Positions 1 to 64,000 of a DNA stretch of 64,000 bases are shown in pieces; within the stretch, counting starts at the first letter, position 1; each line of letters begins with the position of its first letter. This stretch comes from an uncultured Flavobacteriaceae bacterium (GTDB lineage: Bacteria > Bacteroidota > Bacteroidia > Flavobacteriales > Flavobacteriaceae): assembly GCA_964595535.1 (NCBI GenBank), contig CAZQRD010000004.1, positions 5,071 through 69,070 of the forward strand. The letters are read 5' to 3'. A model generated the notes under the pieces. It was not told the DNA's origin and did no database searches. It saw only the letters and a list, made by a program, of their open reading frames with translations. The position numbers were made by a program, and so were the translations under genes.

Positions 1-501
1 AGAAAATTCCAAAAAGGGTCTTGACATTCTATTAGCAACTATAAGTAGGCCTGCGGCGGCTGTGACGGCATAAAGCAGTTGTGCTGACAGAGAAGTTTCC
101 AGCAAGAGATATGTTTTACCAATATCACCCTCCTGAAAAAGAGGTGCGGTCATTACATAGCCAAGAAAGTTGTTGAATCCTAAGATAGATAACCATAAAA
201 TAAAAAGTTGAGGAAGACCTCTTTTTTTGATCGATAGAAACCATCCTCCAGCTAAAATACCTTGTACTAAACTAATAAAAGGACCAGCCAAGGCAATTCC
301 TGTTTTTTGCGAAATACTCAAATGAGCGGTAGATAAGTGCTCAACATAATTATGATGCATTACCGGGGCACTATTTGAAAATAACCCTGCAAGGGCATGT
401 GCAAATTCATGGAATATGGTCGTAAAGAGAAATGCCAGCACGTAGCATAGCGCAGAATTAATGATGATATGGTGTCTTTCAGAAGTCAATTTATGGTTCA
501 A
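1..501 (-). CDS. Site-2 protease / M50-like membrane zinc metallopeptidase, partial (runs off the window start)
   Basis: Hand translation from TTG at 501 gives 167 open codons (LNHKLTSERHHIIINSALCYVLAFLFTTIFHEFAHALAG...IALAGPFISL...EGDIGK...). It has HExxH in a hydrophobic helix plus AGP and GD motifs, and starts 5 nt after the M1 peptidase stop. Not in the ORF track. Confidence 0.75.
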   Translation of the reverse strand, partial: MNHKLTSERHHIIINSALCYVLAFLFTTIFHEFAHALAGLFSNSAPVMHHNYVEHLSTAHLSISQKTGIALAGPFISLVQGILAGGWFLSIKKRGLPQLFILWLSILGFNNFLGYVMTAPLFQEGDIGKTYLLLETSLSAQLLYAVTAAAGLLIVANRMSRPFLEFS

Positions 502-506
502 AATTT

Positions 507-2141
507 TTATTCAGCATTGCTGTAAAAGACTGGAACATAAAAATTCGGATCAACTTTTAAGTCTAGTTTATCTATTTCTATTTTTTTGCTTTGCCATTTG
601 TTTGAGGGAGATAACCACATTTCGTTTCCGTTTAGAAAAACTTTTAAGGGCATATTAAAGTTTTTTAAAGAGTTGGTCCATCTATAGGAAAATTGACCCT
701 TAAAAAAATGGTATTCGAATACCGGAACCTGTGTTGTTCTTAAATATTGATCCCAGAAAACATCCAGTTCCAACCCGGATTCGGTAGCGATATAGTTTTC
801 AACCATCTCGCTGCTGACTGTTTTATGATAGAATTGCTTGTTCAGGCCCCTAAGAATGTTTCTCCATTTTTCATCATCGTCTACCAGTTGCCTGAGCATG
901 TGTAAAACGGCAGAACCCTTATTATAAACATCACCTGAATAATCAATGTCATTAATATCATATTTCCCAATGATTGGTTTGTCATTTGATATTTCATTTC
1001 TTACTGACCGTTGATAGGTATCACCAGCAGCCTTCCCGTAGTGATATTCTACAAAAAGGCCCTCAGAATAGGTAGTGAATGATTCATGAATCCATATGTC
1101 TGCAATATCCTTAAATGTGATATTACAGGCAAACCATTCATGACCTGACTCATGAATAATGATAAAATCAAATTTGTCGCCATATCCAGATTTCCTAAAA
1201 TCTTTTCCATACCAGCCGTTAGTATATTGATTCCCATACGTTGTGGCGCTTTGATGCTCCATGCCTGAGTACGGGACTTCTATGAGTTTGTAGCTGTCTT
1301 CGTAAAAAGGATATGGGCCAAACCAATGCTCAAAGGCTTCAAGCATTAAAGGCACCTGCTTAAAATGGATTTTGGCTTTATCTAAATTTTGTTTTAATAC
1401 ATAATAGCTACATTCCAATGGGCCCTTCTCACCTTGATAAACCTCCTTAAAATTCGCATAATTACCAATATTGAAATTAATTCCATAATTATTGATTGGA
1501 TTGGAAACAAACCAATGATAAGTTTTAGTTTTATTTTTTTTCTTTTCAACGTTCAGTAGTTTACCATTGCCAACTGCAACTAAATCTCGATCTACGTTGA
1601 TACTGAATTTTAAACTGTCCACTTCGTCATACATATGATCTTTACAAGGCCACCACTGGCTCGATCCTGCTCCCCAACTTATGCTCGACGCAAAAGGATT
1701 GCCTAAACTGTCTTTTTCCCAGACCATTCCCGAATCCCAGGGTGGCCTGGGAGCAACGCGTGGCTTGCCATTGTAATGAATTTTGATTTCATTCATATGA
1801 TCTGCTATTTGTTCTTTTCCCATTTGAATGAAATATGCATTTCCATCTCTGGTAAAATTCAATTCTTTACCACTTTGAGTTACCTTGGAGATCTGCATAG
1901 GCGGTTGTAGATCAATTTGCATAAGGTCATTTGAGTTGAGGACTTTATATGTAATTGTATTGGTACCCTGAATGCTTTGTTTATTGATGTCAACGGCGAT
2001 GTCAAGATGATAATAAGAAAGGTCCCACCAGGCCCTTTCGGGAGTGATACTCCCTCTTAAGGTATCTTGTTTGGTGTATTCTTGAGCGTAAAAGGTGATA
2101 CTTGTAAAGCAAAATAGTAAAAGGATACAGGATCGTGTCAT
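507..2141 (-). CDS. M1 family aminopeptidase (gluzincin), secreted
   Basis: GMEH exopeptidase motif, HESGHEW...E (HExxH-18x-E), catalytic Tyr in VYNKG, signal peptide ending AQ. Confidence 0.92.
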   Translation of the reverse strand: MTRSCILLLFCFTSITFYAQEYTKQDTLRGSITPERAWWDLSYYHLDIAVDINKQSIQGTNTITYKVLNSNDLMQIDLQPPMQISKVTQSGKELNFTRDGNAYFIQMGKEQIADHMNEIKIHYNGKPRVAPRPPWDSGMVWEKDSLGNPFASSISWGAGSSQWWPCKDHMYDEVDSLKFSINVDRDLVAVGNGKLLNVEKKKNKTKTYHWFVSNPINNYGINFNIGNYANFKEVYQGEKGPLECSYYVLKQNLDKAKIHFKQVPLMLEAFEHWFGPYPFYEDSYKLIEVPYSGMEHQSATTYGNQYTNGWYGKDFRKSGYGDKFDFIIIHESGHEWFACNITFKDIADIWIHESFTTYSEGLFVEYHYGKAAGDTYQRSVRNEISNDKPIIGKYDINDIDYSGDVYNKGSAVLHMLRQLVDDDEKWRNILRGLNKQFYHKTVSSEMVENYIATESGLELDVFWDQYLRTTQVPVFEYHFFKGQFSYRWTNSLKNFNMPLKVFLNGNEMWLSPSNKWQSKKIEIDKLDLKVDPNFYVPVFYSNAE

Positions 2142-2331
2142 AAGGCTGGATTGATTTCTTTAAAGGTAGTTAAATTATTCGTTTACAAACGACTACATTC
2201 AATTACATACGAAAGTAAATGTTTATCAGGCAAACTTTTTGATTATCTAGTCACAAATTTGCAGAAGCGAATCAGTTCAGGTTTGCAAGAAGTTTAACCG
2301 CTCATAATAAACGGGCATTAAAATTAACAAG

Positions 2332-2670
2332 ATGAACAAATTGAGAAACAGAGTACAATTGATTGGACATTTAGGAATGAACCCAGAGGTAAAGACTCTT
2401 GATTCAGGAAGAAAACTGGCAAAGTTTTCATTGGCAACAAATGACAGTTACACAAATGCAAATGGTGAAAAAATTGATGAAACTGAATGGCATAATGTTA
2501 TTGCATGGAATAAAACAGCCGATATTGTAGAGTCTTATCTGGAAAAAGGTAAGGAAGTGGCCCTGGAAGGAAAACTCACCACCAGATCCTGGGATGACGA
2601 GAAGGGCAATAAAAAATATATCACAGAAGTTGTTTGTAATGAGATTCTGTTTTTAGGAGCTAAGGGCTAA
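2332..2670 (+). CDS. ssb: Single-stranded DNA-binding protein, short form without acidic tail
   Basis: NRVQLIGHLGMNPE, ETEWHNVIAW, VALEGKLTTRSW OB-fold motifs; 112 aa. Confidence 0.95.
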   Translation: MNKLRNRVQLIGHLGMNPEVKTLDSGRKLAKFSLATNDSYTNANGEKIDETEWHNVIAWNKTADIVESYLEKGKEVALEGKLTTRSWDDEKGNKKYITEVVCNEILFLGAKG

Positions 2671-2671
2671 G

Positions 2672-2767
2672 TATATTGCTAGAATGCTATAATGATACAA
2701 TGAGAGGATTCTTGAAAATTGTAAATAGAAATAGCCTATTCAATCATTATAGCATTCAGGCATTATA
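2672..2767. repeat. 25-bp inverted repeat (22/25 matches; inner 15 bp perfect) around a 46-bp spacer
   Basis: GAATGCTATAATGAT (2682-2696) is the exact reverse complement of ATCATTATAGCATTC (2743-2757); pairing extends to 2672/2767 with 3 mismatches. Confidence 0.85.
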
Positions 2768-2824
2768 AGATTAAATGTTTAAACTCCTTTTCCTTATTTT
2801 AGTGGGTACCTAAAAGAGTCATTT

Positions 2825-3247
2825 ATGAAATCATTTCAAAAAGAGATCAGTTTAGATCCACATCCTCGCGGATTTCACTTGATCACAGGTCAAATTTTGG
2901 AAGAAGTACCTGAAATAAAGAAAATCAACATCGGATGGATGCAGCTGTTTATCAAACATACGTCAGCGAGTTTGACGATTAATGAAAATGCTGATCCAAC
3001 GGTGAGAACTGATTTTGAAAGTCATATGAATAAATTGGTTCCAGAAGATGCGCCATATTATGTACATACCTATGAAGGTTCTGATGATATGCCGGCCCAT
3101 ATCAAGGCTTCATTGATGGGAGCTTCATTACAAGTACCCATTACAAATGGAAAGCTGAATATGGGTATCTGGCAAGGAATTTACTTGTGTGAGCATAGAA
3201 ATCATGGTGGATTGAGAAGAATTGTAGTGACTCTACAAGGATCTTAA
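2825..3247 (+). CDS. yjbQ: YjbQ (UPF0047) secondary thiamine-phosphate synthase family protein
   Basis: HTSASLTINENADP, HTYEGSDDMPAHIK, LNMGIWQGIYLCEHR. Confidence 0.92.
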   Translation: MKSFQKEISLDPHPRGFHLITGQILEEVPEIKKINIGWMQLFIKHTSASLTINENADPTVRTDFESHMNKLVPEDAPYYVHTYEGSDDMPAHIKASLMGASLQVPITNGKLNMGIWQGIYLCEHRNHGGLRRIVVTLQGS

Positions 3248-3271
3248 CACTCTATTGTATTTTTCATTAAA

Positions 3272-3697
3272 TCATTGATCATAACTCACCATCCATTGGA
3301 TTCCAAATTGGTCTGTAAACATGCCAAAATAGGAATTCCAAAAGGTTTTATTCATTGAAATAATAATGAGTCCATTTTGAGAAAGTTCATTAAAGAGCCT
3401 ATCAGCTTCGTCTTTACTATCAGTTTCGATTGAAATCGAAAAATTATTTCCTTGATTAAACCTTTCTTTCCATTCTCCACTGGTATCACTGCCCATTAGA
3501 ATAGTTTCCTTACTGATGGGAAATGAAACGTGCATTACTTTATTTTTATCTGAATCGGAAATAGGGTATTTTCGGTCTTTAGGCATATCTTTAAATTTTC
3601 CAATATGTCTAAACTCTCCACCAAATACTGATTTGTAAAAGTTAAATGCTTCTTCACAATTTCCATTAAAAGTTAAATAGGGGTTTATTGTTGTCAT
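3272..3697 (-). CDS. VOC / PhnB-like glyoxalase family protein
   Basis: INPYLTFNGNCEEAFNFYKSVFGG, VMHVSF, FWNSYFGMFTDQFGIQWMV. Start refined to ATG 3697 (track start 3724 overlaps the upstream ORF). Confidence 0.9.
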   Translation of the reverse strand: MTTINPYLTFNGNCEEAFNFYKSVFGGEFRHIGKFKDMPKDRKYPISDSDKNKVMHVSFPISKETILMGSDTSGEWKERFNQGNNFSISIETDSKDEADRLFNELSQNGLIIISMNKTFWNSYFGMFTDQFGIQWMVSYDQ

Positions 3698-3707
3698 CTT
3701 TGTTTTG

Positions 3708-4196
3708 CTATGAAATTTTGGCATCCACTCTTCCTTTTCCTAGCTGAATTATAAGATTTTTTGATTTTAATTGGTCCTCAAAGTCCTTCTCAAGATCTTT
3801 AAGGGCTCCATCATCCAGTAGTTCTTTTTTAAACCTGCTCAAGGTACTATGTCCGGGAACACTATCTTCAATAGTCAATCCACAGAATCTAAGTGTCGAG
3901 ATACTGTCATAGACCATGGCCTCTGTTTGGGTGTCTGATAGCTGATACCATTTGGAGATCAAATGCATTTTAAAAAGCAAAAGTGGCGAATAAGCTTTGG
4001 CTCCTCTGTCTGTAAGTCCCTTGGTATAGATCATTTTAAGCTTTCTAGAAAGAGGGTCCCAATTGATAAGTTCGTTGAGCTGAGCAAAAAATTCATTTTT
4101 CCCACTGTGTTTATCCACATAAGGGGCCACAAAACTGCGTTGAGGGTCATTGATATTCTTATAACTTTTCACCTTTCTAAGGTACGACATATCCAT
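3708..4196 (-). mobile_element. IS5-family transposase N-terminal domain (DUF772-like) only; catalytic DDE region absent
   Basis: LNELINW, GAKAYSPLLLFKMHLISKWYQLSDTQTE, RFCGLTIEDSVPGHSTLSRF; ends at VDAKIS where the DDE domain would begin; no terminal IRs seen. Confidence 0.8.
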
Positions 4197-4333
4197 TTGA
4201 AAAACAAGACGCTAAACAAAATATACAGGGATATGGTATGAGTTAATGGATCGAAATTTCAATAAGAACCCTTTGAATTTTTATTTTTACCTTAGTCCGT
4301 AGATTATGGGTTCCAGTCATTCTTAAAGAAATA

Positions 4334-5368
4334 ATGAGAAAACTTAAATACTTATTTGTTTATATTCTTCCCTTGGGAGTGTATTTTGCTTTTAACAGAA
4401 ATGGCTGGAGAACGTTTTCTCCGATTATCTTTTCGTTTGTTCTCATTCCTCTTTTCGAACTTTTTTTAACCCCCAACAGGAAAAATTTTGATCAGGAAAC
4501 ACTGCTCAAAGAAAAGAATAGCAGGATCTATGATTGGATATTGTATGTATCGGTTCCTGTGCAATTGTTAATGCTAACTTCATTTCTATTTGTTATTGAA
4601 CTCACTCCAATGGGTTCGGTGAGCTTTGTTGGTAAGGTTTTTGCCATGGGGCTGTTATGTGGTGTTCTGGGAATCAACATAGGTCATGAACTTGGACACC
4701 GTGCATCGAGAGGGGAACAATTCTTAGGGGAGGTTTTGCTATTGACGTCACTCAATACACATTTTCTTCCTTATCACAATGAAGGACATCACAGGGAAGT
4801 TGCAACACCTAATGATGCTGCTACAGCTAAAAGGGGGCAATCTCTTTTTTCTTTTTGGATCACTTCCCATTTTGGGAGTTATGCGAAAGCATGGAAGATT
4901 GAAAACAAAAGAGTGAAACGAAATGGTAAATCCATTTTTTCTTTATCGAATAGAATGATCTCTTATTCCATTGCAAATATCATGTTGCTTTTAGCAATTT
5001 ATTACTTTTTTGACGCCAAGGTGCTTTTGGCATTTGTCCTTGCTGCTGTGATAGGCATATTGTTGCTGGAAACAGTAAATTATATTGAGCATTACGGTTT
5101 ATTAAGAACTAAAAATGAAAAGGGAAGATATGAGCGAGTCAAACATCAGCATTCCTGGAATTCAGATCATCAGATTGGGAGATTGATGCTTTTTAATCTT
5201 TCAAGGCATTCAGATCATCATTATAAAGCCAGTAAAAAATACCAGGTGTTGGAATCACTTCCCAACAGTCCTCAAATGCCAACAGGGTATCCGGGAATGA
5301 TGGTACTGGCTTTTATTCCTCCTTTGTGGTTCAGCCTTATGAACCCAAAACTGGAAGGCATTTATTGA
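4334..5368 (+). CDS. alkB: Alkane 1-monooxygenase (membrane non-heme di-iron hydroxylase)
   Basis: His boxes HELGH, HNEGHH, NYIEHYG, RHSDHH and the LPNSPQMPTGYP tail. Confidence 0.9.
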   Translation: MRKLKYLFVYILPLGVYFAFNRNGWRTFSPIIFSFVLIPLFELFLTPNRKNFDQETLLKEKNSRIYDWILYVSVPVQLLMLTSFLFVIELTPMGSVSFVGKVFAMGLLCGVLGINIGHELGHRASRGEQFLGEVLLLTSLNTHFLPYHNEGHHREVATPNDAATAKRGQSLFSFWITSHFGSYAKAWKIENKRVKRNGKSIFSLSNRMISYSIANIMLLLAIYYFFDAKVLLAFVLAAVIGILLLETVNYIEHYGLLRTKNEKGRYERVKHQHSWNSDHQIGRLMLFNLSRHSDHHYKASKKYQVLESLPNSPQMPTGYPGMMVLAFIPPLWFSLMNPKLEGIY

Positions 5369-5375
5369 AAAAGAA

Positions 5376-7793
5376 TCAATCGTTGGTAATTATCCTCCTC
5401 ACAGGTGCAGGTGCCTGAATTCCTGCTTCTTTCAATGCTTTAAATATTTGCAAGGCGATATGACTGTCTGTCTTTAAGGTATCCGAAAAGGTAGTCCAAT
5501 ATAACAAAGCAAAATTTAAGTTACCGTCGGGCCCATACCCATAGAAATAAGTTTTGGGAGCCGGTTCAGCACTGGTGTTGGAATGATCTAAAGCAATTTT
5601 ATTGAACAGTTCGATTACCTTTTCCGGATCTGCACCAGGAGATGTTTTCATTGGGATCTTACTTCTTCGATTCCTGTTTGATAAGGTCCAGTTGACCACT
5701 TTTTTAGAGATCAGATCACCGTTTGGAATAATGACTTCAGCACCAGAATAAGCCCTGATATTACTTGACCGAACACCAATATTGGTTACAACCCCCATTT
5801 CCATATCAACTTCAATAGTATCCCCTAAATTGATCGGCCTTTCAAAAGCGAGGATTAATCCGGAAACAAAATTAAGGACCACATTCTGTAATCCAAACCC
5901 AATACCCACTCCAAGAGCTCCAAGGATAAAGCCAAGACTGCTTAGATCCACTCCTGCGGCAGAGGACCCTGCATATAGCCCCACCACAATAACAACGATG
6001 CGCAATACCAGTGAAATGGCAGGAGCAATACCTCTTGGTAAAACATTGACCATCCATTCATCCTGAAACAGAGCTGCGGCCATCTTTGCAATGATCAAGG
6101 TTAAAACAAAGATTCCAATAAAAGACAGAATACCCCCAAGTGATATGTTCATTTCCCCGATTTGCCAATGCAGGGCCATTAATTCTTCGAACCAATTCAC
6201 CAAAACGTCAAATAATTCAAAACCAGAAATGGTAAAAAACAACCAGAAAACAATCCCTACGAAATTAAATAATGGCCTGATTCTCTGATGAGTGGCATTT
6301 ACCATTGCCGTAATCGTTTGAATATTCGTCGAAGTTCTGAATTTGAAGATAAGAATGAAAATACTTGTGAATACCTTTACGGCCAGGTAAATAATCATTC
6401 CAAATGTTAGTGATAGGATCACAGCCTTGGTGATGTAATTTGATAAGGCTACCATTCCAATTAGATTCGCGACAATAGAAAGTACAAGAAGGATCATATA
6501 AAGAACCGAAATAAACTTAAAGAGTTTGAAGATTTGAGAGAATTTTTCCGGATTCGAGATGACTATTTTTCTGCCAACAAATAAAGACATAATAAGAAGT
6601 ATGGCGTCAAGAATGAGAAGCCATCTAACTAAGTTGGCTTTTACTCCTATAAAGGCTTCAAAAGTGTTCAATAGATAAACCGCAAAAAGCAACCAGAGAA
6701 AGGTACTGAATTTACGGTCAGTGACTTTGGGAAGAAGCAGTACTGTTGCAAATAAAACAATCAGTATATGAAATTCTGCATAAGCAGGAACCATGGAAAC
6801 ATAGAAAAAGGCAGAAACCAGTATGCCAACCGAAAGGGTTGTTAAAATGGGGTTCTTAAGAATTGTTTTGGCCTGTAGCTCAATAGGACTTTGTAAGGTT
6901 AAAATATTTTTTTTCAACTTGATATTTGCTGCCATTAAAAACCCAAGTAAGAGGATCAAGAAGATGACTTGTAAGACAAAAGTTTTAATGTTTAAGTGAA
7001 AAAAACCAAGAAACTGTTTTCTGTTTTGTTTTATGCCTTGTTTTATCAATTCTCCGGAGCTTAATGCTGCAGGAGCGATACTGTCATTAGTTTCAACACT
7101 TTGACCACCCTTCCAAATAGGGGGACTGTCAAGAGCGAAATAATCCTTTCGTCTTTGATTTTCGGCAAATTCGATATTTGCGATCTCCTCATCAACAATC
7201 AATACCAGATCCGTAATTTTTTTCTGAGTCAAAAAGATCAAGTCAAGCCGTTTATGGGCAGATTTCATGATCCCTGTCAGGGATTCAAGGATGCCATCGA
7301 TACTTTCACCTACATCTTTAGATTCGCTTCTCTCTTCAAGTTCCTTTTTAGTAAGTTCCCAACGATTTAAATCATAAAATAGATCATTAATAATTTTACT
7401 AATTTCTTCAGACCGATTCTTTACAACAGTTTGGTATTCACTCAATACAGACTTGTAATTAGCCCATTCAACTTTCCGAACCTTTAGATCTCTAAGGGTA
7501 ATATCTTCCCTTTTTAAAATGATGGAGTCAACTAATTCCTTTATTTCAGGGGAAGCAATTTCTACAATTGAATCTATTTCGGAAATTCTTTCGCTCTTGT
7601 CAAGCGCACCTTTTAGTTTGAGGAGTCGCTGCCCCAGTTTTTCTGACTCTTCTGAAATTTCGCCAATGCTGATCAGGTCTTGAACAACAGGAACACTGTC
7701 TTTTTTAGAAGTTGGCTCTTGAGCGTTGACTGCGCTAAGGAAGAATAAAAATATCAGGAAGACAGAATGGACTTTGACAAATCGGCGCTTCAT
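5376..7793 (-). CDS. Large MscS-family (MscK-like) mechanosensitive channel
   Basis: Signal peptide, coiled-coil N-domain, many TM helices, GVGIGFGLQNVVLNFVSGLILAFERPINLGD and IIPNGDL MscS core. Confidence 0.9.
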   Translation of the reverse strand: MKRRFVKVHSVFLIFLFFLSAVNAQEPTSKKDSVPVVQDLISIGEISEESEKLGQRLLKLKGALDKSERISEIDSIVEIASPEIKELVDSIILKREDITLRDLKVRKVEWANYKSVLSEYQTVVKNRSEEISKIINDLFYDLNRWELTKKELEERSESKDVGESIDGILESLTGIMKSAHKRLDLIFLTQKKITDLVLIVDEEIANIEFAENQRRKDYFALDSPPIWKGGQSVETNDSIAPAALSSGELIKQGIKQNRKQFLGFFHLNIKTFVLQVIFLILLLGFLMAANIKLKKNILTLQSPIELQAKTILKNPILTTLSVGILVSAFFYVSMVPAYAEFHILIVLFATVLLLPKVTDRKFSTFLWLLFAVYLLNTFEAFIGVKANLVRWLLILDAILLIMSLFVGRKIVISNPEKFSQIFKLFKFISVLYMILLVLSIVANLIGMVALSNYITKAVILSLTFGMIIYLAVKVFTSIFILIFKFRTSTNIQTITAMVNATHQRIRPLFNFVGIVFWLFFTISGFELFDVLVNWFEELMALHWQIGEMNISLGGILSFIGIFVLTLIIAKMAAALFQDEWMVNVLPRGIAPAISLVLRIVVIVVGLYAGSSAAGVDLSSLGFILGALGVGIGFGLQNVVLNFVSGLILAFERPINLGDTIEVDMEMGVVTNIGVRSSNIRAYSGAEVIIPNGDLISKKVVNWTLSNRNRRSKIPMKTSPGADPEKVIELFNKIALDHSNTSAEPAPKTYFYGYGPDGNLNFALLYWTTFSDTLKTDSHIALQIFKALKEAGIQAPAPVRRIITND

Positions 7794-7926
7794 ATACAGG
7801 GTTTTAAAAGCAACAAGATACTTATTTTTTTGTTTCTGGCACCTATTTTACAACTCCCGATCAGATGCTTGTCATGCTAAAAATTTCATTTATATTTAGT
7901 ACTGGATTAACCATAACGGTGAAGCG

Positions 7927-8622
7927 ATGAAAAAAATAGGATTAATAGGTGGCATGAGTTGGGAATCGACCCTTTTGTATTATCAGCTCCTTAATAAAAA
8001 AGTAAAAGCTATGCTGGGAGGATTGCACTCGGCAAATTGTGTGATCGAATCAGTTGATTTTTCTGAAATTGCATATTTACAAGGGAAAGATGATTGGAAA
8101 AGTCTGGATGATCTTATGATCAAAAGAGCTAAATCCCTAGAAACCTCTGGAGCGGAGCTCATCTTGATATGTGCAAATACGATGCATTTAAGTGTCGGGG
8201 CCATAGAACAACACACGAAAATACCGATTGTACATATTGCGGAAGTCACAGCAGATGAAGTCAAAAAGGCACAGCTTGATAAAGTAGCTTTACTGGGTAC
8301 AAGATTTACCATGGAAAGGGATTTTTTTAAAAACATACTCAAGGGTCATGGCATCGAGGTAGTGGTTCCGGAACAAAAGGATCGGGAACTGGTAAATGAC
8401 ATTATTTACAAGGAATTGGTCAGAGGAGTTTTAAAAAGGGAATCCAAAGATATTTATTTACGCATTATTGAAGATCTAAGAATGAAAGGAGCTCAGGGCG
8501 TCATTTTAGGATGCACAGAGATTCCTTTGTTAATCAAACCTGAAGATCTAGATCTTCCCATATTTAATACGACTAAAATTCATGCTGAAAAAGCTGTGGA
8601 ACTTGCTTTAACCGATCTGTAA
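7927..8622 (+). CDS. Aspartate/glutamate racemase family protein (YgeA/RacX-like)
   Basis: IGLIGGMSWEST and the two catalytic Cys in ICANTMH and LGCTEIP. Confidence 0.92.
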   Translation: MKKIGLIGGMSWESTLLYYQLLNKKVKAMLGGLHSANCVIESVDFSEIAYLQGKDDWKSLDDLMIKRAKSLETSGAELILICANTMHLSVGAIEQHTKIPIVHIAEVTADEVKKAQLDKVALLGTRFTMERDFFKNILKGHGIEVVVPEQKDRELVNDIIYKELVRGVLKRESKDIYLRIIEDLRMKGAQGVILGCTEIPLLIKPEDLDLPIFNTTKIHAEKAVELALTDL

Positions 8623-8629
8623 GTAGTGA

Positions 8630-10756
8630 TTATCTTTTTGAATGTAATGACAATTGAATACGTTTTCGATTTTTATCGACTTCCAAGACCTTTACAATCA
8701 CCTGCTGATTAAGGTTCACGATTTCATTTACATCCTTGACAAAGGTATCTGACAGATTAGAGACATGGATCAAGCCGTTTTCTTTGATCCCGATATCCAC
8801 AAAGCAACCGAAATTTGTAATATTATTAATAATTCCCGGGAGCAACTGACCTTCCCGAAGATCATCAATGGTTTTCAAATTATGGTCAAAGCTGAATACT
8901 CTTGCTTTTTCCCTCGGATCGAGCCCGGGTTTTTCCAGTTCTGTTACAATATCTTTTAAAGTTGGTAGCCCTATCTCATCTGTTGTATATTTTGTAAGAT
9001 CGAGCTGCTGGAGAATATTTTTATTAGCTATAAGTTCGGCTACACTTTTGTTCGCATCCCTCGCAATTTGACTAACAAGTGCATAACGTTCAGGATGAAC
9101 AGCGGAGTCGTCAAGGGGGTTCTTTGCGTTCTTGATTCTAAGAAAGCCGGCACTTTGTTCAAATGCCTTTTCGCCCAATCTCGCTACTTTTTTTATGTCG
9201 GAGCGTGATATAAAAGATTCCTTTTCTTTTCTGTAAGCAACAATATTTTCGGCCAGCTTTTCACCGATGCCAGAAACATAGCTTAGCAAGGAAACACTTG
9301 CAGTATTAATATTGACGCCAATGGTATTGACACAACTTTCCACAACCATATCTAAACTGTTCTTCAATTTACTTTGATCCACATCATGCTGGTATTGACC
9401 AACCCCGATAGATTTTGGATCGATTTTAACCAATTCGGCCAAGGGGTCAGCAAGCCGCCGTCCTATAGAAACCGCACCTCTTACAGTAACATCATAATTC
9501 GGAAATTCATCACGGGCAATTTTCGAAGCTGAATAAATAGAAGCTCCGGCCTCATTGACCACAAATACTTCCACCTCTTTATTAAAACGAATTCTTTTGA
9601 CCAGACTTTCAGTTTCACGTGAAGCTGTACCGTTTCCAATGGCTATGGCATCAATTTTATAGGCATCAACCAATGAACTTAGCTTTTTGATGGCTCCTTT
9701 ACTGTCGTTTGTAGGTGCATGAGGATAGATATTTTCATTGTACTCAAGTGCTCCCTGAGCACTCAAACAAACTAATTTACAGCCCGATCGAAAACCAGGA
9801 TCAATGGCCAAAATCCTTTTTTCACCTAATGGAGCCCCCAATAACAGCTGCCTCAAATTCTTGGAAAAAACCTTGATCGCGTTGTCATCTGCCCTGTCTT
9901 TTGCTGCTTGGAGAATTTCATTCGAAAGAGAAGGGAAAAGTAATCTTTTGTAGGCATCTTCGACGGCCAGAGAAATTTGATTTGCACATTCGTCTGTACT
10001 CGTTATGATTCTTCTTTTGATTTCATCAATGATCCGGTTTTTATCAAGTTCAATATGGACTCTTAAAAATCCCTCTCTTTCTGCTCTTAAAATGGCGAGT
10101 AAACGATGGGAAGGGCAAGAGTTTAGTTCTTCTTCCCAATTAAAATAATCTTTAAATTTTATGGCTTTATCACTGTCTGCCTTTGATTGCACTACTTTGG
10201 TTCGGATCTTCGCAAATTTGTTCAAATGCCAACGAATTCGATTTCTAACACTGGTTCTTTCGTTGATCCATTCGGCTATGATATGTCGTGCCCCTTCAAG
10301 AGCATCTGTGCTGTCGATCTCAGATGAGGTATACTTTCTTACAATTTCGTCTAATTGTAAAGGTTTTTGACTCATGATGATCTTGGCCAATGGTTCTAAT
10401 CCATTTATTCGGGCCTTTTCAGCCTTTGTCTTTCTCTTTCTTTTAAAAGGAAGATAGAGGTCTTCCAGAGTATTTAAATCACCTGTGGCTTCAATGTTAG
10501 CCTTAAGTTCATTTGTTAAAACTTCTTGATCTTTAAGTGTTTTTAAAATAGAGATCTTACGTTTTTCTAATTCTTCAAAGAGATGCTTAAACCTAACTAT
10601 GTCGCCTATTTGAACTTCATCTAAATTTCCTGTATGCTCTTTTCGATAACGGGAAATAAACGGAATCGTACAATCTTGATTTAATAATTGAATGGTATTC
10701 TCAACTCCTTTTGAGAGAAGGTTCGTTTTTGAAGTTATAAAACTTAATAATTGCAT
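8630..10756 (-). CDS. tex: Tex family RNA-binding transcriptional accessory protein
   Basis: TIPFISRYRKEHTGNLDEVQI, YqgF-like AIDPGFRSGCK, HhH region, C-terminal S1 domain. Confidence 0.95.
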   Translation of the reverse strand: MQLLSFITSKTNLLSKGVENTIQLLNQDCTIPFISRYRKEHTGNLDEVQIGDIVRFKHLFEELEKRKISILKTLKDQEVLTNELKANIEATGDLNTLEDLYLPFKRKRKTKAEKARINGLEPLAKIIMSQKPLQLDEIVRKYTSSEIDSTDALEGARHIIAEWINERTSVRNRIRWHLNKFAKIRTKVVQSKADSDKAIKFKDYFNWEEELNSCPSHRLLAILRAEREGFLRVHIELDKNRIIDEIKRRIITSTDECANQISLAVEDAYKRLLFPSLSNEILQAAKDRADDNAIKVFSKNLRQLLLGAPLGEKRILAIDPGFRSGCKLVCLSAQGALEYNENIYPHAPTNDSKGAIKKLSSLVDAYKIDAIAIGNGTASRETESLVKRIRFNKEVEVFVVNEAGASIYSASKIARDEFPNYDVTVRGAVSIGRRLADPLAELVKIDPKSIGVGQYQHDVDQSKLKNSLDMVVESCVNTIGVNINTASVSLLSYVSGIGEKLAENIVAYRKEKESFISRSDIKKVARLGEKAFEQSAGFLRIKNAKNPLDDSAVHPERYALVSQIARDANKSVAELIANKNILQQLDLTKYTTDEIGLPTLKDIVTELEKPGLDPREKARVFSFDHNLKTIDDLREGQLLPGIINNITNFGCFVDIGIKENGLIHVSNLSDTFVKDVNEIVNLNQQVIVKVLEVDKNRKRIQLSLHSKR

Positions 10757-10816
10757 GTGTCAAAATTGGAAAACACAAAGGTATAGTTTCAAGGAGATAA
10801 AATAAGGCGGAAATTT

Positions 10817-10846
10817 AAAAACCCAATGAAAAATTAAACATTGGGT
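10817..10846 (-). terminator. Probable intrinsic terminator of the ECF trio
   Basis: ACCCAATG/CATTGGGT 8-bp stem followed on the minus strand by a short T run, 17 nt after the stop at 10863. Confidence 0.5.
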
Positions 10847-10862
10847 CTTTAGCTTGTATTTC

Positions 10863-11936
10863 TTATAAATCGAGTCGCAAACCAATAGCAATATTATTTT
10901 CCTTGCGATTTGGATCGTTAAAAATTTTGTTCAAATCATATTTCACATAGAAAGAAAAATCATCAGCACCGATATAACTACTTAAACCGTAAATAAGATT
11001 GCTTGTGTTATAGCTTTGTGTAATCTTATCTTTTTGCTTCGACCCATTTTGAGAATATTTTAATTTTTGGCGTGTTCGCATGTTAAATCCGAAATAACTT
11101 CCAATACCAAATTTGAATTTTTTTCTTGTGGAAAATCGAAAATAACTTCCTTTATCGATTTTTTTAGAAGGACCAAATTCAAAATGAATGGGTACTACCA
11201 AATTGTCCATTCGAAGTTTTGATTTAGTTAAACTTCCAGGAAACTCTTCCAAATAAGTTAATTCTCCATCTTGAACGAAATACATGTTATCCGTTGGATT
11301 TAAGCCATTGAACTGGAAGGCAAAGCCATACCTAAAACGAATGGCATTAGATGCCTCAAGGACCCTTGTGGTCCATGTCCAACCCATTTCAAAAAATTTA
11401 CTTTTCCCCATTTTATAGGGTGAGTTGTCGATAGATTGCCCTTCAATAATAGCATTGTTAAAACCAAAGGCAACTAATAGATTCGAATGTGTTCTTTTGT
11501 CATATTTTTTTTGTTTACCATAATAGATATCAACCAGAGGGTCTTCATCGTCAAAAATTTTAATTTCAACACGGGAGATATCTTCGTGAACGACGATAAT
11601 TGTATCGGTTTTCTTCTTGGTGGCACCGGCTCTAGCTAATAAGGCTGCTTCATTTTCTAGGATTGCTATTCTGTTTTCAATATTTAAGGCATGTATTTCA
11701 GAAGCATCTTCTTTTAATTTAGTGGCTTCTTCAGATGTAATATCGCCATGATTGAATCGTTTATTTATCGCTATTACTTCCTCTTTAAGTACTTCTTTTT
11801 CTTCAGAAATTATTTCCTTTTTCTTTTGTTCTAAAGCTTCTTCTTTTTCATATGTCTTTTCTTTTTCTTGCGCCAAAATTTGTGGACACACAAAAACTTG
11901 GCTAATTAAGAATGCTATAAGCAGTATTTTTTTCAT
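10863..11936 (-). CDS. Secreted protein with N-terminal coiled coil and probable C-terminal outer-membrane beta-barrel
   Basis: Signal peptide ending AQ, about 100 aa of E/K-rich heptads, then alternating-pattern strands ending IAIGLRLDL. Confidence 0.65.
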   Translation of the reverse strand: MKKILLIAFLISQVFVCPQILAQEKEKTYEKEEALEQKKKEIISEEKEVLKEEVIAINKRFNHGDITSEEATKLKEDASEIHALNIENRIAILENEAALLARAGATKKKTDTIIVVHEDISRVEIKIFDDEDPLVDIYYGKQKKYDKRTHSNLLVAFGFNNAIIEGQSIDNSPYKMGKSKFFEMGWTWTTRVLEASNAIRFRYGFAFQFNGLNPTDNMYFVQDGELTYLEEFPGSLTKSKLRMDNLVVPIHFEFGPSKKIDKGSYFRFSTRKKFKFGIGSYFGFNMRTRQKLKYSQNGSKQKDKITQSYNTSNLIYGLSSYIGADDFSFYVKYDLNKIFNDPNRKENNIAIGLRLDL

Positions 11937-11954
11937 AATGGGGTTATCATTTAA

Positions 11955-12641
11955 TCAATTTTCTCGTGATGTGACTACTTCTCTAGGATTTTTAAGAGTC
12001 TTTGCTATCTTCTCGATCAATTTTTGTTTTAGATCTTTATATAGATCCTCTTCAACAGAATTCAATAGAGCATTGGCACTTACTATTTTTTTTGATGAAA
12101 TTTGACCGTTTACAGTTAATTTTATTTTTGATTTATTTAATAATTGTTCAACTTCATCATCGATAAATTGTTCTTCAGAATTAAGTATTTCAGTTATTAG
12201 AATGGCTTCTGTTACTGTATCGTTAACTTTATTTATTGAAACCTTACTCTTATCAGCAGGCACAGTAAAAGCAATCTCTTCTGCACTGGCTTCACTCTTA
12301 TTTGATTCAAGTATGGGCCGCTTTTTGATTGTTGAAATTTCAGGAGAAACAGCAATTTCAGTGTCAATGACATCATTAATTTCAGGAAGATTGTTCAAAT
12401 TCTCTTTTAAAGATGGAGAAACAATGATTGGAGCATTAATTATTTCCTTATCGGGTTTCAAAAAATAAAATCCAACTGAGATAAAAATCAATATAACTGA
12501 AGCAACTTTGAAAAACCTTGGATTTATTCTTTTCTCTTTTTTTTCATGCTCAGTTAAATTTCTATTTAACTTTTCCCAGGAATCTGAAGATGGTTTGATG
12601 GTCCTGTTTTGAAGTTGTTCCTTGTAATTATGTTGTTTCAT
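11955..12641 (-). CDS. Single-TM putative anti-sigma factor
   Basis: 4-nt overlap with the ECF sigma gene; short N-terminal PSSDSWEKL segment; one TM helix (FFKVASVILIFISVGFYFL); low-complexity linker; helical C-terminus. Confidence 0.65.
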   Translation of the reverse strand: MKQHNYKEQLQNRTIKPSSDSWEKLNRNLTEHEKKEKRINPRFFKVASVILIFISVGFYFLKPDKEIINAPIIVSPSLKENLNNLPEINDVIDTEIAVSPEISTIKKRPILESNKSEASAEEIAFTVPADKSKVSINKVNDTVTEAILITEILNSEEQFIDDEVEQLLNKSKIKLTVNGQISSKKIVSANALLNSVEEDLYKDLKQKLIEKIAKTLKNPREVVTSREN

Positions 12642-13192
12642 AGTACTTTTTTTTGATTTAAGGAGATCATTTCTTTCAATGCCTTCCTTGCCCTAAATAG
12701 CTGAGTCTTGGTAGTTCCAACAGTAACCTTCAAAATCTCTGCTATTTCGCTATGTTTATATCCCTCAATTACATACATATTGAAAACAATTTTGCAAGCT
12801 TCAGGTAGTTCATTTATATAGTTATGGAGATCTTCAACGGCAATTTTTAGTTCAACCTCATTTTCAACTATAGTTTCAAAAATTTCAATTTTGTCGGTGA
12901 AAATGAGTTCATCCTTTTTACGTAAATAAGAAATACACTCAAACACCATTATTTTTCGGATCCAACCTTCAAAACTTCCTTTATTTGAATACTGATTTAG
13001 TTTTGTAAACACCTTAAAAAAACCACTCAACATGATTTCTTCAGATTGTCGTAAGTCTTTAATATAATAGGCGCATAAATTCAGCATTTTAGGCGCGTAT
13101 TTATCAAACAACAGTTTTTGCGCCTTTCTTTTCTTAAGAAGCGACTGCTTGATTAAATGTGAATCGTTATTTATTTTAATGACTTTTGACAT
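12638..13192 (-). CDS. ECF-type RNA polymerase sigma factor
   Basis: Region 2 (GSFEGWIRKIMV) and region 4 (EGYKHSEIAEILKVTVGTTKTQLFRAR); 184 aa. Confidence 0.93.
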   Translation of the reverse strand: MSKVIKINNDSHLIKQSLLKKRKAQKLLFDKYAPKMLNLCAYYIKDLRQSEEIMLSGFFKVFTKLNQYSNKGSFEGWIRKIMVFECISYLRKKDELIFTDKIEIFETIVENEVELKIAVEDLHNYINELPEACKIVFNMYVIEGYKHSEIAEILKVTVGTTKTQLFRARKALKEMISLNQKKVL

Positions 13193-13219
13193 GCTTCTAA
13201 AAGGCCTTATATATATAAA

Positions 13220-13247
13220 GACGTAAAAATTACTAAAAAGGTTGACA
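13220..13247 (-). promoter_or_regulatory. ECF-type promoter upstream of the ECF sigma gene
   Basis: Minus strand TGTCAACC-N16-CGTC matches the generic ECF -35 AAC / -10 CGTC architecture. Confidence 0.6.
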
Positions 13248-13278
13248 AGGATTTTTTAGATAGCTCAATTTAGGGCAT

Positions 13279-13310
13279 AAAAAAACATGAAACAAATAGC
13301 TTGCTTCATG
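13279..13310 (-). terminator. Intrinsic terminator of metG
   Basis: Minus strand CATGAAGCAA-GCTAT-TTGTTTCATG (10-bp stem, one G-U) followed by T7. Confidence 0.75.
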
Positions 13311-13334
13311 ATTTAATGTGAAACGGTTGAAATC

Positions 13335-15392
13335 TTAGCTCACTTTCTCTCCATTAACAACTGTATCTCCATCGGGCTCTATAAACGTAAGTTTTCCTTG
13401 GGGAGTGTCACTCATCAGGATCATCCCCTGACTTTCCACGCCTCTGAGTTTTCGAGGTGCCAGATTTACCAAAACCGTCACTTTTTGACCAATGATTTTT
13501 TTCGGGTCAAAACTTTCTGCAATACCACTCACTATGGTTCTTACATCGATGCCAACATCCACTGTTAGTTTTAAAAGTTTTTTTGTTTTTGGGATTTTTT
13601 CGGCTTGGAGGATGGTTCCTATTCTGATATCCAGCTTTGTGAAATCCTCAAAATTTATGGTTTCCTTTTGAGGTTCGAGTATCACTTCAGCGTTGCTTAA
13701 TTTGGTGGCTTCCAACTTGTCGATCTGTTGTTGAATGTCGTTATCCTCGATCTTGGCAAAAAGCAATTCGGCCTTACCGATTTGATGCTTTGACAACAAC
13801 AGATTTTTTTCTGGGTTGATTGAATTCCAGTTCAAGGGTTCAAGGTCTTCCATGTTTAGAATCCCTTTTAGTTTTTTACTTGTAAAGGGTAAAAAAGGTT
13901 CGCAAAGAACAGCAAGAGCAGCGGCGATTTGAAGGGCCACAAACATAATGGTGTCAACTCTTTCGGGATTCGTTTTGATCTGCTTCCAGGGTTCTTCATC
14001 TGCGAGATACTTGTTACCAAGCCTTGCCAGATTCATAAGTTCAGACAGAGCTTCTCTAAATCGATACCTTTTGATCGACTTTTCTATGATACCTGGATAC
14101 TTAGATGTTAGTTCAAGAGTTTGTTGATCTGTCTCGGTAAATCCATGTGGGGAAGCAATGACTCCCTCATAATATTTGTTGGTTAGTACGACCACCCTGT
14201 TGATAAAATTGCCAAAGATGGCTACAAGTTCATTATTGTTCCTTGCCTGAAAATCTTTCCAGGTAAAGTCGTTGTCTTTTGTTTCAGGTGCGTTTGCTGT
14301 AAGCACATATCTTAAAACATCCTGTTTTTCTGGAAAATCCTCAAGGTATTCATGTAGCCAAACGGCCCAATTTCTTGAGGTTGAGATCTTGTTGCCCTCA
14401 AGGTTTAAAAATTCATTCGCCGGCACATTTTCGGGAAGAATATAACTCCCTTGTGCCTTCAACATGGCGGGAAAGATGATACAGTGAAAAACGATATTAT
14501 CTTTGCCAATAAAATGAATGAGTTGCGTGTCTTTATCCTTCCAATAGGGCTCCCAGTTTTTTCCTGTTCTTTCTGCCCATTCTTTGGTTGATGATATATA
14601 TCCAATGGGAGCGTCGAACCACACATATAAAACCTTTCCTTCAGCTCCTTTGACCGGAACTGGAATTCCCCAATCGAGATCTCTGGTTACAGCTCTTGGT
14701 TTTAGACCATCATCTATCCATGATTTTACCTGGCCAAGCACATTGGCTTTCCAATCATTTTTATGACCCTTTAAAATCCATTCACCCAACCAGTCTTGAT
14801 ATTCATTCAAAGGAAGATACCAGTGCCGCGTTTCCTTGAGTGAAGGTACATTTCCCGTAATGACAGATTTAGGATTGATCAGGTCTTTGGCATTGTGACT
14901 TGTTCCGCAATTTTCACACTGATCTCCGTAACTTTCTGCATAACCGCACTTCGGGCAAGTTCCAATGATAAATCTATCGGCTAGAAACTGTTTGGCCTCT
15001 TCATCATAAAGTTGTGCTGAAGTCTCTTCGATAAACTTTCCGTGATCGTAGAGGTCTTTAAAAAATTCAGAAGCGGTCTCATGATGAACCGGAGCGGACG
15101 TTCGGGAATAATTGTCAAAAGTGATTCCAAATTCCTTAAAAGATGTTTTGATGATTTTATGGTATTTATCCACTACCTGTTGTGGTGAAATGCCTTCGGC
15201 TTTAGCCTTAAGGGTAATGGGAACGCCATGTTCATCAGATCCGCAAACAAATGCTACATCCTTGCCATTAAGGCGAAGGTATCGGGCATATATGTCGGCG
15301 GGAACATATACGCCTGCCAAATGACCTATATGAACAGGTCCGTTTGTATAGGGTAATGCGGCAGTTATCGTATATCTCTTAGGATCTTGCAT
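13335..15392 (-). CDS. metG: Methionine--tRNA ligase with C-terminal tRNA-binding domain
   Basis: [11 protein letters not shown] (HIGH), CPKC/CENC zinc knuckle, YVWFDA, KISTS (KMSKS-like), C-terminal OB fold ESQGM. Confidence 0.98.
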
Positions 15393-15410
15393 CTGTAAAA
15401 ATTAAGACCA

Positions 15411-15418
15411 CAAAAGTA
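15411..15418 (-). promoter_or_regulatory. Bacteroidota housekeeping -7 box for metG
   Basis: Minus strand TACTTTTG = TAnnTTTG, 19 nt upstream of the start. Confidence 0.6.
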
Positions 15419-15533
15419 AGAAAAAGGGAAAACATGTCATCCTTTATTTTCATTTATCAGGGCTTTGCTCAATACTTGAATGGGGATAGGCAAAAAATAG
15501 ATTTTAAATTCTATTTTTATCAAAAAATTCAAG

Positions 15534-16547
15534 ATGCTATCTATATTAAATCCAAAACTGTTTCCTCTTCTATTTCTTTTAATTTTTAGTTTTAATAGCC
15601 AGGCTCAGAATGATGAACAAAAGATCATCACAAGAGATCTTATAAGGCCATCTTATTTAAAAAAGGGAGACACGATCATTATTTTGTCACCTGCCGGAAA
15701 AGTTAGAGAGAGATCTGCAATTGACCCTGGGATAGAGTTGGCGAATCACTGGGGTTTGGTTGTTTTTTTTGGGAACCATTTACTTTCACAGAACAACAGT
15801 TTTGCAGGAACTGATAAAGAAAGACTGGAGGATTTGCAAAAGGCTTTAGACGATCCCAGTATCAAAGCCATTTGGGCCGCAAGAGGGGGTTACGGTTCGG
15901 TCCGTATTATTGATGATCTGGATTTTTCAAAGTTTATGCAGCATCCAAAATGGATCATTGGATATTCTGATATCACTGTTATGCACAACAAGCTACACGA
16001 ATTGGGATATCAGTCAATTCACGCACAGATGCCCTTGACACTGGATCTGGAAGACCCTGTGCAAAAGGAATCCATTCGAACCCTCTATCAAACCCTGTTC
16101 GGAAAGAAATTACAATACAAACTGAGCTCGTCAAAATTCAATCGAACGGGTGAAAGCTCAGGACAATTAGTTGGGGGGAACCTGTCAATTGTTTACAGCA
16201 TGCTGGCTTCTGACACTAATTTGAACATGAATAGAAAAATATTGTTTATTGAGGATGTTGGGGAGGCTTTATATCATATAGATCGTATGATGATCAGTTT
16301 AAAAAGAGCCGGCTATTTTAAGAATTGTTCGGGGATAATTGTTGGACAATTTAAGCTAAAACCGAATAAAGGCAACCCCTTTGGAAAATCTCTTGAAGAA
16401 ATTGTCCTTGAAGCCGCAGAAGGAACAGATTTTCCAATTGTATTCGATTTTCCCGCGGGTCATGTGGATGATAACAGAACCTTATTATTAGGAAGTTATG
16501 TTGACATGAAGGTTAGCAATACGAAGGCTAGAATACGATTTAGATAA
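15534..16547 (+). CDS. LD-carboxypeptidase (S66 family) with signal peptide
   Basis: ARGGYGS, GYSD nucleophile, GGNL, FIEDVGE, PAGH triad motifs; N-terminal signal ending AQ. Confidence 0.92.
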   Translation: MLSILNPKLFPLLFLLIFSFNSQAQNDEQKIITRDLIRPSYLKKGDTIIILSPAGKVRERSAIDPGIELANHWGLVVFFGNHLLSQNNSFAGTDKERLEDLQKALDDPSIKAIWAARGGYGSVRIIDDLDFSKFMQHPKWIIGYSDITVMHNKLHELGYQSIHAQMPLTLDLEDPVQKESIRTLYQTLFGKKLQYKLSSSKFNRTGESSGQLVGGNLSIVYSMLASDTNLNMNRKILFIEDVGEALYHIDRMMISLKRAGYFKNCSGIIVGQFKLKPNKGNPFGKSLEEIVLEAAEGTDFPIVFDFPAGHVDDNRTLLLGSYVDMKVSNTKARIRFR

Positions 16548-16550
16548 AGT

Positions 16551-16910
16551 ATGGCTTCTCATAATGAACTCGGTATTCTTGGAGAAGAACTGGCATTGGA
16601 TTATCTTGTCAAAAAGGGTTTTGTGATAAGAGAAAAGAACTGGCGGTTTCAAAAGGCCGAAGTAGATATCATTGCTCAAAAAGAAAGTGTTCTGGCTATA
16701 GTGGAGGTAAAGACCAGATCGACCAATTACTTTGGCGAACCTCAGGATTTTGTAAAAGCTCAAAAAATCAAATTACTGACGAAGGCCATAGATCATTATG
16801 TTGAGACGGAAGAACTTGATGTGGAGGTGCGTTTTGATGTGATAGGAATCATTAAAAATGACCTAAGGACCTCAATCATTCATTTGGAAGATGCGTTCTA
16901 CCATTTCTAA
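16551..16910 (+). CDS. yraN: YraN family putative endonuclease (UPF0102)
   Basis: G.LGEE.A, NWRFQKAEVDIIA, VEVKTR, RFDVIGI. Confidence 0.93.
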   Translation: MASHNELGILGEELALDYLVKKGFVIREKNWRFQKAEVDIIAQKESVLAIVEVKTRSTNYFGEPQDFVKAQKIKLLTKAIDHYVETEELDVEVRFDVIGIIKNDLRTSIIHLEDAFYHF

Positions 16911-16958
16911 AGACTTTTTATCTTCTTTTGATTGGTAACCTTAAGTTTATAAGCCACT

Positions 16959-18305
16959 CTATCTTGTTTCAAACATTGATTTCAACTCCTCAAAATCTCC
17001 GGGTTTGGCCAAAATCTTTTTGTCAACATCCAATACAAAATATGTAGGAATTGCGGTAACACCATAATCTTTCACTTTTTGGCTGGACCATTTGTCAAGA
17101 TCAAGAATATTAATGAATTCAACATATGTGCTGGTCATGGCCTCCCAACTTTCCTTTTCATCCTCAAGACCAACTGCAACCACTTTTATATTCTCAATCC
17201 CGATGATAAACTTGTAAAATTCTGGAATTTCCATCCGGCAATGCGGACAATTTGAGCTAAAGAATAGAACAATATAGTAATCGGTTCCGGTTAGCGTATG
17301 AAGAGAATTATTCACACCCTCCTCATTCCAGCTGAAATCAGCTGCGGTAATCCCGATAGCGGTTTTAAGGGTACCCACAATTTTTTTATTTAATACATCA
17401 CTTTGATTTTCAGCAGGTAAATTTTTGTAATAATTCTCATTGACAAAGTTGATCATTTCAACATTTTCATTCAAAAGAAATCCTTCTAACAAGTCTCCTT
17501 CAAAACTGCTTAACAATTCTATGTCTGTTCCGATCCATTGCAATGCTTTTTCAATAGCATTTTTTTGAAGTGCATTCTCTGAAACCTGATCTTCTGCCTG
17601 GTTCAAATAAAAGACATAATCATGCAGTCGGTCACTGACAAAAGTGGAGTGACTTAATTCTTCGTCTGAAAGGTCCATGTTGTCAAAAAAATGCTCTTTA
17701 ATGGCCTCCATATAACTATCAGGCTCTTTATGAGGATTTTCAGCGTTATATTGGGTACTGGAAACTATAAAATGGTTAGCGAGCATTCCCTTGGATTCTT
17801 TTTCATACCTACTTTGAACCTTATTTAAATCGCCTAGAAATTTTTTATATTGCTTCACTAAGTTCAAATCTTGGCTTTCTTCGGTAGATTTAAAATACAA
17901 TACCTGGATGGAGTCAATCTTTTGCTGATTAGACTTTATCTCATTATAATAGTTTTGATAAATATTATTTTCTTTTGACTGAGAAAAGGAAATTGAATTA
18001 TCAGGATTATTCGGATCAAAAGAAAATTCCACTTCTTCTTTATTATAAATAAACTCTACGTATAAACTGTTTTCAATTTGATAATAGGCCCTGTATATTC
18101 CTGAGGGTTCACTGTCGTTGATTTCAAACTTAAACTGTCCTTCCACCACGTCAGCATTGTCAACATAAGTCTGGTCTCCATTTTCCATTTTATACAACAG
18201 AATCCATGAATAGTCATGATCAGGATCAATGGTTCCCTTTATGGAAAATTGGGCCTGAAGTGAAAAACAAAATATAAATGTGATAAAAAAAAGGATCTTC
18301 TTCAT
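16959..18305 (-). CDS. Secreted TlpA/AhpC-TSA-like thiol-disulfide oxidoreductase with long N-terminal domain
   Basis: C-terminal thioredoxin fold with CPHC and YGVTAIPTYFVLD. Start refined to ATG 18305 because a TACCTTTG -7 box lies inside the longer track N-terminus. Confidence 0.85.
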   Translation of the reverse strand: MKKILFFITFIFCFSLQAQFSIKGTIDPDHDYSWILLYKMENGDQTYVDNADVVEGQFKFEINDSEPSGIYRAYYQIENSLYVEFIYNKEEVEFSFDPNNPDNSISFSQSKENNIYQNYYNEIKSNQQKIDSIQVLYFKSTEESQDLNLVKQYKKFLGDLNKVQSRYEKESKGMLANHFIVSSTQYNAENPHKEPDSYMEAIKEHFFDNMDLSDEELSHSTFVSDRLHDYVFYLNQAEDQVSENALQKNAIEKALQWIGTDIELLSSFEGDLLEGFLLNENVEMINFVNENYYKNLPAENQSDVLNKKIVGTLKTAIGITAADFSWNEEGVNNSLHTLTGTDYYIVLFFSSNCPHCRMEIPEFYKFIIGIENIKVVAVGLEDEKESWEAMTSTYVEFINILDLDKWSSQKVKDYGVTAIPTYFVLDVDKKILAKPGDFEELKSMFETR

Positions 18306-18374
18306 GTAATATTTTTGACAAAGGTACAATTTATCTCAAAATTTGATTTCATCTGTTTCGCCTGCGTAAGCCTA

Positions 18375-18710
18375 ATGAATATTAGTGTCAATTATTTTGG
18401 AACAATTGCTTTGTCAAAAGCATTGCTGCCTTATTTTGTTAAAAAAAAGCGGACATATTGTTGCCATCACTAGCGTTGTAGTAAAAATAGGGACACCTTG
18501 GCGTTCTTCTTATTCGGCATCTAAACACGCATTACATGGTTTTTTGACAGTTTAAGAGCTGAATTTTTTGCAAAATGGGCGCTTAAATCCATTTATACAA
18601 AGAGACAGGAAGTTGTAATAGGTGGAGCCCTTGAAGTTTTCGCAGTTTACGTCAAAAGATTTTCCCCCTTGCTCCTTTAAAGAATGGTTAGAAAAGTTGA
18701 TGTTACATAA
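18375..18710 (+). pseudogene. Degraded short-chain dehydrogenase/reductase (DHRS7-like) remnant
   Basis: Fragments in shifting frames: VNYFGTIALSKALLPYFVKK / SGHIVAITSVVVKIGTPWRSSYSASKHALHGF (YxxxK) / DSLRAE / KRQEVVIGGALEVFAVYVKRF / RMVRKVDVT*. Frameshifts at the A8 and T runs; Rossmann N-terminus absent. Confidence 0.85.
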
Positions 18711-19173
18711 CCGATTTATCTGACTTTGAACCGTTGATTATTTTCTCCAAATCTTCTTGGGTCAGATTCGTTTTTAAGCCAATCAATACGAGTTTATCTC
18801 CAGAGGAAATTTCAAGTACTATTTCTTTTATTTTTTTGTTTCTCTTAAGTATAAAAAAACCAATTTTATCATCATTACTTTTTACTTTGACTGCTTTTTC
18901 AAATTTAGACCTATTGATGAATTTGTCGAATTTTTCAGTTTTATCTTCTGCATGTTCTGAAAACACAAGAATACGAATATGCTTGGCTTTTTTCAATAAG
19001 GGTTTGAGATCTTCAATATTATCACCCGGTAAGAAATTCGCTATCAATGAGCTGTTAAGGCCAAAGGAAAATTCTGAGTCATCCTCATGATCTTGATAAA
19101 AAGTATTAAAAGAAGAGTTTATGGCACAAGAAGAGAAAGTAACAATGATCAATAACAAAAATATTTTTTTCAT
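18703..19173 (-). CDS. DUF4252-like lipoprotein
   Basis: Lipobox FSSC; IKEIVLEI, LVLIGLK, LTQEDL pattern typical of the family. Confidence 0.7.
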   Translation of the reverse strand: MKKIFLLLIIVTFSSCAINSSFNTFYQDHEDDSEFSFGLNSSLIANFLPGDNIEDLKPLLKKAKHIRILVFSEHAEDKTEKFDKFINRSKFEKAVKVKSNDDKIGFFILKRNKKIKEIVLEISSGDKLVLIGLKTNLTQEDLEKIINGSKSDKSVM

Positions 19174-19191
19174 GATAGGGATTTCTCTTAT

Positions 19192-19216
19192 GACTAATCA
19201 ATGATCTTTTTGTAAC
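19192..19216 (-). promoter_or_regulatory. Candidate ECF-type promoter for the DUF4252-like gene
   Basis: Minus strand GTTAC-N16-AGTC, 19 nt upstream of the ATG. Confidence 0.35.
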
Positions 19217-19235
19217 AAAAAATGTTCTAAAGTAT

Positions 19236-19275
19236 AAAAAGACTCAGGGGTTCACTCCAAGTGAACCCCTGAGTC
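19236..19275 (-). terminator. Strong intrinsic terminator of phoH-like gene (16-bp perfect stem)
   Basis: GACTCAGGGGTTCACT-CCA-AGTGAACCCCTGAGTC; T5 follows on the minus strand. Confidence 0.85.
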
Positions 19276-19285
19276 AGGAAAATTG

Positions 19286-20620
19286 TTAAAGCATTTCATT
19301 TGCTAAATTGGCCAATTCAGATCGTTCTCCTTTTTCCAGTTTGACGTGGGCAAAGAGCGCTTTTCCTTTTAACCTGTCGATCAAATAAGTGAGTCCGTTA
19401 CTATGTTCATCCATATACGGGGTATCTATTTGATTAATATCTCCTGTAAAGATTACTTTTGTGCCTTCTCCGGCACGTGTAATGATGGTTTTAACCTCAT
19501 GAGGTGTTAAGTTTTGGGCCTCATCGACAATAAAGATTGCATTGGTTAAACTACGCCCTCTAATAAAAGCAAGTGCTGTTATGGTTAGCAATCCGGATTC
19601 CTGCAATTCCTGTAACACACGACTTTTTTTCTCATTGGCCTTAAATTGATTCTTTATAAAAGTAAGGTTATCCCATAAAGGCTGCATATAAGGAGAGATC
19701 TTATCTTCAGCATCTCCAGGTAGAAATCCAATTTCTCTATTGCTCAACGGAATGATTGGTCTGGCAAGTATGATTTGATCATATTTGTTCTTTTGCTCCA
19801 GAGCAGAGGCCAGCGCAAGTAGTGTTTTACCAGTTCCTGCCACACCTTCAAGAGCTACTAGCTTGATTTCATCATTTAACAAGGCATTTAGCCCGAAGGT
19901 TTGTTCAGCATTACGGGGTTTGATACCAAAAACATATTTTTTATCGACTTTTTCAATGGCGTCGGTAACTCCATTGTATCTTGCAAGAACAGAATTTGTG
20001 CAATTATTAAGAATATAATACCCGTTGGTTATTTTTTCCTTACCCAAGATACCTTTTTCCTTTACCTGATTCTTCTGATAGATATTTTGAATAATACTTG
20101 CATCTATATCGTCAATGACGGGGAGACCTTCGGAGAATTTTTTAATGTTTTTCACTTTTCCAGTTTCGTAATCTTCAGAAACCATACCAATGGCCTTCGC
20201 CTTTATCCTTAAATTGATATCCTTTGTAACGAGAATAATCGTATGCTCTTTTTCTTCATTTTGCAATGAGATTGCAGCATTAATAATCTTGTGATCATTT
20301 TTAGTGCTCCCAAAAATCTCTTCTGCGTCCAGTCTATCCAAAGTGAGCTCATCCATGATCACTTTAATCTTACCCTTATCCTTACCAAGGCTAATCCAGG
20401 TATTTAGACCATTATTTCCTGAAAGCTTATCTAAAAAACGTATCACTTCCCTGGCTTCAAAATTCTTGGTTTCGTTCCCGATTTTGAATTGGTCCAACTC
20501 CTCCAGCACCGTAATCGGAATGGCAACATCATTCTCTTCAAAACTGGTGATGGAATTGTGATCAAATAGTAAAACAGAAGTGTCTAAGACGTAAATTTTC
20601 TTTGTCGTGCTTTTTTTCAT
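19286..20620 (-). CDS. phoH: PIN-PhoH fusion protein (YlaK/PhoH2-like)
   Basis: N-terminal PIN (YVLDTSVLL, VLEELD, NDHKII, LVTKDINLRIKA); Walker A GVAGTGKT, RGRSL, DEAQN, TGDINQID. Confidence 0.93.
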   Translation of the reverse strand: MKKSTTKKIYVLDTSVLLFDHNSITSFEENDVAIPITVLEELDQFKIGNETKNFEAREVIRFLDKLSGNNGLNTWISLGKDKGKIKVIMDELTLDRLDAEEIFGSTKNDHKIINAAISLQNEEKEHTIILVTKDINLRIKAKAIGMVSEDYETGKVKNIKKFSEGLPVIDDIDASIIQNIYQKNQVKEKGILGKEKITNGYYILNNCTNSVLARYNGVTDAIEKVDKKYVFGIKPRNAEQTFGLNALLNDEIKLVALEGVAGTGKTLLALASALEQKNKYDQIILARPIIPLSNREIGFLPGDAEDKISPYMQPLWDNLTFIKNQFKANEKKSRVLQELQESGLLTITALAFIRGRSLTNAIFIVDEAQNLTPHEVKTIITRAGEGTKVIFTGDINQIDTPYMDEHSNGLTYLIDRLKGKALFAHVKLEKGERSELANLANEML

Positions 20621-20785
20621 AAGTCTTTTTTAGGCGAGACCATATCAATTAATCTTGAAATGGTTAATTTTTCATAGGCAGCTTTGCAATGGCTACTTCT
20701 AATTTTTTTAAAAAAGTACGAAAATTTAGGATTTAACAAAGAGTCAATCTTTAAAATATGAGTCGACTTATTAACAAGAAGTTAA

Positions 20786-23700
20786 CTAAATATCAAGAAG
20801 TGTCTCTAAGGCCCTTTCAATACTGTCAATCCGAATAAAAGTGATTAGCAATCTGAGTCCTTTTTTAGTTTGTTTTTCTTTCATCACACAAGTTTTTCCA
20901 TGCTGCTGAACATAAGAAAGCACTTTCGTAAAGAATGGACTTTGATAGAAGTCACTTTGCTGGTCAGCAAGAAAATAGCCCATCATTCTTTTCTGTTTTA
21001 GAATGACCCTTTCGAGACCAAGCGTTCGAGCCACCCATTTTAACCTTACAGAATTTAGAAGATCAACGGCTTCAATGGGAAGTTCTCCAAAGCGATCTAC
21101 TAATTTCTTTTCAAAACTTTCTATCTCTTCTTCTGTTTCAAGATCACTGAGTTCCTTATAAAGGCTTAGCCTTTCAGAAATACTGCTGATATAGTCGTCT
21201 GGGAAAAGAATCTCAAAATCTGTATCAATCTGCACTTCCTTGACATATTCCTTGATTTGATCCTCATCCTGATGATAGAGTTCTTTGAATTCATTTTCCT
21301 TAAGTTCCTGAATGGCCTCATTAAGGATCTTTTGATAGGTTTCGAATCCTATATCATTGATAAAGCCACTTTGCTCGGCACCTAGTAAATCTCCTGCACC
21401 GCGTATTTCAAGATCTTTCATGGCAATATAGAAACCACTTCCTAATTCTGAATGCAGCTCAAGTGCCTGGATCCTTTTTCGTGCATCATCGGTCATCATA
21501 TGATAAGGAGGAGTGATCAAATAGCAAAAAGCCTTTTTATTTGACCGTCCAACCCGGCCCCGCATTTGATGCAGGTCACTTAATCCAAAATTATTGGCAT
21601 TATTAATAAAAATGGTATTAGCATTTGGTACATCCAGCCCACTTTCAACGATTGTTGTACTTACCAGAATATCAAATTCTCCGTTGATGAATTGAAGCAT
21701 GAGATGTTCCAACTTTTTGCCTTCCATTTGGCCATGACCTATACCCACTTTAGCATCGGGAACCAGTCGCTGAATAAGACCGGCAACTTCCTTGATATTT
21801 TCAATTCTGTTATGAATAAAGAATACCTGTCCGCCTCTTAGAATTTCATAACGAGCAGCATCTCTGATCGTCTCCTCACTAAATCGAATCACATGGGTTT
21901 CTATTGGATGTCGGTTTGGGGGAGGTGTTTTGATCACCGAAAGATCTCTGGCCGCCATAAGAGAGAATTGTAATGTTCTTGGAATAGGTGTTGCTGTCAG
22001 GGTAAGTGTATCTATATTTTCCTTTATGGTTTTTAGTTTGTCTTTTACGGCGACGCCAAATTTTTGTTCTTCATCAATGATAAGCAAGCCAAGATCTTTG
22101 AACTTTACGCTTTTACTCACCAACTGATGCGTGCCTATTACGATATCTATGCCTCCGTCACTCAAGCCCTCCAAAACATCCTTTCGTTGCTTGGTTGTTC
22201 TGAACCTGTTTAAATAATCAGTCCTAAGAGGAAAATCCTTTAATCTTTCCCTAAAAGTTTTGGCGTGCTGAAAGGCCAAAATTGTAGTGGGTACAAGAAT
22301 TGCTACTTGTTTGCCATTGTCAACAGCTTTAAATGCTGCCCTGATCGCAATCTCCGTTTTTCCAAATCCAACATCTCCACAAATCAACCTGTCCATCGGC
22401 TGATCTTTTTCCATATCTGCTTTTACGGCTTTAGTGGAACTTAGCTGATCAGGTGTATCCTCATAAATAAAACTTGCTTCCAGTTCATGCTGTAAATAAC
22501 TGTCCTTTTGATAGGCATATCCTTTTTGCAATTTTCTTTTTGCGTATAATTCAATAAGGTTATAGGCAATATGCTTGACTCTGGCCTTGGTTTTTTGTTT
22601 CAGGTTTTTCCAAACATTGGAACCTAGTTTATGGATCTTTGGAGCCTTCCCTTCCTTACCGTTATATTTAGTTATTTTGTGCAGGGCATGAATACTGATG
22701 TAAAGCACATCTCTTTCGCCATAGACTAGTTTAATGGCTTCCTGCTTTTTACCTTCCACATCAATTTTATGCAAACCACCAAACCTACCAATTCCATGAT
22801 CGATATGTGTCACATAGTCACCAATTTCAAGATTTGTCAATTCCTTTAACTGAATAGATTGTTTTTTGGCAAATCCGCTTTTTAATCTGAATTTGTGGTA
22901 ACGCTCAAAGATTTGGTGATCAGTATAACAGGCAATTTTCAGGTCACGTTCAACAAAGCCTTGATACAAAGGGTTTGTGATGGTCTCATATACAACCTCT
23001 TTTTCCAGATCATCAAAGATGTCATGGAACCTCTTGGCCTGATTTTCATTATCACAAAAGAGATAATTGGTAATTCCATCTGCAGAATTTTCATTTAGAG
23101 TTTCAATAAGCAGATCGAATTGTTTGTTAAATGCAGGTTGTGGAATGGTATTGAAGTTTATGCTTCTTTTCGATTCTGTACCCGATCTATTTTCAATTAG
23201 AACACATGAGAAATCGAGTAATTGTTCCTGTATCAGGTTACCTGTACTAAATAATTCTTCCGGATTGCTATGTCTGATCTCGCCCTTAAGGTTTGCAAAG
23301 GCCTCTTTTGCTTTGTCAAATAACTTGTCAAGACGGGCATTGTTCAGCTCCGGATTTTTTATAAAGACGACTGTCTTAGAGGAGATGTATTTGAGAAAAC
23401 TTTGCCGCTTCTCTTCGAGAAACTTGTTTTCAACATTGGGCATGATATCGATCTTGTTCAATCGGTTAATTGAAAGCTGAGTTTCCAAATCAAAGGTTCT
23501 GATGCTATCAATTTCGTCACCAAAAAATTCAATTCTGTAAGGTTGGTCGTTCGAAAAGGAATATACATCAATGATACCTCCTCTGATTGCAAAATCGCCA
23601 GGATCGATCACAAAGTCAACTCTGTTGAATTTGAATTCATGTAGCAAGTCATGCATAAAGTCCAGCGAAAGTGAATCGCCAACTGCCAGCTTAAGGGTAT

Positions 23701-24139
23701 TTCTTTTTAATTCACTCTTTGTGATAACCTGCTCAAAAAGTGCATCAGCATAAGTTACAATAAGGGCAGGTTTTTTTTGAGAATTAATCCTGTTAAGTAC
23801 TTCAGCCCTTAAAAGTATGTTGGCATTATCTGTATCTTCAATTTGATACGGTCTTCTATATGAACCAGGGTAGAATAGCACATCATCTCTTCTGCTTTCG
23901 TTTCCGGCATCCAATAATTGTTCAAGGTCATTTAAATAATAAGCTGCTTCTTCCTTGTCATTACAAATCATTAACAAGGGTTTTTGGCTATCCTGATACA
24001 CGGATGAAATCACCATAGACAATGATGATCCTGCCAAATTGGTAATTTCAATTTGCTTGTCGTCACTTTTGACAGCGGTTACAATTTCCTTGACCTTGTC
24101 AAAATTTTTATAAAGATCAGCAATGACCTGCTTACTCAA
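20786..24139 (-). CDS. mfd: Transcription-repair coupling factor
   Basis: UvrB-like N-terminus, CarD-like RID domain, CGDVGFGKT, DEEQKFG, QMRGRVGRS, TRCF C-terminus; TTG start. Confidence 0.98.
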   Translation of the reverse strand: MSKQVIADLYKNFDKVKEIVTAVKSDDKQIEITNLAGSSLSMVISSVYQDSQKPLLMICNDKEEAAYYLNDLEQLLDAGNESRRDDVLFYPGSYRRPYQIEDTDNANILLRAEVLNRINSQKKPALIVTYADALFEQVITKSELKRNTLKLAVGDSLSLDFMHDLLHEFKFNRVDFVIDPGDFAIRGGIIDVYSFSNDQPYRIEFFGDEIDSIRTFDLETQLSINRLNKIDIMPNVENKFLEEKRQSFLKYISSKTVVFIKNPELNNARLDKLFDKAKEAFANLKGEIRHSNPEELFSTGNLIQEQLLDFSCVLIENRSGTESKRSINFNTIPQPAFNKQFDLLIETLNENSADGITNYLFCDNENQAKRFHDIFDDLEKEVVYETITNPLYQGFVERDLKIACYTDHQIFERYHKFRLKSGFAKKQSIQLKELTNLEIGDYVTHIDHGIGRFGGLHKIDVEGKKQEAIKLVYGERDVLYISIHALHKITKYNGKEGKAPKIHKLGSNVWKNLKQKTKARVKHIAYNLIELYAKRKLQKGYAYQKDSYLQHELEASFIYEDTPDQLSSTKAVKADMEKDQPMDRLICGDVGFGKTEIAIRAAFKAVDNGKQVAILVPTTILAFQHAKTFRERLKDFPLRTDYLNRFRTTKQRKDVLEGLSDGGIDIVIGTHQLVSKSVKFKDLGLLIIDEEQKFGVAVKDKLKTIKENIDTLTLTATPIPRTLQFSLMAARDLSVIKTPPPNRHPIETHVIRFSEETIRDAARYEILRGGQVFFIHNRIENIKEVAGLIQRLVPDAKVGIGHGQMEGKKLEHLMLQFINGEFDILVSTTIVESGLDVPNANTIFINNANNFGLSDLHQMRGRVGRSNKKAFCYLITPPYHMMTDDARKRIQALELHSELGSGFYIAMKDLEIRGAGDLLGAEQSGFINDIGFETYQKILNEAIQELKENEFKELYHQDEDQIKEYVKEVQIDTDFEILFPDDYISSISERLSLYKELSDLETEEEIESFEKKLVDRFGELPIEAVDLLNSVRLKWVARTLGLERVILKQKRMMGYFLADQQSDFYQSPFFTKVLSYVQQHGKTCVMKEKQTKKGLRLLITFIRIDSIERALETLLDI

Positions 24140-24155
24140 GATGATGTATTTTCGG

Positions 24156-24163
24156 CAAAGATA
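24156..24163 (-). promoter_or_regulatory. Bacteroidota -7 box for mfd
   Basis: Minus strand TATCTTTG, 17 nt upstream of the start. Confidence 0.6.
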
Positions 24164-24262
24164 GGTGTAATGGATCAGATAATTAAATGAATTTTCAACG
24201 AAAACTTACAATTTTTCGATCAAAATTTTGTATATTTAGAGGTAATCTTTAACAGTTATTTT

Positions 24263-24700
24263 ATGGGTATTTCTGATCTATATCTAGGCATAGGGCATAG
24301 AAGAAACATCAGTCACTTTGCGAACATTGTTCGCATTGCAATATCTGATGATCAAATTTCACCCGAAGAAATAGCGTTTCTCACGAAAGTATCTAAAAAG
24401 TACAATATCACTGATGAAAATTTTAAGAAGATCTTGAAATTCCCTGAAAGTGTCCCCACCATTGCACATATCAACTGTATAGAACGGATTGAAAGATTGT
24501 ATGATTTATTAATTATGATCAAGGCAGATCATCACATTCAAATTGAGGAGGTCTCCGTGTTGAGGAAAATAGCTACCGGCCTGGCCTTCCCACTGCATGA
24601 GGTAGATCGAATTGTAGATGAATCAATAACAATTGATACTGATTCAACAGATCAGGAGACTTTCACAAAAGCCATTCTCAAAGTAATGCACTTAAAATAA
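24263..24700 (+). CDS. TerB-like (tellurite resistance family) helical protein
   Basis: Two TerB-type repeats: IAISDDQISPEE and MIKADHHIQIEE. Confidence 0.8.
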   Translation: MGISDLYLGIGHRRNISHFANIVRIAISDDQISPEEIAFLTKVSKKYNITDENFKKILKFPESVPTIAHINCIERIERLYDLLIMIKADHHIQIEEVSVLRKIATGLAFPLHEVDRIVDESITIDTDSTDQETFTKAILKVMHLK

Positions 24701-24885
24701 TTATTTTTGAGATGCAATAACCCAATTTTGAGCCTCAATGAATCATTTGAATAGGCCTATTATGATTAGTATACCCTCATATCATGGGCTCATTACTGAT
24801 CAATTACTCTTCTTTTTTATATGAGAATTTCAGCAATGGAGTTTTTCTTCATTTTAAGGCTCCCCACATCAAAAAATCAAGAATA

Positions 24886-24917
24886 TTTAGACATATCTAA
24901 AATAATATTTATATTTG
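24886..24917 (+). promoter_or_regulatory. Putative MntR/DtxR operator (TTTAGA-N4-TCTAAA) abutting the -7 box TATATTTG
   Basis: Perfect 6-bp inverted arms at 24886-24891 and 24896-24901; -7 box at 24910-24917; ATG at 24932. Confidence 0.7.
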
Positions 24918-24931
24918 CCAAAAAAATTAAC

Positions 24932-25591
24932 ATGTATTCACAGGCAGAGGAGAATTATTTGAAGACTATTTATGCTCTTGAAAAGGATTTTTCAAATGAA
25001 GTCAGCACCAATCTTATCGCAAGTAAAATCAAGACCAAAGCATCTTCGGTAACTGATATGGTAAAAAAACTGGCCAATAAAGACCTTGTGGTGTATAAGA
25101 AGTATCAAGGCGTCTACCTAACTGAATTGGGGAGGTTGAGCGCTTTGAAGGTAATCAGGAAGCACAGGCTGTGGGAGTGTTTTTTGGTTCAAAAACTTCA
25201 ATTTAATTGGGATGAGGTGCATGACATCGCTGAACAATTGGAACATGTGAAATCAGAACTCCTCATAAATAAGCTTGACGCCTTTTTAAGGTATCCTAAA
25301 CTCGATCCTCATGGAGATCCTATTCCCGATGCTCACGGAAGGATCATTCTGAGTAAATCAATGAGCATATCAGATATGAAGATTGGTTCTGCCGGAACTT
25401 TTGTTGGTGTAAAAGATTCATCAGCAACTTTTCTGAAATATCTTAACAAGAAAAACCTGGCTTTGGGTGATAAGATCAGGGTGATCGACATAGAACCTTT
25501 TGATAATTCGTATCATATAGAAACAAAAACACATAGGTTGGTAATTACTAGTAATATAGCCGACAACCTTTGTTTAAAAAATGTCAAATGA
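24932..25591 (+). CDS. mntR: MntR/DtxR-family metal-dependent repressor with C-terminal FeoA/SH3-like domain
   Basis: EENYLK, recognition helix [29 protein letters not shown]. Start refined to 24932 (track start 24821 lies upstream of the promoter). Confidence 0.88.
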   Translation: MYSQAEENYLKTIYALEKDFSNEVSTNLIASKIKTKASSVTDMVKKLANKDLVVYKKYQGVYLTELGRLSALKVIRKHRLWECFLVQKLQFNWDEVHDIAEQLEHVKSELLINKLDAFLRYPKLDPHGDPIPDAHGRIILSKSMSISDMKIGSAGTFVGVKDSSATFLKYLNKKNLALGDKIRVIDIEPFDNSYHIETKTHRLVITSNIADNLCLKNVK

Positions 25592-26610
25592 TGACCTATA
25601 ACCCGCTAACGGCTCTCTTAATTTTTATAGGATTTTCAGTATTGATCTGGGCTTTTTTTCGACCGGTCAAAGGATGGTACTGGTTGCTAAAAATCAATTG
25701 GCAGTCAAACGAAAAGACAGTAATGGAAGACATTCTCAAGCAGTTATACCGCCTGGAGAGTTATGGAGCCGAAATTGACATCACTGTACTTACCAATTCA
25801 CTTAAGATAAAAGACAGCCATGTGATACAAGCCATTCATAAAATGTCGGTCAATGAGTTGGTTAAGGTTGAAGGTGATTTGCTTCGGTTGACAAAAGAAG
25901 GAAGACAGTATGCCCTAAAAATAATTAGGGTGCATAGGTTATGGGAAAAGTACCTGGCCGAAAAGACTGGCTTTGATAAAACTGAATGGCATGACAGGGC
26001 TGAAGAAATGGAACATGTTTTGAGTCATGAAGAAACAGATATATTGGCTGATCAATTAGGAAATCCGATGTATGATCCGCATGGAGATCCAATTCCGAAC
26101 ACCCTTGGAATACTGAAGGAAATTGAAGGGGAACCCTTGTCATCCATGTCGGTAAATAGCCTAGGTAGAATCGTTCATATTGAAGATGAACCAGACGTTA
26201 TTTACAGACAGATTCTTGCCGAAAATATTCATATTGGCTCGATCATCAGATTAGAGGAAAGAAATAACGAACGTATCGTTTTTTATGCGGAAGGAGAAGA
26301 ATTCGTTCTGGCTCCTATTGTTGCCGCTAATATAACTGTTGCCGAACTGAAAAAGGATGTTGTTAAAGATGAGGGCACAGTTAGATTGTCCAGTTTACTG
26401 GAAGGTGAATCGGCAAAGATCGTGGGGATGTCTAAGGAGTGCCGTGGAGAAAATAGAAGGAGATTACTGGATCTTGGATTTGTTAAAGGAACGGAAATCA
26501 AAATAGATCTTAACAGTCCCATGAAAAATCCCGTAGCCTATGCGGTTAAAGGAACCAGTATTGCACTGAGAAATGATCAGGCCTCAAAAATTCTTATTAA
26601 TAAATTATAG
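25588..26610 (+). CDS. Membrane-anchored DtxR-like protein fused to two FeoA domains
   Basis: N-terminal TM ([16 protein letters not shown]) + RPVKG; [25 protein letters not shown]; FeoA-1 ([10 protein letters not shown]...IHIGSII) and FeoA-2 ([12 protein letters not shown]...SPMKNP...IALR). ATGA overlap with the mntR stop. Confidence 0.85.
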
Positions 26611-26612
26611 TT

Positions 26613-27377
26613 ATGTCTAAAAAAACAGATCTCGCATGTGACTCATGTGCCCATTATAATTCAGAAGGACTTAAGAAACTTGGAGTTGACACAAGTAATT
26701 TTGATTATGTTGTCGCTATTGCCGGAAATCCTAATACTGGGAAAAGCACGGTATTTAACGCTTTGACAGGACTAAGACAGCACACCGGGAATTGGCCGGG
26801 AAAAACTGTCGCCAGAGCAGAAGGAGCCTTTTTCTATGCCGACAAAAAATTTAAATTAGTGGATCTCCCGGGTACTTATTCGCTCTTGTCAACTTCGCAG
26901 GATGAAGAAGTGGCGCGAAATTTTATTCTATTTGGGAAACCTGATGTGACCATAATAGTTGCTGACGCCTGTCGTCTAGAGCGCAACCTGAATCTAGTAT
27001 TGCAGATTCTGGAAATTACAGACAAAGCTGTTTTATGTCTTAATTTGATGGATGAGGCAGAAAGAAATGAGATTGAAATTGATACAAGAATGTTGTCCCG
27101 TGAATTGGGAATTCCGGTTGTTGCCACCAGTGCAAGATATCAACGGGGTATTCCTGATCTTATTCAAACGGTTGATGAAATTGCTTCTGGTAAGCTTGTG
27201 TGTAAGCCCAGAAGAATTAAGAATGTACCGAATAAAATACTAAAGGCGGTTACTAAATTGAGTGCAGAAATCGAATCGGAGTTTCCAAATATTCCCAACA
27301 GCCGTTGGATAGCCTTACGTTTGCTCGAAGGTGATAACCGGATCATTGAGGCTTTAAAAACAGGAGAATTAGTTTAA
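26613..27377 (+). CDS. feoB: FeoB GTPase (N-terminal cytoplasmic) half
   Basis: G1 GNPNTGKS, G2 NWPGKTV, G3 DLPG, G4 NLMD; N-terminal CDSCAH. Confidence 0.93.
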
Positions 27378-27378
27378 T

Positions 27379-28800
27379 ATGGAAAAAGGAGCTGCTAATA
27401 GAATTTTAAATTTAACGAATGAGCTGAGGTGGAAGATTGGTGAAGATTTTCACGACCTTCTCGCTGAAGGAATCTATGCAGATGCATCTGATATTGCTGA
27501 AAGTTCTGTCAGTAAGACTTCAGAAAAAAACAAGTTTAGGATCGATCGGAAGATTGATGAGATCGTCACAAGCAGAATCTGGGGATTTCCCATCATGCTA
27601 TTGCTGCTGGGCCTTGTTCTTTGGCTGACCATTGAAGGAGCAAATTATCCTTCTGCCATGCTTGCGAATATTTTACTGGACGATTTCCATCCCTTCCTTA
27701 AAAATTTATCTGCCGCCATAGGGATACCCTGGTGGCTTGATGGATTTTTGCTTGATGGGGTATACTTGGCGGTAGCCTGGGTGATCGCAGTGATGCTTCC
27801 TCCAATGGCTATTTTCTTTCCCTTGTTTACTTTGTTGGAAGATTTTGGATATTTGCCCAGAGTTGCGTTCAATATGGACAACCTCTTTAGAAAATCAGGA
27901 GCCCATGGTAAACAAGCCCTTACCATGAGTATGGGATTCGGTTGTAATGCTGCAGGTGTTGTTGCCACGCGTATAATTGATAGTCCAAGAGAGCGATTAA
28001 TCGCTATCATCACTAATAACTTCTCACTGTGTAATGGCCGCTGGCCAACCCAGATCTTGATCGCGACAATTTTTGTTGGAGCACTGGTTCCAAAATCTTT
28101 TTCAAGTCTTGCCTCTTTGTTGGCGGTGGTTGGAATTGCTGTACTTGGAATCGCCTTTATGTTCCTGGTTTCCTGGGGGCTATCGAGAACAGTGCTCAAG
28201 GGAGAAGTTTCTACTTTTAATTTAGAATTGCCTCCATACCGACCTCCAAGGTTTTGGAAGACCATTTATACCTCCTTGATTGACAGAACAATGATTGTTC
28301 TTTGGAGGGCGATTGTTTTTGCCGCTCCTGCCGGAGCATTGATCTGGCTCATCTCCAATATTCATATTGGTGATTTAAGTTTGGCGGGATGGACGGTTCA
28401 AAGTTTGGATGGATTTGGATTTTTGCTAGGACTAAATGGAGTCATACTATTGGCTTATATAGTTGCTATTCCGGCCAATGAGATTGTCATTCCAACTATT
28501 TTGATGCTAACAGTTTTGGTTACTGGTATGACAGGAGGAGAAGGAGCAGGAGTAATGTTTGAATTGGATTCGATTTCTGACACAGGGGAGATTCTAAGAG
28601 CTGGTGGATGGACCTTATTAACAGCTGTTAATCTAATGCTGTTCAGCTTATTACACAATCCATGTAGTACCACGATCTATACAATATACAAGGAAACCAA
28701 AAGCGCAAAATGGACAATTGTCGCCTCCGTTTTACCAGTGGTCATGGGTTTTATAATCACTTTTTTAGTAGCTCAAATCTGGAGGATACTCGCTGAATAA
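27379..28800 (+). CDS. feoB: FeoB membrane (Gate/core) half
   Basis: [32 protein letters not shown]; starts 1 nt after the GTPase stop in a different frame. Confidence 0.9.
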
Positions 28801-28805
28801 ATAAA

Positions 28806-29455
28806 CAAACGGAGACTGATTTACAAATTGAAAGCGGCATGCTGCTCAAATATGCAGAAGAAGATGAAATTTCTTTACGTGAAATTGCTGTTCCGAGCAC
28901 TTTATTCCGATATGGAATTACAAAAGGAATAGAAATAAGAGTGGTGAATCAATATGTGAATATAAAGGATGAAAAAACTTTAGAGGAAATTTCGGGAATT
29001 ACAGATCTTGAATTAGGGCAAAAATTCAGTTGTTTAAAAAGGAAAACAGAAATATAGAAATTGCATTATTGTCTCATGTAATACTACCTATTGGCACTAA
29101 GGAAGTATCTTTTGAGAAGGTGGGAACCATAAATAAATTATGCTTTTCTCATCAATTAAGTGATAAGGTAGGTTTGGGATATAATGTTGGGTTTAATTAT
29201 TTTGGATATGATGATGGTTTTCTAACATATTCTGTGGCACTAGGTCTTGAAATTACGAGGAAGGCAGGAATATATATTGAACCCTATGGTAATATTGGCC
29301 TTTTTGATGAACCTCTTGCTAATATTGACTCTGGAATTACGTATTTGTTGAAAGATAATTTTCAGCTTGATTTTTCATTTGGAACGGGCCTTAATTATAC
29401 CATGAATTATATTTCGGCGGGATTTAGTTGGAACATTGCTCCTAAAGCCAATTGA
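28806..29455 (+). pseudogene. COG4313 / Phenol_MetA_deg-type outer-membrane beta-barrel 'transporter', truncated and frameshifted
   Basis: QTE..LQIESG...PSTLFRYG...SGITDLELG then +1 frame AKIQLFKKENRNIEIALLSH...NFQLDFSFGTG...SAGFSW. One G missing at 29016-29018; no start codon or signal peptide (in-frame TGA at 28794). Confidence 0.75.
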
Positions 29456-29552
29456 TATAAACAGGTCATAACTTTAGCAAAAGCAGCTAGAATTTTTAAA
29501 GTAAACCGGTCTTGTTTAAGGCCATTTTCATTACTTTTATTCAAAAATATAC

Positions 29553-32500
29553 TTGTTGAACAACGCTTCTACATTTCAGGTCTATAATGCTTCTGCTGGC
29601 AGTGGGAAAACCTTTACACTGGTTAAGGAATATTTAAAGATTATTTTAAAGAATCCTGATCAAAGATTGTATCAGCAGATACTTGCCATAACATTTACAA
29701 ATAAGGCCGCGACTGAAATGAAGGACCGGATACTTGAGAATTTGCTAAGATTTTCTATCATGAATAAAGAAGACGAGCAAAATGATATGTTGCTTGTGCT
29801 GCTTTCTGAAACAGGACTTGACCGTAGTAAGTTACAACTCAGATCAAAGGAAAGGCTGCAGGATATTCTGAAAAATTACGCGTCTTTTCATATTAAAACC
29901 ATTGATAGTTTTACCAACAAACTGATCAAGTCTTTTGCTTTTGATCTTGGGCTAACTTCTGATTTTGAGGTAGAGCTTGATACTGATTCTATTTTAAAGG
30001 AGGCCGTTGATGCAGTTTTGTCGCGAATCGGGGTTGATATGGAGTTGACAAAACTTTTGGTGTCATTTTCAAAAGAGAAGACACTTGAAGACAAGTCTTG
30101 GGATGTAAGCAGGGATCTTTTTGATATTTCAAAACTTATTTTGAATGAAAATCATGCTCAAGAACTTCATAAGCTGGCTGAAAATAATCTGTCATCTTTT
30201 TCCGGCCTCTCAGGCAAATTGAGAAAGGAACAAAGGGTATACAAAAAGTCTCTTGAGGATATCGCAGTTAAGGCGTTGAATTTGATAGGAGATAAGGGCA
30301 TTGATCATTCAGACTTTCAAAGATCACAGTTTCCTAAATTTTTTCTTAAGATGATGCAACAGCCTGAATATCTTGATTTTAATAAAGAGAGCAGTTTGGC
30401 AAGGAATATTGCACAAAGAAACTTCTATGGCAAAAACAAGCCGGTAAGTATTAGCTCAGCGATAGAGAGTATTGCCGATGAATTGATAGATCTTTACAGA
30501 AATGCCTGTCAGATTTTCGAAAAATTTAAATTGAATGAACTCATATTGAAAAACCTTGTTCCACTAGCGGTGATCAACACGATTCATCAAGCCCTGGAAG
30601 AGATCAAAACAAACAATAATATCAGATTAAATGCTGAGTTCAATCAAATGATTAGTGAGCACCTTGTCAATGAGCCCGCAGCGTTTATTTATGAAAAATT
30701 AGGAGAACGATTCAAATATTTTTTTATTGATGAAATGCAAGATACCTCGGTCTTACAGTGGCAAAATTTGATTCCTTTAATCGATAATGCCCTGAGTTCT
30801 GAAGGGGCCGGATTAATGTTGGTGGGTGATGCAAAACAGGCAATTTATCGTTGGAGAGGTGGTAAAGCGGAGCAGTTTATCGATTTATCTTCAGATCAGA
30901 ACGACTATCGTGCCAACCCCTTTCAAACCTTAAAAATTGCGAAAAATCTTGATACAAATTACCGTAGCCTCAGTGAAATAATAGGGTTCAATAATCGTTT
31001 TTTTACACGTATATCACAGCACTTTGGCAACGAAACTTACAGAGATTTGTACAGCTTGGGAAATACTCAAAAGACAAACTCGAAAAAGGGTGGTTATGTT
31101 AGTCTTCAATTCATGGAAGGATTGAAAAATGCCGAATTGAGAGATGAAGTTTATCCTCAATTGGTGCATGAAACTATTGTTGAACTATTAGAACAATTTA
31201 ATCCTAATGAAATTTGCATATTGGTTAGGAAGAAGAAGGAAGGTGTTGCTATTGCCAGGTATCTCACAGATCATGGAATGGATATTGTAAGTTCTGAGAC
31301 TTTACTGATAAAGAACAATATAAAGGTCAATTTTATCATTGGTTTATTACAAATGCTTGCTGATGACAATAATGATGACGCGAAATTTACCGTATTAAAT
31401 TTTCTGTACGACCATTTGGGAATTACGTCAGAAAGGCATGATTTTTTGGCAAATTTGATACAAAGGAGATCAGATGAAATATTTAAGGAGCTCGAACGGT
31501 ACCAGGTTTTTTACAATGCCCGTAGATTCAATGAGTATTCGATTTTTGAAGGGGTGGAAGATATAATCAGAAGTTTTCGATTAACGACTGTTTCAGATGC
31601 TTTTATACAATTCTTTATGGATTTTGTATTCGACTATACGCAGAGGAAGTCTCAGAAAAGTATTTCTTTTATAGCTTACTGGGAGGAGAAAAAGGAGAAA
31701 TTGAACATTGTTAGCTCAGACGACTTGCAAGCCGTTCGAATTATGACTATTCACAAGTCAAAGGGACTTGAATTTCCAGTTGTGATTTTTCCATATAACC
31801 TTGATCTCTATTATGAAAGAGATCCTAAAGCGTGGTATTCAGATTTGAAAGAGGAGCACTTTAATGATTTTGATAGTATTTTGGTCGATGCTTCCTCAGG
31901 TATCAAAAAGACTGGCGAACATGGAACAAGTATTTTTGAAGAGCAGCGGAAGGAAAAGGAACTGGACAGCTTTAATCTTTTATATGTTTGTTTGACCAGA
32001 GCCGTTGAACAGCTATATGTTATTTCGGAGCTAAAAAAATCGAATGATATAATCGGCACAAGTACACAGTTGTTTGTAGATTTTCTGACACATGAGGGAC
32101 GTTGGGAAGAAAACCTTTTAGCGTATGAGTTTGGTGATAAAAAAAGGAATGTGACAAAGAAGACCTTGACAGGACTGGCTGAAATTCAGCAGGAATTTGT
32201 AAGTAGTTCATGGAGCGATCATCAGATTCATATTGTGGCCAACTCAGAATTACTATGGGATACAGAACGGGCTGAAGCTATTGGATACGGAAATCTGATA
32301 CATGAAATGATGGAGAGAATTGAACAGGAGAATGATGTAGAACAAGTACTTGAACAATTTGTCAATAAAGGAATATTGCGAAAAGAAGAATTACACAACA
32401 TTCGTAATCTGGTTTTGAGTATTGTTCAACACCCCATACTCAGGCCATATTTTGAGCCTGGTCTCATGATCATTAACGAAAGAGAGATCCTGACTGAATC

Positions 32501-32699
32501 GGGGCAGGTAATTATTCCGGACAGGCTGATAATAGAACAACAAAATGTAACAGTGATTGATTATAAAACGGGCAAACCTAATAAAAGTCACCAGCTTCAA
32601 ATCGATAATTATGCCGTAGTTTTACAAAAATTGAATTACAAGGTGCTTGACAAAATTCTGGTCTATATAGATGAGAACATTACAATTATGAAAAGTTAA
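29553..32699 (+). CDS. AddA/RecB-like UvrD helicase with C-terminal PD-(D/E)xK nuclease
   Basis: ASAGSGKT, DEMQD, VGDAKQAIYRWRG, TIHKSKGLEF, LYVCLTRA; C-terminal PDRL...IDYKTG...Q..Y; TTG start. Confidence 0.9.
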   Translation: MLNNASTFQVYNASAGSGKTFTLVKEYLKIILKNPDQRLYQQILAITFTNKAATEMKDRILENLLRFSIMNKEDEQNDMLLVLLSETGLDRSKLQLRSKERLQDILKNYASFHIKTIDSFTNKLIKSFAFDLGLTSDFEVELDTDSILKEAVDAVLSRIGVDMELTKLLVSFSKEKTLEDKSWDVSRDLFDISKLILNENHAQELHKLAENNLSSFSGLSGKLRKEQRVYKKSLEDIAVKALNLIGDKGIDHSDFQRSQFPKFFLKMMQQPEYLDFNKESSLARNIAQRNFYGKNKPVSISSAIESIADELIDLYRNACQIFEKFKLNELILKNLVPLAVINTIHQALEEIKTNNNIRLNAEFNQMISEHLVNEPAAFIYEKLGERFKYFFIDEMQDTSVLQWQNLIPLIDNALSSEGAGLMLVGDAKQAIYRWRGGKAEQFIDLSSDQNDYRANPFQTLKIAKNLDTNYRSLSEIIGFNNRFFTRISQHFGNETYRDLYSLGNTQKTNSKKGGYVSLQFMEGLKNAELRDEVYPQLVHETIVELLEQFNPNEICILVRKKKEGVAIARYLTDHGMDIVSSETLLIKNNIKVNFIIGLLQMLADDNNDDAKFTVLNFLYDHLGITSERHDFLANLIQRRSDEIFKELERYQVFYNARRFNEYSIFEGVEDIIRSFRLTTVSDAFIQFFMDFVFDYTQRKSQKSISFIAYWEEKKEKLNIVSSDDLQAVRIMTIHKSKGLEFPVVIFPYNLDLYYERDPKAWYSDLKEEHFNDFDSILVDASSGIKKTGEHGTSIFEEQRKEKELDSFNLLYVCLTRAVEQLYVISELKKSNDIIGTSTQLFVDFLTHEGRWEENLLAYEFGDKKRNVTKKTLTGLAEIQQEFVSSSWSDHQIHIVANSELLWDTERAEAIGYGNLIHEMMERIEQENDVEQVLEQFVNKGILRKEELHNIRNLVLSIVQHPILRPYFEPGLMIINEREILTESGQVIIPDRLIIEQQNVTVIDYKTGKPNKSHQLQIDNYAVVLQKLNYKVLDKILVYIDENITIMKS

Positions 32700-32707
32700 A
32701 TACAGAT

Positions 32708-33196
32708 ATGAATACGATAGATATTATTATTGGGATTATCCTGATTTTTGGTACGGTCAATGGGTTTAGAAAGGGTTTATTTGTAGAGGTCACTACGCTG
32801 GTTGGACTGGTTCTAGGAGTTTTCGGAGCTATTCATTTTTCCTATTTTTTGGGAGATTTCCTCAAAGATAGTGTGAGTTGGGACGAATCTATGATTCAGG
32901 TTGTTTCCTTTGCCGGTACATTCCTGATCATATTGATAGCCTTAGTTTTATTGGGTAAAGCCATGACCAAAGTTGCTGAGACCATAGCTCTTGGGTTTTT
33001 TAATAAAATGGTTGGAGCCATTTTCGGGTTTTTAAAGTACGCCTTGATCTTAAGTATTGTATTGATCGTTTATAACGAAATCAACACGTCACTTCGATTT
33101 GTTGAAAAAGAAAAGGTCAAAAAATCGGTTTTATATGAACCCGTTAAGAATTTTGCTCCGGCCATATTTCCGAATTTGGTGAAAGTAGTTAAATAG
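32708..33196 (+). CDS. cvpA: CvpA family membrane protein
   Basis: NTIDIII, GFRKGL..EV, NKMVGAIFG; 4 TM segments. Confidence 0.9.
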   Translation: MNTIDIIIGIILIFGTVNGFRKGLFVEVTTLVGLVLGVFGAIHFSYFLGDFLKDSVSWDESMIQVVSFAGTFLIILIALVLLGKAMTKVAETIALGFFNKMVGAIFGFLKYALILSIVLIVYNEINTSLRFVEKEKVKKSVLYEPVKNFAPAIFPNLVKVVK

Positions 33197-33297
33197 AATA
33201 ATCTTGATCGGGTAGATTATAAGATGATAAAATATCTTCAAATGGCTCGGTTATTGAATGGAAATTATCGTTATTTTTGCCTTGCTAAACCTTAATT

Positions 33298-34116
33298 ATG
33301 TCCACAGTGAAAAAGGAGTACAAGAGAATTACAACCAAAACATTGGTTGAGATGAAAAAGCAAGGTGAAAAAATAGCCATGCTGACGGCCTATGACTATA
33401 CCATGGCAAAGATTGTTGATCATGCAGGAATAGATATTATTTTGGTAGGTGACTCTGCGTCAAATGTTATGGCCGGTCATGAAACGACCTTGCCCATAAC
33501 CCTAGATCAGATGATTTATCATGCTTCTTCAGTAGTGCGGGCAATTGAAAGGGCTCTGGTGGTGGTAGACCTTCCTTTTGGTACTTATCAGGGAAACTCC
33601 AGACAGGCATTGGATTCTGCGATCAGGATCATGAAAGAATCAGGAGGACACTCGGTTAAACTTGAAGGTGGAGCTGAAATTTCAGAATCCATCTTACGAA
33701 TTCTATCGGCTGGAATTCCGGTTATGGGACACTTGGGTTTAACGCCTCAATCAATCTATAAATTTGGTACCTATTCGGTTAGAGCCAGGAAAGAAGAAGA
33801 GGCTGATAAACTAAAAAAAGATGCCAAACTACTTGAGGAATTGGGATGTTTTGCAATAGTTCTTGAAAAAGTGCCTGCAAAGTTGGCCAAGGAGGTAGCA
33901 GAAAGTGTTAGTATTCCGGTGATTGGAATTGGAGCAGGAGACGGTGTTGATGGTCAGGTTTTAGTTACACATGACATGCTGGGAATGACCCATGAATTTA
34001 GTCCAAGATTTCTTAGAAGGTATCTTGATCTTTACACTGAAATGGGGAATGCTTTCAAAAGCTATATTTCGGATGTTAAATCTCGTGATTTTCCAAATAA
34101 GGAAGAACAGTATTAA
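33298..34116 (+). CDS. panB: 3-methyl-2-oxobutanoate hydroxymethyltransferase
   Basis: [32 protein letters not shown]. Confidence 0.97.
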
Positions 34117-34125
34117 TGTACAACT

Positions 34126-34149
34126 CTCGCCATATTGGCGAGTTTTTTT
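34126..34149 (+). terminator. Intrinsic terminator of panB
   Basis: CTCGCCA-TAT-TGGCGAG followed by T7. Confidence 0.8.
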
Positions 34150-34248
34150 ATTTTAACTTTTAACCAAATTTTAACAAGAAAAAACTCAGCTAACCCTTAG
34201 ATTTGTTGCCCTTGTTGTCTAAAAATGAATAGAAATTTAAAAAGATAA

Positions 34249-35253
34249 ATGGATACACAAAACACGAATGTTGATATCAGATTGATCAACGAAAAAATAG
34301 AGAGAGAAAGTGCATTTGTCGACCTGCTGCAACTTGAAATGAACAAGGTTATTGTAGGGCAAAAACACATGCTTGAAAGATTGCTTATTGGATTGCTTGG
34401 AGATGGTCATATTTTATTGGAAGGAGTTCCTGGATTGGCTAAAACGCTAGCAATTAATACGTTGGCCAGAGCTGTAAAAGGATCTTTTAGCAGAATTCAA
34501 TTTACACCAGATCTACTACCTGCAGATGTTATTGGTACCATGATCTTTAATATGAAGGAGAATGATTTCTCTATTAAAAAGGGTCCCATATTTGCCAATT
34601 TTGTCTTGGCGGATGAGATCAACAGGGCGCCTGCTAAAGTTCAATCAGCTTTGCTTGAAGCTATGCAGGAGCATCAGGTAACCATAGGGGATACTACTTT
34701 CAAATTGCAGGAACCGTTTTTGGTACTCGCCACTCAGAACCCTATTGAGCAGGAAGGAACTTATCCCTTACCGGAAGCACAGGTTGATAGATTTATGCTG
34801 AAAACAGTGATCGATTACCCCAAAATGGCTGATGAGCAAATAATTATGAGACAAAATCTTGCAGGAGGATTTGATAAAGTGAACCCTGCAGTATCTATAG
34901 AACAAATTATCCGGGCAAGAGCATCTGTAAAGGAAGTTTATATGGATGAAAAGATTGAAAAATACATACTGAGCATTATTTTTGCTACCCGATATCCGGA
35001 AGAGTATCGTTTAGCTGACCTCAAGCCACTAATTAGCTTTGGAGCTTCTCCTAGGGGTAGTATCAATTTGGCGATGGCGGCAAAATGTTATGCTTTTATT
35101 AAGAGAAGAGGATATGTAATTCCGGAGGACGTTCGTGCAGTAGTGCATGACGTACTTCGCCACAGGATCGGAATAACTTACGAAGCCGAGGCCGAGAATA
35201 TTACTTCTGTTGACATCATTAACAAGATCGTTAACGAGGTTGAGGTGCCTTAA
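34249..35253 (+). CDS. moxR: MoxR-family AAA+ ATPase (Bat-associated)
   Basis: EGVPGLAKT, RIQFTPDLLP, DEINRAP, TQNPIEQEGTYPLPEAQVDRF. Confidence 0.95.
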   Translation: MDTQNTNVDIRLINEKIERESAFVDLLQLEMNKVIVGQKHMLERLLIGLLGDGHILLEGVPGLAKTLAINTLARAVKGSFSRIQFTPDLLPADVIGTMIFNMKENDFSIKKGPIFANFVLADEINRAPAKVQSALLEAMQEHQVTIGDTTFKLQEPFLVLATQNPIEQEGTYPLPEAQVDRFMLKTVIDYPKMADEQIIMRQNLAGGFDKVNPAVSIEQIIRARASVKEVYMDEKIEKYILSIIFATRYPEEYRLADLKPLISFGASPRGSINLAMAAKCYAFIKRRGYVIPEDVRAVVHDVLRHRIGITYEAEAENITSVDIINKIVNEVEVP

Positions 35254-35342
35254 TCACTTTATTGATCAGCAACTATACCGCTCTTGATGGATATCATCAG
35301 AAAGGAATGAAGGGTTGAGAATTTTAATTAGAATACTGGTAA

Positions 35343-36209
35343 GTGGATACTAAAGAATTACTTAAAAAAGTAAGAAAGATAGAGATTAAGACAAGGAGAT
35401 TGTCTGATCATATTTTTTCAGGAGAATATCACAGTTCCTTTAAGGGACGTGGTATGACCTTTTCTGAAGTAAGGCAGTATCAGTTTGGTGATGACATAAG
35501 ATCAATTGATTGGAATGTTACTGCCCGATATCATGAACCTTATATCAAGGTATTTGAAGAGGAACGGGAACTGACCATGATGCTGGTCGTTGACATCAGC
35601 GGATCTGAATCGTTTGGAACTACGCAGCAATTCAAAAGAGATATCTTGACAGAAATAAGTGCGACACTTGCATTTTCAGCTATCCAGAACAATGATAAAG
35701 TAGGATTATTACTATTCTCCAATGAGATAGAACTATTTATTCCTCCGAAAAAAGGCAAGACTCATGTCTTGAGAATCATCAGGGAGTTGATCGAATTCAA
35801 ACCTAAAAGTAAAAAAACTGACCTCAGCCATGCCTTACGTTACTTTTCTAATGTGATGAAGAAAAAGGCAATTGTGTTTATTTTGTCTGATTTTATTGAT
35901 ACCGGATATGACAATGCTTTAAAGATTGTAGGCAAGAAACATGATGTAACGGGTATTCGTGTATATGATAAACTTGAGACAGAATTACCAAAATTGGGAA
36001 TGGTACCAATGAGAGATGCTGAAAGTGGAGAGATTGTGCTTGTAAATACAAACTCCAAATCGGTAAGAGGAAATTATCGCGCACATTATCTTAAAACCGT
36101 TGATTACTTCGAAGATTCCTTTAAAAAAAGCGGGTCGGGCGTAATCAATAACAGGATTGATGAAAGTTACGTTAAAAAGTTATTGGGATATTTTAAAAGA
36201 AGAGCTTAA
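35343..36209 (+). CDS. DUF58 vWA-like protein
   Basis: GRGMTFSEVRQYQFGDDIRSIDWNVTAR, VVDISGS, ILSDF; GTG start. Confidence 0.93.
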   Translation: MDTKELLKKVRKIEIKTRRLSDHIFSGEYHSSFKGRGMTFSEVRQYQFGDDIRSIDWNVTARYHEPYIKVFEEERELTMMLVVDISGSESFGTTQQFKRDILTEISATLAFSAIQNNDKVGLLLFSNEIELFIPPKKGKTHVLRIIRELIEFKPKSKKTDLSHALRYFSNVMKKKAIVFILSDFIDTGYDNALKIVGKKHDVTGIRVYDKLETELPKLGMVPMRDAESGEIVLVNTNSKSVRGNYRAHYLKTVDYFEDSFKKSGSGVINNRIDESYVKKLLGYFKRRA

Positions 36210-36251
36210 CAGGTATTAAAAAAAATTGACCTGAAAAATGAAAATTCTAGA

Positions 36252-37244
36252 ATGAGATATTTAGTGTATCTGACATATAAAATCGAGGAATCGTTTAAAG
36301 ATTCAAAGAACTTTCGCTCTGCGGTATTTTTTAGAAAGTGCTTCGTGGTTTTGTTTTTTCTACTGAGTTTTTCAAGTTATGCTCAGGTGTCGAGTAAAAT
36401 AGATACTACCCAGATCAGGATAGGAGAACAGATCAATTATGAGATCATCGTTGATGAGACCAAAGATGTGCGGTTTCCAAAGTTCGAATCAGATAGTTTG
36501 AATAGAATTGGGGTTGTGACTTCTCATAAGATTGATTCTTTAAAGAATCAATTGATCAAAAAGTATACACTCACAAGTTTTGACAGTGGTCGTTATGTAT
36601 TGCCCGGTCAGGAAATTTTTATAAAGGATAAGCGCTTTTTAACTGATCAGGTGATTATTGATGTGTCTACTGTTGCAGTTGACACCATAAAGCAGCCAAT
36701 GTACCACATTAAGGAGATTAAGACTGAGCCTTATTTGTTTAGTGATTACCTTAACTATTTCTGGGGGCTGATTGCACTTTTGATTGTTATAGGATTGATT
36801 CTGTACTTTGTTTTAAGGGATAAACCGACTGAAGAGGAACTTTTTTCAAGAATTCCGCCTTTTGATGCAGCTAAAATTAGGTTGAAAGAATTGGATGAGA
36901 AGGGCCTCATTTCACAAAACAAAGTCAAACTGTATTATGTTGAACTAACAGATATTGTAAGGACCTTTATTGAACGTGAATTAAATATTCCCGCTTTAGA
37001 ATCGACAACAGATGAGTTATTGGAAACCATAACTGATTTCAACAGTAGCAGCAATTTGAATATTCCGAAAAATACGCTGGTAAAATTGCAAAAATTGTTA
37101 AAGGAAGCTGATTTGGTGAAGTTTGCCAAATCAAAGCCGCTTCAAAATGAAATTGCAATTCACAGGGAAGATGCAGAAGGAATTATAGACATCCTGCATC
37201 CCGTTAATGTAGAACCAAAAGAAGTAGATGATGATGGGCAGTAA
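36252..37244 (+). CDS. Bat-operon single-TM protein (BatD-like Ig domain / DUF4381-like)
   Basis: IDTTQIRIGEQ, LTSFDSG, one TM helix, C-terminal ALESTTDEL...ADLVKFAK; located between DUF58 and batA. Confidence 0.75.
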   Translation: MRYLVYLTYKIEESFKDSKNFRSAVFFRKCFVVLFFLLSFSSYAQVSSKIDTTQIRIGEQINYEIIVDETKDVRFPKFESDSLNRIGVVTSHKIDSLKNQLIKKYTLTSFDSGRYVLPGQEIFIKDKRFLTDQVIIDVSTVAVDTIKQPMYHIKEIKTEPYLFSDYLNYFWGLIALLIVIGLILYFVLRDKPTEEELFSRIPPFDAAKIRLKELDEKGLISQNKVKLYYVELTDIVRTFIERELNIPALESTTDELLETITDFNSSSNLNIPKNTLVKLQKLLKEADLVKFAKSKPLQNEIAIHREDAEGIIDILHPVNVEPKEVDDDGQ

Positions 37245-38232
37245 TTTGGAATTTACAAACCCAGAATATCTGTGGTTTTTAGTATTGATTCCGGTAATGG
37301 TTCTTTGGTACTTTTTTGTACGAAAGAAAGACAGCGCAGTTTTACATATGCCAAGTATTGCCAGTTTTGAACATAATAATATATGGGCCAAATTAAAACC
37401 CTTATTGTATCTGTTGAGACTTTTGGCAATTTCATTCCTTATTGTTGCATTGGCGCGTCCACGTAACGTTGAGGTAAGTAAAAGAACCAAAACGACTCGA
37501 GGAATAGATATAGTAATGGCGATAGATGTTTCTGCCAGTATGCTTGCAAAAGACTTAAAACCAAACAGACTTGAAGCATTGAAGGCAGTAGCAAGTAAAT
37601 TTGTTCAGAAAAGGCCCAATGACAGAATAGGAATTGTTGTGTACGCAGGAGAGAGTTTTACACAAACTCCCATCACCAGCGATAAGGCGATCATACAGAA
37701 TACCATCAGGAAAATAAGATGGGGTCAGATTGAGGATGGTACAGCCATTGGTATGGGGCTTGGTTCTGCTGTGAACAGATTAAAAGACAGCAAGGCAAAA
37801 AGTAAAGTAATTATCCTTTTGACTGATGGGGTTAACAATACAGGGTTCGTCGATCCAAAAACAGCAACCGAATTGGCGAAACAGTTAAGCATCAAAGTGT
37901 ATACCATAGGTTTAGGGACGAATGGAACAGCGCTATTTCCTGTAGCCAAAGATTTAAATGGCAAACTTATTTTTAGAAACGCTCCTGTTGAAATTGATGA
38001 GGATCTGTTAAAGTATATAGCCTCTGAAACAGAGGGGAAATATTTCAGAGCGACTGGAAATAAAAAGTTGGAAGCCATTTATGACGAAATAAATAAGCTT
38101 GAAAAAACTGAAATCGAAGAATTTAAATATTATAATTATCAGGAAAAATTTAGACCGTTATTGATGTTTGCAGGATTTTTAATTTTACTGGAGATGTTGT
38201 TGAGATTTACGGTTTATAGAAGTTTTATCTAG
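37228..38232 (+). CDS. batA: BatA vWA protein
   Basis: Double-TM N-terminus with LARP, MIDAS site DVSAS, GTAIG, LLTDG. Confidence 0.92.
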   Translation: MMMGSNLEFTNPEYLWFLVLIPVMVLWYFFVRKKDSAVLHMPSIASFEHNNIWAKLKPLLYLLRLLAISFLIVALARPRNVEVSKRTKTTRGIDIVMAIDVSASMLAKDLKPNRLEALKAVASKFVQKRPNDRIGIVVYAGESFTQTPITSDKAIIQNTIRKIRWGQIEDGTAIGMGLGSAVNRLKDSKAKSKVIILLTDGVNNTGFVDPKTATELAKQLSIKVYTIGLGTNGTALFPVAKDLNGKLIFRNAPVEIDEDLLKYIASETEGKYFRATGNKKLEAIYDEINKLEKTEIEEFKYYNYQEKFRPLLMFAGFLILLEMLLRFTVYRSFI

Positions 38233-38242
38233 GTTAACGCAT

Positions 38243-39277
38243 ATGTATCAAATAGAGGAACCAAAATATTTTTACTTGTTTATCGCTGTTGCGATCCTAT
38301 TGCTGTTTTATTTTTTCACTTGGTTTTGGAAAAAGAAGAAGCAAAAGGAATTTGCCAATAGTTCCTTAATGAATGAATTAAGTCCGCAAAAATCTGTTTT
38401 TAAACCGGTTTTAAAAATGATCTTTGTGCTATTGAGTTTATCATTTTTGATCATTGCCATGGTCAACCCAAAGATGGGAACTCAACTTAAAACAGTGAAA
38501 AGACAGGGTGTTGATATTGTTTTCGCGCTTGACGTGTCAAAAAGTATGTTAGCCGAAGACATTGCTCCAAACAGATTGGAAAAATCCAAACAGATCATAT
38601 CTAAGATCATTGATAAATTGGGTAGTGACAGGGTTGGAATTATTATATATGCAGGTAATGCCTATCCTTTACTTCCCATCACAACAGATCATGGCGCTGC
38701 GAAGATGTTTTTACAAAATGCCGGTCCTGACATGGTGTCCTCGCAGGGAACTTCAATTAACGAGGCTTTGGAATTGTCTAAAACCTTTTTTGACGATGAT
38801 ACGCAAACCAATCGATTTCTTTTTGTGATATCGGATGGTGAAGATCACGAAGAGAATTCAGGAAAAATTGCGAAAGAAATAGTTGATATAGGAATTAGAA
38901 CTTATACGATCGGTATAGGAACGAATAAAGGGGCCCCAATACCTGTCAATATCAATGGAAAGTTTCAGGGTTACAAGAAAGATAACAAAGACGAAGTTGT
39001 GATCACAAAACTGAATGTTGAGACACTTAAGGATATTGCACAAAATGGAGAAGGAAAGTATATCTATGGTAACAAAACCTCAAAGACCATTGAATACGTT
39101 GAAGAACTTTTGTTAAAGGCTGATAAAAAAGAGTTTGAATCTAAACAGTTTTCCGATTATAAGGATCAGTTCCAATGGTTTATTGGCTTTGGTCTTTTAT
39201 TCTTGGTTTTAGACGCATTCTTGTTGAATAAGAAAACCAAATGGGTACAAAAATTGAATTTGTTTAATGAAAGGTAA
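38243..39277 (+). CDS. batB: BatB vWA protein
   Basis: MVNP, DVSKSMLAEDIAPNRL, ISDGEDHE, DQFQWF. Confidence 0.92.
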   Translation: MYQIEEPKYFYLFIAVAILLLFYFFTWFWKKKKQKEFANSSLMNELSPQKSVFKPVLKMIFVLLSLSFLIIAMVNPKMGTQLKTVKRQGVDIVFALDVSKSMLAEDIAPNRLEKSKQIISKIIDKLGSDRVGIIIYAGNAYPLLPITTDHGAAKMFLQNAGPDMVSSQGTSINEALELSKTFFDDDTQTNRFLFVISDGEDHEENSGKIAKEIVDIGIRTYTIGIGTNKGAPIPVNINGKFQGYKKDNKDEVVITKLNVETLKDIAQNGEGKYIYGNKTSKTIEYVEELLLKADKKEFESKQFSDYKDQFQWFIGFGLLFLVLDAFLLNKKTKWVQKLNLFNER

Positions 39278-40106
39278 AATGAAAAATATCATCTTTATTT
39301 GGATGCTTTTACCCATGGTGCTTTTTGCCCAGGATAAAGAGAAGAAAAAGCAGGAGCCTGTTAAAATAAAACTGGCTGAAAAGCAGATCCTTAGAAAGGG
39401 AAATGATTTGTTTAAACAAAAGCGATATGTTGACGCTGAAGTGAAGTATAAAAAGGCCCTAAAGGAAAATTCTCGTTATGAGACAGCAGGTTATAATCTC
39501 GGTAATGCAGTATATGAACAGAATAGATTCGAAGAAGCGCTGCCTCAATATGAATTAGTTGCCAAGAGCGCAAGTGATAAGGATACCAGAGAGAAATCAT
39601 TTCACAACATTGGTAATGTGATGATGAAGCAGAAGCAGTATGATAAAGCTATTGCCGCGTACAAGAATTCTATGCTGTTGAATCCTAATGACGAGCAAAC
39701 AAGATATAATTTGGCCCTTGCTCAGAAATTGCTGAAAGATCAGCAGAACGAAGAGAATAAAGATCAAAACAAAGATCAGAACAAAGACGAGAATAAAGAC
39801 GAGAATCAGGATCAGAATAGTGAGAACAAAGATCAGAAGAAAGATCAGGGTGAAGATGAGAAGAAAGATCAAGACAAAAATGAAGGAGACAATAAGAATG
39901 ATGAAAGTGATGATAATGAAAAGAATGATCAGCCAAACGAAGGTGATAAAAAGGAACAGCAAAAGCAGCCTGAGCCAAATCAATTGAGTCAACAACAGAT
40001 TGAACAATTACTGGAAGCCATGAATAATGAAGAGAACAAAACACAACAAAAAGTAAATGCCAAAAAGGCTAAAGGGAAAAAAGTAAACCAGGAAAAAGAC
40101 TGGTAA
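39267..40106 (+). CDS. batC: BatC TPR protein with acidic low-complexity tail
   Basis: TPR (YNLGNA, HNIGN, YNLALA), D/Q/N/K-rich linker, C-terminal EKDW. Confidence 0.9.
   Translation: MKGKMKNIIFIWMLLPMVLFAQDKEKKKQEPVKIKLAEKQILRKGNDLFKQKRYVDAEVKYKKALKENSRYETAGYNLGNAVYEQNRFEEALPQYELVAKSASDKDTREKSFHNIGNVMMKQKQYDKAIAAYKNSMLLNPNDEQTRYNLALAQKLLKDQQNEENKDQNKDQNKDENKDENQDQNSENKDQKKDQGEDEKKDQDKNEGDNKNDESDDNEKNDQPNEGDKKEQQKQPEPNQLSQQQIEQLLEAMNNEENKTQQKVNAKKAKGKKVNQEKDW
39756..39815 (+). repeat. Five 12-bp tandem units encoding NKDQ/NKDE-type tetrapeptides in batC
   Basis: aataaagatcaa aacaaagatcag aacaaagacgag aataaagacgag aatcaggatcag. Confidence 0.85.
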
Positions 40107-40157
40107 ATAAAAGTTACTTTTTATCGTTATGAGGAACCGAGAATGCAAGCTTAAAAA

Positions 40158-41918
40158 ATGAAAGGGAAGTATTTATCCATATTGATACTACTGATAACAG
40201 CGCAAAACGTCATCGCACAGGTAACGTTTAAAACGACTGTGAGCAAATCTGAACTAGGGCTTAATGAAAGATTGAGAATCGAATTCTCCATTGACCGTCA
40301 GGGGGGAGATGATTTTACACCACCGGATTTTAAGAATTTCAAAGTACTTGCCGGACCGAGTCAATCGAGTAGTTTTTCATCCATCAATGGAAAAACTTCC
40401 TATAAATTAACCTATACTTATATCCTGCAACCTACCGCCAAGGGGAACTTTACCATACCATCTGCTACTGTCACTTATGACAATCAAGTGATCAAATCCA
40501 ACACCGTTCGGATACGCGTTTCTGACGCCATTGAAATCCCAGAGGATCCGAGCGATCCAAGGTATCTTGCCCAGCAAAATGTACACTTGGTAGCAGAGGT
40601 TTCTGATATGACTCCATACGTGGGTGAAAGCATTACTGTTGTTTTTAAATTGTATGTGGATATCAATGAGGTAAACGTTCAGAACACAAGAGAAGCTTCC
40701 TCTCCATCGTTTAATGGTTTCTGGAACCAGAATATTGAAGTCAAAAAATGGGTTGCAAAGAATGGTACTTATGGAGGCAAACCGCATCGTTATGTTGTGG
40801 TTAGAAAGACAGTTTTAATTCCTCATAAATCTGGAAATCTCGAAATAGAGCCCTTGGAAATGGAAATAACAGCAGGTGTTCCAATCGGAAGAAGAGATTT
40901 TTTTGGAAATATGTTGATGAATGATGTAAGCTTTACCTTGACTTCCGGAAAAAGGAATATCAGGGTCAAGGAGTTGCCATCAGAAAACAAACCGTTTAAC
41001 TTTACAGGGGCCGTTGGTGATTACATATTCAAAGTGACCCCGAGCAAGACTGATTTGAAAGCCAATGAGTCAGCCCAGATAAAGGTTGAATTAAGTGGTG
41101 AAGGAAATCTAAAACTTGTCAAACTACCAGGAATCTCAACCCCAAACGGATTGGAAGTATACGAACCCGAGCACAAGGAAAATATTAGGACCACCGTAAA
41201 TGGACTTTCTGGAAGCGTATATGATCAATATGCCGTTGTTCCTCAGTCAAGAGGGAAATTCAAAATTCCTGGAGTTTCGTTTTCATATTTCAACCCTAAA
41301 GAAGAGAAGTATTATTCCGTTGAAACAGAACCCATCATGTTGAACGCATTACAGGGTAGAGATATATCTGATGAAACTGTGGTTTCCAGCAGACAGGAGG
41401 TTATTATAAACGAGGGAGATATTCGATATATTCAACTAAAAACTGACTTTGTTTCAACCATGAAAGATGAGGATTTCTTTCCATCCGATCTTTTTTACCT
41501 TCTGATGATCCTGCCCTTATTATCGATTCCATTGGGTATTTTTATAGGAAAAAAGAAACGTCAAAGAGACAGTGATATTTTAGGAAATAAGAGGAGAAAG
41601 GCTGATAGGTTGGCAAGAAAATATCTTTCACAGGCTCGAAAACAGCTAGGGAAGAAGGAAGCATTTTATATAGCTTTGGAAAGGGCACTTCACAATTATC
41701 TCAAAGCGAAGTTGCATGTTGAAACTTCAGAGATTTCAAGGGAGAAAATTGCGGATATTCTGAATAAGAGAAAAGTGGATGCCTTAACCATAGAGGAGTT
41801 TGGTAAGGTATTGGAGAATTGCGACTATGCCCGTTATACGCCATCAACGGATGTATTGATGAAGCTGGAATATGAAAATGCGAAAAAAGTTATTGCGAAA
41901 ATTGATAAACAATTGTAG
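40158..41918 (+). CDS. batD: BatD protein
   Basis: Signal peptide, repeated Ig-like domains (FTPPDF..F.VLAGP, GAVG), C-terminal TM and CDYARYTP. Confidence 0.9.
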   Translation: MKGKYLSILILLITAQNVIAQVTFKTTVSKSELGLNERLRIEFSIDRQGGDDFTPPDFKNFKVLAGPSQSSSFSSINGKTSYKLTYTYILQPTAKGNFTIPSATVTYDNQVIKSNTVRIRVSDAIEIPEDPSDPRYLAQQNVHLVAEVSDMTPYVGESITVVFKLYVDINEVNVQNTREASSPSFNGFWNQNIEVKKWVAKNGTYGGKPHRYVVVRKTVLIPHKSGNLEIEPLEMEITAGVPIGRRDFFGNMLMNDVSFTLTSGKRNIRVKELPSENKPFNFTGAVGDYIFKVTPSKTDLKANESAQIKVELSGEGNLKLVKLPGISTPNGLEVYEPEHKENIRTTVNGLSGSVYDQYAVVPQSRGKFKIPGVSFSYFNPKEEKYYSVETEPIMLNALQGRDISDETVVSSRQEVIINEGDIRYIQLKTDFVSTMKDEDFFPSDLFYLLMILPLLSIPLGIFIGKKKRQRDSDILGNKRRKADRLARKYLSQARKQLGKKEAFYIALERALHNYLKAKLHVETSEISREKIADILNKRKVDALTIEEFGKVLENCDYARYTPSTDVLMKLEYENAKKVIAKIDKQL

Positions 41919-41925
41919 TTGAGAA

Positions 41926-42714
41926 ATGTTTAAAAATAGAAGATTGAAAGGTTTATTTTACATTGTACTTGTTGCTTTCTGCACCTTAGCGGGTTCCGGA
42001 ATGCAACTTCATGCTCAGGCTACGGATAGTTTGTTTATAGCAGGAAATAAATTGTATCAGCAAGAAAAATATTTAGAGGCATTACAGGCATATCAGAAAA
42101 TTGAAAAGCAGGATCTTGAGTCTGCTTCTCTTTATTTTAATATGGCGAACATCTATTATAGATCGAATCAGGTTGCCCCTGCGATCTATTATTATGAGAA
42201 AGCCTTGAAACTGGCTCCAAATGATAAGGATATTCTCTTTAATCTGGAATTTGCCAACAGAACGATTCTGGATAATATCGAACCCCTTCCCAGGAGTCTT
42301 TGGCAAAAGTTTATGGATGGAATTGTTTTAAGATTTACCTATGAGACTTGGGCAAAAACTGCTGTAAGTTTGGCTTTTGCATTTGCAGTTTTGTTTCTGA
42401 TGTACCACTTTTCATATAGTACAAGGAAGAAACGCATATATTTTATTACCAGTATTTTATCAGTGATATTTGTGACTATAAGTTTGTTTTTTGCTTTTAG
42501 AAACAAACATCATGTTGATAGCACTACGGAAGCGATCGTATTTTCAACAGAAGTTGAGGTAAAAAGCGCTCCCACAAATTCAAGTGAAGTTTATTTTGAG
42601 CTTCATGAAGGAACCAAGGTTCATATTTTAGAATCTCTTGACAACTGGAAAAAGATCAGGATCGCGGATGGTAAAATGGGCTGGATCAATGCAACAGCGA
42701 TTAAAGAAATCTAA
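41926..42714 (+). CDS. batE: BatE TPR + SH3 protein
   Basis: TPR (YFNMAN, YYEKALKL), TM pair, LHEGTKV...WKKIRIADGKMGW SH3. Confidence 0.9.
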   Translation: MFKNRRLKGLFYIVLVAFCTLAGSGMQLHAQATDSLFIAGNKLYQQEKYLEALQAYQKIEKQDLESASLYFNMANIYYRSNQVAPAIYYYEKALKLAPNDKDILFNLEFANRTILDNIEPLPRSLWQKFMDGIVLRFTYETWAKTAVSLAFAFAVLFLMYHFSYSTRKKRIYFITSILSVIFVTISLFFAFRNKHHVDSTTEAIVFSTEVEVKSAPTNSSEVYFELHEGTKVHILESLDNWKKIRIADGKMGWINATAIKEI

Positions 42715-42776
42715 AATAAATTAGATTCCTTTTTCAAATTTATTTGAATTGTTAACTTTTGTAAATATTTGTGATA

Positions 42777-42812
42777 TAAGCGAGCCCTTCACTTAAGTGA
42801 AGGGCTCGCTTA
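42777..42812. terminator. 36-bp perfect spacer-less palindrome between convergent genes (bidirectional terminator / REP-like)
   Basis: TAAGCGAGCCCTTCACTT followed directly by AAGTGAAGGGCTCGCTTA. Confidence 0.75.
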
Positions 42813-42836
42813 AGTCAAACCTTGACTCATCCAAAA

Positions 42837-43601
42837 TCAAGGTTTAAAACAAACCGGTAAAATTTCTCCTTTTGCTAAACGGTATTTTTCGACAAGTTCA
42901 GGGGGCAATTTTTTAGAATAGTCTATTTCATCCACTTTAAACCCTGCTGCTCTTAATCTATTGAAATAGTCTCTACCGTAAATTCTGACGTGATCATATT
43001 GCCCAAAATGTTTTGCTTTCTCTTCGGGTGTTTGAATAGTATGATCTTCATAGGTTGTTTCCCTCGCTGTTTCCTGAGGAACTTGAAAAATTCCCATTCC
43101 TCCTGATTTCATAACCCTAAAGAGTTCTTTGATTGCCTTAGCGTCATCCTCAATATGTTCCAGCACATGATTGCAGAATATGATATCAAATTGATTGTCT
43201 TCAAATGGCAGCTTGAGAATATCTGCCTTGACATCCACAATAGGAGAATAAAGATCAGCTGTTGTATAGTCAAGGTGTTTCATCTTTTTAAAAAGAGATA
43301 AAAAACATTGCTCAGGGGCCATATGCAAAACCTTTAGGGGCTTTGTGAAAAAAGGGGTCTCGTTTTTAAGATATAACCAAAGCAGACGGTGACGCTCTAA
43401 AGAAAGTGTGCTTGGAGACAATACATTGGGTCTTTGCTCACCATAACCATAAGGTAAAAAACGTCTAAAACTTTTTCCGTCAATAGGATCAGTATATCGA
43501 TCACCTTTCAACCAGATAGAGAGAATTGGACTGGCCAAATAGCTCAATTTGATCAAATAAGGGCGAGGAACAGTATTTAGAACAGATTTAAAGATCTTCA
43601 T
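42837..43601 (-). CDS. Class I SAM-dependent methyltransferase-like protein
   Basis: VLHMAPE, VKADILKLPFEDNQFDIIFCNHVLEHIEDD, GQYDHVRIYG. Confidence 0.85.
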   Translation of the reverse strand: MKIFKSVLNTVPRPYLIKLSYLASPILSIWLKGDRYTDPIDGKSFRRFLPYGYGEQRPNVLSPSTLSLERHRLLWLYLKNETPFFTKPLKVLHMAPEQCFLSLFKKMKHLDYTTADLYSPIVDVKADILKLPFEDNQFDIIFCNHVLEHIEDDAKAIKELFRVMKSGGMGIFQVPQETARETTYEDHTIQTPEEKAKHFGQYDHVRIYGRDYFNRLRAAGFKVDEIDYSKKLPPELVEKYRLAKGEILPVCFKP

Positions 43602-43612
43602 GAAATGCTAGC

Positions 43613-44419
43613 TTAAGATGCCCTGAATTCGTCTTCTTCGTTAGTTTCAATACCCAAAGCTTTATTAACATAGTCAAAGGTAGATAGTAATTCGGGTTTG
43701 CCGTTTACGATAGCCACATCATGCTCAAAATGTGCACTTGGTTTTTCATCGGCTGTTTTGATCGTCCATCCATCGCTAAATTGCCTTATCCTGTGCGTTC
43801 CTAAATTGATCATAGGTTCAATGGCGACTACCATCCCTTCCAGAAATTTCTTTCCCTTGCCCCGTCGGCCGTAGTTCGGCATTTCGGGATCTTCGTGCAT
43901 CTCTCTTCCAAGACCATGTCCAACAAGCTCTCTTACAACTCCATAACCATGGCCTTCAGTGAATTGCTGGATTGCATTACCTACATCACCAACCCTGCTG
44001 CCGGCCTTAAATTGCCTGACACCGAGATAGAGACTTTCTTTAGTAACTTCAAGTAGTTTTTTCGTGTCCTTGTCAATATCTCCCACTGCAAAAGTATAGG
44101 CATGATCACCGTAGAATCCATTCTTCAGAGCACCACAATCAACGGAAATAATGTCTCCTTCTTGCAGCGGTTCTTTATTAGGTATACCATGAACAACTTG
44201 TTCATTCGGACTCATACATAACGTGTTGGGAAAATCGTACAAACCCAAAAACCCAGGCTCCGCGCCATGGTCTCTGATAAACTCTTCAGCAATTTTATCA
44301 AGCTCCAAAGTGCTGATTCCTGGTTTGATCACTTTTGCAATTTCGCCAAGAGTCATCGAAACGATAAGGGCACTTTCTCTGATCAATTCGATCTCCTCAC
44401 GGGTTTTAATTTTTATCAT
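43613..44419 (-). CDS. map: Type I methionine aminopeptidase
   Basis: VVHGIP, SVDCG, GDHAYT, GHGLG, AIEPM, AHFEH. Start refined to 44419. Confidence 0.97.
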   Translation of the reverse strand: MIKIKTREEIELIRESALIVSMTLGEIAKVIKPGISTLELDKIAEEFIRDHGAEPGFLGLYDFPNTLCMSPNEQVVHGIPNKEPLQEGDIISVDCGALKNGFYGDHAYTFAVGDIDKDTKKLLEVTKESLYLGVRQFKAGSRVGDVGNAIQQFTEGHGYGVVRELVGHGLGREMHEDPEMPNYGRRGKGKKFLEGMVVAIEPMINLGTHRIRQFSDGWTIKTADEKPSAHFEHDVAIVNGKPELLSTFDYVNKALGIETNEEDEFRAS

Positions 44420-44498
44420 GGTTTGCATTTGATGCAGTAAAGATACTGTAAAAAGATATTGATCCAAAGCGAATCAATTCTTCAATATAAGGGGGGTT

Positions 44499-45551
44499 TT
44501 ACTTATTTAATACCATTGATATTTTTTCTACAACCATCTCAGGATTAATTGTTTTCATACATTCCTCATAGCCTGTAACAATCTTATTTCCATAAACTGA
44601 AGTAGGTAGGAAAGGATACTTTTCTACATCAGGAAGCAAACTGTTTTCAAGAGGTTGTCTAAATGGAACGAAACCAGCATAAGGATGCGTATTCCCCCAC
44701 ATGGTAATCACTGGAATTCCATACATGGCAGCCATATGACCATTTCCGGAATCCATGCTTATCATCAGGTCAAGATTACTGATAAGAGCCAGTTCCTGAT
44801 CAAAAGTAAGTTTACCGGCAATATTGATACAATTATCGGAAACGGAGGCCAAATTATCTAATTGTTCTACTTCTTTGTCGCCTCCACCGAACAAGAAAAT
44901 TTGGTAATTCTTCTGAAGGATTATATCGATGGCCTCTTTCATTAAATTTAGAGGATACATTTTGGTTTGATACGTTGCAAAAGGAGCAATACCCACCCAT
45001 TTTGACACTTTTTCACCGGTAATTCGCTCAATGTCAAGGGGCATTTTTCTTTTATCCAGTAACGTTACATCAGATAACGATATGGGAAGCTGTAATTTTT
45101 CGCATACTTGTACATGGCGCTCTAAGATGGGTTTTATGGGGGAAATCTCCTTTGTTTTAAGGGCCGTTAATTTTTTCCTTTCTGACCTTCCTTTATTTAA
45201 GGATGATACAGGAATCCTGTTTAATTTAAAAAAAGTTTTAATAACCTTTGATCGCAGAACATCATGCAGGTCGGCAAAAGCATCAATCCCAAGCAGGGAT
45301 AAGTTTTTGTACAACTGATACAAACCAAATAGCCCGGAATTGGAATTTTCAACATCAGCAGCATAAAAATTCACGTCGGGTATAGAAGAAAAAAAAGCTT
45401 TAAAAAGAGGTTTTGACACAACAGTGATCTTCAACTCAGGGTATTGTTGGCGAAGTGCCAAAACTACAGGGACGGTCATGGCTACATCACCAATGGCCGA
45501 CAATCGCATGATCAGGATATGTTTAGGTTGCTTCAATTCATTTTCGGGCAC
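44499..45551 (-). CDS. Glycosyltransferase family 9 (LPS heptosyltransferase-like)
   Basis: RLSAIGDVAM, DLHDVLRS, SMDSGNGHMAA. Confidence 0.92.
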   Translation of the reverse strand: MPENELKQPKHILIMRLSAIGDVAMTVPVVLALRQQYPELKITVVSKPLFKAFFSSIPDVNFYAADVENSNSGLFGLYQLYKNLSLLGIDAFADLHDVLRSKVIKTFFKLNRIPVSSLNKGRSERKKLTALKTKEISPIKPILERHVQVCEKLQLPISLSDVTLLDKRKMPLDIERITGEKVSKWVGIAPFATYQTKMYPLNLMKEAIDIILQKNYQIFLFGGGDKEVEQLDNLASVSDNCINIAGKLTFDQELALISNLDLMISMDSGNGHMAAMYGIPVITMWGNTHPYAGFVPFRQPLENSLLPDVEKYPFLPTSVYGNKIVTGYEECMKTINPEMVVEKISMVLNK

Positions 45552-46140
45552 GAAGCACAGGATTTAAATTATCATCATTGTACATTTTCATCTGCTTATA
45601 TACCTTCATGTATTTATCGCCCTTTTCAAAATCCTCCAACAACTCATCAATTGCCGTGCAGAGATCTTTTTGCTGTTCCAAAAGAATCCGTAATTTTTTA
45701 TCGCAAGAACTTCTATGGGCATTAGATGCATCCGTTCTAGAAGCCTCTTCTCGCATATGGTAGATTTTAAGGGCCAAAATAGATAAGCGGTCATATGCCC
45801 AGGCAGGGCTCTCTGTATTGATCTTAGCACCGTTTTTGACAGAAATGCTTTTGTAAAGATCCAAAAAATAACTATCTACAAATTCGACCATATCTGTTCT
45901 GACTTGATTAGATTTATCAATACGTCTTTTAATTTTTAGTGCTTCCAAGGCATTTATTTCAGGATCACGAATAATATCTTCAAGATGCCATTGCACAGTA
46001 TCTACCCAATTCTTATTGTAAAAAAGATGTTTGATATCTTCTTTGTCATAAGGATTAACAATAGGTGTATCAATGTGATCTTTGCTGTGATAATCTCTAA
46101 TACTTTTCTCAAAAATTGTATAGGCTTGCGTCGAGTTCAT
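45538..46140 (-). CDS. DUF4254-like protein
   Basis: DTVQWHLED, IDKSNQ.RTD.VE, TESPAW..DRLSILALKIYHM, KVYKQMKMYND; overlaps the GT9 start. Confidence 0.85.
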   Translation of the reverse strand: MNSTQAYTIFEKSIRDYHSKDHIDTPIVNPYDKEDIKHLFYNKNWVDTVQWHLEDIIRDPEINALEALKIKRRIDKSNQVRTDMVEFVDSYFLDLYKSISVKNGAKINTESPAWAYDRLSILALKIYHMREEASRTDASNAHRSSCDKKLRILLEQQKDLCTAIDELLEDFEKGDKYMKVYKQMKMYNDDNLNPVLRARK

Positions 46141-46361
46141 TATAAAAATGGATTTTTTACACGTTTGGTTTGGATAAAGTTATTTGACTTCTTTAGGAAA
46201 GTGTATAACTTCAAAAAGGATATAATTATATCTTTTTATAATCCTCTAATAATCCCCGTAAAGATAAGGTAAAAAAGTAAAAAATTTAGAATAGTAAAGG
46301 TCAAAATCGTGTTTAATGATGATACACGAAAGAGATATGATATGATTTTAAAAAGCAAAAT

Positions 46362-46778
46362 TTAGCTTTTGAAAAACCCAAAAAGACCTTTTTTAGACTT
46401 GTGTTCTTTTGGTTTTTCTGTTTTTAATAACTGCTGATATATTTCTCCCCATCCTAGTAGTCCGCCAACATTTCTATCATCAATGAATACATCGGCATTC
46501 ACTTTTCTACTGATACTTCCGTCGAACTTTTCCTCTGGATAGCTCTTGTTTACAGCATAAAATTCAAGACCGTTTTTTTGACAAAAATCAACAGCTTCCT
46601 GTAATCTTTGACCATATCGATAGGTCCACAGGATTAAGCGATGCCCTTTTTGTTGTAATTCGAGCAAAGTGTCAAAGGCGAAAATTTTAGCAGGCCCAAC
46701 TCTTGGATAGTCATCTTCAACTATCGTACCATCGAAATCAACGGCAATCAACAAAGAATTTTTAGGTAACATTTTCAT
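46362..46778 (-). CDS. BT0820-like HAD-superfamily hydrolase
   Basis: AVDFDGTIV, LWTYR, ADVFIDDRN. Confidence 0.88.
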   Translation of the reverse strand: MKMLPKNSLLIAVDFDGTIVEDDYPRVGPAKIFAFDTLLELQQKGHRLILWTYRYGQRLQEAVDFCQKNGLEFYAVNKSYPEEKFDGSISRKVNADVFIDDRNVGGLLGWGEIYQQLLKTEKPKEHKSKKGLFGFFKS

Positions 46779-46916
46779 CTCGAAATTTTATCAAAGCTAA
46801 GGATTATAGCTGCTTAATTCAAATAATAGACTTTCTTTAAAAACAATTTAACATATACTTAAACGGCTAATTGTTCTTTTTCGTACTCAATTCGTTATTT
46901 TATCTTTCTTGAATTT

Positions 46917-48440
46917 TTATTTCAATAAAGAATGTCGCGTCATTGATTCTGGCTGAGCGATCTTTAATAGATCTAGGATTGTTGGTGCAATATCTCCTAA
47001 GACACCATCTTCAATACTATTTTCTTTTTCCCCCTCCACAAGTATTAAAGGAACCGGATATGTTGTATGCGCAGTATTTGGTGTTCCATCTTCATTGAGC
47101 ATTTTTTCACTGTTTCCGTGATCAGCAATAATAATGCTTGAATAACAGTTTTCCAAAGCGGTATTCACTACGGTTTTCAGGCACAAATCAACTGTCTCAG
47201 CAGCTTTTATGGCTGCCTCCATCACACCAGTGTGTCCAACCATGTCTGTATTGGCAAAATTCAAACAGATAAAGTCGGCCTCCTGAGCTTTAAGCTCGGG
47301 TACAATGGCATCTCTGATGTCATAGGCACTCATTTCAGGCATCAAATCATAAGTGGCTACTTTAGGAGAAGGACAGAGCAACCTTTTTTCTCCGTCAAAC
47401 TCTTTTTCTTGTCCTCCTGAAAAGAAGAAAGTAACATGAGGATACTTTTCTGTTTCAGCTATCCTGATCTGTTTTTTACTATTCTTTTCCAAGATCTCAC
47501 CTAATGTTTCAATTAAATTATCCTTCGGATAAACGACCGAAACCTTTTTGAACGAATCATTATAATTCGTCATGGTTACATAGTATAGTGGCAAGGTATG
47601 CATACCAAATTCCTGAAAATTCTCTTGTGTTAAGACTCTGGTCAACTGTCTTCCCCTGTCAGTTCTAAAATTGAAGAAAATAATTACATCGTCCTCTTCG
47701 ATCTTGGCAACGGGCTGCTCGTTTTGATCGACCATAACAATGGGTTTTATGAATTCATCTGTTACACCCTCATCATAACTTTTTTGAACACTTTCGACCG
47801 CCTTTTTAGTCTTTTCTCCAATTCCGTTGACCATTACATCATAAGAAAGTTTTACTCTTTCCCATCGTTGGTCTCTGTCCATGGCATAATACCTACCACA
47901 TATGCTGGCCAATTTCCCTGTAGATTGATTCATATGTGTTTCAATTTCCTTTACAAAACCAAGGCCAGATTTCGGATCTACATCCCGGCCGTCTGTAAAA
48001 GCATGTACATAGACATCTTGCAAACCAAAATCATCAGCCGCATTCAATAGCCCTTTGAGGTGATCGATGTGTGAATGAACGCCTCCATCAGAAAGAAGGC
48101 CTAAAAAGTGCACTTTTTTATGTTTCTTTTTCGCATACTCAAAAGCATCCGTAATCACTTTTTCCTGCGCAATAGAACCACTGGCAACAGCATTATTGAT
48201 CTTAACAAAGTCTTGATATACGATTCGGCCAGCACCCAAATTCATATGCCCCACCTCTGAGTTTCCCATTTGTCCTTCGGGTAAACCCACGTGCAAACCA
48301 TCTGTTCTTAAACTGGCATTTGGATAGTTGTCGATCAAAGAATCGAAAAAAGGGGTCTTTGCTTTATAGATTGCTGAAACGTTAGGATTTTGTGTTTCTC
48401 CCCATCCGTCTAAAATGATCAAAATAACTTTTTTCTCCAT
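46917..48440 (-). CDS. gpmI: 2,3-bisphosphoglycerate-independent phosphoglycerate mutase
   Basis: LDGWG, GQMGNSEVGH, AETEKYPHVT, DMVGHTG, ADHGN. Start refined to 48440. Confidence 0.98.
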   Translation of the reverse strand: MEKKVILIILDGWGETQNPNVSAIYKAKTPFFDSLIDNYPNASLRTDGLHVGLPEGQMGNSEVGHMNLGAGRIVYQDFVKINNAVASGSIAQEKVITDAFEYAKKKHKKVHFLGLLSDGGVHSHIDHLKGLLNAADDFGLQDVYVHAFTDGRDVDPKSGLGFVKEIETHMNQSTGKLASICGRYYAMDRDQRWERVKLSYDVMVNGIGEKTKKAVESVQKSYDEGVTDEFIKPIVMVDQNEQPVAKIEEDDVIIFFNFRTDRGRQLTRVLTQENFQEFGMHTLPLYYVTMTNYNDSFKKVSVVYPKDNLIETLGEILEKNSKKQIRIAETEKYPHVTFFFSGGQEKEFDGEKRLLCPSPKVATYDLMPEMSAYDIRDAIVPELKAQEADFICLNFANTDMVGHTGVMEAAIKAAETVDLCLKTVVNTALENCYSSIIIADHGNSEKMLNEDGTPNTAHTTYPVPLILVEGEKENSIEDGVLGDIAPTILDLLKIAQPESMTRHSLLK

Positions 48441-48593
48441 GGCTGATTTGATATTGAAAAAGTGAGATGCAAAGATACGGAACAATTGTTTTTTGTGGCA
48501 TGTTTTCAATGAAAATAATGCACCCTGACCTACTGTAAAAAAAGATATGAACCCCTAAAGTTTAGCCGCTCAAAAATAACAGCGATGAATGGA

Positions 48594-49718
48594 CTATTTT
48601 GGAGACTCTATGGGTACCAATCTCACAATACCAAGTTGTTCAATAGAGACATATATATAGCCATCAGGAGCCACTTTTACGGTTCTTACCCTGCCCATTC
48701 CTTCAATTAGTTTTTCTTCTCTTACAACCTTTTTATTGTCAAGAACAACCAGATCGAGGTATTGAAATTTTAAAGAACCCACCAGAAGATTTCCTTTCCA
48801 TCCTGGATAAAGATCACTATTCATAAAGGCCATTCCACTAGGAGCGATTGAAGGCACCCAATAGTGCAGGGGTTGCTCCATCCCTGGTAGATCTGTATCT
48901 TTGGTGATCTCAGAGTCGTCATAGTTAATTCCGTAGGTAACCAAGGGCCATCCATAATTTTTCCCTGCTTCAATAATGTTGATCTCATCTCCTCCCTGGG
49001 GCCCGTGTTCATGCACCCAAATTTGACCGGTTTTCGGGTTCATGGCCATTCCTTGAGGATTGCGATGCCCATAAGAATAAACAGCAGCCTTGGCTCCTGT
49101 TGCCTCAACAAAGGGGTTGTCGGATGGAATGCTTCCATCGTCATGAAGTCTGTAAATCTTGCCCCCGTCACGGTTTATATTTTGTGGATTAACATCTCTG
49201 TTCCCACGGTCACCAACTGAAAAAAACAAGTAGCCATCCTTATCAAATTCAATTCTGGAACCGAAATGATGACCCTTTTCGCTATTAGGAGTGGCCTTGT
49301 AGATCAATTCCTTATCAATCAGTTCATTTTCTTTTAAACGGGCTCTCATAATTGTCGTATTAGACCCTTCGTCATCATTTTCAATATTTCCTGAAAAAGA
49401 AAAATAGATCCATCCATTATTAGCGTAATCAGGATGTAATTTCAGATCGAGTAATCCTCCCTGATTTTTATAAATGACAGTAGGTACATTTTTAATCTGG
49501 GTTTTATCACCATCCTTAAAAAGAATCATTTCACCTTCCTGTTCAGCAATAAGAATTGAACCATCTGGAAGAAATTCCATACCCCAGGCAATATCTAATC
49601 CATCGACCACAGTTTCGGCTTTATAACCGAAATCATCTTTGCTAATAAATTCGTTATTTTTTTGACATTGAGTTAGTGAAAAGGATAAGCATATAAGGAG
49701 AAAGTTAATTTTCTTCAT
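48594..49718 (-). CDS. PQQ-dependent glucose/sorbosone dehydrogenase family lipoprotein
   Basis: Lipobox LTQC, QGGLLD, HFGSR, YGHRNPQG, HGPQGGDEIN, NYGWP, IAPSG. Confidence 0.92.
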   Translation of the reverse strand: MKKINFLLICLSFSLTQCQKNNEFISKDDFGYKAETVVDGLDIAWGMEFLPDGSILIAEQEGEMILFKDGDKTQIKNVPTVIYKNQGGLLDLKLHPDYANNGWIYFSFSGNIENDDEGSNTTIMRARLKENELIDKELIYKATPNSEKGHHFGSRIEFDKDGYLFFSVGDRGNRDVNPQNINRDGGKIYRLHDDGSIPSDNPFVEATGAKAAVYSYGHRNPQGMAMNPKTGQIWVHEHGPQGGDEINIIEAGKNYGWPLVTYGINYDDSEITKDTDLPGMEQPLHYWVPSIAPSGMAFMNSDLYPGWKGNLLVGSLKFQYLDLVVLDNKKVVREEKLIEGMGRVRTVKVAPDGYIYVSIEQLGIVRLVPIESPK

Positions 49719-49752
49719 GATGGATATAATTAAGACATAAAAGTACGATTTT

Positions 49753-49983
49753 TCAGAATATATATTTCAGATCCAGTTCTGTATCATAATTCTGTCGATT
49801 TCCAGGGGAATAATATCTGGGCTGGTTTTTGTCAAGATCTTGAAATTCATCCAAGCTGTAATCGTTAAAACTGATGATCTTTCCCTCATAGGATTGACCA
49901 TGTAGAAATGAGGAAACAAATATCAGAATCAGGAATGTTTTAAACCATTGCCCTAATTGAAGTTTTATTTTTTTACTAATGAT
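49753..49983 (-). other. 76-codon open frame with signal-peptide-like N-terminus but no ATG/GTG/TTG start
   Basis: IISKKIKLQLGQWFKTFLILIFVSSFLHG|QSYEGKIISFNDYSLDEFQDLDKNQPRYYSPGNRQNYDTELDLKYIF*; fills the gap between the M14 and GSDH genes. Confidence 0.35.
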
Positions 49984-51441
49984 TTATTTGACTACGCCGT
50001 TTTTAATATTATTTCTTCCTTCACTCACATAATAAACAAACCCATTAACAATAGCGTAGATCACTTGTTCATTTTTGCTGAGTAAAAAAGTAGCATCTTT
50101 TCCGAGTTTCAAAGGAGGCGCGGGAATGCTGTTATTTTTGGGAATCTTGACCTTTTTAATATCAATGATGTTCATTGGCATGGGAGTGAATTTGATCTCT
50201 TCAGGCAAATCATTAATGCTTACAGAAGTATAGCCCTGAGAAAGAAGTGTCGAAAAATCTAAGGCCATAAATTCGTCAAAGTCATTCAGGATTTTAGGAT
50301 AAGTTTCACCTACTTTAAATTTAAACCCTTCGGCATCAATTGTTTCGTATCCGAAATTGGATGAAAGATCACCAATATCACTAATCCTGCCCACATAATA
50401 GAATTCACTATGATCCTTGTTTTCAATTTCGTTTCGATGAATACCTACATCGATTTTAAAATCCAATCCGAGATAGGAAAAGGCAAGATTTTTAATTTTG
50501 AGATCAAAGAGTTTTCGATCATTCTTAGGAATAGATAAATATTGGTCAAGCGTCATAGATTGATAACTTTCTGATGAAATACTTTCAATGGCTGATAAGA
50601 TACTTACATAATTCAGTTTGCGAATGAACTGTTTTTCAGGATCCTCATATTGTCCTCCTGATTCAATGAGTATGGTACTAGTTCCCCATTTTTGCATATT
50701 ATCGCCAAAGGCTCTGGGCTCAAACTCATCTGAATAACGACCAACCTGCCCTCGTGCATATCTTTGAAGTACTACATTCATTTTGGCGATAACCCGCATG
50801 GCGTTCCCTCTTGTTTGGTTAATATCCTTTTCAACATTAAAGGCCGGAGCTAAAAAAGAAATCGTCGCAGGTTTTAAGGTTTGTTTGGCATTGTAATATT
50901 TGCTTTGATCATGAAGGTTGAATCCAAAATCTGCATTAAGGCTATCTCGAGTTTTCTTTAGCAATTTGGATTCTGGCGATTGAAGCCTCTGGGCATCTCT
51001 GTTTATGTCTATTCCAATGGCATTGCGTCTATCAAAGGATTCGGCACCGTCAGGATTCAGCATTGGAATAAAATGCAGCTTGACATTTTTTAGTGGGGTT
51101 TTGTCGTTTTTTAAATAATTTATAATGTCAAACATCGCTGCTGTAGCTGTTGGTTCGTCACCATGCATTTGTGACCATAACAAAATTTGTTTCTCTCCTT
51201 CACCAACACTTATCATAGAAATATTTCGACCTTGAATGGACCTTCCCAAAAGAGTAATTTCAAATCCTTTTTCTAATTTTAGACTATCTATCAAGGGCTG
51301 AATGTCTCTATGTTTGAAGCGGCGTTTATCGATCGATGTTTCCTTGAAATTTTCGTAAGAATCGAACAGGCGTTGATCGAATGTTTGTTTTTGAGCCAGG
51401 CCCAAGAAGGGTACCAACAAAAGTAAAAAGTATTTAATCAT
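49984..51441 (-). CDS. M14 family zinc carboxypeptidase, secreted, with extra C-terminal domain
   Basis: HGDE, NPDG, NR, NLHDQ, catalytic E in IESGG; signal ending AQ. Confidence 0.9.
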   Translation of the reverse strand: MIKYFLLLLVPFLGLAQKQTFDQRLFDSYENFKETSIDKRRFKHRDIQPLIDSLKLEKGFEITLLGRSIQGRNISMISVGEGEKQILLWSQMHGDEPTATAAMFDIINYLKNDKTPLKNVKLHFIPMLNPDGAESFDRRNAIGIDINRDAQRLQSPESKLLKKTRDSLNADFGFNLHDQSKYYNAKQTLKPATISFLAPAFNVEKDINQTRGNAMRVIAKMNVVLQRYARGQVGRYSDEFEPRAFGDNMQKWGTSTILIESGGQYEDPEKQFIRKLNYVSILSAIESISSESYQSMTLDQYLSIPKNDRKLFDLKIKNLAFSYLGLDFKIDVGIHRNEIENKDHSEFYYVGRISDIGDLSSNFGYETIDAEGFKFKVGETYPKILNDFDEFMALDFSTLLSQGYTSVSINDLPEEIKFTPMPMNIIDIKKVKIPKNNSIPAPPLKLGKDATFLLSKNEQVIYAIVNGFVYYVSEGRNNIKNGVVK

Positions 51442-52109
51442 GATTTTGATTTAACAGGCACAACTTCCCAGTTCAAAAATGCCGTTGATTTTCTAATCGT
51501 TTCAATAAAATCCTTACCAGGATCTGTTTTTTCAGTTCTGTAACCTTTATCAATTTCCAACCATAAGGGATGTCCCTCAAATTGGGTGTATTCATAATGG
51601 CCGATCACATAATTGATCTCTGGAAACTTCTCTTTTAAGAATTTGATCAATTTGATATTTGATTTAAGCTGTTTTTTGGTCAGAGGCATATTTGCGGTTC
51701 CTCCCACATTTTCGATACCAATGGCGCAATGATTTAATCCAATAACATGTCTGGCCATAGTATTTTCGGGTAACAGACGATATATTTTTCCATTTTGGTT
51801 TACAAGAAACTGAGCCGATACGTTTAATGCACTGGCTTTGGTAATATCTTGCCGGGAATTAGGAAGTCTACTGTTTTTAAAAGCATTAAAGGATTTTTCA
51901 AAATCTGGAATAGCTGTCCAGTGAACAACGATCATTCGAGGATTGATTATGGGCTCACTTTTTACGATCCCATATCTTTTTTCCAGATAATCGATGCTAA
52001 GTTGTTTTCTTTCCTCATCAAAAGTTATGGGTTTGTCGATGATCTTAAGAGAGCTACAGGAAGAAAAGGTGAGGCAAACTAAAAAAACACAAAGTCCGGA
52101 TTTTAGCAT
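51438..52109 (-). CDS. N-acetylmuramoyl-L-alanine amidase (Amidase_2), lipoprotein
   Basis: Lipobox FSSC, VVHWT, ARHVIGLN, IGIEN, GHYE, KTDPG. Confidence 0.9.
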   Translation of the reverse strand: MLKSGLCVFLVCLTFSSCSSLKIIDKPITFDEERKQLSIDYLEKRYGIVKSEPIINPRMIVVHWTAIPDFEKSFNAFKNSRLPNSRQDITKASALNVSAQFLVNQNGKIYRLLPENTMARHVIGLNHCAIGIENVGGTANMPLTKKQLKSNIKLIKFLKEKFPEINYVIGHYEYTQFEGHPLWLEIDKGYRTEKTDPGKDFIETIRKSTAFLNWEVVPVKSKS

Positions 52110-52506
52110 CAGGTAAGAAATGAGGTTTATTTGTTGTGGGCTAATTTAGCCAAAAATAAGCTTGCTGAATTCAAAAAATTGATTTTTCTCTATTGTCAAA
52201 ACTAAAAAATAAACACCACTTTTGTCATTGATTTGGGTCAAGTTCTTAGTTCTGTTTTCTTGCATTTTAGTTGAGAATTATTTCCTTTTAGTTCTTAATC
52301 CATACCTGGATTAAGGCAAAATAATTATTACAGAACTTATAATTGGTTGATTTTACCATTTCTTCTTCTTCTCATTAAATATATTATGAATTGGTAATTA
52401 ATCATTGTGTAAACATAAGGAATTGACATATTATGATGATTAAGTTTAAAAATAACTAAAAAAGCAGGGGATTTTAAAATTCCATAACTTTACAAAAAGA
52501 CAATTC

Positions 52507-54267
52507 ATGAGTCAAAATTATTTGTCAAACAGTGTATTGGAAAAGCTCCCCTATCATTTAAGAGACTTTATCTTAAAGCAGCCCTATGATAAATATACTT
52601 CGCAAAACCAGGCTGTTTGGAGATTTGTGATGAGAAAGAACATGGATTATTTAAGGAAAGTGGCTCATGAATCATATATTCCTGGTTTAGTCAAAGCAGG
52701 GATTTCGGTGGAGGAAATCCCCAGAATGGAAGGGATGAACAGGATCTTAAAAGAAATTGGCTGGGCGGCAGTTTCTGTAGACGGTTTTATTCCTCCAAAT
52801 GCTTTTATGGAATTCCAGGCTTATAACACTTTGGTGATAGCCGCAGACATCCGAACCATTGATCACATTGAATATACGCCTGCCCCGGATATCATTCACG
52901 AAGCTGCAGGGCATGCGCCAATAATAGCAAATCCAGAATATGCCGAATACCTGCGGAGGTTTGGCGAGATTGGTTCAAAAGCGATATCATCAGCGAAGGA
53001 TTTTGAATTATATGAAGCGATAAGGCATTTATCGATCATTAAAGAAGACCCAAATACTAAAGAGAAACTGATATCTGAGGCAGAGGAGCGTATAGCAGAA
53101 ATCACGGGTAATATGGGAGCTACTAGTGAAATGGCAGGGATAAGAAATATGCATTGGTGGACTGTTGAGTATGGTTTAATCGGGGATATTGAGAGCCCTA
53201 AAATTTATGGAGCCGGACTTCTTTCCTCAATTGGAGAAAGCAAATGGTGTATGGGAGATGAGGTAAAAAAAATACCTTATTCCATTGACTCGGCTAAGGT
53301 CGAATTTGATATTACCAAACCACAACCACAATTATTTGTAACACCTGATTTTGCGTATTTGAGTTTTGTTTTAGAGGAATATGCGAACACTATGGCCTTA
53401 AGAAATGGAGGGTTGAGTGGTGTGAAAAAATTGATTGAATCAAAGAATTTAGGAACCGTTGAACTAAGTACAGGTATTCAGATTTCAGGCAAGTTTACGG
53501 ATGTGATCAGCGATGAGCGTATGAAAGCTGTATACCTTAAGACTGCAGGACCCACGGCTTTGGCTTATAAAAATAAAGAACTTATAGGTCATGACAAAAA
53601 ACATCACAAAGAAGGATTTGGATCTCCGGTTGGAAAACTAAAAGGGATCAATCTTGCTATCGAGAATATGTCTCCCACCGATCTGGAGGCCTATGGTATT
53701 TATGAAGGTAGAAAGACGCGCTTGTTGTTTGAGGGAGGCATTCTGGTGGAAGGTGAAATAATTACAGGTAAGCGCAATCTGCAGGGAAAGATTATTTTAA
53801 TTTCCTTTAGAAATTGTACTGTTACTTATCGAGATCAGGTACTGTTTCATTCCTCCTGGGGCATATATGATATGGCAGTGGGCGAATCAATCATATCAGC
53901 TTTTTCGGGAATTGCTGATCCCAATTCGTTTGGGCAGCAGTTTGAGGTTCCTAAGGAAAAGACGCATAAAATTCGTTATTCCGCAAAACAAGAAGCTCTT
54001 TTTAAGCTTTATGAACAAGTACGAAATATGAGAAATTCTGAAAAGGTTGATACAAAATCGCTTGAAAAAATATTCGGGCAGCTTGTGAAAAACTACCCGA
54101 ATGATTGGTTGTTGGTTCTTGAAATATACGAAGTTTTAAAACCTCTTCCCTTGACTGAATTAGCGAGCCACGTAAGGTCGCATTTGGAAGAATCCTATCA
54201 AGATGAGCATACAATACAGCTTATAAAAGACGGAATACATTTGCTTGATAAAGACGCCTTCAATTGA
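52507..54267 (+). CDS. phhA: Aromatic amino acid (phenylalanine) hydroxylase, long form
   Basis: YTPAPDIIHEAAGH, WWTVEYGL, YGAGLLSS; about 290-aa extra C-terminal region. Confidence 0.9.
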   Translation: MSQNYLSNSVLEKLPYHLRDFILKQPYDKYTSQNQAVWRFVMRKNMDYLRKVAHESYIPGLVKAGISVEEIPRMEGMNRILKEIGWAAVSVDGFIPPNAFMEFQAYNTLVIAADIRTIDHIEYTPAPDIIHEAAGHAPIIANPEYAEYLRRFGEIGSKAISSAKDFELYEAIRHLSIIKEDPNTKEKLISEAEERIAEITGNMGATSEMAGIRNMHWWTVEYGLIGDIESPKIYGAGLLSSIGESKWCMGDEVKKIPYSIDSAKVEFDITKPQPQLFVTPDFAYLSFVLEEYANTMALRNGGLSGVKKLIESKNLGTVELSTGIQISGKFTDVISDERMKAVYLKTAGPTALAYKNKELIGHDKKHHKEGFGSPVGKLKGINLAIENMSPTDLEAYGIYEGRKTRLLFEGGILVEGEIITGKRNLQGKIILISFRNCTVTYRDQVLFHSSWGIYDMAVGESIISAFSGIADPNSFGQQFEVPKEKTHKIRYSAKQEALFKLYEQVRNMRNSEKVDTKSLEKIFGQLVKNYPNDWLLVLEIYEVLKPLPLTELASHVRSHLEESYQDEHTIQLIKDGIHLLDKDAFN

Positions 54268-54271
54268 TAAA

Positions 54272-55696
54272 TTACAACTGAGAAACTCGTAAGGTGTTTA
54301 CCATACCTTTATCATGCACAGGCATGGAAGTAAGGTTGATCACAAAATCACCTTTTTTAGCGTAGTTCTTTTCCAGGGTAATTCTATTGAGGTCCTCCAC
54401 GGTTTCATCAGTACTCACCACTTTGTCATAAAATTGAGCCTTTACACCCCATAATAAATTTAATTGGGCCAGGATTCTCGGGTTATCCGAAAAGGCCAGA
54501 ATATTTGATTTAGGTCTTCTTGCAGAGATTTGAAAGGCAGTATAACCACTATTTGTCAAAGTAGTGACTGCTGCCGCCTCAATCTCATCCGCTAGTTTTG
54601 CCGCGTTGCTGCAAATAGCTTTCGAGATATAACGCTCATTGATGCAATTAACCCCCTGAACATAACCTTCGATCAATTCAGAGTCTTCCACACTCACGAT
54701 AATGCTTCTCATGGCCTTGATTACTTCTACCGGGTAGTCGCCAATGGAAGTCTCCCCTGAAAGCATAACCGCGTCAGCACCATCCATAATAGAATTCGCC
54801 ACATCATTAACTTCAGCCCTTGTAGGGATTTGACTTGTAATCATTGATTCCATCATTTGAGTTGCAATTATCACAGGTATACGAGCTTCTTTTGCTTTTC
54901 TAACAAGCATCTTTTGGATGATCGGAACTTTTTGCATTGGAACTTCAACACCCAGATCTCCTCTTGCCACCATTATTCCGTCACAATAAGAGGTCAAATG
55001 ATTGATATTGTCAACTGCTTCAGGCTTTTCAATTTTAGCGATTATTGGGATCTTATAACTTGATTTTTCTTTGATGAGATCACTTAATTTAACAAGATCT
55101 TCAGGCGTTCTCACAAAAGATAAAGCCATCCAGTCTACTTCCTGCTCAATGGCAAATATAGCATCCTTGATATCTTTTTTAGTGAGCGCAGGTAATGAGA
55201 TCTTTGTATTGGGGAGATTCACACCCTTTTTAGATTTTAAGCTGCCGCCTCTCATAACTTTGACCCTAACTGTAGTGTCTCTGTCTGTGTCGATTACTTC
55301 AAAAAGAAGTTTACCATCATCCACAAGAATATTTTCACCTTTCTCCACATCCCTTGGAAAGTTTTGGTAGGTCATAAAGGCCCTTTCCTTTGTTCCCGTG
55401 CATTTTTCGGTAGTGAATTCAAACTCGTCTCCTTCGTTTAGAACAACTCCTTCTTCCATAACACCCACCCTAAGTTTAGGTCCTTGAAGATCGGCAAGTA
55501 CAGCGACATTAAAGTTATTCTCTTTATTTAAGTCGCGAATATCTTTAATTTTGGTTTTTACATCCTCATATTCAGCATGTGAAAAATTGATTCTAAACAC
55601 GTTAACGCCGGCAAGCATCATTTCTTTTAGTTTCTTCTTAGTCCCAATTGCTGGTCCGAGGGTGGCAACTATCTTTGTTTTTTTTCTTATTTTCAT
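54272..55696 (-). CDS. pyk: Pyruvate kinase
   Basis: TKIVATLGP, RINFSH, DLQGPK, AKIEK, ARGDLGVE, MLSGET. Confidence 0.98.
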   Translation of the reverse strand: MKIRKKTKIVATLGPAIGTKKKLKEMMLAGVNVFRINFSHAEYEDVKTKIKDIRDLNKENNFNVAVLADLQGPKLRVGVMEEGVVLNEGDEFEFTTEKCTGTKERAFMTYQNFPRDVEKGENILVDDGKLLFEVIDTDRDTTVRVKVMRGGSLKSKKGVNLPNTKISLPALTKKDIKDAIFAIEQEVDWMALSFVRTPEDLVKLSDLIKEKSSYKIPIIAKIEKPEAVDNINHLTSYCDGIMVARGDLGVEVPMQKVPIIQKMLVRKAKEARIPVIIATQMMESMITSQIPTRAEVNDVANSIMDGADAVMLSGETSIGDYPVEVIKAMRSIIVSVEDSELIEGYVQGVNCINERYISKAICSNAAKLADEIEAAAVTTLTNSGYTAFQISARRPKSNILAFSDNPRILAQLNLLWGVKAQFYDKVVSTDETVEDLNRITLEKNYAKKGDFVINLTSMPVHDKGMVNTLRVSQL

Positions 55697-55698
55697 AC

Positions 55699-56166
55699 TT
55701 AAAAAATTAAATTATCCCTTGATTTTAAATCCATAGGGTCAACGGCATATGAAGCCATAATATTATTTATTTTATTGATACTATATAAAACAGTACTTAA
55801 TTCAGCCTCGTCTTTTAAACCACTGATCTTGATAAAATAGTCTACTTTTTTCTTTTCTGGAATCAAATATGATATTTTGGTTTCTTCAGGAAACAAATTG
55901 TTTATTCCTTCTCTTACGTTCTCTGTAAAAACGTGCTTGTTTGCTATCAATGACCACGATGTAAAAGCAGTTTCATCCTCAAACTTATACAATGGAAAAC
56001 TACAATTACTGGACTCAAAATCAAGGTCATTCTTAAAACGTCTTAATTGTATGCTTAAGTAATTGTTCAAAAAAAAAGCCATTCTATAGTCTGCAAGAAT
56101 AGAATGAATTCCAATCAGAGCATAATCATGATCATATTCAAAATCAATACTATGGATTTTTGACAC
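55699..56166 (-). CDS. IPExxxVDY family protein
   Basis: Contains IPEKKKVDY; typical position between rnc and pyk. Confidence 0.88.
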   Translation of the reverse strand: MSKIHSIDFEYDHDYALIGIHSILADYRMAFFLNNYLSIQLRRFKNDLDFESSNCSFPLYKFEDETAFTSWSLIANKHVFTENVREGINNLFPEETKISYLIPEKKKVDYFIKISGLKDEAELSTVLYSINKINNIMASYAVDPMDLKSRDNLIF

Positions 56167-56281
56167 TATAATGGGTTTGAAACAAACATTTTTTCAAAAA
56201 TAAAGATAGTTTTGGTAAAACAACTCATATAATTGCGAAATCGAGTTATTTCACCAGTTTAGAGACTAATAATCCTTTGTC

Positions 56282-57016
56282 TCAGGTCTCTATTTGAGGC
56301 TTTAATTTATAATACGCCCTTTTAGAAGCAATTTCTTCGGCTTTCTTTTTTGACGTGGCGCGCCCTTTTGAGACGAGATCATGATCCACAAGTAATTTTA
56401 CACTAAAATGTTTTAAGGTATCATTCCCGGTATCTTCATAAACATTATACTTGATCCTTTTTTTGCTTTTCTGACTCCATTCAATCAAAACACTCTTATA
56501 ACTTGTTATCTTACCTTCAAGTCTTTCAATATCAACATATGGTTCAATAACAAATCTGAAAATGAATTTTTCAGTAAATGAATACCCCCGATCAGAATGA
56601 ATAGCCCCAATTAGGGCTTCAAAAAGATTTCCGTGAATATTGTCACCAAAATTCGCATTAGGAATCGAACTTTCTACAAATTTAATAAGTCCAAGGTCTT
56701 TTCCCAGTTCATTGAGATGTTCACGACTTACAATCTTAGAGCGCATTTGGGTTAGATAGCCTTCATCTCCTGTCGGAATTTTTTTGAAAAGGTAATGGGC
56801 AATTACTGCTCCCAAAATTGCATCGCCGAGAAATTCAAGACGCTCGTAATTCATAGGTTTGCCGTTGCCGTTCGTCTTCTTAAGAGAACTATGTGTAAAT
56901 GCTTCTTTGTAAGAATTTATCTTTTTGGGACGGTATCCTAAAACTTTCTTCATCGCCATAACAAATTCTTCATCTTTAGTATTATGAGAATTTGTTATTT
57001 TGCGAATTAGATTCAT
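56282..57016 (-). CDS. rnc: Ribonuclease III
   Basis: YERLEFLGDA, FEALIGA, C-terminal dsRBD (KKKAEEIA). Confidence 0.97.
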   Translation of the reverse strand: MNLIRKITNSHNTKDEEFVMAMKKVLGYRPKKINSYKEAFTHSSLKKTNGNGKPMNYERLEFLGDAILGAVIAHYLFKKIPTGDEGYLTQMRSKIVSREHLNELGKDLGLIKFVESSIPNANFGDNIHGNLFEALIGAIHSDRGYSFTEKFIFRFVIEPYVDIERLEGKITSYKSVLIEWSQKSKKRIKYNVYEDTGNDTLKHFSVKLLVDHDLVSKGRATSKKKAEEIASKRAYYKLKPQIET

Positions 57017-57022
57017 GCAGTA

Positions 57023-58276
57023 CTAGTCTTCGTATTTTCTAAATAAGATACAGGCATTATGGCCACCAAAACCAAATGTATTACTCATAGCCACCTTTAC
57101 ATCTCTTTTTTCAGCCTTATTAAAAGTTAGATTTAATTTAGGATCAATTTGATCATCATCGGTAAAATGATTAATGGTCGGAGGAATTATTCCCTTATTA
57201 ATAGAAAGGATGGAAGCAATTGCTTCAATGGCTCCAGCAGCTCCTAACAAATGTCCGGTCATCGATTTTGTAGAATTAATGTTCAGTTTATAGGCACTTT
57301 CGCCAAAAACCGCCTGAATTGCCTTCAATTCAGCAACGTCTCCTAATGGAGTTGAGGTTCCATGCATATTAACACAATCAACATCTTCAGGTCTTATTTC
57401 AGCATTTTTTAAACAGCTCAGCATTACATTTTTTGCGCCTCGCCCTTCCGGATGAGGGGCCGTAATGTGATGAGCATCTGCAGAAAGTCCACCGCCAATT
57501 ACTTCAGCGTAAATTTTGGCACCTCTTGCCTTAGCGTGTTCAAGTTCCTCAAGGATCAAGGCCCCAGCACCTTCACCTAAAACAAAACCATCACGATCCT
57601 TGTCAAAAGGGCGAGAGGCTGTTTTCGGATCATCGTTTCTGGTTGACAGTGCGTGCATGGCATTGAAACCACCCATTCCTGCGATTGCAACTGCAGCTTC
57701 AGAACCTCCAGTAACAAAAACATCAGCCTGACCCAAGCGAATATAATTCAAGGAATCAATAATAGAATTTGCAGATGATGCACATGCCGAAACAGTGGTA
57801 AAGTTAGGTCCTTGTAAATTGTGTTTGATTGAGATCTGCCCTGGAGCTATGTCTGCAATCATTTTTGGTATAAAAAATGGGTTAAAACGCGGAGTTCCAT
57901 CACCACTTGCATAGTTAAGAACTTCATTTTGAAAAGTTTCAAGACCACCAATTCCCGCTCCCCAGATCACCCCAATTCGTGTAGCGTCCTCATTTTCCAT
58001 GTCAAGACCAGAATCAGCAATAGCTTCATCTGCCACTACCATGGCATATTGGGTGAACCTGTCCATTTTACGTGCTTCCTTTCTGTCAAAATAGTCTGTG
58101 ACATTAAAGTTTTTTAGTTCGCAGGCAAACTGAGTCTTAAAATTAGAAGCATCAAAATAGGTAATAGGCGCAGCTCCGCTAACACCGTTAGTCAGTCCTT
58201 TCCAGTATTCTTCTACAGAATTTCCTATAGGCGTCAAAGCCCCTAACCCTGTAACAACTACCCGTTTTAGTTCCAT
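57023..58276 (-). CDS. fabF: Beta-ketoacyl-ACP synthase II
   Basis: VVVTGLG, SACASS, NMHGTST, GHLLGAAG, FGFGGHN. Start refined to 58276. Confidence 0.97.
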   Translation of the reverse strand: MELKRVVVTGLGALTPIGNSVEEYWKGLTNGVSGAAPITYFDASNFKTQFACELKNFNVTDYFDRKEARKMDRFTQYAMVVADEAIADSGLDMENEDATRIGVIWGAGIGGLETFQNEVLNYASGDGTPRFNPFFIPKMIADIAPGQISIKHNLQGPNFTTVSACASSANSIIDSLNYIRLGQADVFVTGGSEAAVAIAGMGGFNAMHALSTRNDDPKTASRPFDKDRDGFVLGEGAGALILEELEHAKARGAKIYAEVIGGGLSADAHHITAPHPEGRGAKNVMLSCLKNAEIRPEDVDCVNMHGTSTPLGDVAELKAIQAVFGESAYKLNINSTKSMTGHLLGAAGAIEAIASILSINKGIIPPTINHFTDDDQIDPKLNLTFNKAEKRDVKVAMSNTFGFGGHNACILFRKYED

Positions 58277-58362
58277 ACTTAAAGATTGGATTAATAAAAA
58301 CAACAAATCACGAGCCGTTTCCAATTTGGAAAAGCTCGTAATTTTATAAGCAAAGTAAAATT

Positions 58363-58596
58363 TTATTTAGCTTCTTCAATATAGCTAATAGCCTGACCAA
58401 CAGTTCCAATATTTTCGGCCTGGTCATCTGGAATTTGGATATCAAATTCTTTTTCAAACTCCATTATTAATTCAACTGTATCTAACGAATCAGCTCCTAA
58501 ATCGTTGGTAAAATTAGCTTCATTTGTAACTTCATTTTCGTCAACTCCTAATTTATCAACGATAATGGCTTTCACTCTTGATGCAATGTCTGACAT
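58363..58596 (-). CDS. acpP: Acyl carrier protein
   Basis: [13 protein letters not shown]. Confidence 0.98.
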
Positions 58597-58767
58597 AATT
58601 TTTTATTTTTAAATTTAAATATTGCTGCAAAAATAATATATTTTAAGTTGAAATTGGTAAAAAGTAAAAAAAAGTTAAACAGAGACGAATTGACAAATAC
58701 TTTCCTTTTTGTTTTTTCAATCTGATTATTATCCTTTTTTTTGCTTAGCCTCCTAAATAGACTAATA

Positions 58768-59340
58768 ATGATAAGGATCATCATTTTTGCTTCAGGCTCG
58801 GGAACTAATGCCGAGAATATCATTGAGTACTTTAAAAATAGCCAAATAGCTAAAGTAAGTTATGTGGTGAGCAATAATGATAATGCCGGAGTTTTGGAAA
58901 GAGCCAAAAGATTGAAAGTTCCCATTATGGTCTTTAGTAAAATGGAAATGGGAACGGATTCTTTTCTGAATTTTTTAGAGAATCAAGCAGACTTTATAGT
59001 ACTTGCGGGTTTCTTACTAAAGATACCTGACGCAATGATTGCTCTTTTTCCAAATACCATAGTAAATATTCATCCGGCTTTGCTTCCCAAATATGGCGGA
59101 AAGGGTATGTATGGTATGCATGTGCATGAGGCTGTGGTTGCCAATAGGGAAAACGAGACTGGGATCACCATCCATTATGTGAACGAAAATTACGATGAAG
59201 GAACCATTATATTTCAAAAGGCAGTAGCTTTGGATAGCAGAGATAAAGCAGCCGATGTTGCAGCAAAAATTCACGCTTTGGAGCAGGAAAATTTCCCTAA
59301 GGTTATTGAAAAATTAGTAAGAGAAATCCATGAGAGTTAA
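58768..59340 (+). CDS. purN: Phosphoribosylglycinamide formyltransferase
   Basis: FASGSGTN, LAGFL, NIHPALLP, G.TIHYV...D.G. Start refined to ATG 58768. Confidence 0.96.
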   Translation: MIRIIIFASGSGTNAENIIEYFKNSQIAKVSYVVSNNDNAGVLERAKRLKVPIMVFSKMEMGTDSFLNFLENQADFIVLAGFLLKIPDAMIALFPNTIVNIHPALLPKYGGKGMYGMHVHEAVVANRENETGITIHYVNENYDEGTIIFQKAVALDSRDKAADVAAKIHALEQENFPKVIEKLVREIHES

Positions 59341-59824
59341 CGTATACACGGATGGTGCCTGCAGCGGAAATCCCGGAATGGGAGGATACGGGATCATTAT
59401 GGAATGGGTAGGTCAGCCTTATAAAAAAGAATTTTCAGAGGGCTACAGATTAACTACGAATAACCGAATGGAACTTTTGGCAGTAATTGTTGCGCTTGAA
59501 CAACTAAAAAGGGATGGCATGCAAGTCATTGTTTTTTCAGATTCAAAGTACGTTGTTGACTCGGTTGAAAAAGGCTGGGTATTCGGCTGGGTTAAAAAAG
59601 GATTTAAGGATAAAAAGAACCCCGATCTTTGGCGTAGATTCTTAAAGGTTTATAAAAAGCACCAGGTAAAATTCAATTGGATCAAAGGACATAATGATCA
59701 TCCCCAAAATGAACGTTGCGATCAGTTAGCCGTTATAGCTTCAAAAAAAGAAACCCTCAAAATAGATGAAGGGTTTGAACTTTCAAAAAACAAAGACTCC
59801 GGAAGCTTGGATTTAAAGTCTTAA
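59330..59824 (+). CDS. rnhA: Ribonuclease HI
   Basis: YTDGACSGNPG, TNNRMEL, SDSKY, WIKGH, NERCD. Confidence 0.96.
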   Translation: MRVNVYTDGACSGNPGMGGYGIIMEWVGQPYKKEFSEGYRLTTNNRMELLAVIVALEQLKRDGMQVIVFSDSKYVVDSVEKGWVFGWVKKGFKDKKNPDLWRRFLKVYKKHQVKFNWIKGHNDHPQNERCDQLAVIASKKETLKIDEGFELSKNKDSGSLDLKS

Positions 59825-59825
59825 G

Positions 59826-60461
59826 CTATTGTGTTATAGCCAAAATCAACAATTCATCATTCTTGTCATAGAGGTATAATTCTTTTTTAATAATTTCAAA
59901 TCTTGCCACTTCTGGTAATAGTTTAAAAAAACCATCTTCAACACTCATGTCAGCACAAAGCTTTCTGGTAGCACCTGCAGGCCCAAAACTCAGAATATTA
60001 TCTTTTAGTTTATACGTAGAAAAATAATTGTTACATCCTGCAAAACCTTCAACTTTGGCGTCTTCTTTTTCAAAGATCATAGTAGGTGATGCACTTAATT
60101 GCTCCAAACCTTTAATCTTTATAACCGTCCATTCTTTAAATAATTCAGAATTTTCAATAGAAAGGGTTTTGGAGATGACATTTTTTAATTTATACCTAAT
60201 AGATGCAGCATCTGCAGCAGGATTCGTTACAGGAATTTCGTTAACCAACAATTCGTAGGTGTATCCTGTTTCATAATCAAATCCTTCAATTTGACTATAA
60301 AAAAAGGTCCATTCATCCTCAGGATTTTCTTTTACAAGCATACAGGTTTGAAGACCTACCCCAACGCAATCTTCTAAATGATCGGCTACAAGTAACATTT
60401 TGGATTGTACTTCGTTATTCGAAGTGCAAGCTATGGTGATCAACAGGAACAAATATTTCAT
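59826..60461 (-). CDS. DUF4377 + META (HslJ-like) domain lipoprotein
   Basis: Lipobox TIAC; DCVGV..QTCM, IEGFDYE.G (DUF4377); GFAGCNNY, ATRKLC (META). Confidence 0.85.
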   Translation of the reverse strand: MKYLFLLITIACTSNNEVQSKMLLVADHLEDCVGVGLQTCMLVKENPEDEWTFFYSQIEGFDYETGYTYELLVNEIPVTNPAADAASIRYKLKNVISKTLSIENSELFKEWTVIKIKGLEQLSASPTMIFEKEDAKVEGFAGCNNYFSTYKLKDNILSFGPAGATRKLCADMSVEDGFFKLLPEVARFEIIKKELYLYDKNDELLILAITQ

Positions 60462-60473
60462 AAGAATAATAGT

Positions 60474-61688
60474 TTAAGATAACATTGTTTTTGCTCTGAG
60501 TAAGGCCTCAATAAAAAGGTCTATTTCCTCCTTGGTATTGTAAAATGAAAAGGAGGCACGAACTGTGCCAGGAATTTTATAATAATCCATAATGGGTTGT
60601 GCACAATGGTGCCCGGTTCTTACAGCAATTCCTAACTTGTCAATAATAGAACCGATGTCATAAGGGTGTATTCCTTCGATATTAAATGAAATTACAGGGG
60701 CCTTTTCTTTCGAAGTACCATAGAGGACTACTTTGTCAATTTCCAAGAGCTTCTTTGTGGCATATTCTAATAATTCATTTTCATAAGCTGCTATTTCTTT
60801 GAAGCCAATTCCGTTCATATAATCTAAAGCGACGCCAAATGCAATTACCCCGGCAATATTTGGAGTTCCGGCTTCAAATTTATGAGGAAGCTCTGCATAG
60901 GTAGTTTTTTCAAAGGTAACCTCACTGATCATTTCACCTCCACCCTGATAAGGTGGGAGTTTGTTCAACCATTTTTCTTTCCCATAGATCATACCTACTC
61001 CGGTAGGTCCGCAAAGTTTGTGTGCTGAACACGTATAGAATTCACAGTCGAGTGCCTGCACATCCGGTTTTATATGCGGCGTGGCCTGTGCGCCATCTAT
61101 CAGAACAGCTGCACCAAAATCATGAGCCCTGTCAATGATTTTTTTGATTGGATTGATGGTTCCAAGCGCATTGGAAACATGATTGACAAAGACCATTTTT
61201 GTGTTCTTTGAAAGGAGATTCTCATAGGTATTCATGTCCAATTCTCCTTTAAGGGTCATAGGAATAACCTTAAGTTTGGCACCTGTTCTTTCACACAACA
61301 TTTGCCATGGAACTATATTGGAATGATGTTCTAAAGCAGAAACAATGATTTCATCTCCCTTTTTTAGGAAAGAAGTAAATCCGGTGGCAACCATATTAAT
61401 GCTATGTGTTGTACCGGAAGTCAAAATGATCTCATGTGATTTGGCAGCATTAAAATGATGTTGAATTTTAACACGAGCTTCTTCATAGGCACTTGTGGCC
61501 TCCTGACTTAGGGTATGCACTCCTCTGTGTATATTAGCATTGTAATTACTGTAATAATCAACAATGGAATCAATCATTACCTGAGGTTTTTGAGAGGTAG
61601 CAGCATTATCAAAATACACCAATGGTTTTCCATTAACCTTACGATTAAGAATGGGGAAATCCTTTCTGATTTTATCTATGTCAAACAT
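60474..61688 (-). CDS. sufS: SufS-type cysteine desulfurase
   Basis: YFDNAATSQKP, NIHRG, SAHK, FEAGTP, RTGHHCA. Confidence 0.96.
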   Translation of the reverse strand: MFDIDKIRKDFPILNRKVNGKPLVYFDNAATSQKPQVMIDSIVDYYSNYNANIHRGVHTLSQEATSAYEEARVKIQHHFNAAKSHEIILTSGTTHSINMVATGFTSFLKKGDEIIVSALEHHSNIVPWQMLCERTGAKLKVIPMTLKGELDMNTYENLLSKNTKMVFVNHVSNALGTINPIKKIIDRAHDFGAAVLIDGAQATPHIKPDVQALDCEFYTCSAHKLCGPTGVGMIYGKEKWLNKLPPYQGGGEMISEVTFEKTTYAELPHKFEAGTPNIAGVIAFGVALDYMNGIGFKEIAAYENELLEYATKKLLEIDKVVLYGTSKEKAPVISFNIEGIHPYDIGSIIDKLGIAVRTGHHCAQPIMDYYKIPGTVRASFSFYNTKEEIDLFIEALLRAKTMLS

Positions 61689-61801
61689 ATCTTATTTAGA
61701 ATCATTCAAAATACAAATATACGATAGAATCATGTCAAAGTATCAAAAAAATGAATTGAAAAATTCGTTATTTTTGTTAGAATTAAAGGTTCAATTTGGT
61801 C

Positions 61802-63148
61802 ATGAAAAATTCGCTTAAATATCTATTAATTCTTGTGTTGGTCTTCTTGCTCTATTTAGGCTATAGCTATTATCCCGCATTAAATATTATTACAGGTTAT
61901 GCCAGTAAGAATATGGCCTCAGGTCTTTTTCTCGCCGAACGAGATCAATTAACCATGGAAAAAGACGATAATGGATTTTTACCCATCAATTTCGCAAGTT
62001 ATGTGGTAGACGAAGGAGAAAAATCTGTGAGCTCATCCATCTTTGGTTTTATGAAAAGAAAAGCTATTTATGTTGAAGGCTTAGGCGGGATTCTGTTGAA
62101 TGAAGATTATGATTCTCTTAGGGAATTTAAGATTCCTAATCGGTTTATTTCAAAAAACGCACTTGTCTATCCCTATGGTGATCTTGCACAAAAGAATACT
62201 GTATACAACGAAGTGAATGATGATAAGTTACAATGGGCGGTTGATCATGCGTTTGACTCCCCAGCGGAGAAAAAGAATCAAACCCGATCGGTTCTTGTGG
62301 TGTATAAGGATCAGATCATTGCAGAAAAATATGCAGATGGTTTTGACAGAGCGTCTTTGATGCATGGATGGTCGATGACCAAGAGCTTGGCCGGTACAAT
62401 GTACGGCATACTCATCAAAAAAGGCCGTATTGATATCTATTCAAAAACAGGGATTGAAGCTTGGGCAGGAGATGAGAGAAGTGCAATCACATATAACGAT
62501 TTACTGCATATGAATAGTGGATTGGCCTGGGATGAAGAATATTTTAATATTTCTGACGTCACAAAGATGCTGTATCTTGAAAGTGACATGGGGCAAGTAC
62601 AAATTAACAATCCAATGATTGGAGAACCCGATAAATCTTGGAATTATTCTTCAGGCACGACAAATTTGCTTTCCGGCCCGCTCTTAAGGAAACAATTTGA
62701 CAGCCATCAGGAGTATCTCGATTTTTGGTATCGGGAACTTATCGATAAGATAGGAATGCATTCGGCGGTTATTGAAACGGATCTTGCTGGGAATTATATC
62801 GGCTCGACTTATGCCTGGGCAACCACCAGGGATTGGGCGAAATTCGGACTGTTATATTTGCATGAAGGAAATTGGAATGGAGAACAGGTACTTGATAGTT
62901 CATGGGTGAAATACGCCGCCACACCTACGAATAGTTCTGAAGGAAGGTATGGGGCACAATTTTGGTTAAATGCCGGAGGGTTTTATCCTGATGTTCCTAG
63001 AGATCTTTATTCCTGCAACGGATTTAAAGGGCAGTATATTTTTGTAATACCAAGTAGAAACCTTGTAATCGTAAGAACAGGATTGGTATCAGATCCAAAA
63101 TTCGATGTTAACGAATTCTTACGGAACATTATAACCAGTATAGAATAA
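61802..63148 (+). CDS. Serine hydrolase, beta-lactamase class C / NylB-like family
   Basis: WSMTKS (SxxK), WNYSSG, GFKGQY; N-terminal TM/signal. Confidence 0.88.
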   Translation: MKNSLKYLLILVLVFLLYLGYSYYPALNIITGYASKNMASGLFLAERDQLTMEKDDNGFLPINFASYVVDEGEKSVSSSIFGFMKRKAIYVEGLGGILLNEDYDSLREFKIPNRFISKNALVYPYGDLAQKNTVYNEVNDDKLQWAVDHAFDSPAEKKNQTRSVLVVYKDQIIAEKYADGFDRASLMHGWSMTKSLAGTMYGILIKKGRIDIYSKTGIEAWAGDERSAITYNDLLHMNSGLAWDEEYFNISDVTKMLYLESDMGQVQINNPMIGEPDKSWNYSSGTTNLLSGPLLRKQFDSHQEYLDFWYRELIDKIGMHSAVIETDLAGNYIGSTYAWATTRDWAKFGLLYLHEGNWNGEQVLDSSWVKYAATPTNSSEGRYGAQFWLNAGGFYPDVPRDLYSCNGFKGQYIFVIPSRNLVIVRTGLVSDPKFDVNEFLRNIITSIE

Positions 63149-63191
63149 TTAGTGATATTAATGGATTTGAAGCTTGTAAATCCAGTAAATC

Positions 63192-64000
63192 CTACATATC
63201 CATTCCCAACTCAACATCCAGTTTTTCAGCCAATATTTTATTGATTCTTGATTTTAACCCGGCAATCTTTATTTTTTCAACCACATCATTACAGAAAGCG
63301 AATAACATCAATGCCTTGGCTTCCCTTTTTGGAATACCTCTTGACTGCATATAAAACAAAGCGCTATTATCAATCTGTCCAATGGTGCAACCATGCGAGC
63401 ATTTTACGTCATCAGCAAAGATTTCCAATTGAGGTTTCGCATTTATACTTGCTTTATCTCCGATAAGGATATTGTCATTTTGTTGATAGGCGTTTGTTTT
63501 TTGCGCCAGCTTATCAACGATTACTTTCCCATTAAATACACCTGTTGACTGATCATCATAAATACCTTTGTATAATTCATGACTTTCACAGTTTTCCTGT
63601 TTGTGGTGTACCAGGGTATGGTTGTCAACATGTTGCTTGTTTCCAATCAGCGTGATTCCATTTAAGTTGGACGTTATATGTTCACCTTCCTGATGGAACT
63701 CCAGATTATTACGTGTGATATTTCCTCCAAAGGAAAAGGTATTCACCGAAACGATACTGCTGTCTCTCTGCTGAACGTAGGTACTGTCAATTAAAGAAGA
63801 CGTTTTTCTGTCATTTTGGATCTTATAAATATCTGCTATAGCTCTTTTATGGGCAAAAACCTCAGTTACAGCATTGGTCAAAACCCTGTTGTCGCTTAAG
63901 CTTTGGTGACGCTCATAAATTTGTACATGAGAATTCTCACCTACAACAACCAAATTTCTGGGCTGTAACATGATCTCTTTTTCATTTCCTGTCGAAAAAT
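63192..64000 (-). CDS. sufD: Fe-S cluster assembly protein SufD, partial (5' end outside the window)
   Basis: GVFNGK, AQKTNAYQ, KPQLEIFADDVKCSHG, YMQSRGI; the frame stays open to the window edge. Confidence 0.95.
   Translation of the reverse strand, partial: FSTGNEKEIMLQPRNLVVVGENSHVQIYERHQSLSDNRVLTNAVTEVFAHKRAIADIYKIQNDRKTSSLIDSTYVQQRDSSIVSVNTFSFGGNITRNNLEFHQEGEHITSNLNGITLIGNKQHVDNHTLVHHKQENCESHELYKGIYDDQSTGVFNGKVIVDKLAQKTNAYQQNDNILIGDKASINAKPQLEIFADDVKCSHGCTIGQIDNSALFYMQSRGIPKREAKALMLFAFCNDVVEKIKIAGLKSRINKILAEKLDVELGMDM

Follow-up and report, generated by a model that had tools for sequence, protein, structure and literature searches.

A conserved four-gene operon of marine Flavobacteriaceae predicted to encode a split FeoB-type metal importer and a membrane-anchored DtxR-FeoA protein

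The locus lies in a 64-kb stretch of DNA from an uncultured Flavobacteriaceae bacterium, referred to here as the window. Four intact genes (g1 to g4; Table 1) are tightly packed on the plus strand behind one promoter that carries a palindrome. The g1/g2 junction is an ATGA overlap, followed by gaps of 2 nt (g2/g3) and 1 nt (g3/g4), exactly as described in an initial annotation of this DNA. That annotation counted five contiguous genes; four of them are intact, while the fifth, encoding an outer-membrane barrel, is a decayed remnant. No open reading frame for a free small feoA or feoC was found between 24700 and 29500, as had also been claimed, and the close packing of the genes leaves no space for one. 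Pfam searches place the FeoA domains of the operon inside g1 and g2 only.

Table 1. Coordinates of the features at the locus, counted from the first nucleotide of the window.
Feature	Position	Strand	Basis or product
Predicted MntR operator, palindrome TTTAG-N6-CTAAA, here TTTAGAcataTCTAAA	24886-24901	.	pattern match and conservation
Putative -7 promoter element TATATTTG, Bacteroidetes-type	24910-24917	+	read from sequence
g1, predicted MntR/DtxR repressor	24932-25591	+	219 aa, intact ORF
g2, predicted membrane-anchored DtxR module with true FeoA domain	25588-26610	+	340 aa, intact ORF
FeoA-2 domain of g2	26380-26601	+	PF04023, 69.3 bits
g3, FeoB N-terminal half	26613-27377	+	254 aa, intact ORF
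g4, FeoB C-terminal half	27379-28800	+	473 aa, intact ORF
Barrel pseudogene remnant, Phenol_MetA_deg (PF13557)	28839-29455	+	Pfam and DNA alignment

For comparison, 80 related Flavobacteriaceae-like loci were fetched, including isolate genomes of Lutimonas, Gaetbulibacter, Aureibaculum, Mariniflexile and Yeosuana. The mntR-g2-feoB(N)-feoB(C) cassette is kept in all 80; one locus (L073) begins at g2 and lacks upstream sequence, and mntR itself is present in 79. A further locus (L087) carries the same cassette at 64% identity. Some relatives have a di-haem protein and a Rieske protein inserted in the cassette, which gives it an iron- or redox-like look and counts against the reading favoured below. 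Overall, marine Flavobacteriaceae share this cassette as a conserved operon of four genes, with the predicted function of Mn/Fe import.

The palindrome upstream of g1 has the properties of an operator. Its pattern, TTTAG-N6-CTAAA, occurs once in the window (0.17 expected by chance). It is found no more than 160 nt upstream of mntR here and in 78 of 79 related loci with mntR, at every locus for which that upstream sequence was available, with invariant half-sites around 49 different spacers. Promoters read by the Bacteroidetes sigma-A factor have a -7 consensus of TAnnTTTG; the box TATATTTG lies 8 nt past the operator, with 14 nt between it and the start codon of mntR, and 77 loci have a TAnnTTT[G/A] box after the operator. 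The palindrome is also overlapped by the best sigma-70-like match (TAGACA-16-TATATT, 24888-24915). The earlier proposal of a palindrome at the promoter is thus borne out.

g1 is a predicted canonical soluble repressor of the MntR/DtxR family, with winged-helix, dimerisation/metal and SH3-like domains, and with a palindromic operator at the regulated promoter, as expected of this family. Its matches to PF01325 (Fe_dep_repress, 56 bits) and PF02742 (Fe_dep_repr_C, 103 bits) exceed the Pfam cutoffs, as does that of the SH3-like domain to PF04023 (FeoA, about 36-39.6 bits). No NCBIfam equivalog cutoff was reached; the best match is the Thermus-type MntR, with 152 bits against a cutoff of 350. The helix-turn-helix (HTH) motif is invariant at 13 of 26 positions and has a net charge of +3. 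The putative metal ligands read from the sequence are N8, H78, E82, H97, E101, E104 and H105, a mapping based on the DtxR and BsMntR structures. E101, E104 and H105 form an E-x-x-E-H motif which, together with an E-E-N-Y motif, is invariant among 79 g1 orthologues. The E-x-x-E-H motif recurs in g2 (E139/E142/H143) and is thus confirmed in both DtxR-like proteins.

g2 comprises an N-terminal transmembrane helix (residues 6-23), a winged-helix-like segment (44-97), a metal/dimerisation domain (102-171), an SH3-like FeoA-1 domain (185-255) and a FeoA-2 domain (265-338). This is the arrangement of the PgMntR-type subfamily, in which a DtxR winged helix and dimerisation domain precede two FeoA-type domains. 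In Pfam searches PF02742 scored 92 bits and two FeoA stretches were recovered, whereas PF01325 was borderline (24.5-26.9 bits against a cutoff of 26). All 80 orthologues have the transmembrane helix, their Kyte-Doolittle mean over 19 residues being 1.82 or more and Lys and Arg occurring only past the helix; it is also found in homologues from Acidobacteria (Vicinamibacterales). The membrane-tethered DtxR-FeoA-FeoA protein that had been postulated is therefore well supported: g2 is predicted to sit at the inner membrane face through this helix and to retain a complete DtxR metal-binding core. The AF2 model (pLDDT 77) shows the N-terminal helix 6-23, the winged helix, a long dimerisation helix and two SH3-like domains, and its best fold matches are the Mn repressors 5zr6, SloR and ScaR. 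The winged-helix fold is kept in this model, which counts against g2 being a transporter subunit.

Conservation across g2 is uneven. Of the folded domains, the HTH shows the lowest conservation; the region equivalent to the g1 HTH motif has 2 of 26 positions invariant and a median net charge of -3; the metal domain and both FeoA domains are the best conserved (top-residue frequencies of 0.81-0.84). With a membrane helix in every orthologue and an HTH that is acidic and varies widely, specific binding of DNA by g2 seems less likely. Against PF04023, FeoA-1 scores 23.1 bits and FeoA-2 69.3 bits; FeoA-2 has 38 of 74 positions invariant among 80 aligned sequences. In the PDB, the sequence closest to FeoA-2 is 7r7b, a chain of 76 residues that bears the name 'Ferrous iron transport protein B' and which we take to be the transport-type FeoA domain of the Bacteroides fragilis FeoAB fusion. 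FeoA-2 is thus the sole predicted transport-type FeoA in the operon. An FeoB without a FeoA of its own, encoded beside a twin-FeoA DtxR protein, is seen in the 80 loci, in L087 and in three Acidobacteria loci (L084-L086). A separate soluble three-domain MntR co-occurs with the anchored protein in both phyla, although the position of its gene varies, being divergent in L084 and downstream in L086.

FeoB is cut within its cytosolic helical domain and is predicted to be made as two polypeptides. g3 opens with a CxxC extension at its N-terminus and continues with the GTPase domain (PF02421, FeoB_N, 204 bits) and the first half of the helical domain; PF17910 (FeoB_Cyto) covers only positions 3-46 of 90, and the alignment to NFeoB crystal structures runs to about residue 220 of about 270 (E=3e-48). 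g4 supplies the rest of the helical domain and a polytopic membrane domain with two Gate motifs (PF07670, 87 bits in two stretches) and FeoB_C (PF07664, 51 bits), and covers positions 224-594 of TIGR00437. Neither half, at 206 and 171 bits, reaches the TIGR00437 cutoff of 316, and a stop codon at 27375-27377 followed by a new ATG at 27379 separates the two reading frames, so that there is no single-polypeptide FeoB. Two conserved membrane-domain motifs of g4 contain one cysteine each; FeoB pores are predicted to be cysteine-lined (PMC4847171), and we tentatively assign both residues to the pore.

The split point is identical in all 80 related loci, which shows a real gene fission and upholds the earlier claim of a split FeoB. 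The gap between g3 and g4 is mostly between -11 and +22 nt, and 63-80 nt in seven loci. In Acidobacteria the corresponding FeoB is fused (747 aa, 59-66% identical to g3 and g4) and has an Ala/Pro-rich linker at the split point, so the fission falls at a linker. As two polypeptides, the transporter would have to assemble from g3, the GTPase, and g4, the pore. The same fission point is shared by two loci from unrelated lineages (L082 and L088), where an FeoB_N protein of about 254-262 aa precedes a membrane protein of about 465 aa with overlapping stop and start codons. These differ in having an ordinary small free FeoA (77-90 aa) and no TM-DtxR-FeoA fusion, so that within this FeoB clade a free FeoA goes with absence of the fusion; L088 also has a gene for a two-domain MntR of the DtxR/MntR type nearby. 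No name for this combination of split FeoB and free FeoA was found in the literature searched.

The barrel gene begins 38 nt past g4 and is no longer intact. DNA alignment with intact orthologues (L001 and L002) shows a deletion of about 160 bp; relative to the 253-aa Lutimonas vermicola orthologue, the start codon has gone, along with the signal peptide and some 40 codons, and a 1-bp deletion near 29017-29018 breaks the remainder into pieces at 28839-29057 and 29030-29455. The remnant matches only positions 86-231 of the 242 in PF13557, whereas intact orthologous frames encode 250-256 aa with signal peptides; the locus thus does not encode a complete barrel of this kind, about 250 aa long and led by a signal peptide. 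Among four metagenome runs the frameshift is polymorphic and the 5' deletion is found in all four. A barrel gene lies downstream of the cassette in 24 of 67 assessable relatives. The barrel is therefore not a working part of the system here, contrary to what had been suggested; in those relatives a facultative barrel might supply outer-membrane passage, and in this genome its gene has decayed.

The closest characterised counterpart is PgMntR (PG1044) of Porphyromonas gingivalis, a DtxR protein that carries two FeoA domains and whose gene accompanies that of the Mn transporter FeoB2 (PG1043); it was described in 2016 (PMC4805248). In vitro PgMntR binds Mn, Fe and its own promoter, the last more strongly with Mn and more weakly with Fe, and loss of its FeoA-2 abolishes both DNA and Mn binding (PMC4805248). 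The two systems share the order of winged helix, metal/dimerisation domain and two FeoA-type domains, an operon with a FeoA-less FeoB paralogue (PMC4805248), the phylum Bacteroidota and a Mn-type ligand set. Unlike g2, PgMntR lacks an N-terminal membrane helix, its HTH starting at residue 13, and it is the sole DtxR-type protein reported in its operon and binds DNA (PMC4805248); here an additional soluble MntR is present, g2 is anchored and has a relaxed acidic HTH, and FeoB is spread over two genes. The PgMntR paper is silent on a transmembrane segment, though most homologues aligned in it open with a hydrophobic stretch, and a 340-aa g2 homologue from Formosa (Flavobacteriaceae) appears at full length in its S1 Fig (PMC4805248). 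The cassette is thus best described, at the level of sequence, as a variant of the Porphyromonas MntR-FeoB2 Mn system and not as a wholly new machine, and the suggestion of an undescribed system falls, given this characterised Mn counterpart (PMC4805248). No description of the membrane anchor, of a soluble MntR encoded alongside or of the split FeoB was found in the literature searched.

Compared with canonical feoAB(C), all of the FeoB GTPase, helical and Gate/FeoB_C membrane domains are present. The differences lie in a two-polypeptide FeoB, the lack of FeoC, a FeoA that is the C-terminal domain of an anchored DtxR sensor, and a DtxR/MntR-type operator in place of Fur control, which supports the initial view of a non-canonical Feo-type operon under DtxR/MntR-type regulation. 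The B. fragilis FeoAB fusion (NFeoAB) likewise has its FeoA covalently joined to a partner, but that partner is FeoB, whereas here FeoA is joined to a separately membrane-tethered DtxR module. In NFeoAB the FeoA-NFeoB contact is reported to stabilise GTP-bound FeoB (PMC8980893).

Taken together, we favour, with a probability of roughly 0.55, a metal-repressed operon for an FeoB2-like ("Meo"-like) importer that is repressed by MntR and has g2 as its membrane-tethered FeoA subunit. The imported cation is most likely Mn(II), with Fe(II) possible: E-x-x-E-H is present in both sensors and the Met/Cys ligands typical of Fe-type DtxR/IdeR are absent, the best structural relatives found are repressors that respond to Mn, PgMntR/FeoB2 handles Mn (PMC4805248), and a separate canonical feoA-feoB, carried by many relatives, adjoins the cassette in 29 of 67 assessable ones. 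A metal-bound g1 dimer on TTTAG-N6-CTAAA would block the promoter, providing slow transcriptional control and autoregulation. g2 would serve the transporter as its FeoA subunit; the DtxR module of g2 would sense cytosolic Mn/Fe, and metal sensing may alter how FeoA-2 engages the g3 GTPase, giving fast feedback on uptake. The earlier idea that the target of g2 is the transporter and not DNA agrees with its weakly conserved, acidic HTH, with its highly conserved FeoA domains and with the co-occurrence of a soluble MntR in two phyla, and g2 may gate FeoB post-translationally. More tentatively, and at somewhat less than even odds, g2 could be a product-feedback gate, in which Mn(II)/Fe(II) occupancy of the DtxR metal sites repositions FeoA on the FeoB GTPase and, without any part played by transcription, turns the pore off or on in a matter of seconds. 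No description of such gating in Feo systems or by DtxR-family proteins was found in the literature searched.

Other explanations of g2 must be weighed. It could still be a repressor, since PgMntR, which has the same domains minus the helix, binds its promoter in a metal-dependent manner and needs its second FeoA domain for DNA and Mn binding (PMC4805248). g2 would then be a membrane-tethered repressor in the manner of ToxR or CadC, responding to a second metal (for example Fe as against Mn) beside g1, with structural FeoA domains. The winged-helix fold of the AF2 model and the borderline Pfam match agree with this, but the operator half-sites are invariant and it is the g1 HTH that matches this invariance, not the poorly conserved, acidic one of g2. 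Moreover, a soluble MntR accompanies g2 in every locus examined, FeoA-2 is far closer to transporter FeoA than to regulator SH3 domains, and FeoB here would otherwise be without any FeoA. We therefore regard a repressor role as rather unlikely, if still a serious competitor.

Distinctly less probable is an anti-repressor or sequestration role, in which g2 would pair with g1 through its dimerisation domain and, depending on transporter or metal status, keep g1 at the membrane, much as PtsG holds Mlc; transporter activity would thereby be coupled to transcription. The two proteins do have homologous dimerisation domains (30-37% identity over the DtxR core) and are always co-encoded, and g2 is anchored beside the transporter. 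However, we know of no heterodimerisation in the DtxR family, and the very strong conservation of FeoA-2 would go unexplained. It might finally be supposed that FeoB in its two parts and the unusual DtxR protein are functionless products of decay or of metagenome assembly error, given that the window derives from a marine-sediment metagenome, that the adjoining barrel gene has truly decayed and that FeoB lies in three pieces in an Acidobacteria MAG (L085). We consider this extremely improbable, and for g2-g4 it is refuted by the comparative data from the 80 loci: the split recurs at the same point in isolate genomes, start and stop codons of g3 and g4 are intact, both halves keep 75-93% amino acid identity (79-93% for g4), and four independent run assemblies match the window over g3-g4.

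With g2 read as the FeoA subunit of the transporter, and should the proposed feedback gating hold, sensor-FeoA, G-protein and pore would form a natural, separable three-piece system that would reveal the role of FeoA.

The operon recognised in the initial annotation is real and coherent: four intact plus-strand genes lie tightly packed behind a palindrome and promoter, together spanning 24886-28800. The window has a low, bacterial GC content (~37%), near-identical copies of it are present in four marine-sediment metagenome runs (X1-X4), and the closest genome among the best 80 related loci is that of Lutimonas vermicola (Flavobacteriaceae), with 90% identity in g2. Pfam and NCBIfam scans identify g1 (mntR) as a three-domain DtxR/MntR repressor and g2 as a DtxR core with two FeoA-type domains (FeoA-1 and FeoA-2). 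The same scans assign to g3 the FeoB GTPase domain and the N-terminal half of the cytosolic helical domain (PF17910 positions 3-46 of 90), and to g4 the remainder of FeoB, with Gate, FeoB_C and Gate in that order. Searched against PDB sequences, g4 gave no match at E<=0.001, and the membrane half is thus without a solved relative. A manganese riboswitch or other RNA element upstream was also sought; no Rfam match was found anywhere in the window, nor any tRNA. A search for transcript evidence of a shared mRNA turned up no RNA run containing the sequence.

Features of the operon region and its flanks (window coordinates)
Feature	Position	Strand	Remarks
TerB-like gene	24263-24700		145-aa product; weak PF05099 match
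Palindrome (predicted operator)	24886-24901		TTTAGAcataTCTAAA
g1 (mntR)	24932-25591	+	intact
g2 (DtxR-FeoA-FeoA)	25588-26610	+	intact; ATGA overlap with g1
g3 (FeoB GTPase half)	26613-27377	+	intact; 2-nt gap after g2
CxxC motif of g3	26637-26648		g3 aa 9-12
g4 (FeoB membrane half)	27379-28800	+	intact; 1-nt gap after g3
Barrel gene	29030-29455		proposed earlier as fifth gene

The TerB-like gene separates mfd from the operon; its synteny extends to Lutimonas and several relatives and not to other genera, which places it outside the cassette. Cumulative GC skew (window ~20000-42000) has its minimum at ~22-24 kb and then rises steadily to ~42 kb. The minimum coincides with the switch from minus-strand (mfd) to plus-strand genes, and the turn may reflect only gene-strand bias or a replication-related switch.

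When one genome per species was scanned by tblastn, 312 species genomes proved to have relatives of g2, and from these the best 80 loci were kept and inspected. All 80 contain g2, g3 and g4 (a few g4 genes are cut by a contig end), with FeoB divided at the same residue as in the split proposed by the initial annotation; mntR is present in 79, the remaining locus (L073) beginning at g2. Across these loci, g1 and g2 are -11 to +4 nt apart in 74 of 78 measurable cases, the g3-g4 gap is mostly -11 to +22 nt (63-80 nt in seven), and amino-acid identities are 52-96% for g1, 59-90% for g2, 74-93% for g3 and 77-93% for g4. Because the cassette, the split point, the gaps and the identities are all maintained, the split is a stable gene fission and not damage. 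A frameshift or pseudogene as its cause is ruled out by the recurrence of the same fission in 80/80 best loci and in four independent run assemblies.

When g3 was searched against 1.8 billion cluster representatives, both short (~250-280 aa) and full-length relatives were recovered. A fused Acidobacteria FeoB of 747 aa is 59-66% identical to g3 and g4 and carries an Ala/Pro-rich linker exactly at the Flavobacteriaceae cut point. The four-gene split cassette recurs in locus L087 at 64% identity. Loci L082 and L088 have the same FeoB split but an ordinary free FeoA of 77-90 aa, L088 with a two-domain MntR as well; split FeoB is therefore neither unique to the cassette nor tied to the DtxR fusion.

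At its N-terminus, g3 has an extension of ~30 aa with a CxxC motif (ACDSCAH), whose two cysteines do not vary among 79 orthologues. The fused Acidobacteria FeoB has a counterpart (ACAACPAHH), and the L082 split FeoB with free FeoA has none; the motif may be a metal- or redox-sensing site. Logan contigs from all four runs break at 31-mers 27340-27370, just ahead of the g3 stop codon, and 27871-27902; the shared 31-mers at these breaks have ~2x the depth of their flanks, pointing to another, related strain or species among the samples.

The most distinctive component of the cassette is g2. A hydrophobic N-terminal stretch occurs in all 80 g2 sequences (79 orthologues and the window; maximum 19-residue Kyte-Doolittle mean 1.82-3.05), with essentially no K/R before it and a mean of 3.8 just after. 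Together, these features predict an N-out, C-in anchor with the remainder of g2 on the cytoplasmic side. The AF2 model (pLDDT 77) has a helix at residues 6-23, followed by a winged-helix domain, a long dimerisation helix and two SH3-like domains, and its best structural matches are the manganese repressors 5zr6, SloR, ScaR and DR2539. The metal ligands of the DtxR core (D48, H116, E120, H135, E139, E142 and H143) are invariant. Judged by their profile and alignment behaviour, the two FeoA-type domains are not equivalent: FeoA-1, at 23 bits, aligns with the third (SH3) domain of DtxR, and FeoA-2 reaches 69 bits. The best PDB sequence match of FeoA-2 is 7r7b, a chain of 76 residues named “Ferrous iron transport protein B”, which we take to represent the FeoA domain in the FeoAB fusion of B. 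fragilis. Hence g2 reads as a TM anchor joined to a complete three-domain DtxR and a true FeoA.

The palindrome upstream of mntR is the sole TTTAG-N6-CTAAA match in 64 kb (0.17 expected by chance), so that the search for further regulon members in the window yielded none. It is followed 8 nt downstream by TATATTTG, which fits TAnnTTTG, the -7 promoter consensus of Bacteroidetes. We then compared the sequence upstream of mntR at every locus (80 sequences with mntR, including the window). The pattern lies within 160 nt of the mntR start codon in 79 of 80 (the window and 78 of 79 related loci), with invariant half-sites and 49 different spacers, and a TAnnTTT[G/A] box follows it in 77 loci. Where inserted genes part mntR from g2 (L026, L034, L036 and L040), the operator remains with mntR. 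Fixed half-sites around a free spacer form a clear phylogenetic footprint of what is predicted to be a dimeric regulator site. In Mariniflexile soesokkakense (L076, 11635-12355), a second mntR paralogue with a TTTAG-N6-CTAAA box of its own lies ~2 kb downstream of the cassette.

With invariant half-sites, the protein that reads the operator is expected to have an invariant recognition helix, and conservation of g1 and g2 was therefore compared domain by domain across the same 80 genomes. In the HTH motif, g1 has a mean top-residue frequency of 0.83 with 13/26 positions invariant, whereas g2 has 0.57 and 2/26; KASSVTDM is nearly fixed in g1. The median net charge of the winged-helix region is +3 in g1 and -3 in g2 (range -7 to +1). 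Top-residue frequencies over the whole winged-helix domain are 0.76 in g1 against 0.65 in g2, and the order is reversed in the metal/dimerisation domain (0.80 against 0.84) and the SH3/FeoA domains (0.67 against 0.81 and 0.83), such that the metal domain and both FeoA domains are the best-conserved parts of g2. From this co-variation we infer that the operator is read by g1, which fits its invariance, and not by g2.

A search with the g2-like protein beside the fused Acidobacteria FeoB revealed a large family of ~342-aa g2-like proteins in Vicinamibacterales and other Acidobacteriota, with the same hydrophobic N-terminus. At these loci, the anchored DtxR-FeoA gene lies directly upstream of a fused FeoB, and a separate soluble three-domain MntR is encoded divergently in L084 and downstream in L086. 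Retention of this pair across phyla, even though the genes have been rearranged, argues for distinct roles of the two DtxR-type proteins. In L084, a perfect 18-bp palindrome, ATTTTGATTAATCAAAAT (4958-4975), lies in the promoter region between the divergent mntR and g2-like genes and looks like an analogous putative operator of different sequence.

The outer-membrane barrel that the initial annotation counted as a working fifth gene is a pseudogene here. Its Phenol_MetA_deg match covers only positions 86-231 of a 242-position profile, whereas in relatives the ORF is intact and encodes 250-256 aa, signal peptide included. DNA alignment revealed two lesions: loss of ~160 bp comprising the intergenic region, start codon, signal peptide and ~40 codons, and a 1-bp deletion near 29017-29018 that shifts the reading frame. 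Assembly error as the source of the frameshift is partly ruled out. In contigs from X1 and X2, an additional A after 29017 restores the frame, contigs from X3 and X4 match the window, and the frameshift is thus a strain polymorphism; the 5′ truncation is present in all four runs. As one lesion is variable and the other shared by all runs, the gene is decaying in this population. Nearby run variants are 29073 C>T (X1 and X2) and 29193 T>A (X2 and X3). Of 67 assessable loci, 24 have the barrel downstream of g4; the other Lutimonas genomes lack it, and L040 has a same-family barrel between mntR and g2. The barrel is a facultative accessory, not a core part.

The initial annotation also regarded the system as undescribed, but its architecture belongs to a family described in 2016 through PgMntR of P. 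gingivalis (PMC4805248). PgMntR binds three Mn(II) or two Fe(II) per monomer and its own promoter, in a complex strengthened by Mn and weakened by Fe; deletion of FeoA-2 abolishes DNA and Mn binding (PMC4805248). S1 Fig of that study contains full-length homologues including Formosa (340 aa), Capnocytophaga, Cytophaga, Melioribacter, Ignavibacterium, Roseiflexus and Anaerolinea, and a transmembrane segment is nowhere mentioned. Most of these homologues have a hydrophobic start, as does g2; those of Porphyromonas, Prevotella and Tannerella, in contrast, do not. A study of Feo evolution considered some Feo-like systems to be probable Mn transporters (“Meo”) and mentions neither DtxR fusions nor split FeoB (PMC8749426). 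Work on B. fragilis FeoAB found that FeoA stabilises GTP-bound FeoB, and explicitly left DtxR-FeoA fusions out of its survey (PMC8980893). Our literature search found nothing on split FeoB or on this cassette in Flavobacteria. As far as these searches reach, what is undescribed is that the PgMntR-type family is typically membrane-anchored, that it co-occurs with a separate soluble MntR, and that it is paired with split FeoB in Flavobacteriaceae.

The cassette is thus a conserved four-gene unit. Its canonical MntR (g1) is preceded by a promoter with a conserved operator, its FeoB consists of two polypeptides divided inside the helical domain, and the sole transport-type FeoA domain resides on g2, a predicted membrane-anchored DtxR protein with an intact metal site. 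The mechanism proposed in the initial annotation, post-translational gating of the transporter by a membrane-tethered DtxR module, is reasonable. Metal-loaded g1 would repress the operon, g3 and g4 would assemble through completion of the helical domain, and g2 would supply FeoA to the g3 GTPase; making the g2-g3 contact dependent on cytosolic metal would provide fast feedback.

For the transported metal, we lean towards Mn(II) (roughly 60%), with Fe(II) a clearly less probable candidate and transport of both metals less probable still. The lean follows from the hard-ligand E-x-x-E-H sites of both sensors, the Mn repressors found as the closest folds, the PgMntR/FeoB2 precedent and the canonical feoA-feoB adjoining the cassette in 29 of 67 assessable relatives. 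Such genomes keep two Feo-type systems side by side, like FeoB1 and FeoB2 of P. gingivalis; in L050 (10168-12495, minus strand), for example, a free feoA (74 aa) and single-chain feoB (699 aa) are convergent to the split cassette. Two features cast doubt on Mn(II). In the translation of g4, two conserved motifs of the membrane domain contain a single cysteine each; a cysteine-lined pore has been predicted for FeoB (PMC4847171), and the two g4 cysteines may lie in the pore. Some relatives also have a di-haem CxxCH protein, a Rieske protein and a porin inserted in the cassette. At L026 (3082-5960) and L036 (3127-5988), the three genes between mntR and g2 encode a ~400-aa protein with a pair of CxxCH haem motifs, a ~146-aa Rieske-type protein (CTH...CPCH) and a ~416-aa putative outer-membrane protein, an insert that suggests that a redox step outside the cytoplasm feeds the importer.

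What FeoA does, and by what means the FeoB GTPase governs the pore, are long-standing questions. In this cassette the machine is naturally divided in three, with FeoA on a membrane-tethered metal sensor, a free GTPase subunit and a pore subunit, accompanied by a conventional repressor. The arrangement offers a testable hypothesis on FeoA, whose possible function as a regulatory gate could be addressed directly with purified parts. The survey also shows that most of the PgMntR-type family is, by prediction, anchored in the membrane, and that the family is widespread both in Acidobacteriota and among marine Flavobacteriaceae (312 species genomes with tblastn matches, of which the best 80 loci were inspected). 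Generalisation from its one characterised member has to change accordingly, and the finding also bears on the annotation of PgMntR-type proteins, which are currently named transcriptional regulators.

Follow-up and report, generated by a model that had tools for sequence, protein, structure and literature searches.

Why should an operon for a FeoB-type metal transporter encode two proteins of the DtxR family, one a repressor of familiar build and the other apparently held at the membrane and ending in a FeoA domain? We considered this question at a locus within the window (the whole 64,000-nucleotide stretch of DNA analysed, from an uncultured Flavobacteriaceae bacterium) in which four genes on the forward strand are joined by ATGA start/stop overlap and gaps of 1-2 nt. 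They encode a canonical three-domain DtxR/MntR-type repressor paralog of 218 aa (24935..25591), a 340-aa protein that combines a TM helix, a DtxR-like sensor, an SH3 domain and a FeoA domain (25588..26610), and the two parts of a split FeoB.

Gene start and domain anatomy of the 340-aa protein

The ATG of the gene for the 340-aa protein overlaps the TGA of the upstream paralog (ATGA, 25588-25591), and the protein's start, MMTYNP, fits the family consensus MxxYNP. Given this fit and the overlap, a TTG start at 25570 was ruled out. A longer start for the paralog, which would give 251-256 aa, was also rejected because its homologues measure 218-227 aa and because the candidate operator and -7 box described below would fall inside the longer ORF. 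The 340-aa protein does not derive from a chance ORF, as it has full-length relatives with E-values to 1e-203 that are spread over many phyla. In a search for RNA evidence, the DNA encoding it found matches in marine-sediment DNA metagenomes only.

The N-terminal TM helix (aa 6-24; 25603..25659, forward strand) is predicted to be oriented N-out/C-in. Residues 6-24 have a Kyte-Doolittle 19-mer mean of 2.28 and form the only hydrophobic segment of the protein, and residues 6-23 are modelled as a helix by AF2. Across the family, the count of lysines and arginines was 0.09 before the helix compared to 4.5 within the 15 aa after it, which is a strong positive-inside signal; with almost no such residues ahead of the helix, a signal peptide was ruled out. 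A TM helix was found in 73/74 proteins from the loci and in 110/146 cluster representatives (~75%). The helix is followed by a juxtamembrane FRPVKG (PxxG) motif at residues 24-29 and a basic amphipathic linker (together aa 24-44; 25657..25719, forward strand) with a net charge of +4.5 and low pLDDT (53-61) in the AF2 model. Among 57 close relatives P26 and G29 never vary, and 71% and 79%, respectively, of the 110 TM-bearing representatives keep them; P6 and L10 join them as residues conserved across phyla.

Behind the linker lies a DtxR-type winged-helix domain (aa 45-104; 25720..25899, forward strand), which Pfam Fe_dep_repress matches at residues 44-97 with 24.6 bits (E 2.9e-5), just below the gathering score of 26. 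The AF2 model places helices at 42-58, 65-71 and 76-88 and strands at 92-95 and 98-101 in this region (pLDDT 81-88), with helix alpha1 carrying an EDxLK motif that includes the metal ligand D48. The metal-binding and dimerisation domain that follows (aa 105-172; 25900..26103, forward strand) matches Fe_dep_repr_C over residues 102-171 with 91.9 bits and is the most conserved segment of the protein (conservation 0.71).

The two remaining domains were assessed separately. Pfam FeoA (PF04023) matches two stretches of the 340-aa protein, with 84 bits in total compared to a cut-off of 23. The first SH3/FeoA-like domain (aa 185-255; 26140..26352, forward strand) contains a HIEDEP motif (H197, E199, D200, E201), and in PDB alignments DtxR and other three-domain repressors align with the protein through residue ~253; this domain is the usual DtxR domain-3 SH3. 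The second (aa 265-338; 26380..26601, forward strand) contains a RRRLLDLGF motif, has a net charge of +5.2 and covers positions 1-73 of the 74-position FeoA profile. Among its PDB matches are the stand-alone FeoA structures 2k4y, 2k5f and 2k5l as well as 7r7b, the B. fragilis FeoAB fusion, at its FeoA domain (E 1.4e-9), and at least 95% of TM-bearing cluster representatives retain the RRRLxDLG motif. By these profile and structure matches, the C-terminal domain is a full, bona fide FeoA, although stand-alone FeoA is a soluble protein of ~75 aa and the domain here forms the C-terminus of a predicted membrane-anchored protein of 340 aa. Taken together, Pfam, AF2 and the alignments bear out the anatomy given in a preliminary description of this DNA, in which a TM helix and PxxG motif precede a divergent recognition helix, intact metal ligands and a pair of SH3/FeoA domains, while that description's proposal of tandem FeoA domains stands for the second domain, with its near-complete Pfam match, and falls for the first.

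Known relatives and metal sites

Clustering at 50% identity divides the family of the 340-aa protein into 335 clusters, and its members come from at least eight phyla, among them Bacteroidota, Ignavibacteriota, Chloroflexota, Gemmatimonadota and Acidobacteriota; cultured carriers include Maribacter polysiphoniae DSM 23514, Lutibacter oricola DSM 24956 and Cyclobacterium qasimii. The only characterised member is P. gingivalis PgMntR (PG1044; Zhang et al., PLoS One 2016), through which a twin-FeoA DtxR subfamily has already been described (PMC4805248). To judge by its sequence, the 340-aa protein belongs to this subfamily, as it has a DtxR N-domain, Fe_dep_repr_C, two FeoA domains and a place in a feoB operon; the preliminary description made no mention of this subfamily or of the division of FeoB. 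S1 Fig of the same paper aligns PgMntR with a 340-aa Formosa orthologue and with Cyclobacterium and Ignavibacterium homologues; the hydrophobic N-termini of these homologues go unmentioned ("transmembrane" occurs 0 times), PgMntR is read purely as a repressor, and the discussion holds no FeoA-FeoB role (PMC4805248). This paper was the sole match in a literature search for membrane-anchored DtxR or twin-FeoA function.

PgMntR and the 340-aa protein share the same order of four domains (DtxR N-domain, dimerisation/metal domain, FeoA1, FeoA2), the EDxLK, HRLxE, HIEDEP and RRRLLDLGF motifs, and a location in a feoB operon; PgMntR and the FB2 genes form one operon, and FeoB2 is a Mn2+ transporter (PMC4805248). 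In contrast with the 340-aa protein, PgMntR lacks a TM helix, its D19 lying 18 residues from the start, and the locus studied here also differs from that of PgMntR in its split FeoB and separate canonical DtxR paralog.

We compared the metal ligands of the two proteins. The 340-aa protein has D48, H116, E120, H135, E139, E142, H143, D163, H165, H197, D200 and E201. Eleven of the twelve predicted PgMntR ligands, which mutagenesis tied to Mn(II) and Fe(II) binding (PMC4805248), are identical in it at constant spacing (PgMntR/340-aa protein: D19/D48, H85/H116, E89/E120, H104/H135, E111/E142, H112/H143, D132/D163, H134/H165, H166/H197, D169/D200 and E170/E201), while the twelfth, the cysteine C108, is replaced by E139. 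Across 146 cluster representatives, ligand conservation was 88-100% except at position 139, where E, D, H and C all occur; the other ligands of the dimerisation domain were 94-100% conserved and the HIEDE residues 88-98%. The earlier claim of intact metal ligands holds. The primary-site set Asp/Glu/Glu/His would be of the Mn type, like that of B. subtilis MntR, with the identity of the metal a guess.

The likeness extends to the canonical repressors DtxR, IdeR, SloR, ScaR and MtsR, which have the same fold, dimerisation domain, SH3 domain 3, and primary and ancillary ligands. Foldseek aligned the 340-aa protein with 5zr6, 5cvi, 4o6j and 1c0w at an E-value of 5e-16 and target-normalised TM-scores of 0.7-0.84. 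Unlike these repressors, the 340-aa protein has an N-terminal anchor, an additional FeoA domain, and an acidic, unconserved HTH and wing.

The DNA-binding surface and the neighbouring paralog

The paralog encoded directly upstream matched Pfam Fe_dep_repress (55.7 bits), Fe_dep_repr_C (102.9 bits) and FeoA/SH3 (36.3 bits). Its recognition helix, KASSVTDMVKKL, from which that of the 340-aa protein diverges, is strongly conserved across 44 genomes (as TKASSVTDMIKKL) and keeps the pattern S/T-V-S/T-x-M-x-K/R-K/R, which is absent from the 340-aa protein. In the same 44 genomes, HTH conservation was 0.39 in the 340-aa protein, where it is the least conserved region, compared to 0.54 in the paralog, whereas the SH3 and FeoA domains of the 340-aa protein (0.56 and 0.64) were more conserved than the paralog SH3 (0.44).

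The two proteins also differed in charge, with alpha2, alpha3 and the wing having a net charge of -1.95 in the 340-aa protein and +2.68 in the paralog; the difference in recognition-helix charge gave a Wilcoxon p of 1e-5. Within the 340-aa family, the HTH/wing charge was -1.95 for members with an adjacent paralog and -1.7 for those without one, and the HTH of TM-less members was equally acidic (-1.75). In a manual alignment to DtxR numbering, the equivalents of R50 and R60 were missing from the 340-aa protein, and it has neither the conserved DNA-contacting helix nor the basic wing of DtxR/MntR repressors. The 340-aa protein retains the winged-helix fold with a DNA-contact surface that is not conserved, and the preliminary description was right to call its recognition helix degenerate, the HTH being variable and acidic compared to the conserved, basic helix of the paralog.

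A candidate operator palindrome, TTTAGACATATCTAAA (24886..24901, no strand assigned), lies upstream of the four-gene operon, with half-sites TTTAGAC and TTTAGAT separated by a 2-nt spacer. In most Bacteroidota loci, a box of the form TTTAGNC-N2-GNCTAAA precedes the first gene by 35-75 nt; Ignavibacteriota have the variant TTTAAGC..GCTTAAA and one Gemmatimonadota locus has ATTAGGCATGCCTAAT. Both the candidate operator and the paralog recognition helix are conserved, while the corresponding helix of the 340-aa protein varies, and it is probably the paralog that binds the operator and regulates the operon. In 42/80 loci the gene immediately before the TM gene encodes a canonical paralog; the other 38/80 have no adjacent paralog, and in many of these the box also precedes the TM gene. 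At the locus in the window, a promoter -7 match, TATATTTG (24910..24917, forward strand), was found 17 nt ahead of the ATG at 24935; it matches TAnnTTTG, which we take to be the Bacteroidetes -7 consensus, and the box recurs in Flavobacteriaceae loci.

Linkage to FeoB and candidate roles

A gene of the 340-aa type is located immediately upstream of a FeoA-less feoB in 80/80 loci from at least eight phyla, and in all 80 it is the sole FeoA-bearing gene of that feoB operon. No stand-alone feoA was found in the operon at the 80 loci examined, and the three small FeoA ORFs that occur at these loci are all part of a second, divergent canonical feoB. In the window, the downstream transporter is encoded as NFeoB, the soluble GTPase part (254 aa; 26613..27377, forward strand), which has an N-terminal C-x2-C-x-H extension, and as the membrane (permease) part (473 aa; 27379..28800, forward strand; Pfam Gate, FeoB_C, Gate). 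The NFeoB ORF ends inside the helical domain (FeoB_N 204 bits; FeoB_Cyto profile positions 3-46 of 90), and the permease ORF matches positions 224-594 of the TIGR00437 feoB profile. The feoB gene is split into GTPase and permease genes in 61/74 loci, with junctions that vary across phyla, and FeoB permease identity across phyla is 65-82%. An assembly artefact was ruled out as the source of the split, since the same 254 + 473 aa division was present in four independent contigs of the source organism.

In other systems, FeoB requires FeoA in order to function (PMC8749426, PMC10353542), and GTP-bound FeoB is stabilised by FeoA (PMC8980893). In B. fragilis NFeoAB (7r7b; PMC8980893), a full FeoA SH3-like domain with an LxxLG motif is likewise covalently attached and encoded with feoB. 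However, FeoA is fused to NFeoB in that protein, whereas in the 340-aa protein it is fused to a metal sensor and an anchor, and FeoB consists of two polypeptides. Because the sole FeoA domain available to the adjacent split FeoB lies in the 340-aa protein, this protein most likely switches a transporter rather than a gene.

We give roughly even weight to the reading in which the 340-aa protein acts as a FeoA subunit tethered to the membrane, senses Mn2+/Fe2+ and adjusts FeoB at the post-translational level, with the paralog in charge of transcriptional control. The comparative evidence favours this form of the preliminary proposal, a metal-sensing FeoA that switches FeoB. We are somewhat more tentative about the wider statement that a DtxR-family sensor has been repurposed from a repressor to a membrane-anchored transporter subunit, sensing cytoplasmic Mn2+/Fe2+ and gating a (split) FeoB GTPase/permease directly via its fused FeoA.

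In such a subunit, DtxR domain 2 would mediate dimerisation beneath the inner membrane, and the C-terminal FeoA, on a flexible tether, would dock on the separate NFeoB GTPase, as FeoA does elsewhere in Feo systems. The FeoB partner would be of a distinct, usually split type, that of P. gingivalis FeoB2, possibly importing Mn2+. Cytoplasmic Mn2+ or Fe2+ bound in the DtxR-type sites could rigidify the winged-helix/dimerisation/SH3 arrangement and thereby change the availability of FeoA to NFeoB, so that import would be turned down post-translationally when the cell is metal replete, the direction of regulation being a guess. Transcription of the operon would be controlled by the canonical paralog via the TTTAGNC-N2-GNCTAAA operator. 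Here we infer the contact between FeoA and NFeoB, the loss of operator binding by the 340-aa protein, inhibition in the replete state and the identity of the metal.

The literature acknowledges that the action of FeoA on FeoB is still to be explained (PMC8980893, PMC10353542). If the subunit reading is true, these loci would offer a natural system that wires the long-unclear role of FeoA to a metal signal. The widespread family provides, ready-made in nature, a covalent link of FeoA to a well-understood metal sensor and to the membrane, with NFeoB as a separate soluble protein that is handy for biochemistry and structure work. To our knowledge, post-translational control of Feo transport through the metal that it carries has yet to be demonstrated, and on the subunit reading the 340-aa protein would be the first of the DtxR family to have a function other than transcriptional regulation. 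The PgMntR "repressor" would then need reinterpretation and is worth re-examining, and annotation of 340-aa-type genes as "DtxR family Mn-dependent transcriptional regulators" calls for caution. The canonical and repurposed proteins also make a clean paralog pair for studying the loss of DNA binding in a repressor fold.

It is also conceivable, if unlikely, that the 340-aa protein is a membrane-tethered genuine or bifunctional metal-dependent repressor of its own operon in the style of ToxR/CadC, with FeoA2 serving folding or DNA binding. In EMSA, PgMntR retarded DNA of its own promoter but left a control fragment unshifted, and the shift was abolished without the basic FeoA2 domain; however, it required 700-1000 nM protein and was insensitive to EDTA (PMC4805248), such that this DNA binding is weak and metal-independent. 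The winged-helix fold is also retained (Fe_dep_repress E 2.9e-5), and many of the 38/80 loci without an adjacent canonical paralog still have the operator box upstream of the TM gene. These three observations count against the subunit reading as well. Nevertheless, the HTH and wing are acidic with or without the paralog and are the least conserved part of the protein even though the operator is conserved across phyla, and a canonical paralog with a conserved helix adjoins in the 42/80 loci. In addition, with only ~20 residues between the TM helix and alpha1, the winged-helix domain would be kept near the membrane.

We regard as rather improbable a role as a metal acceptor or chaperone and scaffold, in which the high-affinity DtxR sites of the 340-aa protein would take the imported ion at the cytoplasmic exit of FeoB and hand it on, with the TM helix and FeoA domain keeping the split halves together and without any switching. 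Its predicted anchoring beside the permease and the division of FeoB inside the helical domain in most lineages are consistent with this role, but the TM helix also accompanies an unsplit FeoB in 13 loci, picomolar-range sites make poor donors, and the ligands are arranged like those of allosteric DtxR sensor sites, which bridge domains. The preliminary description had further likened the FxPxxG motif to the last helix of ABC-3 permeases and suggested a cleavable regulator like Chlamydia YtgCR (PMC5599777), which also joins a DtxR module to a membrane segment and a metal importer. In YtgCR, a multi-pass permease of the ABC-3 type (YtgC) is joined to a repressor that is cleaved and binds DNA (YtgR), whereas the 340-aa protein has a single TM helix, a FeoB partner rather than an ABC-3 system and a DNA-binding surface that is not conserved. 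A latent regulator freed by proteolysis near the PxxG motif, with the TM helix as an ABC-3 permease relic, would agree with the conserved PxxG at the membrane-cytoplasm boundary and with the existence of soluble TM-less members (36/146 representatives, and PgMntR). We nonetheless consider it highly improbable, as it would require an HTH able to bind DNA, a property that the family, TM-less members included, does not conserve. The suggested resemblance to a permease found no match: hmmscan at E-values up to 10 gave no ABC-3 or other relevant Pfam similarity for the N-terminal 54 aa or for those of two distant homologues, the whole 340-aa protein likewise had no ABC-3 match in Pfam, and the relic was rejected as unsupported.

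The idea that the TM-less members form a single derived clade was only partly true, as one cluster comprised 10 of them while the others were scattered among TM-bearing relatives.

Domain anatomy, family and membrane anchor

The TM protein, a 340-aa product combining a TM helix, a DtxR-like sensor and two FeoA-type domains, is encoded by a real ORF on the plus strand (25588..26610), and its start, MMTYNP, agrees with the family consensus MxxYNP. Since its ATG shares bases with the upstream gene's TGA (ATGA, 25588-25591) and only 2 nt and then 1 nt separate it and its successor from the following genes, the four genes are tightly coupled. The TM helix occupies residues 6-24 (Kyte-Doolittle 19-mer mean of 2.28), which are also helical in the AlphaFold2 model. 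Pfam profiles matched Fe_dep_repress at residues 44-97 (24.6 bits, E 2.9e-5, just under the 26-bit cut-off), Fe_dep_repr_C at residues 102-171 (91.9 bits), and two FeoA stretches, the second of which (265-338) spans the whole profile. All of the elements named in the preliminary description's anatomy of this protein were present in the sequence.

In PDB sequence searches, residues 46-253 aligned to DtxR, IdeR, SloR and ScaR, and residues 266-338 matched structures of FeoA, among them that of the FeoA domain in the B. fragilis FeoAB fusion (7r7b). The AlphaFold2 model (mean pLDDT 79.7) retained the winged-helix topology, the dimerisation helices and two SH3-like barrels, with a low-confidence tether (residues 256-262) ahead of the last domain; its top Foldseek matches were the three-domain Mn/Fe repressors 5zr6, 5cvi, 4o6j and 1c0w (E about 1e-16 to 1e-13). 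Based on these alignments and structural matches, the first of the two "FeoA" stretches is a regular DtxR domain 3, and the second (FeoA2) is a true FeoA domain that has been added.

In Flavobacteriaceae, over 100 proteins of ~340 aa are close relatives over their full length (66-92% identity). Their only names are "FeoA domain-containing protein" and "DtxR family Mn-dependent transcriptional regulator"; the family casts doubt on this existing annotation. When 1.84 billion cluster representatives were searched exhaustively, 335 clusters were recovered at E <= 1e-30. Among the 146 full-length proteins in the best 150 of these clusters, 110 carried an N-terminal TM helix (TM+) and 36 did not (TM-), with TM- members largely interspersed among TM+ members except for one cluster of ten. 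In TM+ representatives, Lys+Arg averaged 0.09 ahead of the helix, whereas the 15 residues behind it contained 4.5 on average, so the helix is predicted to be an N-out/C-in anchor; the same distribution rules out a signal peptide.

Scanning one genome per species yielded 80 loci with full-length relatives (35-69% identity) in Flavobacteriaceae, Cyclobacteriaceae, Cytophagales, Saprospiraceae, Marinilabiliales, Ignavibacteriota, Calditrichota, Gemmatimonadota, Chloroflexota, Acidobacteriota, Verrucomicrobiota and Latescibacterota, and 73 of the 74 proteins with a complete N-terminus had the TM helix. The membrane-anchored form is thus the majority form of the subfamily typified by PgMntR, the twin-FeoA DtxR protein of P. 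gingivalis. The sequence analyzed here derives from marine sediment metagenomes, and none of the RNA runs carries it.

Metal sites, helix-turn-helix and operator

Among the TM+ members of the representative set, conservation was 100% for H135, E142 and H143, 99% for H116, E120 and D163, 98% for D200, 97% for D48, 96% for H165, 91% for H197, 90% for E199 and 88% for E201, and at least 95% for the RRRLxDLG motif of FeoA2. Metal ligands and the FeoA2 motif were equally conserved in TM- members. Position 139 varied between E, D and H, and is C in PgMntR. With its Asp/Glu/Glu/His ligands, the primary site matches the Mn-type one of B. subtilis MntR (D8, E99, E102, H103) and differs from the Met/Cys set of DtxR, both as listed in PMC4805248.

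The helix-turn-helix (HTH) behaved differently. We compared the TM protein with its neighbouring canonical paralog, a 218-aa protein of the three-domain DtxR/MntR type (24935..25591, plus strand; Fe_dep_repress, 55.7 bits), in the same 44 genomes. HTH conservation was 0.39 in the TM protein versus 0.54 in the paralog, compared with 0.71 versus 0.67 for the dimerisation domain and 0.56 versus 0.44 for SH3; FeoA2, for which the comparison does not apply to the paralog, scored 0.64. Net charge over alpha2-alpha3-wing was -1.95 in the TM protein and +2.68 in the paralog, and recognition-helix charge differed between them (Wilcoxon p = 1e-5). The paralog stretch TKASSVTDMIKKL...YKKYQGV is nearly invariant, whereas its TM protein equivalent is variable and acidic. 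The HTH was also acidic where no paralog is adjacent (-1.7), and in the wider representative set its charge was -0.56 in TM+ and -1.75 in TM- members. By manual alignment, DtxR R50 and R60 (DtxR numbering) correspond to V88 and D97/L98.

In most Bacteroidota loci, a palindrome, TTTAGNC-N2-GNCTAAA, lies 35-75 nt 5' of the operon's first gene. The copy in the window (TTTAGACATATCTAAA, 24886..24901) is just 5' of TATATTTG (24910..24917), which fits the Bacteroidetes -7 promoter consensus TAnnTTTG; this pairing of operator and -7 box recurs in upstream regions among L005-L075. Variants read TTTAAGC..GCTTAAA in Ignavibacteriota and ATTAGGCATGCCTAAT in a Gemmatimonadota locus. Because the operator and the paralog's recognition helix are conserved but the TM protein's helix is variable, these sequences are most simply read as making the paralog the operator-binding repressor; the TM protein may have lost operator binding. 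This reading is qualified by the box being present in many loci that lack an adjacent canonical paralog. Copy number varied: the operator is doubled in tandem at L081, while L037 and L052 each have two copies close together, of which the second is imperfect.

The feoB operon and possible functions of the TM protein

In the ORF table, feoB lay immediately 3' of the TM protein gene in 77 of 80 loci; the other three reflect ORF-calling artefacts, and feoB is present there too. The window carries it as two genes, one for a soluble GTPase half, NFeoB (26613..27377, plus strand, 254 aa), and one for a permease (27379..28800, plus strand, 473 aa; Gate, FeoB_C, Gate). The FeoB_Cyto helical domain matched NFeoB only at profile positions 3-46 of 90, placing the break inside this cytosolic domain. 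An artefactual split was ruled out by its identical occurrence in four independent contigs with the same TM protein. Split feoB occurred in 61 of 74 loci from many phyla, and unsplit feoB (~750 aa) in 13, chiefly Gemmatimonadota and Acidobacteriota. Identity across phyla was far higher for FeoB (65-82%) than for the TM protein (35-69%).

NFeoB bears a subfamily-conserved extension before its G1 motif, C-x2-C-[PA]-x-H-...-L-x-[KR]-L-G (window and L005-L083), which might serve in metal binding or docking. Its CDSCAH occupies NFeoB residues 9-14 (26637..26654), and the extension is missing from two Gemmatimonadota loci (L046 and L084).

When a FeoA2-domain HMM was run on every stop-to-stop ORF of 40 aa or more in the loci, only three small FeoA ORFs were recovered, each tied to a second, canonical 703-aa feoB, so the TM protein's FeoA domain is the sole FeoA of its operon. 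These second feoA-feoB pairs (74-79 aa + 703 aa), seen in some Flavobacteriaceae, lie on the minus strand, opposite to the TM protein operon (L009, 8354..10685; L016, 8332..10663; L017, 8403..10760), and suggest that the two Feo systems are not redundant, serving for example Fe2+ versus Mn2+.

Transport in S. oneidensis and H. pylori requires FeoA as well as FeoB, and the two together suffice for it (PMC8749426, PMC10353542); in the B. fragilis fusion, FeoA has a stabilising effect on GTP-bound FeoB (PMC8980893). The metal-sensing FeoA proposed in the preliminary description is the favoured, though unproven, reading. Our analysis establishes the architecture, the topology signal, the pattern of conservation and the obligatory feoB linkage, and from these we infer the FeoA-NFeoB contact, the loss of operator binding, the sign of regulation and the identity of the metal. 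We give about even chances to the TM protein being the metal-sensing FeoA subunit of an importer of the type of FeoB2, the operon-linked transporter of PgMntR, possibly for Mn2+. Anchored N-out/C-in and dimerising via DtxR domain 2, it would engage the separately encoded NFeoB through its tethered FeoA domain. The DtxR-type sites, which join domain 2 to alpha1 on one side and to SH3-1 on the other, would report cytoplasmic metal occupancy to this contact as post-translational feedback, perhaps lowering import when metal is replete, and transcription would be left to the paralog. The family brings the FeoA question within experimental reach.

A tethered or bifunctional repressor appears unlikely. 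PgMntR is itself a TM- member whose D19 is only 18 residues from its start. PgMntR needed 700-1000 nM protein to bind DNA, binding survived 1 mM EDTA, and removal of the very basic FeoA2 domain (pI 11.36) abolished it (PMC4805248). In our interpretation, weak electrostatic binding would explain this no less well than canonical operator recognition. This binding must still be reckoned with, because PgMntR bound neither the control fragment nor a second promoter (PMC4805248). The evidence suggests that the PgMntR-like family as a whole is no conventional repressor. A metal acceptor or scaffold that does not switch is quite improbable. A cleavable regulator resembling YtgCR is very improbable indeed: the N-terminus shows no ABC-3 similarity, leaving the earlier ABC-3/YtgCR analogy unsupported, and the acidic HTH is common to TM- members.

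Through PgMntR the family was already known; its membrane-anchored majority form is new relative to the literature. Hydrophobic N-termini are discernible in the full-length homologues that S1 Fig of PMC4805248 sets against PgMntR, from Formosa (340 aa), Cyclobacterium, Ignavibacterium, Melioribacter, Cytophaga, Roseiflexus and Anaerolinea. That paper mentions no membrane segment ("transmembrane" occurs 0 times), nor does its discussion include FeoA2 serving FeoB2, and our literature search found no other paper on twin-FeoA or membrane-anchored DtxR proteins.

Directly 5' of the operon lies a TerB-like gene (24263..24700, 145 aa), found at the same position in L005 (59% identity) and L006 (47% identity). 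On the 3' side of feoB, a Phenol_MetA_deg-family gene for an outer-membrane barrel (28839..29455; ORFs 28839..29057 and 29030..29455) has a frameshift caused by the loss of 1 nt at about 29018, possibly reflecting strain variation or else a homopolymer error. In contig L002, which is otherwise almost identical, a single ORF of 205 aa occupies this position, and homologues also lie 3' of feoB in L007, L044 and L051.
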